Shown piece by piece: positions 1 through 64,000 of a stretch of DNA of 64,000 nucleotides. Position numbers and translations under genes: made by a program. Numbering within the stretch: position 1 is the stretch's first letter; every line of letters starts with the position of its first letter. Below the pieces are notes generated by a model. That model made no database searches. It was not told the origin of the DNA and was given only the letters and a program-made list of their open reading frames with translations. Source of the DNA: Octopus vulgaris (lineage: Eukaryota); contig OX597832.1 of assembly GCA_951406725.2 (NCBI GenBank), positions 930,001-994,000 on the forward strand, in the 5' to 3' direction.

Positions 1-65
1 AAAACAGGTTTCGAAAAACTTGTTTCGTAATCGTGAATTGAAATATGTAAAATGATAAAAGTTGG

Positions 66-620
66 TTATGCGTGCATATTAAGACGTGTTTTGTATTTTT
101 CAATGAAAAAAATTTCTTTATTTAAACGTTCTTGTGGAGAGATTGTGTCTTTGCACTGGTAGAAGGGGTAGCCTGTGAAATTTGGTTTGATGTTATCTTC
201 ACATTTTTCTATATGTTCACTGAGAGGAATTTGCCTGTATTGCGGGAAAAGGATTTGCTCTTTATGTAGAGTGGTTCTCTTTTTCAAGGTCATACTCGTC
301 TGTCCAATATAGTTGTGTCCGCAACCCGAGCAGGTTATTACATAAATTAGGTTCTCAGAAGTACAAGTGAAACTAGTTTTAATTGTGAACCTTTGTCCTT
401 GTTTGAAAAGGAAATCCGAGCCTTCAAGTAGGTTGGGGAAAGTCCCACAGTTTGGGCGTCCACATTTTTCGACCGTTGGTTTCGTGGGTGTTTTGTAAAG
501 CTTCGCATTTGTTAGTAGTCTCTTAAGCGATTTGCCTTACTTTTTACATTTGATGAGTTTGTGTGTTTTCAGGATGTCGTTCATTTTTGGATCTCTAGTT
601 AGTAAAGGAAGATTTTGCAC
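66..620 (-). mobile_element. Penelope-like element, C-terminal GIY-YIG endonuclease remnant
   Basis: Minus-strand translation reads FTCTSENLIYVITCSGCGHNYIGQTSMTLKKRTTLHKEQI...LSEHIEKC, a GIY-YIG motif pair with the conserved R and H. Confidence 0.85.
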
Positions 621-630
621 AATAGTACAA

Positions 631-2942
631 TGTCTGGCTGTTTGCTTTATAGTGGCTGGTTCATACCACTTTGTCACGTGAGAAGGAGTGTACCATTTTC
701 ACTACATCTCCCCTTTTTGTTTTTTTCTTTGGAAAGCAAGTAATTTTATTTTACTTTATTCATCCCTCCCCCCGTCTTAGCGTGTTTTTTCCCCAACTTA
801 ATATTTTTTCTTTTTGGCGTCTATTTGTAGGAACTCTGTGTTCCTTTTCTTCCACTTCTACGCGTGGATTCAATCACTTGTAACGGTGTTAGTACCTGGA
901 ATGTATCATATAGCCATTCTATAGGTTCTTCCAATCTGTCTGGTTCATTTTCTATGAATCTCTTCTTTAATTGGTTTCTGTATCTTTTGTCAATACCTTT
1001 TCTGCTTTTAATTCCGTACATCATTTTCCTATGTACTTTGTAATTTTGCCTTCTTCCCAGTGTTGTTATCCGTTTTTATACGACCTCTTGTACACCTTAT
1101 CACCAATTCTGAAAAATTTTGGATTGTCTTTCTTGATACTTTTTCTTTCCTCTCCAAGTAACAGTTTATCAAAACCTGATTTCACCTTCCTCGCGAACAT
1201 CAGTTCTGCTGATGAGCGTCTTGCTTGTGTATTGTGGTTTGGTGTCACTCTGTATACCCTTAAGAATTGCTATAGAGTGACTTCATCTGTGATTTCCTTG
1301 TTTGCTTTTCTCTGCCTGTCCCTTTGATTTGGGATGGTAAGGCGCTATCATTTTACTGTTCTACTGTGAACATTTCGCAGAATTTTCTAAATTCACTGGA
1401 CACAAATTGTGTTCCATTATCAGATACAGTCACGTCTAGGATGCCAAATCTTGCGAATAATTCGTGCATAATATTTATTACCGTTGTGGAGGTTGGTCTT
1501 TTGCACTTAACAATTTCTGGCCATTTTGTAAAACTATCAACTACTACTAAATAGTAATAATCATTTAATAGATCCGCAAAATCGATGTGTAATTTTGTCC
1601 ATGGACTTATTACTTCTGCTTTTTTTCTTACCGAACCTTTTTTTTTGTTTTCTTTCGCTGACCACAGAATTTTTTTGCTTCATTAACGCGTGTCGCTTTA
1701 TCTCCTCCGGAGTTATTGGTAACTCTCGTACAATGTTCTACAGTATGTGTTTAATTTCCCCTTCGACTCTTAGAGCTGGTATTACTGTGTCTTCGAATGG
1801 TTCGCCATTTCTGGCTAGACTTGGGTAGGGTTAGGGTTAGAACCTATAGAATGGCTGTATGATACATTCCAGGTACTAACACCGTTATCAACGTGTTCTA
1901 GCTTTTTCGAAGGTAAATATTCCATTGCATAGTCATAGTTTAGTAGTATGGTGCCCCATCGCTGCAACCTGTTTGCTGTATCTACTGGGATTCCTTTCTT
2001 GGATCCATAAATCATTAGCAACAGGCGATGGTCTGTCTAAACCGTCTACCATGTGTAAACTTGTGGAACTTTTTTATGCCAAATATAATCGCCAATGCCT
2101 CGTTTTTAATTTAGCTATAATTTTTTTCCCGTTGACAATAGTGTCCTTGACGCGTAAGCTATGGCCTTTTGGCTGCCATCTTCACATTTGTGTAGGCGTA
2201 CTTTCAAGCATCTGTTGCCAGTATCGTTTCGAACTTCGGATCGAAGTGTGTAAGCGACAAGTTTGAAGTTAACATACTCTTTAGTTCCTCTGCCTTCTGG
2301 CATTTTTCTAACCAAAACCATTTGGCAGCCTTCTTTAACTGCTCGTTTAGTGGAGCCCTTGTATTGTGTATGTTCGGGATGTTTACTTGATAGTAGTTTA
2401 CCAAGCTTAAAATGCTTTGATGTTCATTAGGGGGAGGCATATTCTGTATTGTCGTCGTCCTTGATGAGTTTGGTCTGGTCTTCGTCCCGTTTCGTCATTT
2501 ACTCGATCCAAATATTTTGATTTTTTTCATAAAAAATTCACACTTTTCCTCTGTTAGTCTAAATCCGTATTAATTTATTTTTCTGAATACTTTTTTTAAT
2601 ATATTCGAAGTGTTGCTCCACTGTCTCGCTCTTTATCAAAATATCATCGAGATAAGCAATAGTCCCGATCATTTAACACTGCGTCCATCACTTGTTGGAA
2701 GGTTCCACTTTTACTCCAAAAGGAAACCGCTACGATGTGTGTTGATTGTTAAAAGGTGTGCGCAACCTTCCTCTACATGTATCTGTAGATAGGCCTCCGG
2801 GAGGTCTAACGTCAAGGAAAATTTTCCTCCATTTAGTTTTGAGAACACTTCTTCTGGGCTTGGTAATGGATAGTTGTGTTCGAGTAAACAGTCAATTAAT
2901 CCAGGTGAAAAGTCTGCACCAACTCTTATCATTTTTTCTTTA
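631..2942 (-). mobile_element. Decayed Ty3/Gypsy LTR retrotransposon (K02A2.6-like pol: RT, RNase H, integrase) with PPT and short 3' LTR remnant
   Basis: RT motifs IRVGADFS, YPLPSPEEVFSKLNGGKF, LDLPEAYLQI. RNase H: ILATDA, IAYASRTL, RLQRWGTILLNYDY. Integrase: LHIDFA, VVVDSFTKWPE, SDNGTQF. PPT (AAAAAGGGGAGA on -) at 707-718, followed by TGTAG...CA at 706-631. Many stops and frameshifts. Confidence 0.88.
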
Positions 2943-3215
2943 TGTAGTGTGATGGAGGAAAAGGACAACAGAAAAGGAAGCAAACGGGAGAAAGAAATAC
3001 AAAAGGCCTTACCTGTTGACCTCGGCGGAATGAGCGATCACTCTCAAGAAATAAACACGCCTTTGCTCGCTGCCGTCTCTGCTCGAACTAACCACACGCA
3101 TGCCCCGTGACTGTTCCACAGGCCCCTGCAGTCGTTACTTCCATCTACCTCATCTGCAATCCCCTCCACCAACACCACATAGCTCATCACAGTCCATAAC
3201 ACCACTAACACCACA
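2943..3215 (-). repeat. 3' LTR of element 2943-7204
   Basis: Direct repeat of 6928-7204 with TG...CA termini. Confidence 0.92.
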
Positions 3216-3499
3216 CGCCCCCCTGATCTAAAGATCACTCAACCGGCTTTCCCACTCACTCCTCGCTCCCGAACTCACACATTAACTGGTTTCATAATCA
3301 GCCAACCAGGGAAAAGGGTGTCGCTCCCTCTGTGGTCGCCGTGCAACCCCGGGACTGGCCTGAGTTCCTGGCATGCTGCTGCTGGCTTCATCATCTTGTC
3401 TACTGAAGCTGTCTTCATCTTCTTGCCTTCTGTTGCTGTCTTAATCTTCTTGCCCACTGCTGCTGGTTCTATCCTCTGAGGCATGGACAATCTTCCGTA

Positions 3500-6191
3500 C
3501 ATCCAAAACGTGGCGTGGAATACCATTGGCAGAGACGTTGTTCTTCGAATTGATGGCGGTTATTGTTCCCTTTACCCTTCGTGATGTACACCGTGCGTTT
3601 GGGGTTATACCCAAACTTCCCCGACCTGCACGAAGGCGTGCTCTTCCTCTGCCCCGAGTCGCATTGATGCAGTACACGGATGCCTCCACTCGTACCTGAA
3701 TATTTCCCTGTGTGGCACCGACCCCTCGGCCTGTTCTGACCTGGGCGACATATTGTGCCAAATTATGGCCTCAATTGGTGAAATGTGGCCCCTCTCTGCC
3801 ATGGTCTTGATGGTACGGTGATGCCTTTCCACCACCCCATTTCCACTCGGCCGGTATGCCGCCCTGAAGAAGCGGTTGACCTGTCACCCATCAAGCATTT
3901 CTTTCAGCACCTCCGAGCGAAATGCAATGCCATTATCCAGAAGCAGTTCATCCACGGGGCCTCGTTCCAGGAATATCTCATTTAATACTTTCACGATTCC
4001 CTCTGCGGTCCCCGTCTTCATCTTCCTCCATATGGCCAACCTCTCCGGTCCGCAGTCAACCATTGAGAAGTATGTCCCCTGCCGGTAGTGTGTTATGTCC
4101 ACCGCCAGTCGTTTCCAGTCGTGGTCCACTGGAATACTTCCCGCCTCATATACGCCCGGAGCAGGGTCGATGGACTGGCACCTGTTACACCTGCTAACCA
4201 CTCTCTGCACGCTCCGTCTTGTTACATCGGAGTCAACTTTCCTGGCTAGGAACAACATCCTGTCCACCACCATGTGATGCATGGTATGCAATCTCCTCAA
4301 CTCCGAGTCACTCAGACGACATACTGCAGCTACATCCTGCTCCGCATCTTCTGGCACCTGCAACCAGGCTCGCTTTACCCTGGTCAGGACGTCTGCCCTG
4401 TTCTTCTCGGAAGGCACAAAGATCACGCTCAGCTTCAGATTGAACTCTGTGTTTAGTTCACGCAGTATCCCCAATCGACGTTTTACCAGCATCTCTGCTC
4501 ATTGGTGATGACTGCTGTCACCCAACCAAGTAAAGTGGCCGAATCAGTCCTGATTTCTATGGTGTGCAGCCCCCATTTCAAGGCTAGGTTCACTCCCTTC
4601 AATACGGCATCTAACTCCGCCACATTGATGATTGCAGTCATCCATTTTCCTGAGCCAGGCTGCATCTTCCACCACGACGCCTCCCACTTCCAAAACAACC
4701 CCTATTGCGATGCTACTGGCATCACACCATACAATCTCGCTCTGTCATTTGGGAACATACCAACTGCCCCGCACTGGATCATCTGCTCTCACTCTGACCA
4801 AGACTTCCTGTATCATGTCGGTCGTCTTCTCCCCCACTCTATCGTTCCACTTCACGCCTTCGGCTCGTTTCTTGATGAAGCTACATGCTGTCTGGAGCCA
4901 TCCTGCAATCGGGTAGTGTCCCACCAGCTTCCCACACACCGAGAACAGTTCCCGTCTACTCATGCTGGTGCTCAGTTCGGGGATCTCGTTCCCGCGCCGG
5001 AACACCAATGCGCCAGCCTTGTCTCTCCATAGCTTGAGGCGCAGTGCAGCGCCTCCCACCATTGCCTCTGGTGACTTGGCGACCAGTGCAAAACTTTTCA
5101 GGTGGCCTATGACCTCCGTTGCTGACATTACGGTTTCATCTACCAGAATGTCATCAATGTACGAATTGGAGGCTTTTTTTTTCTGTCCACCTTTCCCAGC
5201 ATGGCCTTGAGAATTGTTGCCATAATCTTTGGCTCTGAATTTAGCCCGAACCCCAACCTGGTCAGACAGTATGTCCGGCCCTTATACCTGACAAACTGAT
5301 ACTTCCACAGTTTCTCAGCCACATGCACTTGCAGGTATGCCGACTTCAAATCGACGATCGTGGAGGCCCCTGTCATCTAACTCCACTCTCGCAAGGTGTC
5401 TCTGCAGACATCTGTGGCCTCGCCGCCTGTATGACATGATACGTGGTCATTCAGCTCTGGGAAGTCAAGCTCTGGCCTGACCTTATGCTTTGTGGGCTGT
5501 ACCACCGCCATCAGTGGCAGGACTCCGCTCTCTACTTTTTCTTCCCAAGGAATCAATATGCCCTCCTTAATCCACAGCTCCACCCACCCCCTCGAACTCA
5601 CTTCTGGCATCTACTTTTAGAGTATGCTGATAGCAGCCCACTTTATTTTTTAACGTCGGGGGCTCTCCCTTCCAGTGCCACTTCACTGTCCACCTCTGGC
5701 CATCGAAGACAGCCTGAAAGCCCTGGTTTTCAAATTGCGTGTGCAGCATAGTTTTCTTCGCAGTTCTCACCAATGCACGGTCTCGCCATACACGGTTTCC
5801 CCGCAAACCCAAACGTTACACCGGCCTCGTTAACAGTGACACCTCCCAAACGGGTGATTGCATCCATCCCCATCACCACGTCAATCTCGTCCACCAAGTG
5901 GCCAACTACAATTGCTCGCAGCGTCAGCCTTATTCCCTGCACCACAATATGCGCATCTGTAATGCCTTCACAGTGTACCTCTCTTCTGTCGACTGCTCTT
6001 ACACTGCTTTCTCCACTCCACGTCTCTACCACTTCTGAAGTCATCAGGGTCGTCGTACAGCCCGTGTCCACAAGGGCTCGCGACATCTTCCCCTCCACCA
6101 GAATGTCGACTACAGGTAATAATGATAAACGCGCCACTATTGATCCAAAGGAACAAGTACCGGCGCAGTAGTCTCCCTTAGACCGTTTCCC
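3500..6191 (-). pseudogene. pol: pol pseudogene (aspartic protease, RT, RNase H, integrase)
   Basis: ORF pieces 5730-6239 (LVDTGC), 5377-5610, 5140-5376 (DLKSAYLQV, RLGFGL), 4745-5128, 4483-4698 (INVAELDAVLKG, TDS), 3884-4492 (H-H-C-C, WKRLAVDITH, DNG) and 3605-3835 (VERHHRTIK), broken by stops and frameshifts. Confidence 0.9.
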
Positions 6192-6860
6192 CGCAGACAT
6201 TCGCTGGCTATATGTCCCGTTCCTCGACACCGGTAGCAAATGACCTCAGGCTTGGGTAACACCCAGTCTCGTACCATGTGCGGACCCTGACACCGGAAAC
6301 ACTGTCCTTTGAATGGTCGCACACGTTCTTTCTTTGACCCCTCTTCGCTGCTCTTTGCTCGGCCACTTTTCGTTGTTGCAGTCGCTGCTACCGACGTCAT
6401 CCTGCAGCACGAAACTAGCACGCGAGCCCGAGATACAATGTCTGCCATCACCATCGAGTTAATGTTCGGCAGCTTCTGCAACTCGACCGACATGTGGTCA
6501 GGAAAGTCAGTCACAAACGCTAACTTAACCGTCCGGTACAACGATTCTCCCTCATATCCCGTCAGTTCAACCAATCTTCTGAGTTCGTTTGCAAATACGT
6601 TAACCTGTTCCCCAGTCCATTTTGCTTTCCCCAGGCGAGCGTACGCTTCGAATATTTCCTCTGCAAAGGCCTCCATCAAACGGATTTCTATTTTCTCCAC
6701 GCTAAGTTGCGCCCTTTCTTTCATTTCTAGGTACAGCGCCAACGCCAAACCATCTAAGTCGTTTATACCGTGGAGCTTCGCCACCAACTTCATCTTCTAC
6801 AACCAAGCAACTACATCCGTGCCACCGCAAAATGGTTTGACCATATCGTTCGAAATACGG
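6137..6860 (-). pseudogene. gag: gag with C-terminal zinc knuckles
   Basis: ORF 6137-6793 contains CFRCQGPHMVRDW and CYRCRGTGHIASEC and is homologous to ORF 34529-35290. The N-terminus is disrupted by a stop. Confidence 0.88.
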
Positions 6861-6915
6861 ACGACACTCATCATTGGGGGTTTTTTGTGGGGGGGGGGGC
6901 TTTTTCTTGTTATGG

Positions 6916-6927
6916 ACCAAAATAGCT
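6916..6927 (-). promoter_or_regulatory. Primer-binding site, complementary (2 G:U pairs) to tRNA-Phe(GAA) nt 1-12
   Basis: Minus strand AGCTATTTTGGT directly after the 5' LTR. Metazoan tRNA-Phe begins GCCGAAAUAGCU. Confidence 0.7.
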
Positions 6928-7204
6928 CGTAGTGTGGTGGAGGAAAGGGACAACAGAAAAGGAAGCAAACGGGAGAAAGAAATACAAAAGTCCTTACCTG
7001 TTGACCTCGGCGGAATGAGCGATCACTCTCAAGAAATAAACACGTTTTGCTCGTTGCCGTCTCTGCTTAAACTGACCACACGTGCTTCCTGCCCCGTGAC
7101 TGTGCCACAGGCCCCTGTAGTCTTTACTTCCGTCTACCTCATCTGCAATCCCCTCCACCAACGCCACATAGCTCATCATAGCCCATAACACCACTAACAC
7201 CACA
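6928..7204 (-). repeat. 5' LTR of element 2943-7204
   Basis: Direct repeat of 2943-3215. The inner terminal CA is mutated to CG. Confidence 0.92.
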
Positions 7205-7345
7205 CTTTATATAAATCGTCGCAGCTGCCCAATCTGAATGATCGACTTTTTCAATAATAGCTACATTTTCTTGTCTTTCTAGCTCTTTACAGACCTGATC
7301 CAACGCCGCAAACGGCACGTTCCGTTTGGACTTAAAAAACAGATG
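7205..7345 (-). mobile_element. Continuation of the host Gypsy RT interrupted by element 2943-7204
   Basis: Translates KRNVPFAALDQVCKELERQENVAIIEKVDHSDWAAATIYIK, which joins across the TSD to ...IRVGADFS at 2942. Confidence 0.85.
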
Positions 7346-7384
7346 TTGCCTTTTCTTTTATCGCGATCCTCGCTTTTGTTTTAG

Positions 7385-9890
7385 TGCAACAACTCACCAC
7401 AAAGTAAAACATCACATTTCAATCACTAGTCCTCCAGTACACACCTGCACACATCATCAACCAACAGACATACTTGATGTTACAAAGACCGAGTTTGACA
7501 AATTGGAAACTTTGGGCATCGTTCGTTGATGTAACAGTCCCTGGTTTTCACTTCTACGTTTTGTAACAAAAACCGTATTTGAGGTTGGTAACCCTGCTGG
7601 GTTTATCGCTGTCTCAACAAAAGCACTACATACATCTGCTACCCCATTTCACATATACAAGACTTCTCCAAAAGGTGCTCAATATTCTCCAAAATCAACC
7701 TCATCCGAGGTTATCATCAAATGCCTATACAAGATGAAGATGTTCTTAAGACTGTTATTACCACTCCCTTCGGACTGTATGAATTACTACGTACATTTTT
7801 CACATAAAAAATGCAGCACAATCCTTTCAATGCTTGATAGACACCGTGTGCCAGGGTCTAGACTTTCTTTTTGTATACCTAGCAAACATCCTTATTATAA
7901 GTCAACATGCTGAAATACTTGTAGCACTTTTTGATTGAGCAATTCGGTTTGATAATCAACACTGTAAAGAGTATCTGTGGTGCTAAAGAAATTAACTTCT
8001 TTTGACATCAAATCACAGGTACTGATGCTACACTCCTACCAGGAAAAATGAAAGCTGTCCTATCCTTTTCATGCCCCACCACAAACGAGGCTCTGTAACA
8101 ATTTGTGGAATGGTAAACTTTTATCATCTTTTCATTCCATCTGTGGCAAAATTGATGATACAAAGCATTATCTGGGAAAAGTTCCAAAAACATGTGGAGA
8201 GGGACAGTGCAATGACCTTCTACAAAAGAAGTTCTCACTAAAACAACCATGCTTTTCATCTCCACTTATCAGTATCAACCACACTCACAGTGAATGCTTC
8301 AGATACAACCATTGGTGATGTTTTGGAACAATACATAGATGATCAGTGGCAACCTTTAGCTTTCTTTAGTTGACAACTTCAACCATCTGATCAGAAATAT
8401 AATACTTTTGACAGAGAACTGTTTGTTGCTCATCTAGGTGTTTGACATTTTCACTACTTTTTGAAAGGTCAACCTTTCATGATTGACACAGACCACAAAC
8501 CACTCAGCTTTGCTATGAACAAGCTATCAGAGCCCTGATCTGCACATCAGCAGTGACAGTTGTCAGCCATTTCCGAATACTCTACTGATATTGAGCTCAT
8601 CGCTGGTAAAAGCAATCCAGCTGCAGATGCACTTTCTCATGCCCCTATTGACACTAATATCTACATTACCTTAATGATGAACGGTATTGACTGTATGTTC
8701 AATAAACAAACGATGAAATCAGGGCCTAGCACACAGCTCTCACTTCCCTTTCCTTGCAGGATATAAATTTCCACTCCAACGTAACAACTTTCTTTTGCAA
8801 CATAACAATTGGGAAACCACAGCCAATTATTCCATAAACCTGGCACTGAAAAAATTTTGACATCATTCACAGACTTGGTATCAGGTGACACAGTATGTCT
8901 GACATAGTATGGCCAAGCAAATTGGAGAGTGGACCAAAATCTATATCCCTTGCCAACAAGTGAAAATCCATCAGCCTACCAAGCACCTCTTAGCAACTAT
9001 GAATCTCCACAAGCCTATTTCAGCCACCTTGTTGACTCCAACCATCATTGTTATGTTACTCATACCCCTCTTACCATGGTGGATCGCTTCACTCGTTAGC
9101 CCGAGGCTATACCTCTCTATAACACAGAAACACAAGAAATCACCTGTCCCTTCATTGTAAACTGGGTCATTCGTTTCAGTGTCCTGGATAGCATCTTATT
9201 GGACAGTGGACCTCAATTCATCTCAAAGATAGGAAATGACATTGTGAGCTTTTCGGCCTCAACATGAATTACACAACAGCCTATCACCCACAAGCCAATG
9301 ACTTGGTGGAGTAATTCCACCGCTGCTTGAAGGAGTCCCTCATCACTAGACTTAACGGGTCCAACTAGATCAACCACTGCCATGGGTGATGTTGGGAATT
9401 CTCACTACAGTTAAGAAAGACTTAAATATTTCCTCTGCAGAAATAGTATAAGGCGTGCCACTTACTGTACCTGACAAATTCATTTTGAACATGAACTCGA
9501 ACCCTGATTCTAAAAAGAGAGGTAATGTAGGCCAGTTACCCTATGTCAATGGATAGTACACCAAAGTCCTCTATTCTACGTGATTCTCAAAGAGCAAAGT
9601 TTGTGTTCATTCATTGTGATGCACAGTGAAAACCCGTTTCCGCCACTTTATGATGGACCATGACAAGTCATTTCAACTCCTGATTGAAGGGCGACAGGAC
9701 ATGATTTCCATTGATAGAAGCCAGCCCATTTCAACATTGATAGCAGTTCAACCACGAAACCAAAAGCATTTATAGGAAATCAGCAACTCATCTCCTTCCC
9801 GAATGATGAACAGTTGTGCAGGACAAGTGGTGAAAATACCCTATTAGTTCCGATGACAAAAACAATTCCATGGGAAGTATGTAGAGCATT
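7385..9890 (+). mobile_element. Decayed Ty3/Gypsy pol (CsRN1-like)
   Basis: Motifs KHHISITSPPV, FSKINLIRGYHQMP, KTVITTPFGLYE, WQPLAFFS, YNTFDREL, TDHKPL, GKSNPAADALS, and integrase TTAYHPQAN. Purine tract plus TGTAG near 9872-9883. Confidence 0.85.
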
Positions 9891-10525
9891 ATCTTTAAAA
9901 TTGTAAAGGATGAACTGTCATTGCAAATTAGCTGAACGGTGATCATTCACTGTAGACTTAGTATTTAACTGTGCAGCAAGGAAATTCCCTTGATACTTTG
10001 TGATCCAATCTTCATTCTGGGATAGGCCTTCTCTCACTGCTAGCAATGTTTATGCTGTCACCCTTATTTATGTAGCTTAGCAAATATTGGAGAGACTCCT
10101 AGTTTTTGTTTAGACGTCTCTCTAGTTGAAGGAAAACCTTGATATAACACTCACAACTTCATATGCAACCAATGATATGGACTAGTTCTTTTTGAGAAGA
10201 TGCATATATTGTTTAGAGAGTGGGATCTGCCCCGTGCAAGGCTTTTCCTTAGTTTAAATACTTCAGATATATACGTTGTTTGATTTTTAACATATGTTGC
10301 ATACCATGATTGAATGTAGACGAAAAAGGCAAAACAATAAAAAATTCCATGAAGGTATATATCAGCATGGGTAGTAACCTCTCTTAACATCTGCTGCGAA
10401 AGGCATCTGTTATTGCCACATCTATGCAAAAGATCATAGGCCCTTAGCAGAACTGAAAGATCACATTTAGGCAGCTGATATTTAAGAGTTGCAGTCAGCA
10501 TATATGTTAGGTATGTATATAAATA

Positions 10526-11384
10526 CGAAGTGATATCAAAAAGGTCCCGGACTCGTCCTGTAGCGTACCAACTGATGACGCAGTGAGAGTTAACAGGAAC
10601 TTTCATGAGGCAGTGTTCCGAGTGACATTACTACTTTTGCCTTGCAAGCTGTGAAATTTGTATTTTTGTGATCATGCGTATGCTGTTGCAATTTTGTCAT
10701 GGACAGGAACAAAGAGTCAACGTGAAATTTTGTGTTAAACTTGGAAAGTCTACTACAGAGACATTGAGCATGCTTCAGCAAACTTACGATGACAAGGCAA
10801 TGGGTCGTACGCAATATTTCAAGTGGCACAGGCACTTCAAAAGTGGAAGAACGTCCCTGGAAGACGATGAATTATCTGAAAGATCTGTCATGAGTGTCAT
10901 CCCAGGGAATCTGGAGAAAATTCAACAGTTTATGCATGACGATCATCGGAGGACGAATTAACGTTTTAAAGCATTTGTGGGAGGACATTCAATGAAAGAG
11001 ACCGGATCTGTGGAGCACGAAGAATTGGATTCTTCACGACAACAATGCACCCTGTCACCGAGCTCTCCTCACTCATAAGTTTCTTGCCAAAAACAATGCC
11101 TCCCTATTCGCCATATTTAACACCAGTGGTGTTAAATTTCCCAAAATGAAATTGCAGCTCAAAGGTCGCCGTTTTAACAATATTGTCGAGATCAAGAGTA
11201 AATTACTGAAGGTCCTCGACTCACTTACAGAAAATGGCTTCCAAACCGGATTCCAAAAGTGGCAGGAACACTGGAACTGGTGTATTGCCACACAAGGTGA
11301 TTATTTCAAAGGAGATGAAACTTAGGCAAATAGGTTATATTTTATTAAACATAACTAGTCCTGGAACTTTTTGCAACCACCTCG
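10526..11384 (+). mobile_element. Internally deleted mariner transposon
   Basis: Imperfect ~28-bp TIRs flanked by TA. HTH region EQRVNVKFCVKLGKSTTETLSML...FKWHRHFKSGRTSLEDD, then a jump to WILHDNNAPCH. Confidence 0.9.
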
Positions 11385-11391
11385 TATATAT

Positions 11392-11581
11392 ATAGTATGC
11401 GTTTTTCAAGTTGACCTTCTGTGTCTGTTTTCCGTTCGTTTGTTTACTTACTATGTTGTTTGGCTTATTAATCAATGGAGCGTAGCGTACCCTTTTATTC
11501 ACAGTGAGTTGTTTTTTTTATATTCGTGCAATTTCTATCTATCCTTTCTTCTCCTTTCTCTCTCTCTCTCTCTCGCCCTTC

Positions 11582-11630
<49 letters not shown>

Positions 11631-12243
11631 CCCTTCCCTCTGCCTGCTACAATTTTTCTCTTTCCTACAACTGACACAAGGACCCGAGGTCATCCTTTTC
11701 TTTTTCTCACCAACTTCTCAGGCCTATCGATCGCAACTTCTCTAGTCTCCACTTCAAGATGTTTTGCTGTCTGTTGTCCTTCTGTTCCTTATCCTTTAGG
11801 CTTTCCCTCTTAGCGTTATCCATATTTTCATCTCCGTCTTGCCCTAAGGCTATATTCTGTTTGTGTCCACTAACGGTCTCGTCTTAGATTATTTTTATCC
11901 ATTTTCGTATGTCCATTTCCCTATTGGTTGTTCATCCATTTATTGTTTGTCAGTCTTGTTTTGTTATGTTTTGGTCCCATTCCCAGCAAGTGTCTTGCCA
12001 GTTGACACCAGCGTGGAATCAATATTGTTGGTAATGGCACGACATTGCGTTTGACACACTGACCGATAATTAATGAGGAGTTGGTGACCTACTGTGTTTG
12101 TTTTTCATTCATCTGTGCAATTAGTATATGGTTTTCAACTTCACCTTCTATGTCTGTTTTCCGTTCGTTTGTTTATTTACTATACGTTTTTTATTTATTA
12201 ATCAATGGAACGCAGTGTACTTTTTTATTCACAATGAGTCGTT
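11392..12243. repeat. Unit bounded by ~120-bp diverged direct repeats (probable PLE pseudo-LTR)
   Basis: 11392-11513 is similar to 12122-12243. There is an internal (CT)n tract. Confidence 0.55.
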
Positions 12244-12382
12244 ATATATATGATTAGATATTAGATAGCAAAACGAATGGTATATAGGTGGTAGCCTACT
12301 GGTAAAGCACAGTCACTTTCACAGTGTTCATTATGTATCTGGTTGAGAGATGGAAGGTGAAATGTACGAGAGTTTTTTTTTA

Positions 12383-12477
12383 TCATTACAATTGTTTCGA
12401 CACATCTAGCATTAATCCCTTACGAGATACAACTGGTTCAGGGACACCCGACGGTGTAGATGTACCGCTTCGGATGA
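12383..12477 (-). ncRNA. Degenerate minimal type I hammerhead ribozyme
   Basis: tcat-CCGAAGC-[gtacatcta...tagatgtgt]-C-GAAA-caattg-TA-atga. The core differs from CUGANGA. Confidence 0.55.
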
Positions 12478-12859
12478 TAAATAGATACAACTCGTTAAAA
12501 TAACAGTTCCACAATGTATCTTCTCAGTTTTTGTAAAAAGAAAGCAGCAAATTTAAGGATATAACTTCATTTATATAGAAGATCAATAATAAAATAACAG
12601 ATGCAAAAAAAGAAACCAACAGGTATTAAATATATCTGTTAACGGATATGGATGTATGGACGCCCTCGCGTAGCTTGTATGACGCACGCACACTCGCTCA
12701 TACAAACAGCCACGAAGATGTAAGCATACATACACGCGTGGTTTGGTGCACATACGTGCACATAGCAAGTTGAATAGATACTTGGTGTTTATAAGAACGG
12801 GAGCGGGGGTTAAATTCAAATTTAATTAATCCATACCTTAAGATGGATTACGTAACAGT

Positions 12860-13100
12860 TATTCAAACTCATTCCCATTGCATTGTGCGAAAGTACATTT
12901 AAATGCATGTAAGCATTTTGAGAGTCTTTCAGAAATTCTATTAATGATCTTCTCATTGGTTCACAGAATAGACAAGGATTCCTCGGAGCAGAGTCGGCAA
13001 AAGCAAACCAGTTTGGAAAAGAGAGATCTGCAAGTTTAAGGATCCTTTGAATAGTCAGAGATTTTGAGATGTCCTGAGACAACTTACTGAGAGCCACAAG
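12860..13100 (-). mobile_element. Penelope-like GIY-YIG C-terminal remnant
   Basis: Frameshifted SKLSQ...CRLCSEE...INRISERLSKCLH, matching the C-terminus of ORF 24142-24774. Confidence 0.6.
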
Positions 13101-13119
13101 CCAAATTTGTAGTTAGCGA

Positions 13120-14333
13120 AAAGTTTCAGCCAGACTTAGGTTTACATGTTGGTGGAACAGTGTAGTTGACAGAGTCATTAAAGTAAGGAAACATGCCTGG
13201 AAGGATTGGAAAGGTGACAGTAGCAAGGAACTATATCATGCAGCAAGAAGGGAAGCTTGGAGGCAGGTAACATTAATCAGGGGTAAAGCAGAAAGGAAGA
13301 AGTTTGCCAAAGTTTTGTGGCATGATGACCAGCAGCTTGAAATGTTTTGGTTTCCAAGACAGTGTGTCAGGGAAAATTGTGATGTTGTTGGAGAGAAGTG
13401 TGTTTGCATGGATGGTGGCTCACTTGCAGTTAATGATTTCCCCAAAGAAAGAGGCTTGGAAGTGTCACTATGAAAGGTTGCTGAAATATCTAGCAGTGTG
13501 GGTTATGGTCTAAGTCACCCATATAATTAATCAGGTTGTATGCAAAGTAGTCATACCCAATGACTGATGTTGCAGTACCATAGTCAACTGCTACAAAGGT
13601 AAAGGTGATACCTTAGAAATTATTACAGAGGTATCAAATTGTTGAACCAGGTGATGAAAGTTAAAGAAAGGAACATAGCTCTAGATGAGATGCAGTTTGA
13701 TTTTGTGACATGGAGAAGCACCACTGAGTAAGGCAGTTGCAGGAGAAGTGCGTAGCCAAAACTAAACCTCTGTACTTGGCTTTTGTTGACACAGAGAAAA
13801 GTCTCTTGCTCCATTATCTGGTGGTCAATGCTAGATGAGTGGTTGGTGAGAGCTGTATAAGCCATGTTCAGAGATGCTTTCAGCAAGGTGGGAGTTGGCA
13901 ACAAGTATAGCAATGAATTCAGTGTACAGGTAGGGGTTCACCAAGGATCGGTCCTCAGCCCCCTCTTGTTCATCATAGTCCTCCAGGCAATAACAGAGGA
14001 ATTTAAAACGTGTTACCCCTGGAAGATCCTTTACACTGATGACCTTGTTCTTATAGCTGAATCACTACCAGAACTGGAGAAGAAATTTCAGGTGTGGAAG
14101 CGAGGTCTTGGATCACAGGGCCTTAGAGTTAATTTAGCAAAATCCAAAGTCTTAATAAGTAGGAAAGCAAACAAATCACAAATCCTTTCAGGGAGATGGC
14201 CCTGCTTGATATGAAGGGTATCCACCGCAGAAACCAAGCCAATTGAGACTCTCCCGCTTACCAATCCCAATCAAACCGTCTAACTCATGCCAGCATGGAA
14301 AACAGATGCTAAATGATGATGATGATGACGATG
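13120..14333 (+). mobile_element. RTE-clade LINE, decayed, with (GAT)n 3' tail
   Basis: Motifs WWNSVVDRVIK, YRGIKLL, GVHQGSVLSPLLFIIV, LYTDDLVL, GLRVNLAKSK. Tail of gatgatgat at 14314-14333. Confidence 0.85.
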
Positions 14334-14339
14334 CATCCT

Positions 14340-14560
14340 TTATCTTTTATTTTTGACTTCTTTCAGTCATTAGACTGCGGCCATGTGGGGAGCTATCCTG
14401 AAAATATTTTAGTAGAATGAGTTGACTCCACTGCTTATATTTTTTTAAAGCCAGGTACCTATTCTAGCAGTCTCTTGCCAAACTAAGTTATAGAGATGTA
14501 AACACACTTACATCATTTGTCAAGTGGTGGTGGGGAACAAACACAGGCACACAGAGACAT
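14340..14560 (-). mobile_element. Partial SINE (3' half), same family as 27012-27399
   Basis: Shares tttcagtcattagactgcggccatg and tattcta...gtctcttgcc with the other copies. Confidence 0.7.
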
Positions 14561-14563
14561 ATA

Positions 14564-14594
<31 letters not shown>

Positions 14595-14627
14595 ATACAT
14601 ATACATATGCATACATACATACATACA

Positions 14628-14671
<44 letters not shown>

Positions 14672-15004
14672 ATCCAAGGATCGAGTTAGCCTCAAGCAAA
14701 CCATAGTACATATGAAAAACAACTTTCAGAAACAATAGTGGTTTATTGAAACGGAAGGTTGTGGACTTTTTCTTATCGAAGTACGACAAATTGAAAAAAT
14801 ATATTTTTATATTTCACAGTAGACAACCAGGGTGTCTGTTTCGGTGAGTTGCGATGTATATAGGATGCATATAGGAGTCATCTGGCAAGAGGGTTGTTCC
14901 TCACTAAATAATAATCCGCTCACAAGTTCATCCGGAACACCCCTACAAACATATGCAGCTTCAGATACCCAACCTTCTGTCCTTTATATAACCGCTGTCT
15001 CTCA

Positions 15005-15345
15005 AAAAACATAGTTTACAAGTGTACAGTATCACCTGCCAGCTGTAACTACATATGTATCGGCTCATGCAGTACCACCTTCAAAGCTAGAGTGAGCAAC
15101 CACTTTTGTTTCAAGTCCCAAACAAAATCCAACAGTACATCGTTATCTCAGCTTATTAATAAACTAATGTTTGATCCAACTCCTTACACTCTCAAGTGGT
15201 CCATAGTCACCCACACCAAACCATACAGCAGCTATAATAACAAGTGTGCCCTCTGCATAGCCGGGGTCTTAGCTATTTTACAATCCACGGATTGTCTTAA
15301 TGAAAGCAGCAGTATAATTGTTACCTGCAAACATTCGATCACTAA
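15005..15345 (+). mobile_element. Hydra-type Penelope-like GIY-YIG fragment
   Basis: Translates VYKCTV...CIGSCSTTFKARVSNH...STSLSQ...LKWSIV...KCALC...LNE...CKH. Confidence 0.75.
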
Positions 15346-15856
15346 ACATATTCTCAAAATACAAATACCAACAACCTCACCCCGCTTTTTTCTCCTAACC
15401 TTCATAAATTTTCTCTCATATACCACTACCGCTATATATTTAACCGACTTTATATCTTCTCTTTAATTCCTTTTTGCCATTTACACACTTCTCTCTGTAT
15501 CTTTCCTTGCCATATATACAAATCTCTTTTCTCTTATTTCACCTGTCTCCTCCTTCTACCCTTCCCCTTGTAAACTTACAAGTACATATGCCAACATATA
15601 CCTCTACTACTTCATAGTGTAAACATACTCACCGCACACAATATACACTCCTTAACTGATTGCTAGTAGCCACCACGATTCTTATTGGAATTCACACACA
15701 AGGTACAGGAAACTTATATATACACTATTCTGCTTAACTATTGGAACTGCAAATACAATATCCTTACGTATCTCACGTTTGTTTTCATTCCTCCACTTCA
15801 CACTGTATTTCATATCTCTCTATAATAACTATTACTTAAACATTTTCCCCACACCG

Positions 15857-15902
15857 TCTCTGATAAAGGGATATATAAAATATCCCGGAAACAGCTGTAA
15901 GA
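15857..15902 (+). ncRNA. Minimal type I hammerhead ribozyme (PLE pseudo-LTR), core variant
   Basis: tct-CTGATAA-a-gggatat-[loop]-atatccc-g-GAAA-cagctg-TA-aga, with a palindromic helix III. Confidence 0.65.
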
Positions 15903-16108
15903 TCACTTTATAAATGTTCTAAATCTATTCTCAGCCTAGGATTGTTTATCTCCTTATTCGTATCATTATTGAACCTGGAGCCTAAGTTACAGAGACGTAC
16001 AGTAGAGGTATATCTCCGTAACTTATAACTACAGTCTGTCCATAGCACTTACTCAGCATTACCTGACACCTTTGGGTCTTCTTGACACCAATACCTCTCA
16101 TACCCTCG

Positions 16109-16187
<79 letters not shown>

Positions 16188-16313
16188 CACGTATGTATGT
16201 ATGTATATAATTAAGAGAAAAACCTCAATTAAACAATTCAATAATGAAAGATGTTATTCACAGTAATTTCCCTTTGTATAACGGTCATTTTTCATTGCGT
16301 TTTTCCGATGGCC

Positions 16314-16376
16314 AGATAACTGAAGAGATGGTAGTGTGTATTTCCACCTCGGCATCCGAAACTCAGAATTTTATCT
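16314..16376 (+). ncRNA. Hammerhead ribozyme-like motif
   Basis: agataa-CTGAAGA-gatg...catc-c-GAAA-ctcag...ttatct. Related copies at 24969-25031 and ~22246-22290. Confidence 0.6.
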
Positions 16377-16472
16377 TGGCTACCGAATAAGTGTCACATA
16401 TTACATTTACAGATAAATTCCTCTATCTACATAATATTGAGGTCTCTTTCTTTTGTTATCTTACCGTTTTTA

Positions 16473-16572
<100 letters not shown>

Positions 16573-16679
16573 TAAATATACTATATATATTATATATATT
16601 ATAAATATATTAAATATACTATATATATTATATTATATAAATATATTATACATATATGTATATAATTTAGAGAAAAACC

Positions 16680-19260
<2,581 letters not shown>

Positions 19261-19939
19261 CTAATTTGTGTATAAATATAAACCCTGTTTTATTGTTACT
19301 AATTGTTGTAGTTATAATTTGTTGTAGTAAAATGCGTATAAATTAGCACGGGATTATATAATTAGAATAAGTTGAAAATTAGATGTTTATAAAATTAATA
19401 CATAATTAGAATAAGTTGAAAATTAGATGTTTATAAAATTAATTAATTAATTAATGAAAATTGATTAAATTATAAAATGTTAGCTTAATTTATGATTATT
19501 ATATTATGTTATGTATTTTACGTATTTAGTATTTAAATTATTTAGACTTTACAATTTTTCCAGTTAATGGTATATTAAAGTTATTTTTTCCCTTATTCTT
19601 ACAGCTAAAATACATTTGTAACTTTAATAGCTTAAATACATATTTCAATCTATTTATTCTATAAATTTTATTTACGCCATATTTTCATGCGATATATTTC
19701 TTATAAACGTTTTACGTATTACGTTCAAATTTTTAGTTAACGAAAATCTTTCGATAAGATACGTTATATATTTATTTTAAGAAATATTGTTAAATGTTTT
19801 TCGATTATTTATAATTAATACACGTATTTTTCTATATTTATTTGATAACTTAGAAGTCAACTCGTGACCGAATAAGAGCACTTCTTAAACACGTTATGCC
19901 TTAGCAAACGTTCTAAGAGTCCAAGATGTCACTAATGCT

Positions 19940-20285
19940 TAACAGCCGGTGTTGATGTATTTACGTCCCCGTAACATAGCGGTTCAGCAAACATTAACCG
20001 ATATAATAAGTATCTTTAAAATATAAGTACTGGGATCTATTCATTCTACTAAAAATTCTGCATGCCGGTACTCCAGCATGGCTGCAGTTTAATGACTGAA
20101 ACAAGTGACAGGTAATATATATTGGCGAATGTGACAAGGCTTGCCCTTTGAAATACAGATTAAGCTGAGTGTACGGGAGCAACGTGAAATTTAGGGTTTT
20201 GCTCAAGGACACAATACGCTTCGGGGAATCGAACTCACAACTTTACGGTCATGAACCGAATACCTCAACTACTAAGCCATGTGCC
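19940..20285 (+). mobile_element. SINE fragments
   Basis: 3' half of the common SINE plus a gcaacgtgaaat...gctcaaggaca module also seen at ~57325-57360. Confidence 0.6.
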
Positions 20286-20296
20286 CTGTATATATG

Positions 20297-20574
20297 CTGT
20301 TGTTTGTTCCTTCTCGAGCCATGCCTGGCTCATAAGGGCCGGTTTCCCGGTTTCTTGGCGTACAGGTTCCCCACCTGGATGGGACGCCGGTCCATTGCAG
20401 GTGAGCTGCATGATGCAGGAGAAAAGAGTGAGAGAAAGTTGTGGCGAAAGAGTCAGCAGAAGTTTCGCCATTACCTTCTGCCGGAGCCGCGTGGAGCTTA
20501 GATTCTGAGATTCGAACCCGCGATCCCTCGACCGCGAGTCCGCAGCTCTAACTACCAGGCCATGTGCCTCCACC
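20297..20574 (-). mobile_element. tRNA-derived SINE (second family)
   Basis: Head GGAGGCACATGGCCTGGTAGTTAGAG (A box)...GGTTCGAATCT (B box). Body shared with 22481-22680; ends in an AAC-rich tail. Confidence 0.8.
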
Positions 20575-20599
20575 TGTATATATGTGTGTGTGTATGTGC

Positions 20600-20645
<46 letters not shown>

Positions 20646-20647
20646 AG

Positions 20648-20885
20648 GTGGTGACCCCCTTCGTTCAGACACTGACCATGGGTTTGCACCTAGAGAGTTA
20701 CCCTCTGAGGCACAAGTCTGGGCAAGGTTGTTTTATGGAAGACCAGCAGTCGCCCATGTATACCGGCCTCCCCTCTCCACGACACCAGTGTTATCCAAGG
20801 GAAAGGCAACGGCCGATACAGCTTGGCACCTGTGACGTCGCAACTCATTTCTACAGCTGAGTGAACTGGAACAACGTGAAATAAA
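20648..20885 (-). repeat. Interspersed repeat, inverted relative to 22768-22957
   Basis: The two segments are reverse complements (gaagaccagcagtcgccca / tgggcgactgctggtct). Confidence 0.75.
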
Positions 20886-20902
20886 GACACAACACGCAGC
20901 CC

Positions 20903-20968
<66 letters not shown>

Positions 20969-20989
20969 GTGCGTGTATATATGTATGTA

Positions 20990-21099
<110 letters not shown>

Positions 21100-21619
21100 T
21101 TCATTTATAATGAATATATATAGATATGCATATATTATACATATATGTTTATACTCATTTATGCATATGTAGTATTTTGGACTAATGAGTATATGTCAAT
21201 TAGTTTACAAATGTGTTGAGCAAAGCACTGTCACGGTTTTGGGCTATCTGATGTCATCCGCAGTTGGAATATATTTCTGTTGCATCTACTTCGGGAATTC
21301 TTCAGTGTTAGTTGAGATAAGTATCGATTAAGTAAACAAGATGGATTTGGTATAAATCTTTATTTTGTCCGATGATCGTTTCGACTCATCCTATCCTGCG
21401 ACTGCTCTTTATGAGTGGGATGCTGCGCATCATATTGTCTTGCATCCATTTTGCAGTCTGGGTCACATCAGGTACATAAAGTGGTGTCTCGCTTGAGTTT
21501 GGGCGGTTATGTTGATATTTGCCTGCTTCAATTAGGGAATATATGCATGTTTGTAAAGTATGTAAATATGTATAAATATATATGTACATAAGTGTGTCTC
21601 TATCTATCTATCTATCTAC

Positions 21620-21753
<134 letters not shown>

Positions 21754-21774
21754 GTCTGTCTTACTGTCTGTCTT

Positions 21775-21805
<31 letters not shown>

Positions 21806-21845
21806 GCCTGTCTGTCTGCCAGTCTGTCTGTCTGTTTGTCTGTGC

Positions 21846-21878
<33 letters not shown>

Positions 21879-22071
21879 GCCACTACACATATTTCTTCCT
21901 CTCCTTGCTTTTTTCTCTCCTTGTTTCTCTTCTTGTTTTTTCTGTGTCCCTTTCTGTAGAAGAGCGTAGGCTCGAAACGTAAAAGACTTTTTTCTATTCG
22001 TGAGCGTTATACTAATATATCTGTTTGTTTTGTACACCACCTGTCTTTGTCTTTTGTTTTTTTCGTAAACT

Positions 22072-22119
<48 letters not shown>

Positions 22120-22327
22120 ATAAAAATGGTAAGACAACAAAAGAATGAAAGAGACCTCGATATTATGTAAGTAGAGAAATTTATCTGTAAATTTAATATG
22201 TGACAGTTGTTCGGTAGCCGTGGTGAAACTCCGAGTTTCGGATGGCGGATAACTAAAGAGATGGCGGCGTTCGAAACTCGGAGTTTTGTCATGGCTGCCG
22301 AGTGGTTGTCACATATTACATTTACAG

Positions 22328-22361
<34 letters not shown>

Positions 22362-22420
22362 ATGTGTGTGCGTGTGTGTGTGTATACATATATATGCATA
22401 TATATATATGTGTGTGTGTG

Positions 22421-22480
<60 letters not shown>

Positions 22481-22482
<2 letters not shown>

Positions 22483-22957
22483 GGAGGCGCAATGGCCCAG
22501 TAGGTTCGCGGTTTCGATTCCCAGACCGGTCATTGTGAGTGTTTATTGAGCGAAAACACCTAAAGCTCTACGAGACTCCGGCAGGGCGGGGGGTGAACCT
22601 TGCTGTACTCTTTCACCACAACTTTCTCTCACTCTTTCTTCCTGTTTCAGTTGTACCTGTATTTCAGAGGGCCAGCCTTGTCACACTCTGTGTCACGCTG
22701 AATCTCCTCGAGAACTGCGTTAAGGTGTGCGTGTCTGTGGTGTGCTCAGCCACTTGCACGTTAATAAATGAGCTGCGATGTCAATGGTGCCAAACTGTAT
22801 CGGCCTTTGCCTTTCCCTTGGATAACATCGGTGGCGTGGAGAGGGGAGGCTGGTATGCGTGGGCGACTGCTGGTCTGCCATAAACAACCTTGCCCAGACT
22901 TGTACCTCGGAGTGTAACTTTCTAGGTGCAATTCCATGGGCATTCGTGACCGAAGGA
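22481..22957 (+). mobile_element. Composite tRNA-headed SINE
   Basis: Head GGAGGCGCAATGGCCCAGTAGGTT...GGTTTCGATTCC; body as in 20297-20574; 3' module as in 20648-20885. Confidence 0.7.
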
Positions 22958-23396
22958 GGACACAATATAGTATAAGTTAAGTACATTTATTCTATTATTA
23001 TCATTTTTTTATTAGTATTATTATATGTGTGAGTATATTTTTAAATAGAATTCCTTTTAGATCGATTTAATTTTAAATCGAATTGATTTTATTATTATTA
23101 TCTATTTGAAAATATAGCCACGAAACGCGCATAATCTGTTTTTTCTACTATTTACTATGTACTTTATTGATTTTTAGAATAAGGTTTTTTTATAGTATAT
23201 GTTTTCTATATTGGTGTGAATAACATCTTTCTTTATTGAATTGTTTAATAGAAGTTTTTCTCTAAGTTATATACATATTATATATTGTGAAATTTGATTT
23301 AAAATTGTTAAATTGAATTTTTCCCTGTAAGTTTTGGAATTATATTCCCTACTATTATTATTATATATACATATATATATTATATAATAAATATAT

Positions 23397-23436
<40 letters not shown>

Positions 23437-23439
23437 ATA

Positions 23440-25040
23440 TATTTATTTAACTATCTCTAAAGAACTGCTAGATAAAGCCTTCATCTTCGCTAGCGACTTC
23501 ATAGAAATTAGTACCAATGATAAGGACATAATCTTCCATGCTAGAAAGACCTTACTTTTCAGTGAGAACGCAAAGTGGGTAAAAAACACCGACACAGAGG
23601 GCGCTTTCGATGTGAGCATGGGTTCATATGATGGGGCAGGCATCTGCGATCTAATTGGACTTTTTCTCCTAGATACCTTAGGTAAAACATTCCCTAACGT
23701 ACATTTCGCCATCTACAAAGATGATGCAAATGGACCAGCACAAGATCGTTTTAGGAAGGATATTATCCAGTTAATGAAATACTTCGGACTTAGTATAACT
23801 ATAGATACTAACCTGACGGTTGTCAATTTATTAGACGTTTCCTTAGATCTTAATAAGAATATTTATAAGCCTTATAGGAAGCCCAATGATAGACTAAGTT
23901 ATATTAATGTAGGTTCATGCCATCCCCCTATAGTATTCAAAAATTTAGTTAAAAATATTAGTAAGAGGATTTCTAGCCTCTCCTCTGATAAGGACATCTT
24001 CAATAGCGTTGCCCCAGTTTATAATAAGATAGTGGTTTTAGCGAAAAAATAAAATATACACCCATTACTAGCCCAACAGTAAGGAAAAGGAATAATAGAA
24101 ATAGGAAGGTCATCTGGTTTACGCCCCCTTACTCACCCGAGGTGGCCTTCAATATAGGTAAATATTTCCTAGCACTGATAGATAGACATTTTCCAGTTAA
24201 CCATACTTATAGGAAACTCTTCAATAGACACAATTTTAAAATTAGTTTCAGTTCCACTACCAATTTTAAAAACATAATCAAACATAACATACAAAAAACA
24301 CAACAAGAAAACAGCTGTTCATGCAGGAATAAAGAATTGTGCCCGCTAAATGGAGCTTGCATGTCCAAGACCATCATATATGAAGCTACCGTAAACCCTA
24401 TAACCACTAAAGACACCGTTTCGACGAAGAAATACGTGGGCCTTACAGAGGGTAACTTCAAGGCCAGGTTCAATAACCACACTTTGAGCTTTAGGCACTG
24501 GAACAAAAGAAAAGCGACACAATTATCTAATCATATTTGGTCTTTAAGAGATAAAGGTGTCGATTATAACATACATTGGAAGATTTTGGCCAGATGTAAG
24601 CCCTATACCAACGGCAGCGGAAGGTGCGGTCTATGCGACATGGAGAGATGGCTCATCTGGAAAAGCAGCTTAGACCCTACTACATGTCTAAACACAAGGA
24701 CAGAGCTTTTTGGATCATGCCCACATGTGACTAAATTTCTGTTACGTTTTTGGTCCCCTAAAGAAAACAGATAGAACATGCTTTCTATGTTATGTCCCAA
24801 GAAGATTTTATATATTTTTATATATTTTTTTATATATTTTTTATGCATTTTTATATAATTTTTATGACGAAAAATGCGAGCGATGTATAAGTACGCAGGC
24901 AAGCAGAGTTATAACAGAGTAATTTCCCTATGTTTAACGGTATTTTTTCATAGCGTTTTCAAATAGCCAGATAACCGAAGAGATGGTGTTGTGGATTTCC
25001 ACTTCGGCATCTGAAACTCAGAGTTTTATCTTGACTATCG
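23440..25040 (+). mobile_element. 5'-truncated Hydra-type Penelope-like element inserted in (TA)n
   Basis: RT: FDVSMGSYDGAGICDLIGLFLL, YKDD, YKPYRKPN, SCHPP. GIY-YIG ORF 24142-24774: IIYEA..YVGLTEGNFKARFNNH, CGLCDME, LNTRTE..CPH. 3' pseudo-LTR carries a hammerhead motif at 24969-25031. Confidence 0.92.
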
Positions 25041-25059
25041 AGTAATGTAACATATTGTG

Positions 25060-25113
<54 letters not shown>

Positions 25114-25384
25114 CATGGCCACAGCTTGTGAGCTGAAGCTAGATAAATAAAAAAAAAATACATACATATACATATATCATAAATATTTATATATATATAT
25201 ACACCTTTTAACTTGTTTCAGTTATCAGATTGTGGCCATGCTAGGCTTTTAGTCAAACAAATCGATCCCAGGACTTATTTTTATTTAGTACCTGGTACTT
25301 ATTCTATCGGTTCTTTTTGCTGAACCGCTGGTTGACAGCGACGTATACAAATCAGCACTGGTTGTCAAGCGGTGTTGGGGTAGT

Positions 25385-26922
25385 GTGGGTTTATTGCAGC
25401 TCCACACAACCAACAGCAACCACTCTGTCTACTCTGTGAAAAGACTTTTACAAATGAAACGATGAAACCATCGAGTCTTCAAGAACACTTGAATAAAATG
25501 CATCCTGATAGAGCAGAAAAAAAATTTGAATTATTTTCAATCTCTTAAAAATAATTTTCACGTGAGAAAAACAATAAGAAGTTTTTTCCCCAGTTCATCC
25601 AGTCAATCTAATGATGGTTTACGCGCTTCTTATAACATATCACTTCTTATTGCGAAGTCCGGCAAACCTCACACTAAGGGAACAGCTGTAAAAGAAGTCC
25701 TGAAGACGGTGCTACACAAGGCATCAGAGCCAATTATCAAAGGTATTCCTCTGAGTAATAGCTCTGTCCAGAGAAGAGTTGATGAAATGGCAGAAGTCGT
25801 CGAAGACCAACTCTGCACAATTCTGAAGAAAGCAGAATTCAGCTTGCCGTTCGACGAGTTTACTTTCCCAGGTTATGATTCCCTCCTCGCATATGTTCGT
25901 TTTGTGAAAGAGGAAAGTTTATGCCAAGAACTGCTCTTTTCCAGACTATTGGAAACTAATAGCGAGGGTGAATCCATTTTCAATGTTGTCAAGAGCTTTA
26001 TTGACAAAAAGGACATCCCACTGAATAATATTGTAGCTTGTGCAACTGATGGTGCACCATCGATGACTGATTGTCATCGCGGCTTCATCAGTTATCTCAA
26101 AGTCAGTTCACCTGATATCTTCACGATGCTCTGCGTGATCTACCGACATCTTGTTGCACGAAACCTCAGAAGTCGTCTTCACGATTTCCTAAACACGGTC
26201 ATCACTGCCGGAAATAAAATCTCATGCTCAAAACTCTCGCCTATTTCAACAGCTTTGCTTCGAAAACGACGAAGACTTTCAAAACTTGCTGCTCCAAACA
26301 GAAGTGAGGTGGTTATCACAGGGAATTGTGTGACACACTTTCATGCGTTGTTTGATTCAGTTCTTTGATACCACCGTCCCAGAACTGTGTGAGGCTTAAA
26401 AGTATAAAAAAGATATTGCATACTTGTCTTGACTTATTCACTAAATTCAACGAAGTGAATAAGCAGCTGCAAGGAGATGGTGTTAATCTCACCCAAGTTA
26501 AGACAACCATCTCAACATTTCAAGCCAAACTTGTTATGTATAAGCGCAATATTGGACGCAGGGAGTCTTTCTAGTTCCCTTGCTTGTCTAGTTTTGAAAA
26601 GGACAGAAAACTTGCAGACGAGGATATGCTTGTCTTTTGCTCCCACCTTACTGAACTGCAGGAAGATATGGAGCGTCGATTTCATGATCTGTTTGCTCTT
26701 CGAGTTCCTGACTGGATTGTCAACCCCTTCATTGACATCGTTGAAGAAGAGAGTGGAGAGTTAGAAGAAGAGCTGATAACCCATCAAAATGATAATGAAT
26801 TGGAGCCTAAATTCCGCAAGTGTGATCAAGAATCTTAGCTTCAAAAAGCTATGCGTGACCGCTATCCGGAGCTTTGGAAGAAAGTCAAATTATTTTTCAT
26901 TGCCTTTCCAACATCTCATTTT
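25385..26922 (+). mobile_element. hAT transposase pseudogene (Charlie/TcBuster, ZBED5/SCAND3-like)
   Basis: BED-like PLCLLCEK...MKPSSLQEHLNKMHP, then YNISLLIAKSGKPHT, IPLSNSSVQRRVDEMA, ACATDGAPSM, LQGDGVNL, WIVNPF, IAFPTS. Frameshifted; TIRs not identified. Confidence 0.9.
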
Positions 26923-26957
26923 TAGGAGGGGGTGGGGTGAGGAATTTCGACAAATTC

Positions 26958-27011
<54 letters not shown>

Positions 27012-27014
<3 letters not shown>

Positions 27015-27396
27015 GTGGTAAGTAGCTTGCTAACCAACCACATGGTTCCGGATTCAGTCTCACTGCGTGGCATCTTGGGCAAGTGTCTTCTGCTATAGCC
27101 CCAGGCCAACCAATGCCTTGTGAGTGGATTTGGTAGACGGAAACTGAAAGAAGCCTGTCGTATATATGTATATATATGTATGTGTATGTGTGTGTGTCTG
27201 TGTTTGATCCCCTAGCATTGCTTGACAACCGATGCTGGTGTTTACGTCCCCGTCACTTAGCGGTTCGGCAAAAGAGACCGATAGAATAAGTACTGGGCTT
27301 ATAAAGAATAAGTCCCGGGGTCGATTTGCTCGACTAAAGGTGGTGCTCCAGCATGGCCGCAGTCAAATGACTGAAACAAGTAAAAGAGTAAAAGAG

Positions 27397-27399
<3 letters not shown>
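27012..27399 (+). mobile_element. tRNA-derived SINE (octopus-type family)
   Basis: Near-full copy with a (GTAAAAGA)n tail. Confidence 0.88.
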
Positions 27400-27457
<58 letters not shown>

Positions 27458-28243
27458 TATATTATATTATATTATATTATATTATATTATATTATATATA
27501 TATATATATTATATTATATCATATTATATTATATTATATTATATTATATTATATCATATATGTATATATGTAATTAAAAAGTTCAAACGGGGAATTATTT
27601 CATTCAGTATCATGTTTATTATAGAGATTATGTAACAAATTATACTTTAACTGTGCGTGTATATTCATTACTTTTGTTTCTGGTGTCTTCTGCCTCTCTA
27701 TCAGAAACGTTTATCTAGTAATTTACTTAAAGTGGGGAAAAAATCGTACGCAACAGATAAGTCCCTTAGCCATTATTTTTAGCATAATGAGTTTTCTAGT
27801 GAGGGCTTCATTTGCCTTCATTGCCTGTTTCTTGCTTCAGTAGAAATCTACGGATGCACAAATGCGTAAAACGGAGAAAATGAAACAAATATGGACGACT
27901 TGTTCCGAAACACCTCCGAATGGGGAATAGTTCTCAAAAATAACCCCCAATTTTCTCGGAATCTACACAGGCTGAGGTATATTTGTAGAGGATTTCATTT
28001 AAAAAATATCCATTTTCTTGAAAGTTAAGACGAATTGAAGTGGACTCCGATGAATTTTCCGAAATCTGTAGTTATGCCCGTTTTTCTTCTAGCGAACCTA
28101 CTTGCAGTAGATCTTCTTTGTTATAGTTTGTTTTGAGTTTAAAAGTTCAAAGTGGACTAAACCTTTCATATCCCACCAAACGGATAATAACACCTAACGT
28201 GCTTCTTATTCGGATATATGATACATTGACATTATATATATAT

Positions 28244-28618
28244 ACTCTTTTACTCTTTACTCTTTTACTTGTTTCAGTCATTTGACTGCGGCCATGCTGG
28301 AGCACCACCTTTTAGTACTTATTCTATCGGTCTCTTTTTGCCGAACCGCTAAGTGACGGGGACCTAAACACACCAGCATCGGTTGTCAAGCAATGCTAGG
28401 GGGACAAACACAGACACACAAACACACACACATATACATATATATACATATATACGACAGGCTTCTTTCAGTTTCCGTCTACCAAATCCACTCACAAGGC
28501 ATTGGTCGGCCCGGGGCTATAGCAGAAGACACTTGCCCAAGATGCCACGCAGTGGGACTGAACCCGCAACCGTGTGGTTGGTTAGCAAGCTACTTACCAC
28601 ACAGCCACTCCTGCGCCT
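28244..28618 (-). mobile_element. tRNA-derived SINE (same family), inverted relative to 27012-27399
   Basis: Near-identical reverse complement with a small internal deletion. Confidence 0.88.
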
Positions 28619-28620
28619 AA

Positions 28621-28704
<84 letters not shown>

Positions 28705-28705
28705 T

Positions 28706-30056
28706 GAGCAAAAGTGGGAGGGTGTCAAGGTAGAAGATATAAGATCTGCTCTCAGGAGGTCAAGCAAATGGAAGTCTCCAGGAAAGGATAAAATTCCTAA
28801 CTTCTGGCTGAATGCCTTCCCAGAGAGCCATGAACTGCTAACAGAACTGTACAATGATGTTTTGCAACACCCTAGTAGGATGCCTTCTTGGCTAGTTAAT
28901 GGGTTAACATTCCTGCTTCCAAAACGTGAAGAAACAAATAAAGCAAAAAACTATAGACCCATAACCTGCTTAACAACTATGTATAAAACGCTAACATCTG
29001 TCCTGACGGAATATACTTATAGTTTTTTAACAGACAGCAGCATATTCCCTAATGAACGAAAGGATGTAAACGTGGATCCTAGGGTTGTAAAGACCAACTA
29101 CTGATCAATAAGATGATCTTAGAAGATTGTCACAAACGACACAAAAACTTATCAATAGCCTGGATAGACTATAAAAAGGCTTTTGATAGCCTACCACATA
29201 GCTGGATTAAGAAATGCCTGGAAATGTATAAGATAGCACCTACTCTGCGAAACTTTTTGACTGTAAGTATGAGATCATGGAGAACCACACTAACTTTGAA
29301 CAGTGACAATGAATCCCTAAATGCTGGTGATGTAAAAGTTTCATGTGGCATTTTCCAGGGTGACTCACTGTCACCACTCCTCTTTTGTTTAGCCTTAATA
29401 CCTCTCTCAAAATTGCTCAATGACGCGCAGTACTGGTATAAAATGTTTGATAAAAATATAAATCATCTCATTTACACGGATGATTTAAAGCTTTTTGCAA
29501 AAAATGACCAACAACTCAAGGGCTTACTAGCGATAGTCAAACAATTCAGTGACGACATCAGAATGCAATTTGAAAGACTTCAGACAAAGAACATGCCTCC
29601 TCATTGATATGACTGTCCCAATCGATATAAACGTATCTGTCAAGACCGACCAAAAACTGAGCAAATATAAAGATCTTGAAATCGAAATCAGCAAAATGTG
29701 GAACCTGAAGACTAAAACAATACCTGTTGTCATAGGTGCCCTGGGAATGATAGCGAAAGGAGCTGATTGCTACCTAACTCAGATACCAGGAAACCCCAAA
29801 ATGGCAGAAACTCAAAAGATAGTGCTCATGGGAACTGCTCATATCCTACGCAAAATACTCTCTATGTAATCTCAAGGTTTAAAACAAACTTTTTTTTAAA
29901 TTTATTTATTAGACAATCACTAGTACAACACCAAAAAAAAACAAATATATGGCACACTAGGCATAACAACAACGTGAACTTCCAACCTGTTGTCTCTTGA
30001 GGTCTCTGGGTGAGACTTGGAGCCAACTTGTACAAACATAAAGCAAAAGTCAAACA
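28706..30056 (+). mobile_element. R4/Dong-clade non-LTR retrotransposon, 5'-truncated and internally deleted, in a (TAA)n tract
   Basis: RT: KSPGKDKIPNFWL, YRPITCL, AWIDYKKAFDSLPHSWI, GIFQGDSLSPLLF, HLIYTDDLKL. Restriction-like endonuclease tail: LIDMTVP...KYKDL...IPVVIGALG. (TAA)n on both flanks. Confidence 0.9.
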
Positions 30057-30653
30057 TATAATAATAATGATGATGATGATGATTATGAAATGCCATGATG
30101 CAGTACCAGGCAGTGGCTCTCGTGGCTTCTGATCTTAACTGATTCGAAGTGTCATCATGTACATTGTTTTGTCTTGGTATAAAGATGGGCTACAGCAAAT
30201 ATTCTGCTCAATACCACAGATTTGGTTGTCAGTTGTTTGACCGTAACCAGTTGACCATGTCCCTTAGGGGCTGACGATATGTGCATCTCTGATCACGAGC
30301 AGAAGTAGTGGGGGAGCATCATAGCCATGTGTTGAGAGGGATTCTTTGGGATTTGGATAGTTCACCTCTGGAAATATGTGTGTTTCGTTCAACATCCTTA
30401 AACAACCCTTATTCAGGGACCTTTTGAGCGGGATGGGTTACTCGACCAGAAAAAAATTCTAACTGGGCCCCACCTGCAAGGTCATGTGATGTTTATTTTG
30501 ATATGAGATCACCATGTCACGCACATATGGTTGTGATGCATGTGCCTGGTGTACCCTTATCAGACGGGTAGTCATGATGGGTATACTGGGCTTCGTATAT
30601 TTTATCCCAGTGTCACTTTGATGGCATGGGAGTATATACATATATATATTTAA

Positions 30654-30866
30654 CGTTATATAATTAGGGTTCAGTAAAAAAAATTTACTTTACCACACAC
30701 CGAACTTTTAGAAATAGCAGCCAAAACATTTTAGCTCTTTCTTCTACTATAAGAAAAGTCTCCCAGACTTATAGTAGAAGAAATAGCTAAAATTGTTTGG
30801 CTGCTATTTCTAAAAGTTCGGTGTGTGGTAAAGTAAATTTTTTTACTGAACCCTAATTATATAACG
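30654..30866. repeat. Near-perfect palindrome with ~100-bp arms
   Basis: 30654-30753 is the reverse complement of 30768-30866, with a 14-nt spacer. Confidence 0.95.
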
Positions 30867-31031
30867 CAATGTTTTAAATATACCGTAAATGGTCTTTTTA
30901 CATACTGAACACTACTTGGTAAAATTGATTAATAATTAATTAATTTTACCCTTTTATTATTGACTATATATATATATATATATACAATTTTCATGCAATT
31001 GAAAAAATCGCATTATTTATGGGATGACCCA

Positions 31032-31073
<42 letters not shown>

Positions 31074-31477
31074 GTGTGTGTGTGTGCGTGTGTGTGTGTG
31101 TGTGCGTGTGTGTGGGGGGGGGGTAAATGTGTGTGTGAAAATATATTTAATGACACCGGTATGAGATTATGGTACAAAGTTATGGATAAAATGGAAATAT
31201 TGAGCAGTGCAGAAAATCATTCCAATTCGTGTTTAAATCTTATTCCTAAAAGTAATTTTTATTGTTACTCTATGTTGTCAATATTTATCGTAACTCACTG
31301 GGCAACTAATATCAGCACTTTTAGAAATTAATTTAAATAGATCTTTACTGAATTGGAACAAAAATTGATCAGTGATTGGGAAGACCAACAAAATGGTTTA
31401 AGAAGTAAATATTGGTATTTTATATATTAATGAGTGGAGAAAATATGATAATGTCGTGTTGTGTGTTTATAGAAGAA

Positions 31478-32606
31478 CTAGCAAATGCCCCTCATCCAAT
31501 GAAGGTTTTTATAGGTGAAGAGGGTTAACTTGGACGGTGTTAAGTTGTGGAGATGTTTGGTGATTGTATGGGGTTGTTACTTTTGGTTAGAGTGAATGCG
31601 ATCTTTTGATGAAAGAAGCATTTGTTATTTTACTTATTCGGCAGTGCACTGTGAACTTGCCAAACGGACTACTAAAAGTTAAGGGTGTTTCAACGACATA
31701 ACTCAAAATGAAAGACCTGGAATGAAACGTCAGCAATTTAGAAGCAGTAAAATTATTGTAGTGAAGTGGTTGAATAGTGATTTAAAAATAAAACTGATCT
31801 AATAATGTTGATCTGTTCAGTTTGTTTAATGAAGGAATACCGAACATTGGTTGATTAATTTTATGCAGCTGTAAAACCTATTACAAAGAATCCGACAAGT
31901 CTACCTATTATGTAGTTTGAATGAGAAACTGTAACTAATGATTAAGATTATTAACCCCAAAATTTTACACGTTTTAATAGCAGTAAATTTTTTTCTCTTT
32001 TTTGCTTAATTAAAATGGTTGCCTTTTTCTCGTAGCTTTTCATATCAGCTGTAAAGGTGAAGAGGGTTAACTTGGATGGTGTTAAGTAATAGAAATGTTT
32101 GATGATTCTATGTGGTGGTTACTATTGACTGTTTCTTCTCAATAAGGATAATTGATTGATAACGAATCTGAACACAATATATATACAAGTTCAAGTGGAA
32201 CCAAACATCATAAATAACCTTAAACTTTTTGCACTCAAGCATACCTCATGTTGACACCTATATGCCAGACTGAACGCTGTTTTATCTTCAAAATGAATAT
32301 TGCAAGTGAAATTTAAACAATTAACAGTTCTTTCGCTTTTGTATTTGACGACTGTTGCTTTCGATTTTCACTGACGTAGTGGTAAGAACAACGGGATACG
32401 TAACAGTAGCTTCGAATAAAAGAACAGGCAAACATTACGAAAATAGCGATTCTCACTTTGAAACTGACAATTTTGAAAATCTTTTTAGATTACAGAACGC
32501 CCCGCTCTCTGATATATCCATGTTTAAAATTTCAGCGCGATCGGATGAACAATATTCGAGTTATAACCGCGCAATCAGACAAACAGAACGAGATTTATAT
32601 ATTAGA
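31478..32606 (-). mobile_element. Non-autonomous Helitron
   Basis: On - it begins a|TCTAATATATAAA and ends with a hairpin then CTAG|t. Internal duplication ~31512-31580 / ~32055-32122. Confidence 0.65.
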
Positions 32607-32844
32607 TGTGTGTAACATGAGTAACAGGATACTCAAAGGATGTTGAAGGAGTAAGAAAACAGCTCAGAAATAAATGCCGCTCCCAGATTCGGCAAGAAGC
32701 AGGAAAACTACAATGTTTCTGTTCAGATATTGAAATTATTTAAAGGCAAAATAATAATCGACCTTCACCGCTTTAAGGTAGTAAAGAGTGTGGAGATAAA
32801 TATCCTTGAGCTATTTGCAGAAATTATTTACATAACCATGTAAA

Positions 32845-32886
<42 letters not shown>

Positions 32887-34493
32887 CACACACACACACA
32901 TACTCAAGTTTCAAATCATTCAGTTCAGACATAAATAGAAGAGAAATTAATATCTTCACCTCTGACAATAAGTACATGAGATTCTTCTCACGACACTTGA
33001 ATGACACCATGCGATAATGACATTCAATTGCTTGTTCAGCAATGGCTGGTTCTTACTGTTACATTCTTTTAAACTGCTTTTGAGAAAATCATTTCAAACA
33101 CTTCATCTTCTCGCCATTTATAAATATATCACTACTTCACTCTCAAACTATTATGCATATTTCTTTAAAATAAAACATCATTAGTCAATGAAAATAAGAG
33201 AAAAAGGTATTAAGTATATTTCTTTGCAAAGGTGTGTTTCATTTACTTTTTGAGAATATATTTGTTATCTAACGGGAATACAGACTAATAACTGATTATA
33301 CAATGTAAATTGAGATCGTGAGAAGTTTCTATGTAATGATGTCTTGGTGAATTAAGAATTTAACTGTTTAATCAAGTTGGCATTTTTTGTAGATTACTTT
33401 TATTTAAAAACCGGTTTCTTTCAGATAGAGGCATGTATTACCACTGACATTCTATCAGTAAAATATTTTGACTAATGCTAAAAACTAGTCATATACATGT
33501 AAATTCTAGGGAGAATTAATAATGATTTAAATGATATTTATTTCTAACATAGGAAAAACAAAATTATTGATTTCTACAGATGTGAACAAATGTGTACAGA
33601 CAAATTCTTGCATACTGCTGGTAAGCTGTATGTGGTCGGTTGAAATAGCTAGTGTCATTTTATGTCATAAAGTGATAAAAATGAGACTTATGGACTTGAG
33701 GTACATTTTGTAGGGATCTAGCTTGACCCTGCCCGAAATTTGAAACCAAATCCACCCAAAACGAGCGGGAAATCCTCTCCACACTAGATGATTGATGAGT
33801 AAACACTCGACGCCCTAGGACTTGTGCTGGTCAAGGAAAGGTTTGTTTAGGGTTTGACCTACATTACTGACCATAGTCTTCATAACAGAGAACACTTCCT
33901 ATCTCTTCTTCCTGTTTTGTATCAGTGGACCAAGGAGTAACACGCTCTCCTGCGTCAGCCATGACCAAGAACAACACTTCCCTTGCCCTTAGCTCGACGT
34001 ACGAACAGAAGCTTTCGACCGCAAGAAAGACGATGCCACCTTTATCCTTTCTTCCTTTCTAGTCAGCACTGTGCCTTCCTTACTCTTTCACTCTCTACTG
34101 ACATACAACCTTTTTCTACTAACCAGCGAGCCAACCTTGTTGTCATTATCACTAGAATTGCTACTGTATCTTTAACTACCTGTCGGGCAAACGAATAAAT
34201 ATATGTAAATTGTGGGATGACGTCAGCAGCTGGGGAGCTGACCGAAACTTGGGACTGACCGGAAGAGGAAGGGGCAGGTGTGACGCGCGCACAAGCAGTG
34301 CAGCATTGGGCTTTTTCGATCGAGGAAACCGAGCGAGTCGGACGTGTGAGCTCGTTGTTAAGGTAGGGGAAAAGCAGCTGCTATTTCTAGTGTTCTGGTC
34401 GGGCCGCGTGGAAGGGTGCATTACCTCTAGAGAGGTCTCCATCGACGAAGAGAAGGTAGGTGTCCTTATTTCAAATCTCCCGCATACACCACA

Positions 34494-34505
34494 AGCTATT
34501 TCGGC
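34494..34505 (+). promoter_or_regulatory. Primer-binding site: perfect complement of tRNA-Phe(GAA) nt 1-12
   Basis: AGCTATTTCGGC directly abuts the 5' LTR. Its reverse complement is GCCGAAATAGCT. Confidence 0.8.
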
Positions 34506-34528
34506 ACTCCATATAAGACATCACCACG

Positions 34529-35290
34529 ATGGCAGCGAAAAAAAGGATTGCCAGCGACATTATCAGACTCTTTAATGATGAGGGCGATGTAGTGGCCTGG
34601 ATTCGTAAAATCAGGCTGGTGGCGAGACTGCAAGGCATAAGCGATGTGGCGAGCCTTATGGCGCTGTATTTGGAAGAGAGCGCGTTGACGCTATATCTTG
34701 AGATGGACGAGGAAGAACGGCTGAGCGAGAAGATTGAGCAACGCCTGAGAGATGCTTACACCGAATGTGAGTACACAGCCTTTGTTAAGCTGGGTACGAT
34801 TAGATGGACGGAAGAACAGGTAGACGAATACGCGGCGGAAGTGCGAAGGTTAGCCACGCTGGCTGGGTTAACAGGAGAAGACCTGGAGAGAGCAGCGCGA
34901 CTGGCGTTCGTAAGTGGGTTCCCCAACGGCGTAGGGATTCGCCTGCAACAATTGCCAGGGGGCAAAAAGATGGCGTTGAGGGAACTTGTGACTCAAGCAC
35001 GCGTATTGACGCGAAACACTGGGCAGAAGGCGATAGCGATGGCGGTAATGAAGGTGCGTAAAGACGGACGACTGCCGGAGAAAGACGCGAAGAAGCCTAC
35101 CGTGCAACGACAGCGGCCGTTCTCAGATCGGTGCTTTAGATGTCAGGGGTCGCACATGGCGAGGGAGTGTACGCAACTGGGGCCCGTCTGCTATCGATGC
35201 AGGCAGACAGGACACATCGCCCGTGATTGCGACCAGGGAAACGACCGTGGGGAAGTTGCTGCCTCTCTGACTTTCCCCGCAAACGAGTAG
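34529..35290 (+). CDS. gag: Gag protein with two zinc knuckles (253 aa, open)
   Basis: ATG to stop without interruption; CFRCQGSHMAREC and CYRCRQTGHIARDC. Confidence 0.88.
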   Translation: MAAKKRIASDIIRLFNDEGDVVAWIRKIRLVARLQGISDVASLMALYLEESALTLYLEMDEEERLSEKIEQRLRDAYTECEYTAFVKLGTIRWTEEQVDEYAAEVRRLATLAGLTGEDLERAARLAFVSGFPNGVGIRLQQLPGGKKMALRELVTQARVLTRNTGQKAIAMAVMKVRKDGRLPEKDAKKPTVQRQRPFSDRCFRCQGSHMARECTQLGPVCYRCRQTGHIARDCDQGNDRGEVAASLTFPANE

Positions 35291-35296
35291 AGGCGC
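35236..35296 (+). promoter_or_regulatory. -1 ribosomal frameshift signal (G GGA AAC + pseudoknot)
   Basis: Slippery heptamer in the gag frame, with pol in the -1 frame. Stem GTGGGGAAGTT/GACTTTCCCCGC; loop GCCTCT can pair with downstream AGAGGC. Confidence 0.75.
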
Positions 35297-37547
35297 TTTT
35301 GGAGACGCTGCCCTTAATTGGTGTCGAGGCCGAGGGGAAGACGTTACTAGGAGAAGCATCCGGAAAGTGGTCGGGAGCTGCGGCAGGTGTCAGTTCATTG
35401 ACACTGCTCCGTGTGGGAATGAGCAAGGAAACCTTTCGGTGGAAACCTTTCGATGGAAAAGGCTAGCTGTGGATGTGACGCACTACCGTCAGGGAATGTA
35501 TCTCTCCATGGTCGACTGCGGGCCGGGCCGACTGGCAATTTGGAGGGAGTTGAGAACGGGCATTGCTGACGAGATTGCGCAGATTTTGAACGGGATATTT
35601 TTAGAGAGAGGTCCCGTGGAAGAACTGCTAATGGAAAACGGGCGGCGTTTCGTTCGGAAGCATTGAGGGATATGCTCGACCGGTGGAAAGTGCGTATAGG
35701 CCGAGCGGACAGTCAAAGCCATAGCGGAAACAGGGCACATTTCGCCGCTGGAAGTGGTTTTTTTGGTACATGTCTCCCCGATCCGGACAAGCTGAAGAAT
35801 CTGTGCCGCACAGAACTGTATTTAAATATAAATGGAAGCACCCGAGTAAAGCGCCGGAGGACCACGAGGAAGAGAAGGGATCCACTTGCGTGAAAATAGG
35901 GGAGGAAGTCTGGGTTAAGCCACCAAAGGCGCGTTGTACGTCCCAATGGAGCAGAGGAACGGTGACGGCGGTCAATTCCAGAAACAACGTCTTTGTGGAA
36001 GGAATGCCGTGACATGTCTTGGACTTTCGCAGGATTGTCGCTTCGTCGGACGACGATTGTGGAGAGGGGGAGAACGCGGTGCCTAGCCTGAGAAGATCCC
36101 GACGCGCAAGGCGCCCTCCCGGTTGGATGGTGGACTACGACGTGGAGTAGAGAGAATGTGATCTTTAAGATCAGGGTGGCGTGTGGGATGACGTTAGCAG
36201 CTGGGGAGCTGACCGGAACTTGTGGCTAACTGGAAGAAGAAGGGGAAGGCGTGACACGCGCGCAGGCAGAGCAGCATTGGGCTTTTTCGATCGAGGAAAC
36301 CGAGCGAGTCGGACGTGTGAGCTCGTTGTTAAGGTAGGGGAAAAGCAGCTGCTATTTCTAGTGTTCGGGTCGGGCCGCGTAGAAGGGTGCATTACCTCTG
36401 GAGATGTCTCCATCGACGAAGAGAAGGTAGATGTCCTTATTTCAAATCTCCCGCATACACCACATAAATATTTCTTCTTTCTTGGTGCTGAATTTTCGAT
36501 GTTCACTGGTTACTCCGACGTGAGAACTTTTAAACGTTACATCTACACGCTACATTTAGTAGTGGGCTACGTCATATCGACGTGATACGGCATCTCACAT
36601 TCAACACGCTACAATCTTCCCAGATGATGGAAGGTAAAAAACACCATCCCCCAGTCTACATGATTCCATTTCTATCATTGGACATAACTAAACACCACTC
36701 AGCCATTCTGCTGTCCCTCCATAATTAAATCCCAGGCAATAGGTTTCTCATGCCAGTACCATTATTATTTTTTCTCTCACCACTATGCTCTATTCTCCTC
36801 AACACTGACTCTCCAAACACTTTCAGTTGAGATGTAATGAACTAAATACATGTTACATGTTATGATTATCAACTTTATGTTGTTACATGTCATGGTAATT
36901 TATTTTAGGTACATATTCAGTTATGATTATATACTTAAACAAATATATATCAAGTCATAACATTTTAACAATCCATATTATCTCTTATTTCATACCATAT
37001 TTGGTGAACATTTGTACAAGTTTCCAATGGGCTAATCAATGGTTCACTATCCCAGCCAGCATGACCATATCAGGCCGATATCGGGTGAAAAGCGGGATAT
37101 CGGTAATTTTTTGCCGATATCGGCCCGTCATCAATATGACATCAAAACGGGGTTATTTTACGTTTTGCATTTCTCGTTGTCAGTTCCACTTATTACTATC
37201 ACCGTCCATGTAGAAAAAATTGTATTTGTAGTAGTATTGATTCTTTTTGTTTGTTTGTTTGTTTGTTTTAACAGTACTCCAACATCGGGCGGACGTCAGA
37301 TTGCTGTCGTACAGCTGCTGGACAATGCAATATCCTTGTGTTTCAAGTAGGGATAGGGGAAGCAACTCAAAATGCAATCTTAACATTTTCCACATCGAAA
37401 GCAGGGAAATTCAATATCCCTGTCGAAAGTTAGGATTACAAAACACGTGATTTATTTAGTGTCATAAATAAGACTAAAAACGCTTTCAAATTTTGCCAGT
37501 TCAATATAATGTATGGGAAAATTTAAAGTCTTTCGACTTAAGAAATG

Positions 37548-37970
37548 GGTTCTTTACGGTTTGAACGGCAGTTTTTAACATAATTTCTAGGTAACTAAAA
37601 AATGTTTAACTTCGTATACTGGTAGAATGTGTTTATAAAACATCATTTTCTCTTCGTTTTCTTGAGAAAATTCTGTAGTCTGTAACATATTTCGTCTTTA
37701 ATTTCTTGCATTTCGGCAATTTTAACCAATCACTGGCGTCTATTGAGTTAAAAAGCATTCTGTGCCGTATGGATATGTCCCTCGTTTAAGAAACACATTG
37801 GGTTTATTTACATTTGTGAAGAAAAAAAGATACCCTTCCCCCACCCCTAACCCTAACTAACCCTAAATCTAAAATAGATTGAAATGCAATAGATCGATTC
37901 TAGGGTCATAATTATTGGTGACCATTTCGTATGACACCGCTAGAAAAAATGTTGCTTCGGTTCCAAGCGA
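37548..37970. mobile_element. MITE-like repeat with internal telomere-like (CCCTAA)n; inverted copy at 63673-64000
   Basis: Both copies share the terminal CGGTTTGAACGGCAGTTTTT motif and have reverse-complement bodies. Confidence 0.7.
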
Positions 37971-38586
37971 CTTAAAGTTTGGCAACTACCTAACAGTAGC
38001 CCGTCTGTATCACACTTTGGATAGCCGAATGGAGAGATACAAGAAGTCTAAGATGCCTACCGGAAGATAGGCTGCTATTGGTCAAAGAAGGTTACATGAT
38101 GTCAAAGAATATCAGTTTTGTACAAATATATATACATATATGTTGTTGCATATATGTTTAGGTTCTTGTATATAGATGTGTGGGTGTGGGTGTGTGTGTG
38201 TGTTTATATAGATTTTTGCATGCAGTTTCTCATGGATACTTAAATGTATTTATTACGTATTAGCATGTAAATATATGTGGGTATTTGTGCACATATATTT
38301 AGTATATGAAGAAAGAACGGCTGGATTGTAAGAAAATTAATTCAAATGCCTATTTTTATGAGCGTGAGCGTTAACTTTCAACTACACAACAGTTATAATT
38401 TTAAAAAACAACAAAATTATAACAGATAAAATAATCAAGTAAATAGAATCTACAACTATCAAAATATATTTCTATATATCTCAAATAATATTAATCCAAA
38501 TTCGTTTAGGTCGAAGACGATCTTTGGCTATTATAATAACGTACAACAACAATATATAAGTGTAACAATAAAGTTTTATATAACGA

Positions 38587-38941
38587 CTAGCAGTATCGCC
38601 CGGCGTTGCTCAGGTTTGTAAGGGAAATAACTATAAAGCATTTTTAGAGAGTTATAGCCAAAAAATAGCAAAAAAATGATGGTAAATTTTTTTTTGAGTT
38701 AAAAAAGGTTGAGTTGCGTCCCCTAGACAGTCTGTGGTTTGTTTCTGATTCTCGACCCCATGTCGATTTTATCGATTTTTTTCAGAACTGGGGGAACTAC
38801 GTTAGTTTTGAATTATGACATTGGGCTATGTGTGTGTCAAGTTTCATCAGAATCGGTTGAAAGCCGTGGTCAGGGTGAGGGTACAAGCAAACAGACACAC
38901 AGAAACACGCACAGACAAACTGCCGTTTATATATAGAGAGA
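38587..38941 (-). mobile_element. Non-autonomous Helitron
   Basis: On - it begins a|TCTCTCTATATATAAA and ends CCTGAGCAACGCCGGG hairpin + CTAG|t. Confidence 0.75.
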
Positions 38942-40351
38942 TAATATGAAACGTCGAGGTCATAATCAGTTTGTTAAGGATTAGTTCTTCATTGATTGTC
39001 ATTATGCAAAGATGAAAAAACAGTAATTGAAGTTGTGAAAAAAATATTTATTTTTACCGTTACATTGTATATACCTTGCCTCGACAGGCAGGCGATAAAT
39101 CCTAGAGCATGCGAAGTAAAAGAGTTGATTTCGGCCTGTGTATTTCTTATTGTAGTAGTGTGTTCTTATTGTAGTATTGTACCATAGAGAGAGATATGGT
39201 AATGTGCAGAGAAGAGAAATTGAGGTAGTGAAAGTGAGGGAGTGTGGGACGTGACAACTGCTTCGTTGGTGAGATACCATAGTTGTTCTCTTTGCCCTTT
39301 TCTTTTTGCGACGGCGTTTTGTTTAGCCTGTCAGCTAGACTCTGATCTCAATAACTGAGTTGTCACCAAGTGACTAACTGATTGAGTTGTTACAAACTGA
39401 CTAACTCATTTTTGCTTGTTTTTTTTTTTTATTACTATCCAGAAGGATAGATATATCATTGAAAACAATGAATTTCGTTGGTGGTACTTATTATCTTAAT
39501 TCTAGCTTTTGGTGGCTTATAAGAGGTTAGAAGGGTCAAGTGGTGAAGACATTATTTTGGCCTAGATATGGCAATCTGGCAAATGTAAAACTGCTGTCAC
39601 AGAAAAACTATTTTTCCACCGTGAGAAAAATTCTGTGGAACTGTTGCTTGAAATTTTGCTATGGTGGATCGAATCCACTTCATGCCTGCAAGATCCACTA
39701 CATAAGTGTATAAATTAAGTATCAGGGTCTTACTTAATATAGAGACTATAATAAAATGTGTAAATAAATATATATGATTATATAGTATTATATTGGTAGT
39801 ATATAACAACTCTTCTCTTTTATTTAAAGTTACTGATATAAAAAAAAGATTGTTTAAAGTAACTAACAAAAAATGTTCTTTATTTACTTAATTTATTGGA
39901 GGGAGAATTCTGTAATAAATGTGAAGAGAAACTTAGAACTATAATACCTACAATCTATATTACTCCATAAATATAGAATTGGGTTATAATAATGGATATC
40001 AAAATATTACTAGTTTTTCAGAAGTTACACCGTAACTAACAAGAAAATGTCCCTATATACGCATATTATGGAAGGGAGAACTCAGTAAATAAATTAAAGA
40101 TAAGCAAAAACAAGGATTTATTACTGATACATGATAAATCTAATCAATATTATTTTTTAGGTAAAGGACTATAAATAGTATATATCCAAATTTTATTAAT
40201 TCTTTGAGAAGTAACAAAATTATATTATTGAAATAAGAATGCAACCTATAAGCTACACAATACTATAAAAATTATTATTGTGGTTATAAAATTTAGTTAG
40301 TAAGTCAAATAAAACTATTCATTTATCATCATCATTATCATCATCATCATT

Positions 40352-40383
<32 letters not shown>

Positions 40384-40452
40384 CATCATCATCATCATCA
40401 TCATCATTATTATTATCGTCATCATCATCATTAATGAATTAATTAATTAACC

Positions 40453-40705
40453 TATGTATAAATTTGATGACGGGTCAATACCCAGAAACTCGGGTTCCTG
40501 TTTATCACGTGAGGCGGGAGATGGGAACGATGACTTCCCTTCACAAATACTGATAGGGCACAGACAGTGTGTCAATAGCCAGCTGGATGAGAAGTCTTCC
40601 TGGGGTTACAAGCTAAATGTGTATGCGTATTCATATGTGAGTATATATGGGTATAGTTGTATATGTGTATATCTTCTACTTGTATGTATATATGTGCAAG
40701 TATGT

Positions 40706-40767
<62 letters not shown>

Positions 40768-40951
40768 TGAAGTATGTTTACCACCTAAATGTGGCTAACC
40801 CTTAAGGGTCGATGCTACTGTAGCTTGTAACCCCAGAAAGACATCTTCTCCAGCTGGAAGTCATCGTTCCCATCTCCAGCTTCAAGTGATACACACGGAC
40901 CTGAGTTTCTGAGTATTGACCAGTCATCAGATTTATACATAGATACACAAA
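40453..40951. repeat. Inverted pair of diverged ~130-bp units with a hammerhead-like core
   Basis: 40453-40615 versus 40821-40951 (reverse complement). The minus copy reads CTGATGA...GAAA-CTCAG-GTC. Confidence 0.65.
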
Positions 40952-41189
40952 GATATATACGTACAAGATAAATATATAGAAGTATACAACCAATACATAC
41001 ACACCGATATACAAACCTACATATATACACGCATATGCACGCATAAATGGATACATACGAGTAGAAATAATACACACTTAATAAAATTTTATAAATACAT
41101 ATTTAGGAACAGTGTGTACAAGATAGAACACTCACACGTTTTTCATTAAGTAATTTCTTCTTAGATGTTAATCTATAATATAAATCCCG

Positions 41190-41233
<44 letters not shown>

Positions 41234-42564
41234 AAAACAGCCGTATTTTTCAACTGATTCTCTCGAAACTGGTAACATAGGGTAGAAAACACCCGTTCCT
41301 GAGTTACGCGGATAAGGGAGATAACTCTTTGCAAAATAACTTTCAGATATTTATTGTCTCCCTTACATTCATTGGTCATAAAAATATTTGAATATTGCTT
41401 TTTATATTAGATTCACGTCTTTGACAGTTTTTTTGAAATATTTACTTCCGGTTTTCTAGCGTCATTGACATCTATATCTCTCTATATCTGTCTGTCCATC
41501 TCTATCTATCTCTCACTCTCTATATCTCTCTATCTATATCTCTTTATCCATCTCTATCTCTATATCTATCTCTCTGATAGATCTTATCTATCTATATGTA
41601 TCCTATTTGTCTAACTAGTTAGCTCTCTCTATATATATATCACTTACTCTCTATTATTTTCCCTTTCATTTTTCAGACGATATTGTTTTCACTGTAAGTT
41701 TACAAACAACAACGACAAATTACTGAAAGAAAGAAGTTCACAATTACTGACCAAACTAATTTCATACATAATTTACTGACAGAAGTAACTTCATAAATTT
41801 CACTTCAATCCGTACACTTCGTTAAATTTGCCCACAAATTTTTTTATTTATTTTTGCAACGTTTTGTGTATGTTTTTTTTCTTGTTTTTTTTGGGAGGGG
41901 GGCCGAATTACTGATAAAGATCATAATTTAGTGACAGAAATAACTTCAAAAATTTCTGATAAATCCGTACACTTAGTTAATTTCCCTAAAAATTTCGGTA
42001 AATTGTGTGTAACACTCGCATGACTTTCACTAAGAAAAAAAACTCGTAGTTATGCTGCAAATCCCTTATTCTGGTTCGGAAAAAAAGGGGCGAGGAATCA
42101 CAGGAGTTTATATTTTTTGGTTGAATGAATTCCTGTGACCTCCCAATATGTTGCAAAACCCATTTTGAGGTTCGAAAAATGGGGTGGGCTGAGGTGGAAA
42201 CCTCGGAAGATTCACCCCCACCCCATTGATCTTTTCACCAGCATGATTTTCACTAAGACAAAAAAAAAAGGATTTTTTGCGTGGAATCAAGTACCCTGAC
42301 CTCCTAATTAGCTGCAAATCCCTTATTTTGGTTTGGAAAAAGGTGGGTGGGGTGAGGGGAACCCCCTATCCCGGAATCATTGAAATATTTTTTCGTTGAA
42401 TGACTTCCTGTGACGTACTAATATGCTACAAAACGGTGGGGTGAGGTGGAAGTCTCGGAAATTTTACCCACTCCCAACATTTTACAGAAATAAATTTTCC
42501 AGAGTGTGAATTACATGGTTCGTTCATAAATATATATATGTAGTAGAGAATGTGTCATTTATAT

Positions 42565-42599
<35 letters not shown>

Positions 42600-42602
<3 letters not shown>

Positions 42603-42850
42603 TGATTGATTGATTGATTCTAGTTTCAGCTTATGAGCTGTGGCCATGCTGGGGCACCGCCATTTGGTGTTGCTACTTGGTTTCACTTCATGGAGGCTTT
42701 CTAGCAACTGCTATTTGGTGCATGGGAGAGTTCGATGCAGCTGCCCTCATCTGCCCCTCCTGCCGTGAAGTTGGTTCATCTGGGACACCTGACAGGAAGA
42801 GATCCAGCTTCATTTTAAATACATCTGTATCCACCCCATGCAGGTCTCTA
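42600..42850 (-). mobile_element. CR1-like LINE 3' end with (AATC)n tail
   Basis: ORF2 C-terminus RDLHGVDTDVFKMKLDLFLSGVPDEP, then a 3' UTR ending CCAGCATGGCCACAGC...TGAAACTAG and (AATC)n. Confidence 0.75.
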
Positions 42851-43048
42851 TATATATATATATATTGCAACTAAGAAAATGGAGGATAACAATAGGTGGT
42901 TCATCAGCTTTTGGACATTAAAAATGTTAACTTATTAATCTATTAAACTGATAATTATAATAACATACATGCATATAGCATATTATTTTTGCATATAAGA
43001 TAAGGATACCAGTAATTATTAAAAACATGAATATAACTTGGGAAAATA

Positions 43049-43170
43049 ACTTACAGCTGTTTCACTCTATAGATTAAAGTACCTTATTCCGACTATATTA
43101 CTCAAGTGGATTGAGATAATAGGCAGATGAAAATGAGGTACGTGTATATATGTCTACGCTTCGTCAGAGA
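43049..43170 (-). ncRNA. Hammerhead ribozyme with extended helix II
   Basis: tct-CTGACGA-[~97 nt]-GAAA-cagctg-TA-ag. Confidence 0.6.
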
Positions 43171-43235
43171 TTATAAAGTACAAAAGTTAAGTTATAATAA
43201 TAAATATAAATATAAAATAAGCAAAATAGACACAT

Positions 43236-43279
<44 letters not shown>

Positions 43280-43648
43280 TAGATAGATAGATAGATAGAT
43301 AGATACATACATACATACATACATACATACATACATACATACATACATACATACATCATACATACATACATATATGGTTATACATAATTATATATACTGA
43401 AATATACATACACATCTACATCCATAAGCACATATAATATTCAGTTATTACTAATATTATCTATATATATAAAACTAAGAATGTGCCTGTCTGTCTGTGT
43501 GAATCCCTAATACTTTCATTCAAATTTTACACATGCCTTATTTAGGGTCCAGGGAGTGTCATGAGCAAAACAATGTTTAACTTCTTGCCTAGGGCAAGCC
43601 CACAGCAATATCATATCTTCTCCACTATTTCAGTCTTACGTGTTAAAA

Positions 43649-43725
43649 GTGAAACAAAAACATCTCTGTATTGTATGTATATGGATGCATATATATACAT
43701 ATATAGATGTATATATATATATGGA

Positions 43726-43773
<48 letters not shown>

Positions 43774-43849
43774 TCCATATATAAATACATCTATATATGT
43801 ATATATATGCATCCATATACATACAATACAGAGATGTTTTTGTTTCACT
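43649..43849. repeat. Near-perfect palindrome centred on (TA)n
   Basis: agtgaaacaaaaacatctctgtattg...(TA)n...caatacagagatgtttttgtttcact. Confidence 0.9.
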
Positions 43850-43971
43850 ATATATATATATACATGTATATATATATACATGTATATATATATATATATA
43901 GCTGTATATGTATAGCTGTATATGTATAGATGTATTTCTATAGATATACATCTGTGTATACATGTATGTCT

Positions 43972-44083
<112 letters not shown>

Positions 44084-44095
44084 GTACATGTAATA

Positions 44096-44141
<46 letters not shown>

Positions 44142-44216
44142 TATGCATACATATATACACCCATACTCTCACACACACACCCACACACGCACACGTACAC
44201 ACACACACACATACAT

Positions 44217-44530
44217 AGGTGCAGATGTGGCTGTGTGGGAACAAGCTTGGTTCCAAAACACATGGTCCTCAGTTCAGTCCCACTGTGTGGTAACTTGGCA
44301 TCTGTCTTCTGCTATAGCCTTAGACCAAACAAAGCCTTGTCAGTGGATTTTGTTGACAGAAACTGAAAGAAATCAATTGTATGTATATGTATGTATATAT
44401 GTACGTCTATGTGTGTGTCTTTGTGTTTCTCCCTCATCACTGCTTCACAACTGGTGTTCGTTTATTTACATTCCCATAACTTACTGGTTTCACAAGAAGA
44501 AACTGATAGAATAAGTACCAGGCTTATCAA
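44217..44530 (+). mobile_element. Older copy of the octopus-type SINE
   Basis: Diverged head and body matching 27012-27399. Confidence 0.75.
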
Positions 44531-44714
44531 AATATAAAAAAGCACTACGCAGTGTCTCATATTTTTGTTTGCCCACTCAGTTGTATCTATCAATTTATCT
44601 TTGTGTGTATGAGTGTGTGTATACATACATACATATATATATATAAGTGGATTTCGTAGACAGGAACTGAAACAAATCAATCGTATATATATGTATGTAT
44701 ATATGTAAGTGTAT

Positions 44715-45820
44715 GTGTTTTGGTATTGGCAACATGAATGACAATGGTCAGAGACTATTTGAATTTTGCACATACCATAACCTGTGCATCACTAACACAT
44801 TCTTCGCCAACAAGACATCCCACAAGGCATCTTGGAGACATCCAAGATCTCACCACTGGCATCAGCTGGATCTCATCATTACACGAAGATCCTTTCTGAT
44901 TCTGTTCAACTGACCCGTAGTTACCACAGCGTGGATTGTGACACAGATCATTCACTAATAAGAAGCAGGGTGAGGATTCTGCCTAAAAATGTCCATCACT
45001 AAAAGAAAATGGGCCGACCACGCATTAACACTACCAGAACCTCGGTCGCTACACTGCGACAATGTTTTGCTGTTTCTATCAATGTTGCCCTCAGTAGCTG
45101 CCCAACCCCCTCTGCTGAAAGTAGGTGGAATTACATCAGGGAAGCTTTGTATACCACATCAATAGATACGTTCGGCATGAGAGAAAGGCAAAACCCAGAT
45201 TGGTTCAATGCTGGGCTCTCAGAGCTGGAAACAGTTATCGAAGCAAAGCGTGCAGCTCTGATGCAATACAAGAGGGATTCTTCTACAAAGTCACTCGAAG
45301 AACTCAGAAAGGCAAGAAATAAAACCCAACTGACTGCCAGACGCTGTACAAATAGGTATTGGCAGGAAATCTGTTAGAGTATCCAGTCAGCTGTTGATAG
45401 TGGCGACACCCGTGGGATGTATGCCAGTTTGAAGAAGGTCCTCGGTCCATCCGCAACCAAGTCAGCCGCTCTGAAATCAACTACTGGAGATCTCATCAAG
45501 GACCAAAGCAAGCAAATGGATAGATGGGTGGAGTACTACCAGGATCTCTACTCACAGGAGACCACGGTAGCTGAGGCTGCAATCGAGGGTGTCAAGATAT
45601 TGCCAGTCATGTGCGAACTTGACAGTCTGCCATGTATAGCAGAACTCACCAAGGCTATTGACTCCCTAGCAAGTAACAAGGCTCCAGGAAAAGACGGCAT
45701 CTCCTTAGAGATCATCAAAACCGACAAAAATACCATCCTGTTTCAGCACTTTCATAAGCTTCTGTGTCAGTGCCGGGAAGAGGGTACAGTCCCTCAGGAA
45801 ATGCAGGATGCTAACATCTG
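44715..45820 (+). mobile_element. RTE (BovB-like) LINE fragment: APE C-terminus to start of RT
   Basis: Motifs MNDNGQRLFEFC...ITNTFF...[45 protein letters not shown]. Confidence 0.88.
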
Positions 45821-46012
45821 CACCTATGTATGTGGGGGGGGGGTATGTGTGTATGGGTGTATATATGTATGCATGTATATATGTGTATATATATATGTGT
45901 ACATATTACATGTACATCTATATATATATATATATACATCTAGACATACTTGTATATCTATAGAAATACATCTATACATATACATGTATACACATACAGC
46001 TATATATATACA

Positions 46013-46074
<62 letters not shown>

Positions 46075-46164
46075 GGTCCCGGGTTGAGTCGGGGTTAACC
46101 ACAGTAAATAAGGTACTCAATACATAGCAGAGTAAATTAATTTATTATATAGAAGGAGCTTCTA

Positions 46165-46202
46165 CAGGACTAGAACTGTTTCATTCAAAAGAAATCATCA
46201 AG
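46165..46202 (-). ncRNA. Truncated hammerhead-like motif
   Basis: TTGATGA-tttc-tttt-gaat-GAAA-cagttcta-GTC. The 5' strand of helix I is missing. Confidence 0.4.
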
Positions 46203-46711
46203 ATACATCCATATACATACAATAGAGAGATGTTTTTGTTTCACTTTTAACACGTAATACTGAAATACTGGAGAAGATATGATATTGCTGTGGGCAAGAA
46301 GTTGAAAATTTTTGCCCATATCACTACATGGACCCTAAGTAAGGCATATGTAAAATTTGAATGAAATTGGTCGTGTAGTTATCAAGTTTTAGGGAAACAC
46401 AGATAGACAGACAGACATTCACAGTTTTATATATATAGATATATAGATAGCAGAGAAAGTGACATCGTTCAGCTTTCTTCCTCCACACACACACAAAAAT
46501 TAGTTTGGGCGCGAAAGAGTTTGAGTTTTTTTCCTAAAACGCTGGTATAAAGCTTGACTACTCGAGCAAAAACGTGTGTTTTGCTGACAATTAATCCATT
46601 TATTTGACAACAATGAGGTAAGTTGCACTTTGTCAGTGAACTTTTACCTGTCTACATACATATATACACGCTATGATATATATATACACAATATAAATGT
46701 CACATTATCTA

Positions 46712-46767
<56 letters not shown>

Positions 46768-46797
46768 CATACATACATACATACATACATACATACA

Positions 46798-46833
<36 letters not shown>

Positions 46834-47426
46834 TATATATTTAATAATGAACCATGTAATTCACACTGGAAAATTTCTGTAAAATGTTGGGAATGGGTAA
46901 AATTTCCGAGGCTTCCACCACACTCCACCCCGTTTTTCGGACCCCCAAAAGGGTTTTGTAGCATATTAGGAGGTCATAGGAATTCATTCAGTGAAAAATA
47001 AGAAAATTTCCAATGATTCCAGGACGGAGGGTGACCCCCCCCCCTCCTTCCGAACACCAAAATAAGAGATTTGCAGTGTATTAGGAGGTCAGGGTACTTG
47101 ATTCCACGCAAAAATCCGATTTTTTTCCTTAGTGAAAATCGTGGTGGTGAAAAGATCAATGGGAGTGGGGTGAGGGGAAATTTCCGAGGCTTCCACCTCA
47201 CCACTCCCCGTTTTTCGAACCCCAAAAAGGGCTTTTCCGCATATTAGGGCACAGGAATTCATTCAACGAAAAAGTATAAACTCCTGTGATTCCTGGACTG
47301 GGGTTCCCCCTCGCCCCTTTTTTCCGAACCAAAATAAGGGATTTGCAGCATATTAGGAGGTCAAGGTACTTAATTCCACGCAAAAATCCGAGTTTTTTTT
47401 TCTTACTGAAAATCCCGCGGGTGTTA

Positions 47427-48670
47427 CGAGGGACGTTCAATAAGTAATGCCCCTGACCCACTTGCAGTTGTTTGATCTAGCTGAAATTTTGCATGTGCAA
47501 TTATTCATATCTTTATAGATTAAATGGCGAATTACAGCTCTGTGGTTTCTGATGTACAGGTGTTTGAACTGAGTCAAGTGTGAAATGGAGCCTGTTGAGT
47601 GTCGAGCAGTGGTCCGGTTTTTGTATTTGAAAGGACGCACACCACGGGAGACTTTTGATGAAATGAAAGTAACTTATGGTGATGATGCCCCATCATATGA
47701 CCTTGTAAAACGCTGGCATCGTGAATTCAAACATGGTCGGAACTCTGTGGAAACAGCTCCCAGATCTGGTCGCCCCCTTCTGCCATTGATGAGGCATCTG
47801 TCCGTCAAGTTGAGGCTGCCATTTTGGAAGATCGACGCATAACTATTCGCCAAATAGCCCATGAGGTCAAGATTAGTACCGGGTCTGTGGAAACTATCAT
47901 TCATGACCATTTGCATATGCAAAAGGTGTCTGCCAGATGGATTCCCAGGCTGCTCACACCTTTCCAGAAGCAAGAACGCGTCGAGTGCTCGAGGATGAAT
48001 TTGGAGATGTACCAAGAAGATGAGTCAAAATTTTTCAAATGATTCAGAGACCAAAGCCCAGTCAATGCAGTGGAAGCACCGTGACTCACCTCCTCTAAAG
48101 AAGGCAAGGGTTCAGCCCTCCGCTGGCAAGGTCATGCTCACAGTCTTCTGGGACCAGGACGGAGTAGTGATGACAGATTTCCTGGCAAAGGGTACCACAA
48201 TTAGAGGAGCCTATTATCCTTCACTTTTGAGGAAATTAAGAGAAGCTTTCAAAATCAAGAGGCGGAGCAAGATCAGCAAAGGCATCCTCCTCCTGCAGGA
48301 CAACGCTCCGGTCCACAACTCGCGTCTTGCCAGATCAGAAGCACAGGTGTGCGGCTATGAACTCCTCCCCCATCCCCCCTACTCTCCTGACCTTGCACCC
48401 TCTGATTTTCACCTCCTCCCAGCCATGAAGTTGTTTTTGAAAGGAAAGCGTTTCCCAGATGATGCAGCCTTGATTTCTGAAGTCACGTCGTAGTTGGAGG
48501 ACCAAGCTGGGGTCTTCTACAAAAACGGTCTCCAAAGCTGCATCAAACGATGTGAGAAATGCGTAACTCTGGATGGTTCCTATGTAGAAAAGACTAATAA
48601 CTGTGCCAAGTTTCGTTGCTCTACTGCTATGGGAAGTGGGTCAGGGACATTACTTATTGAACGCCCCTCG
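47427..48670 (+). mobile_element. Near full-length mariner (irritans/Himar-like), inactive
   Basis: 37-bp TIRs (CGAGGGACGTTCAATAAGTAATG...) with 2 mismatches and TA TSD. Motifs WIPRLLT, AGKVMLTVFWD, QDNAPVH, HPPYSPDLAPSDF. Frameshifted; first catalytic Asp region deleted. Confidence 0.95.
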
Positions 48671-48989
48671 TACACAAAAAATTTACCAAATTTTATTTAT
48701 TTTTTAACGGTTTTGCATTTTTCTGTTGTTAACGATTTTTTCTGGTTCCTTCGATAATGGCTGTTTGGTTCACTGGCAAATTTCGCTTGAACCCGTACAA
48801 TTCTTTATTTTCCGTAAAAATTTCTTATTTACTTTCTGCTCGTCGTATTAAGAAATATATTTTCCGTTACCCAGTTATTTTCATTGTTTACTATCTATCT
48901 TCTGCACCCGTTTATTTCTGTATACGTATATACCCATTCTTAGAAGGAAAGTGTCAAATTTGTTTACAATGCCAAGGTCAGCCAAAAGA

Positions 48990-49784
48990 TTGTGTCTGTT
49001 CAGGGAAAGAGACCCAGCTGCAAAACGGGAAGCATGCCAAAATCGAGCAGGCTGTGCACTACAAAAGCCAGAACATCTCAAAGTGATGAACAGAGGTTTG
49101 CACGGCTGACAAGAAATAGGATCTCCACTGCAGAACGAAGAGCAGTTGAAACAGCTCAGAGAAGCAACTTCTATGAAGCAGCTTTCAATTATGATTCAGC
49201 AGTTCATTATGCAGATGACACTAGAGTTTACATTGGTGAAATGACATTGTAGAGCAAGGAAGTGGCCTGGAGAGACACTTGCACTGTGCTTCAGTTGTGG
49301 AAAAGTTAAACTCCCTGCAATCCCCCAAGATTCCAAGCACTTCCAAAACAAAATTAGAAGTACAACGCTGCACTACAGATGACATCATTTGGAGCCACAA
49401 GAGATTTAACTGAGAGCATTCATACAAACTTTCAAGATCCAAGGTCATATTTATCATCGGATTGGCTCTTTACTACCTCCGTCATTTGAATCACCAAAAT
49501 CGGCCTTTCATTGTTTATAATCTGTACCTGCTTTTTTGGTTACGAAATAAGCTGCTCAAAACGTTTGTGAATTACATGTATTTACTTTATATACATATAT
49601 GAGTTGAAAACTTTCTTTTAGCATTTCACTTAACGTCTATGTTCCATGCTGTCATGGGTTGGAGAGTTATTAATGTAGAAAGTTGGTATCTCAGCTACTA
49701 GCAGTTGAGACCTGCGTAATCTAGACGGCGTTTTTAAATTTCTTTATTCTCTTTAACCCGGGAAACACTGGGTATTTCTGTTAG
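48990..49784 (+). mobile_element. Helitron Rep fragment and 3' terminus
   Basis: Motifs AFNYD, YIGEM, CGKVKLP, MTSFGA, FKIQGHIYHRIGSLLP. 3' hairpin CCCGGGAAACACTGGG followed by TTAG|t. Confidence 0.8.
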
Positions 49785-49799
49785 TATCTGATATTCATC

Positions 49800-50671
49800 T
49801 ACACAGAAGTTGCACCTAGTATCATTAACTTTGTACGATCTAGCATGACTGAGTATTTTCCAATTTATGTCGTATGATTTCTTACTGTCCTTCAATTTAC
49901 AAATTAGTTTATTTAGACTAGTACTCTTAATCCTACCTCTATTCCTAAAGGTGTACTCATGGTTTGCAATTCGATTTTTAATAAACTTTTCCGTTGATCC
50001 TATGTAAAAATAATTTTTACGTTCTAAATCAACCCTACATCTATATGCAATGTTGTTTTGTAAACAAAAATTATTAAAATAACATTTATCTTTATATCTA
50101 CAGTCAGAATTTCTAGCTGGATTATTCGCTGTAATAGGTTTATTATTTCTATTATTGCAAAAATTATCTAATCATTTATTATTAAAGGAAGAGATAATTC
50201 TAAACAAAGTTTTAGATACTGAAAATCCTATTCTAATCCTTTTATTATTGATTATTTTATTATATTTATGTTCTTTATTAAAGTGCTTAGATATAAATCT
50301 GTAAAAAAGATTGACTAAATTCGTTTTTATTTGCCATGCGTTAGGAATAATAAACCAGCAATAATTATGTTTTACTATTGTTAATCATATCATTACTACT
50401 TACAATTTTAAGGGCATCATTATAATATACGGCATTATTATTAAAGATTTCTTCATTAGAGGATGAATAAGAAACACGTCTCGAAATATTATTAACTAAA
50501 GTTCTTGCGATTACTTTAGGATGGTTACTGTTAAAGTTGATATAATTCAAATTATTGTTGGGCTTATGATACGGACTGTATAAGCCAGTAACAAGCTTCA
50601 GATTAACATCTAGGTAATTAACTGAATCATGTTCATCTGTATATAAGGCAGGATGTGTGTGTGTGTGTGTG

Positions 50672-50743
<72 letters not shown>

Positions 50744-51127
50744 TGAATGTAGTTTATGCACATCCACAAATTAGCACGCATGTCGCTCAAATTTTAGGAC
50801 ATTCATCACGATTCTAGCTGTATTTTCGTCAAATTATTTTCCCCCGAGGTATCCACGAATAGCGGTAAATAATTTTGAACCATAACTTCTAACAATTTTT
50901 ACGGCGGAGAAATTCACCATTGTTTACAAACCAAACATAAGTTAAGTCTCCTCCTAGCGATGGTGTAAAGAGAGAGATTTTTAAAATTTCGTCTTTTTAC
51001 TGAGTGATTGATAGGCAAAAACAGACAGACAGGTGTGGTTATGTATGTATGGCTTCAGGCACACACACACACATACAAGCATGTATGCGAACAAAACACA
51101 TGTATACAATGTGTGTGTGTGTTGCCC

Positions 51128-51162
<35 letters not shown>

Positions 51163-52873
51163 ATGAACGATATTCTCCGTTTCTCCACAACTAATTTCCA
51201 AATTAGCTGAATCCGTTGCTCTACTCATAGCGATTTATAGCTGGTCGTGCGTGAACATGGGAGAGAGCAGAGGTTACCAGAGCAAACGACCTACGTGTTG
51301 ACTGTAGATACGCTCCTTCGCAAACGATCAGCCATTACTTTGTAAACAATGTTTCGAAACTGTTCGTGTTTTCAAAACGAGAGATATGACTCTTACATCT
51401 CTCACATCTCTGCGGGAGAAGGTAGGCTTCTCTATTCCTGTTACATTTCCAGGTGCCAAATTTGCTTCAATTGATGATATTATTCGGGTAGGAGGTGGTG
51501 ATGGGACAGTGGCAGGAGCAAAGGCGTGCAAAAACATGTATTCAATAGGTGTATGTACGTATATTTGTGTGTGTGTGTGTGTATGTGTGTGCGTGCGTGC
51601 GTGTGTGTTGCCCATATATATATACTTAATTGTGATCTGAACATAACCGCTTCTCACACAGAGGATCGGGGGCCCTTTTGGGCGTTCTATTTTCCTTGCT
51701 GGAAGGGTTCTCAACCCATGGGCAAAGTGGGGTTACATGATGGGGGTGGTATTTTCAAAAGGGTTGGGATATGCAACCTGATCACCTCTGCCAATCAAAC
51801 TCCCAACCCATGCGCTCCCGTCACGACACTGATTCTGCAGAACTGGATTGGGTATGAAAACCAACTTTAAAGTATAAATATAGATGTTTTTGAATCAGCA
51901 ATGTTTGGTTAAGTCCTATTTGGGGTGAAAAATTAATGACCTGATTCCTTATGTGGTTTTCCATTTAATCAGGATAAAAAAAAATCGATAAACCGATTCC
52001 TTATAGAACTTCCCACTAAAATTGTTTACACCCCATTTTCAACCATAACGTCTACCAATTTTGATGTATTTTGTTCAAACTTGATGCCAGCATTACTTAG
52101 GACTCATGGGATCTTTGAATGCTTTAAGTTCTCCAAAAACGAAAAAAAAAAAAAAACAATCGCTGAGTGGGAAAAAATCGATAAACCGATTCCTTATGGG
52201 ATTTCCCAATCAAATTGTCTGCAAAATTTCAGCCAAAAGTTTACCAATTTCAACGGATTTCACTCAAATTTGACGTCGATGTTACTTAGTTTGCTTTGAA
52301 ATAAAGAGCTTGATTAGCTTAATAATTCTAACCTAATCCTGAGCAAAGCCGGGCTATACTGCTAGTTTTCTATAAAGCAAACCTTTAAAAAAGATATGGA
52401 ATTTTCCATATATAGGTTCAGTTTTCTATTGGATTGACTATTAATCAAAAGTAGTGCATCATTTCTATAGAGCCTACCTTTAATGTCTGGAAATTCATTA
52501 TGGAAATGATGTGATATGTATATACCTATTAAGTCAGTAACCTGGGTGGAATCGGCGGAACCCATGGTTATCTCAAAATATTCACTGGTATTTTTTCTGA
52601 CCCAGTACTTGTTATCAAATAAAATAATGGACTTCCTAGCTTCCAAAATAACTTTAATTTCTCTTAAATTGAGGTTAGAATGTTCCCTAGCAAATATAAG
52701 TGCACTATTTAGCACAATGGGATTAATAGCAGAATAATAATTATTAATATCGAACTGAATGAATTTACTTCCATTTTTATTATCTAATTTATCAAACCAA
52801 CTAACTACCAGAAATCTAGTTTTAATATTTCCTTAAGTTTAGGTCTATACTTATCTAGAATAATTTTACTTAA

Positions 52874-52875
<2 letters not shown>
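49800..52875 (-). mobile_element. Hydra-type Penelope-like element split by a Helitron
   Basis: RT: FEITMGSADSTQVTDLIGIY, LYRNDAL, NYLDVNL, YHKPNNNLNYINFNSNHP. GIY-YIG remnant near 49800-50100. Confidence 0.8.
50636..52365 (+). mobile_element. Non-autonomous Helitron inserted at A|T
   Basis: Starts TCTGTATATAAGG and ends CCTGAGCAAAGCCGGG...CTAG. Removing it restores the host frame ...VCFIENEHDSVNYLDV. Confidence 0.85.
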
Positions 52876-52939
<64 letters not shown>

Positions 52940-52940
<1 letters not shown>

Positions 52941-55900
52941 GAATAAGAACCACACTCTCAAGTGTAGACCAGTAAAGTATTAAAGTAATAAAGTTAATGC
53001 CTGGTCATAGAGTCACCAATAGTTTCGCATCCACGAAAGCTGTAGTTTTGTAGACAACTCATCAGACTCATCATCCGAAGACAAAATTAATTCTTCACCT
53101 CTCGGAGGAGGAAAGTTGTTACTGCTCTACCCTTTAGACTGTGCTTCTTATTCGGATATATGACACATTGACATTCCATCCGCAACCCGGACACAGAGTG
53201 ACTTTCGGAACCCACTACACCTTGCGCTTGTGCATATTCACGATTACCGCAACATCTCGGAGAACATGGAACGTTACAATATTGGTTATTCTTCAAAGAA
53301 TATCCCGACACCTTCCAACACGGTCTTTGCGAAAATGCTGCTAGAGAAAATAATAGACATCATACGGCGTATGAGGAAAGTGTATTTCTACGATCAAAAC
53401 ACGTCACCCTCAGAGGCCAACACATACGGAAACAGATGTAGGAGGTTCCTACTCACAGTCGAAGAGTTCGAAGCCTTCAAAGCAGACCTACTGGACATCA
53501 TACCCAAGCTAAGATTCCATAAGTCTTCTTCCTCTTTTCAACGCAAACTCCGTAAAGACATACAAAAAATAAAAAGTTCCGACGGGTCCTTAACCTTCTC
53601 GGGTAAGACTAAGAATATATACAGGATAGATACAGACACTTACGATAAATTCTTAGACAATTTTATTACACAAAAATGCAGGCGCGCTTCCCTGAACAGA
53701 TATAAAAACATTAACTGTGAAACCAAACAGATAGCAATTAACCTAGGAATAGCGGATAGGGTAGATATTTTAGCCAAGCGAAATGCCTTCATCACAATAA
53801 AAGACCACAAGCCAAACTTTGCCTCTAACCCCAAATGCCACCTGATCAACCCGACAAAATCCGAGATCGGCCAGGCTAGCAAGCATATACTGCGGAAGAT
53901 TAATGACGGCAAAGGGAGAGCCTCCGACCTCTCTCTCTATGGCGCAGCACTAAAGAGGTGGCCTTATGGTTTAATGCCAACCAGGGGAAGGACAGAGCAA
54001 GGTTCAAACAATTTGACACAGTCGATTTTTATCCGTCGATATCAAAAGGGTTGTTGGTGAAGGCACTTTCACTTGCTAAGAGCATCACAGATATTAGCGA
54101 TAGAGATATAGACGTTATCATACATGCCAGGAAGATGATGCTGTTCAATAAAGATTCAACGTGGGTCAAACAATCTGAACCCGAGGGTTCTTTGATGTGG
54201 CAATGGGAGCCTACGACTGCGCCGACATATGTGACCTAATTGGACTATTCATCCTGGAAAACTTAAGGAAGAAATTCCCTTCAGTCCTCTCCAGTCTCTA
54301 CAAGGATGACGCTCTAATCATCTCTAGAGCAGTCAACGATAGGCTTAGAAAGGACCTGATTAGTGCCCTAGGCTCCATGGGACTCATAATCCTAGATGTC
54401 ACTCTAGACTTGGGCTCTGGTACACACAGGCTCTATCAAAGAGAGGCTGTCTTATATTAACACAGCCTCCTACCACCCACTATTGTGTTCAAGAACCTAG
54501 TGAAGGGTGAACCTAGAGCAAGAGGATCTCTAGTGAAGATATCTTCGACAACGATGCCCCCTCCAACAACGAGGCACTGACATCCAGCGGGTTAGCACTG
54601 CTGGAACGTGGTTTCGTTGGCCCCACCTTTCTCACTCAAAGTCAAGACTTGTGTGAGAAGGTTATTCCTCTGATTAATAAACAAACACTTCATGCAGACG
54701 CACAGATTCAAACATTTATTCAAGAGGCACAACTTAAGGGTCTCCTTTAGTTATGCACCTAACAGGGAAAGTTTATTAGCTAACACCCATAAAGCAATGG
54801 GATGAGGCAGGTTGTTCTTGCAGGGTGTACAATGATTGTCCAGTGGGAGGCCAATGCGAGGCCGAGGGAGTCATCTATGAAGCTGTGGTGACACCAAGGC
54901 CTAGCGACCACAGTAATAGCAGCAACGGATCATCCAACAACATCGACAGCATTGGAGGCAACGACAGCGGTAGAAACATCAGTACTGACGCCAACGACCC
55001 CAGTACCAGCGCTACGGACAGAGAAGATGACCATATCGACACCTGTGGCGACAGTGAAGTTACCGGTCCCACACCCAACATTACCATCCGCGGTACCCCA
55101 TTACCACCGGCAGCAACGACTACCACAACGATAGCAACCACAGCGACAGCAACCACAGCCGCATCGCCTGGCCCGCGCGCAAAATTTGTTCCTACGCGAG
55201 TTCCGGACCCCAGTAATGAACTCATTTGCATACAGCCGATCAGAGTTCACCTTGACCATGTTGTCAAGCTAAAAAATACACTCTACCAAGTAAACTCAAG
55301 ACGAAGAACGGTGATGTAAGTCGACCGATCGCCAAGTTATGCCTGATTTTAGAAGGGGGACAAGTAATTAGATATATTTGCACCTATACCTATTATCGGA
55401 TTTTGTTAGGGTCCTATATGGTAAAGATGCGGATGGGAAAAATGTGGGTAGAGGGTGATGTGCTAGCAACCCTCTCTCCTTACTGTTTTAACAAGTAAAT
55501 AACAGCACAAATAAATACGCAGAGGCAGTCATCGTTGAAATACGAACAAGAACAACAAGCATTATTAAAAGAGAAAAGAAGCTAAGGAGCCAAGTGACCT
55601 TTTCTTATGACTCATCACTTGTTATACGCTCATAAATTTATTTGATATCTGAGCTCTGATTGGCTGTATGAGGGTCCGGAACTCTCGTCGGATAAAAAAA
55701 ATTTCGCGGCCCACACGTCATAATGATAACAGCGCCGGTGGCAACATCCTCAGGCCCGGAGCCAACCAGTAATGTGAATGCAGCTAACACCCAAGCCTGG
55801 AAATACATCGGATTAGACAGTACGACATTTAAACGACGCTTATACAATTTCACTTTCAGAAAATCGATTCGTCACCTCCTTGGACAGCCATGTGTGGCAT

Positions 55901-56350
55901 CTCAAAGATCAAGGGATCCCATACGATATCAAGTGGAAGAGCTAAGAACGGTGAGGCCCCTACACCAACGAGAGCTGACGCTGCAAGCTCTGCATGGCTG
56001 AGTGAGCAAAGATAGTTAAAACTTCCGACATCTGGGTCGCAGAATACTCGCCAAGAAATCTTCACACCATGCATCCATTTGAGGCGCTACCATTGCAAAC
56101 ATAGGATTTCCCATTCGCTGATTAAGCTCAGAAGAGTCCTTACGTTCCATAAGCAGGCCAAGTGATAGATCCCTTATTCCCCTCTCCAAATAGCTGGTCT
56201 AGGGGAAATAATCCGTCCTCATTTTCACCGGACTTTTTATTCTCTGATGATCATATGATTATTGACTGTAATAATTTCCTACCTCCAAGAAGTGAACTTG
56301 TCTTCGGACTAGAGTTTGATTAGTTGTCCATTGGTTACTCTATGATCAGA
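52940..56350 (+). mobile_element. Near full-length Hydra-type Penelope-like element, decayed
   Basis: Motifs YSSKNIPTPS, AFITIKDHKPNF, LINPTKSEIG, FDTVDFYPSIS, MGAYDCADICDLIG, YKDDAL, GVIYEA...KYIGL, CKLC. Hammerhead motif on - at 53010-53069. Confidence 0.88.
55170..55712. mobile_element. MITE-like insertion with imperfect TIRs
   Basis: Left gagttccggaccc...catacagccgatcagagttca is the inverse of right tgagctctgattggctgtatg.gggtccggaactc. Confidence 0.6.
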
Positions 56351-56378
56351 CATTAACTTTATTACTTCAATATATATA

Positions 56379-57100
56379 CATGGTGCGATTGGTAAATTGT
56401 CTCCATTTTATAATTATTATTTCGTGCATGTGCATTGTTTATTTTTGATTTTGTCGACTACACAGTATAGTAGGATCAGTTGGGTACCGTCTGTGAGAAA
56501 AACAGCACCATGATGCCATTCACTCTGCCATAAATTTGGAAACAACATGCTGTACTGCTTGGCATTCGTGCCGGAAGCTCCAATACGAACATTGCAGAGT
56601 ATGTGGGTGTCATCTGAGAACAGTGCAGAGGATTCGGAAAGATTTGGATGAGTCTAATGGTGAATACGAAGGTATGACAGCTCGGAAAACTCACTGTGAT
56701 CGTCCTGATAAGAAAAGAACTCTTGAATTTGTTGGTGAGATCTAGGCCATGATTGACAACGATCCCTCTCAGTCAATCAGGTCCATCGGCAGAGACATGA
56801 GTTTCTTATCAGGCAAGTAATGCATGAAGACATTCGGTATTCTCCAATTTTTAACCCAAGTCATCAAGGACAAGAGGAAAGACCGCACTACGAAGCTTTT
56901 GAACAAACTCAAGCATCTCCTCCAACTGAGCATGCTTTGGTTTTTCTCAGACGCGAAAAATTTCTGCTAGGATCATATGGTGAACACAGTAAACAACCAT
57001 TAGCTTGCCGCATCCCTAAAACATGTACCGACAGTGATAAAAATGAAACATGCAATGAACATCATGGTGTTTGGAGTGATCACTAGTGATGGTGACGTTA
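56379..57100 (+). mobile_element. Tc1/mariner-superfamily (maT/DD37D-like) transposon 5' fragment
   Basis: HTH RTVQRIRK, IDNDPSQSIRSIGRDM, WFFSDAKNF, IMVFGVITSDG. 3' truncated. Confidence 0.75.
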
Positions 57101-57443
57101 GGCTAGACGTTTCTTAATGGCACTCCGTCGGTTACAAAGTTCGGATGAGAGTTCCAGTTGATCTGATCAACGGAACAGCCTGCTCGTGCATGTGGTTGAA
57201 CACTCCATAGACACGTGTACCCCTAGTGTAATTCTCAGGAAGATTCAGCATGACACAAATTGTGACGAGGTTGGTCCTTTGAAATACAGGTACAACTCAT
57301 TTTTGCCAACTGAGTGGACTGAAGCAACGTGAAATAAAGTCTCTTGCTCAAGGACAAAACGCATCGCTGGGAATCGAACTCACGGCCATACAATCATGAA
57401 TGTATGTATGTATGTATGTATGTATGTATGTATGTATGTATAT

Positions 57444-57600
57444 ATAAAACTTGGAAAGGATGCGTGGCGTTCGATCATATAATAATATAAATAATATATA
57501 AATATATGCATATATACATACATATATGTACATATCTACATATATATGTATATATACATGCATATATATACTTATATATATGTAGATATGTACATATATG

Positions 57601-57639
<39 letters not shown>

Positions 57640-59245
57640 TTAGCGGTATGTGTATATATATATATATATATACACTTAGCGGTTCGGCAAGAAGAGGCCG
57701 ATAGAATAAGTACTGGGCTTACAAAGAATAAGTCTCGGGGTCGAGTTTCTCGATTAAAGGCGGTGCTCCAGCATGGCCGCAGTCAAATGACTGAAACAAG
57801 TAAAAGAGTAAAAGAGTATATATTTATATATTATTTATATTATTATATGATCGAAAGCCACGCATCCATTTACAACTAAGTTTTATCTTAATAATTACGA
57901 TGCGCACTCTTCTATCTCTACTGCCTCTTCTCTGTCTATCTCTCTCCCTCTCTTGTTCTTCACCCTTTCTGGTTTTCTCTCCCACCCTTCCCTATTCTTC
58001 TCCTCTCCTCTTCGCCGTTCCATCTCTCTCAATCTTCCTCCTTGACTCTCTCGTCGCTACATGTAACGAAAGGGAATCTATCTTTCAGTCCATTTCCTCC
58101 CTAAAGACAAGACGAGCTTATACCTGTCTCCTCTCATAGCTCGTCTTCCTAGCATTCATAATAATTTTTCTATCGTCTTGGCTCAACAGCCCTCACCGTT
58201 TATTTTTACTGTCCTGTTCTTGTTACCACTTTCACCCTCCGCAAAAAAATCCCAAATTATATTTAATTTGCTTTGCGGGAAGGACTGTTTCTACGAAGTC
58301 ACGTATTGTCCTTATCTTCGAAACGCGGAGTAGATGAAACAGGGACAACTGATGAAGGGGAATATTCTTTATGTTGCATGTCTCGTTTCTCTGTTTTTTT
58401 CGTTGTTCGAAAAAAAAGTTCGTTTTCTGTTTTTGTTTTTGTTTCTCATTGTATTCAATGTTTTTTTCTTTGATGTCCTGTACCCATATATGCATGTATA
58501 TATACATATGTATATACATATATATGTAGGTATGTTCATATATGTATGTATATATGCATATATTTATATATTATTTGTATTATTATATGATCGAACGCCA
58601 CGCATCCTTTTCCAAGTAAGTTTTATCTTAATAATTACGATGCGCACTCCTCTACCCCTACTATCTCTTCTCTGTCTCTCTTGTTCTTCACCTTTTCTGG
58701 GTTTCTCTCCCACCCTTCCCTATTCTTCTCCTCTCCTCTTCACCTTTCCCTCTCTCTCACTCTTCCTGCTTGACTCTCTCGTCGCTGACACGTGACGAAA
58801 GGGAATCTATCTTTCTGTCCATTTCCTTCCTTAAGACGAGACGAGCTTATACCTGTCTCCTCTCATAACTCGTCCTCCTAGCGTTCATGAAAGTGTTTCT
58901 ATCGTCTTGGCTTAACAGCCCTCACCGTTTTTTTCCTGTCTTGTTCTCACTGTCCTGTTCTTGTTACCAATTTCACCCTCCGCAAAAAAATCCCAAATTT
59001 TATTTAATTTGCTTTGCGGGAAGGATTGTTTCAACGAAGTCGCGTATTATCCTTATCTTCGAAACGCGAAGTAGATGAAACAGGAACAACTTATGAAGGG
59101 GAATATTCTTTATGTTACATGTCTCGTTTCTCTGTTTATTTTCGTTGTTCGAAAAAAATGTTCGTTTTCTATGTTTTTGTTTTTATGTTTTCGTTTCTCG
59201 TTGTGTTCAACGATTCTTTGATATCCTGTACCCATATATGCATGC

Positions 59246-59276
<31 letters not shown>

Positions 59277-59330
59277 GGTATGTACATATATACATGTATA
59301 TATGCATATATTTATATATTATTCATATTG
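57444..59330. repeat. Tandem ~740-bp units plus a short inverted upstream copy (PLE pseudo-LTR-like)
   Basis: ~57836-58575 repeats as ~58575-59330. 57450-57530 is the reverse complement of ~58538-58618. Confidence 0.75.
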
Positions 59331-59369
<39 letters not shown>

Positions 59370-59496
59370 AGAGACAGACCGCTATTTAGTTATTCCATCA
59401 ATAGTGAAAAGATATTATCTATAATAACCACATAGAAATTAATTAAATATCTTATAATTATTAATCTAAAAACTCATAACAAATCAAACATTAAAT

Positions 59497-59610
59497 TGAC
59501 TACGCGCGTTTCTTGACTAAATATATAAATCAATAATATTAAAATTTAATCTAAAAAATTAAAATTCAATAGTAATACAATTTTAAAATATTTAGCCACT
59601 CTTCAGGTCA
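59497..59610 (-). ncRNA. Type I hammerhead ribozyme, intact core
   Basis: tgac-CTGAAGA-gtggctaa-[AT-rich loop]-ttagtcaa-GAAA-cgcgcg-TA-gtca. Confidence 0.75.
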
Positions 59611-59753
59611 AAAAAATAACATAAATAAATTTAGATACTATAAATAAAACAATAAATATAAGTATATTAACAGTAAATAATTCGATAAAATTTAACAATA
59701 TTAAGGTAAAGCAAAAACATGACTTATCTTATTGATGAAAACCCAGTTAAAAA

Positions 59754-62700
59754 GAGCTTTGCGGTTAGATCACCGCTTTTTACAGTAACATTCAGTCGGT
59801 CGTTCGGTGAACGGGTTTCAATCAGAGCCGTTCTGCATTGAGCGCTCGCTCTTCCCAGGGTACCCTCTCTCCTCTCCTCCTGTACGTTATGGCTCTTGAA
59901 CCATTACTGCAGAAAATGGAGGCTCTGAGATGCATCCCGCCTGATCTGGAGTGCAGGAAGACAGTGACAACATACGCAGACATCACCATCATCGTAGCCA
60001 ATGAAAACCATCTACAAGTAGGTGGTACCATAAAGGATTAAGAAGTGGTGACACGAGCAAAAATAAACCAGGGTAAGTTAGTCGGTCTGCAGCTCGGCAC
60101 CTGCAGAGGCAGGCTGATGTGATGACGTCCCAGATGATTTTTTGGCCAGGGATCTTTTGGTAGTTATTCATAAGCCCGGCTCGAAAGTTCCCCGGAACAG
60201 ACCAGCAAATTGACCGTCATCGAAACCCAGGGTCTCCTAACTGGACGTCATCACACTTGCCCGCTACTAACCCTCTATAGAAGGACGAGGTGATGGTGAT
60301 GTCTGCGTATGTTGTCACTGTCTTCCTGCACTCCAGATCAGGCGGGATGCGTCTCAGAGCCTCCATTTTCTGCAGTAATGGTTCAAGAGCCATAACGTAC
60401 AGGAGGAGAGGAGAGAGGGTACCCTGGGCAGAGCGAGCGCTCAATGCAGAAAGGCTCTGATTGAAACCCGTTCACCGAACGACCGACTGAATGTTACTGT
60501 AAAAAGCGGTGATCTAACCGCAAAGCTCCGGATCAAACCCGGCCGCCTCGAGAACTACCGCCAGATACCGATGGTCAACTCTATTGAAAGCCTTAGACTG
60601 ATCTAAATGGATCAGAGCCCTTCCTGTGCAGGAATTCTAGCCACCCTCTCTATGGTGTAGCGTATGAGGTGGTGATTGTTGTGTATTGTTCTGCTTGGGA
60701 TGACGCAGGTTTGCGCCTCCTCAACCTGTTCACTCATGACCCGCGCCAACCTCTTCGCTGGCACCTTAGCCAAAATCTTCAGCTCTGCATTGAGCAGAGT
60801 GATGGGTCTGAAATTATCATATAGTCCCCCCCCCCCCTTATTTGGATCCTTTCAAAGCCGCACCACGAACCCCACGCCGGCTTACAGAACTGGGAATGCT
60901 CCCATTCTGTAGCCAGTTGGCGTAAATGCTTGCCAGTAGGTGTCGAAACAAGTCTGGCATGTTGTAATAAAATTCGTAGGGCAGACCATCTAGCCCCGAC
61001 GACCTGTCCCCGACGCGGCCCGATAGGGCTTCTACCTCCGCAGCTGTGACCGGCCCTTCACAGCACTACGCTTCCTGCCTCGAGAGTCACGGCAAAACGG
61101 CGAGGAAGCCTGTGAAGTCCATCCTGCGCCCTGGCTTACCACTCATCCCAAACTGCTGGGCGAAATGCGGGTTCGTTTATTGTTTGCCTCTGTTGATTGT
61201 CCAAAGATCTAATGGTAGCATCGTTTCCACGTTGAGCCTCTACCACACGGGCTCATCGAGAGGTGTTGCTTCCCTCTTGTTCCATTGCACGTATTTTAAA
61301 CCTGACAATGCATCCTTCATGTTTGGCATTGAGGTGTTGGTCTAGAACCAACCTCGCTGACAGCACATTGGATGCACTGCCTGCCTTCATCGCTTCTTCT
61401 AGAGACCTAACTAATTCCCTTTCTACTCTATTTTTCTTAAGAACTAATTCTTTGCTAAATCTATTTGACTCAAATTTTATGGGTTTTTTGAGGGAGTACC
61501 AGTTGTTATTTAAGATGGTGCCTGTTAACGCCCTCTTAACTAACTCCCTAATCCGGTTACTGTAAACGTTACAGGTTAGGAGCGATTTGTTTAATCTCCA
61601 GTAACTGGGGCCCTGTCTAGGAAAGCTATCTAAGTCGAGCCTACAAGTCACGAATTTGTGATTGGTGCAGGTGACAATACTAAAGACTATTTTCATCAAC
61701 AACTCTAATAAATACCCTATATAGTTAAGACCTGGAAGATCCGTCGCTATTAGCCCATGTCCACGCTGGAGCGTTCAATTAATCCAGTCTATATCTGTCA
61801 GCCAGCTAGAAGCGGCTGAGCAGATTTGTGAGGAAGGGTTCCCCTTTCTATTGGAATTTGAACCAACATAATCTACACGCGCATCTAAGATAGTGCTAAA
61901 GTCACCTGTTATGACTAAAGTATGTGAACTTCCCAGGAAATTCTCTATGCGTCTGAAATAGTCAGACTGTCCGGTTGCACGTGGTGCATAGACAGCTGCC
62001 AGTCTGAAGGTACTACTGCTGCTATGCGTCACGTCAATGACGATCAGTCTGTCCTCCGGGTCCATAAAGATTGTTCTAATCTCTAAATCCAAATCTTTCC
62101 TGAATAAGACTGACATGGAGAGTTGTATTTGTTGTAGCCATTGAGGAAGGGCGAGAAAGCTCGCTGTCCATTCAGTTTTGTTTCGCCAGTGACTACGACA
62201 TCCAGGTTCCGTGACCTGAGATCATTTAAGAAGCGACCTTGCTTACAGTTCGATCCCAGGCCACGCACATTTATGCTGCCAAGCTTGAGCGAGAACATGA
62301 TAAATTGGACTTACGTACGATTTTAATCGTTGAGGAGAGGTGATGGTAAACCTTCCTCTTCCGTAATATCTTGTGAGGTACTCCCCATGAATTTAGTATG
62401 TAAATAGCCGGCGAAATGTTTTTTTTGTGTGAGGGGGGGGCAATGTCATCCGGGTAGTTATCTTTTTTAGTTCTATATATGATATATTGTCGATATTGTT
62501 GAATGAAATGTTTGGATTTGGTGGAGCTGTATGAGGGGTGATATGTGGGTACGTGTGAGTACCATTAAGTATTGATCACTGTGATGTTGATGACTGTGTT
62601 TGCGGATAATGGGTTGGGTGTTTGGGATTTGAGTGTAGTGGGTGAGGGTCATGCGGGGGATGTGGTTTTTTCTTTTACGTCTTTTTTTATTACTGTCCAT

Positions 62701-63660
62701 TCATTTCGGTTGGCTTCACTCTTTTGTGCGTCTCTTTTTGGCTCTTTCGCTTCCGGTGTGGGTTTTTTCAGCGTTGTGTTGGATGGCGTCTTTTTGTCTT
62801 CTTTTGGAATTTCAATTTATGTGGGGTTGTTGGGTGAAGGGAGCACCGTTTGTTGTTGGTCTTGTGGGCAATCGGTTCTTATATGACCCTTTTGCCCACA
62901 TTTATAACATCGTAGTTTTCTTCCCTCCACCATTTCTCTTAGTGCAGTTTCGTCAGGTAAAATTATCTTGTCTGGTAGAACTTCGAGGTCTTTTGGGGTG
63001 GTCTGAATTATTGGTTCCCGACCCTGGCCCCACCAGCTCTGTTGGTGCAGCTTGGTAGCTTGGGGGATAGAAATTCTATCCTCCATGTTCAGCAAAACGG
63101 TTGCTACCAGCCACACCACGTCGATTTCTTGTAGGATCTCCCCTATTCTGATTGTCGAAGTTCGCTTTCTGGGGTAAGTTGGCAGTAACACTAGTTCTGC
63201 CGATTTAAGGGGTGTTGCGGAGTAGTTTTTCGCGTCTTCCTCGGAGTCTAACCTCACCTCAACTGTGCCGTAACGTTTGCTTCTTGCTATGTATTTAGTT
63301 TCCTGCCAGATGGGTTGGAGGCATTTCTATAGCCTTTTTGGGTACCATTTCAATCTTTTTGGTCTTCAGTGATAGTGTTTTATATATGGCTGTCCTTCGT
63401 TGAGTGGTTAGTATTACATCTTCTGGGGGAGTTAGCTTAATGTTAGTGCCCTCTTTTAATAATAGGCTTTAGTTCGCTCGGGTTTACTTGTATTTTTTCC
63501 ATGTTGACTGACTACGGAAGCGAAGTTGATTTTTTCGTTAACTTGTGATTTGGTTGGTAAGTTTTTCATTAATGGCAGATTTTCCTTCTCCCTTCTTTCG
63601 TGGCTTGGGATGGAGGGGAACATGTTGTGCAAATTTTTTAACACGTTTGTTTGGTTTTCA
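59754..63660 (-). mobile_element. Tx1/L1-clade LINE (ORF1 with CCHC knuckle; ORF2 APE + RT), decayed and rearranged
   Basis: ORF1: CYKCGQKGHIRTDC. ORF2: GSINVRGL...ETKL, AVYAP, TGDF, SYWRLNKSLL, GLDGLPYEFY, FRPITLLNAELKILAKV, DQSKAFNRVDH, QGTLSPLLLY. Confidence 0.9.
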
Positions 63661-63672
63661 TTTTCGTGGGCG

Positions 63673-64000
63673 GGATCTTTTCGGTTTGAACGGCAGTTTT
63701 TCTAGCGGTGTCATATGAAATTGTCCCCCATAATTATGACCCTAGTATCGATCTATTGCATTTCAATCTGTTTTAGGGTTAGGGTTACTTAGGGTTAGTT
63801 AGGGTTAGGGTTAGGGTTAGGGATGGGGGAAGGGTATCCTTTTTCTTCAGAAATGTAAATAAACCCAATCTGTTTCTTAAACGAGGGACATATTCACACG
63901 GCACAGAATGTTTTCACCTCAATAGACGTCATTGATTGGTTGAAATTGAAGAAATTGAAGAAAAAAACAACAAATATCTTACAAACCATAGAATTTTCTC
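63673..64000. mobile_element. MITE-like repeat with internal (TTAGGG)n, runs off the window
   Basis: Reverse complement of ~37670-37950; TTAGGG-like repeats at 63773-63822. Confidence 0.7.

Follow-up and report, generated by a model that had tools for sequence, protein, structure and literature searches.

A putative primer-binding site matching the 5' terminus of tRNA-Phe in a compact lineage of LTR retrotransposons from Octopus vulgaris and other invertebrates

We found that the 12 nucleotides directly behind the 5' LTR of a decayed retrotransposon of Octopus vulgaris (positions 6916–6927 of the window, i.e., of the whole 64,000-nt stretch of contig OX597832.1 analyzed here) are probably, on balance, the decayed version of a site common to a whole lineage, at which, by analogy with known elements, a 12-nt 5' piece of tRNA-Phe cut by the RNase H of the element would serve as primer. 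One part of this reading, namely that the primer is a 5' fragment of tRNA-Phe, we consider very likely. The mechanism is deduced from DNA, i.e., from the position of the site, its complementarity to the tRNA, its sharp edges, conservation and decay spectrum, and the lack of other primers. LTR elements are known to be primed by the intact 3' end of a tRNA, by half of a tRNA or by their own 5' end, and a site matching tRNA nt 1–12 fits none of these three kinds. If the reading is true, an RT that cuts and extends tRNA-Phe nt 1–12 would constitute a fourth mode of priming, a trans version of Tf1 self-priming, and possibly a bridge between tRNA priming and self-priming of the Tf1 type. Cleavage of the host tRNA within the D stem by the RT-RNase H, should it be possible, would also be a new way in which short 5' tRNA fragments arise. 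The literature searched, taken from outside subscription journals and Repbase, contained no element primed by the first 12 bases of a tRNA. We conclude that the site is real and lineage-wide and that it is apparently undescribed, a prior annotation being possible. A primer-site search published as an example used, according to the accessible part of its text, the 12 3'-terminal bases of tRNAs (PMC13524379), and searches restricted to tRNA 3' ends miss a site of the present type.

The retrotransposon carrying the 12-mer (element 1) is a decayed 4.26-kb LTR element on the minus strand of the window (2943–7204), framed by a 5-bp duplication, CTTTA (2938–2942 and 7205–7209). Its 5' LTR (6928–7204, 277 bp) runs from TG to CG, the terminal CA being decayed, its 3' LTR (2943–3215, 273 bp) from TG to CA, and the two diverge by 6.2% (K2P). 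The first-pass annotation had placed the 12-mer directly behind the 5' LTR, and this was borne out: the predicted primer-binding site begins at the first base past the LTR and reads, on the minus strand from 6927 to 6916, AGCTATTTTGGT, which is the complement of tRNA-Phe nt 1–12 except for two C>T differences. Both indeed lie opposite tRNA G residues, as had been claimed (G4 and G1), and they weaken the computed site/tRNA duplex from −19.8 kcal/mol for the perfect site to −15.6 kcal/mol. Further along the minus strand follow a short leader (6875–6915), gag with a zinc knuckle (6137–6874, interrupted near its start) and pol (3400–6245, the lower limit being approximate), in which protease, RT, a thumb corresponding to DUF7047, RNase H and a DDE integrase can be recognized among several stops and frameshifts. 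The internal part closes with a TGATC-loop-GATCA dyad (3224–3237) and a G-rich polypurine tract (3216–3223), together spanning 3216–3237 and adjoining the 3' LTR. Since the 5' LTR ends in CG and the 3' LTR in CA, element 1 has decayed right beside the site; a G at that position was seen in only 1 of the 113 copies surveyed below.

The second element (34211–36464, plus strand) possesses a perfect version of the site. Its 5' LTR (34211–34493, 283 bp) is immediately followed by AGCTATTTCGGC (34494–34505), the exact complement of tRNA-Phe nt 1–12 and a predicted primer-binding site, then by gag with two zinc knuckles (34529–35290), the dyad (36159–36173) with the polypurine tract (36159–36181 in total) and the 3' LTR (36182–36464). 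Most of pol is deleted, which leaves an internal part of 1,688 bp vs. about 3,600 in full copies; the duplication is TAAAT and the LTRs diverge by 6.7%. The LTRs of the two elements are as dissimilar as had been noted, with an alignment score of 24 vs. a mean of 23.3 (sd 3.6) for shuffles, and their Gag frames share 42% identity over 230 columns. Three near-identical element-2-type starts, spaced by about 8.1 kb, were also detected at G000:C1:57299264–57315571 (L046–L048) and probably represent a tandem segmental duplication.

A 15-base pattern of the tRNA-Phe start matched the genome 94 times, vs. 0 matches for the control. Six of these loci were inspected; every one is a tRNA-Phe(GAA) gene with nt 1–12 that are the exact reverse complement of the 12-mer of element 2, and tRNA was the sole match in Rfam. 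The Octopus genome has one common tRNA-Phe start. Pairing with the site runs from tRNA U12, beside the terminal CA of the LTR, to G1, i.e., the very end of the tRNA; it stops at U12 because the CA of the LTR is unpaired with C13-A14. As only nt 1–12 are covered, the tRNA's own 3' end would lie off the template, unable to prime as it stands. Complete tRNA-Phe genes occur, among other places, in a tandem array with a 200-bp period (L287, G000:C18:30147732–30157146, around 45 matches), and C6 and C18 carry further clusters, of which two are intermixed with tRNA-Asn genes.

We determined that CA followed by the exact 12-mer occurs 287 times in the genome, vs. 14 matches for the control. Every one of the first 30 of these matches could be assigned to the family, 27 through gag and 3 through shared LTR sequence, and gag was still found at 17 of 22 further matches picked for having no listed gag match nearby. 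In a sample independent of the motif, consisting of 120 loci chosen by gag similarity (60 returned plus 60 picked from two lists of 150), 113 carry the site at the LTR edge upstream of gag with at most four mismatches from CA + 12-mer, 73 of them perfectly; the remainder comprises five loci without a site within four mismatches and two duplicates. Column conservation among the 113 copies amounts to 0.90–0.99 across the 12-mer vs. 0.43–0.90 over the next 12 bases, a comparison in which conservation is somewhat favored, as the site of each locus was its best match upstream of gag. Base +13 is already free (A52, G29, T16, C16). These values support the earlier claim that divergent subfamilies retain a tRNA-Phe 5'-end site at an identical position, and the result that the first-pass annotation had named as its refutation, pair-breaking substitutions in the site at the rate of the adjacent leader, was not found.

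The supposed restriction to G:U-compatible changes, in turn, did not survive the same census. The 51 substitutions in the 40 imperfect copies divide into 32 that disrupt pairing and 19 that are G:U-compatible, and C>T is about as frequent as G>A (17 vs. 14, p = 0.72, 113 copies). Substitutions peak at the CpG, with 10 C>T (wobble-compatible) and 8 G>A (pair-breaking); selection for G:U at this position was therefore rejected. The balance of C>T and G>A, along with the CpG peak, implies decay after insertion and no preference for G:U, as the annotation had itself allowed, and the two odd letters of element 1 look like ordinary post-insertion decay when compared with the other copies. The G:U claim for this copy is thus of little value by itself. 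That the subfamily of element 1 retains a functional site tolerating G:U-compatible changes alone is very improbable: both changes of element 1 are wobble-compatible and the C>T at the last position is common to two close relatives, but most close relatives possess a perfect site, the counts given above run the other way, element 1 itself shows about 6% divergence between its LTRs, interrupted frames and decay at one LTR end, and the three copies sharing the last-position C>T are not resolved as a clade. This change occurs in 5 of the 113 copies, three of which are element 1 and two of its closest relatives. In a DNA tree of 22 rows the three neither grouped nor clearly separated, and brief inheritance of the change is possible. 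A compensating change beside it was found in just 1 of 26 LTR motifs.

Outside the Octopus genome, we detected 659 Pol relatives at E ≤ 1e-20 among the candidates scored, those with names coming from molluscs (including Argonauta and Aplysia), crustaceans (including Petrolisthes and Oratosquilla), a sea spider (Nymphon) and a bryozoan (Watersipora). The gag start was detected in 26 of 51 metagenomic loci, which include several near-duplicates, and in all of these 26 the site lies directly behind an LTR-like end. The 30 metagenomic sites represent five types (12, 8, 5, 4 and 1 members) that vary only opposite tRNA nt 5–7, the bases opposite nt 1–4 and 8–12 being kept. On a Gag tree of 28 rows, with eight loci left out and one very long branch, the types require eight changes vs. 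a minimum of four and include repeated double changes TT/CG; one type needs at least four changes on well-supported branches, and one variant type is derivable from another by a single CpG change. The Octopus genome is nearly uniform, with six variant-type matches. Type switching at nt 5–7 is the pattern that would be expected of a site rewritten from the host tRNA, and it suggests covariation with the host. No tRNA gene was found in any of the 26 metagenomic loci scanned. In viral contigs no relative of the family was found, and the single match to a variant-type pattern was discarded as a phage tRNA-Val. A broader interpretation, which we regard as quite possible yet short of probable, is that of a deep, overlooked and compact LTR lineage present in many invertebrates, whose own RT cuts and extends tRNA-Phe nt 1–12, whose site is rewritten after a host switch, and which may deserve a superfamily of its own.

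Full copies measure about 4.2 kb, and their gag (around 255 aa) overlaps a pol (around 955 aa) of the order PR-RT-RH-IN, encoding protease, RT with YIDD, a thumb corresponding to DUF7047, RNase H and an integrase with rve and H2C2 domains. DUF7047 appears to be the RT thumb of this family with the tRNA-5'-end site. An exact 5-bp duplication precedes TG in 14 of the 18 elements for which both ends were covered. The motif Y[ILV]DD is present in 21 of 21 aligned proteins, and within this alignment RNase H retains its four acidic residues, the model of the domain being predicted to fold as RNase H. PF00078 missed both Pol frames of the Octopus genome that were scanned, NCBIfam added nothing specific, and the ESM Atlas neighbors are unnamed RT clusters, a few of them labelled Euglenozoa. 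The RT is 14–20% identical to solved RTs, the nearest solved chains by sequence being retroviral. In the RT-RH model (pLDDT 93), a single RNase H starts directly after the thumb, and the structural scores are close to each other for caulimovirus (Z 22.8), Ty3 (22.5), MLV (22.4) and foamy virus (21.8), at 14–17% identity, the model in its full length aligning with the RT-RH of Ty3 and caulimovirus. We describe the family as Gypsy-like in architecture, with RT scores that, for a predicted model, are tied among Ty3, caulimovirus, MLV and foamy virus.

The fold of the RT also bears on whether a cut is needed at all. An uncut tRNA might prime from the 2'-OH of U12 and yield branched RNA-DNA as in retrons, which the geometry of the site would allow; we consider this highly improbable, as synthesis of the plus strand would need to read through a 2'-5' linkage and as the modeled RT resembles Ty3, caulimovirus and retroviral RTs (Z 21–23), not retron RTs (Z 7–8). 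To our knowledge, 2'-OH branched priming has no precedent among LTR elements.

With Ty3/Gypsy elements (Metaviridae) the family shares gag followed by PR-RT-RH-IN in overlapping frames, a DDE integrase, TG...CA LTRs, 5-bp duplications (the criterion being 4–6 bp) and one RNase H without a tether domain. Yet, it differs from them by its very compact size (about 4.2 kb), the lack of a tRNA 3'-end site and an RT of only 14–20% identity. In Ty1/Copia, unlike here, the integrase precedes RT. The RT and RNase H motifs, as we judge by eye, presumably resemble those of DIRS (L112:1480–4356), despite the LTRs and the DDE integrase; DIRS-like elements encode a tyrosine recombinase, whereas this family has an rve/H2C2 DDE integrase and 5-bp duplications. 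When the model is aligned with HIV-1/MLV RT, its sole RNase H falls on the connection region, and the integrase follows directly. Retroviruses, Lokiretroviruses and Odin possess a tether and a second RNase H (PMC9040795 for Loki and Odin, in the part accessible), both absent here. Troyka elements and Kuafuorterviruses, as far as the excerpted descriptions go (PMC11673190; PMC12440569), have CG...CG ends, 3-bp duplications and IADD, VADD or LADD replacing YXDD, in contrast to the TG...CA, 5-bp duplication and YIDD of this family, although they too represent a divergent, long overlooked LTR lineage of aquatic animals. Identity with Troyka, Loki or Odin was ruled out, on the basis of their descriptions in the portions of the sources available, by the ends, the duplication, YIDD and the single RNase H. 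Peptide motifs of the family were absent from the supplement files searched of PMC6238403 (MolGy clades) and PMC8556966, and in the searched supplement of PMC11673190 one motif matched a DIRS row only.

We looked for primers of other kinds in the same elements. The predicted site starts with AGCT in all families, whereas canonical tRNA 3'-end sites start with TGG, and a search of the genome for a site of the tRNA-Phe 3' end placed two bases after ACA gave 0 matches. Self-priming was rejected, as none of 37 LTRs holds a self-primer, the longest complement being 4–7 nt (mean 4.8 vs. 5.2 in shuffled sequences). Pairing of tRNA nt 13–73 with U5 or the leader was no better than in shuffles (z −1.0 to 1.2, 10 elements), and no additional tRNA/element contact able to place a nuclease emerged. 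The complementarity to the anticodon arm by which copia and Ty5 sites are recognized is likewise absent, the match consisting of nt 1–12 with no second pairing to nt 13–73. A bipartite site was considered, since the motif before the polypurine tract matches tRNA nt 37–45 in element 1, and it was dismissed, as the loop varies in length and letters. This motif is part of a TGATC-loop(3–5)-GATCA dyad situated 7–8 bases before the 3' LTR, both in the Octopus genome and in metagenomic relatives; its loop is free while its arms are invariant, which fits a dyad better than pairing with the anticodon arm. The leader, compared with the region matching nt 37–45, showed no cognate excess (p = 0.42). In the subfamily of element 1, the last two bases of the site and the first bases of the leader are complementary over 10 nt to LTR nt 15–24 (7181–7190). 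Leader/LTR-start pairing as a lineage-wide feature was discarded, being strong in this subfamily only (p = 0.16 and 0.10).

These searches weigh on the idea that the tRNA-Phe 5' end is an anchor only, helping packaging, dimer formation or folding, or that nt 1–10 act as primer next to a 2-nt spacer, the true 3'-OH of the anchor version lying elsewhere. We rate this improbable, though it has some footing: the two bases before the TG of the 3' LTR vary, as would be the case for an overhang trimmed by integrase, which makes a 10-nt primer with a 2-nt spacer compatible with the data, the conserved GATC dyad before the purine tract is unexplained, and Ty3, in the accessible text of PMC5371799, uses parts of its tRNA other than the priming end. 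Against it, the site occupies the sole position at which a primer of the minus strand can end, the searches brought up no further candidate for a primer, and the first two bases of the site are invariant across families, unlike a spacer.

Returning to a 12-nt tRNA-Phe fragment cut by the element, the course of priming may be pictured as follows. The Gag zinc knuckles would melt the acceptor stem and the D stem, so that tRNA nt 1–12 would be annealed to the site, whereby nt 13–76 would be left as an unpaired 3' tail that could not be extended. By analogy with Tf1, this tail would be cut off after U12, providing a 3'-OH for minus-strand synthesis. Plus-strand strong-stop synthesis would then copy the primer up to the tRNA 5' end, so that the site would be rewritten in each cycle. 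Rewriting from the host tRNA would explain both the sharp right edge of the site and the repeated switches at nt 5–7.

In Tf1, according to the portions of the reports at hand, the 11 bases at the start of the RNA pair with the site, and cleavage by RNase H falls between bases 11 and 12 (PMC7175516; PMC4600332). The likeness to Tf1/sushi elements, as they are depicted in those portions, lies in a short RNA 5' end (11 vs. 12 nt) that pairs beside the 5' LTR and must be cut, while the partner predicted here is the 5' end of a host tRNA, not of the element's own RNA, in line with the 37 of 37 LTRs without a complement. Copia of Drosophila and Ty5 of yeast are primed by initiator tRNA-Met cut in the anticodon loop, as stated in the available text of PMC5371799. 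To judge from that text, the family would resemble them in using a 5' fragment of a tRNA and not its CCA end, and would differ in that the fragment is tRNA-Phe nt 1–12, ending in the D stem, and that the gene order is PR-RT-RH-IN.

The cut need not be made by the element. It could package 5' tRNA-Phe fragments cut in the D-loop by host nucleases, with the 3' bases trimmed to U12, an option that we hold to be unlikely, even though all sequence evidence for the site fits it equally and tRNA-Phe genes are numerous (94 matches). 5' tRNA fragments usually end a few bases past U12, in the D-loop, whereas in every family the paired stretch reaches no further than U12 and C13-A14 never pair with the CA of the LTR; a second trimming step would therefore be needed. 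Host processing of a primer has a parallel in Ty5, whose start from a tRNA 3' end is ascribed to cleavage by host RNase P in the part of PMC5371799 consulted.

Footprints of copying were encountered in the form of two mini-insertions, in each of which an LTR and the 12-mer are followed by 13 nt of the LTR start in inverted orientation; both have 5-bp duplications on their flanks and no gag or pol nearby. One is located at G000:C2:164527796 (L291, identical with L272; duplication TATTT) and the other at G000:C4:143914054 (L292, identical with L284; duplication GCACC). They are likely to represent plus-strand strong-stop DNA that snapped back on the LTR start and was then taken by integrase, as judged from their structure. 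If so, the plus strand would have had a free 3' end at the right edge of the site or no more than about 8 nt from it, and a free 3' end there is expected if copying runs off the tRNA 5' end. As there are only two such cases, both from subfamilies with a leader that already looks like the LTR start in inverted form, they locate the switch point approximately and not to the exact base. A third match of this search (L293) lacks an LTR and seems to be fortuitous, and the same search for the family of element 2 gave 0 insertions.

Apart from the two elements, the window contains an inverted repeat at 59754–60528, with 238-nt arms that are 99% complementary and 299 nt apart, and another formed by 27012–27206 with 28409–28603 (94%). 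Long frames of 180–300 codons at 23399–26368 and 53164–55319 may be further remains of retroelements.
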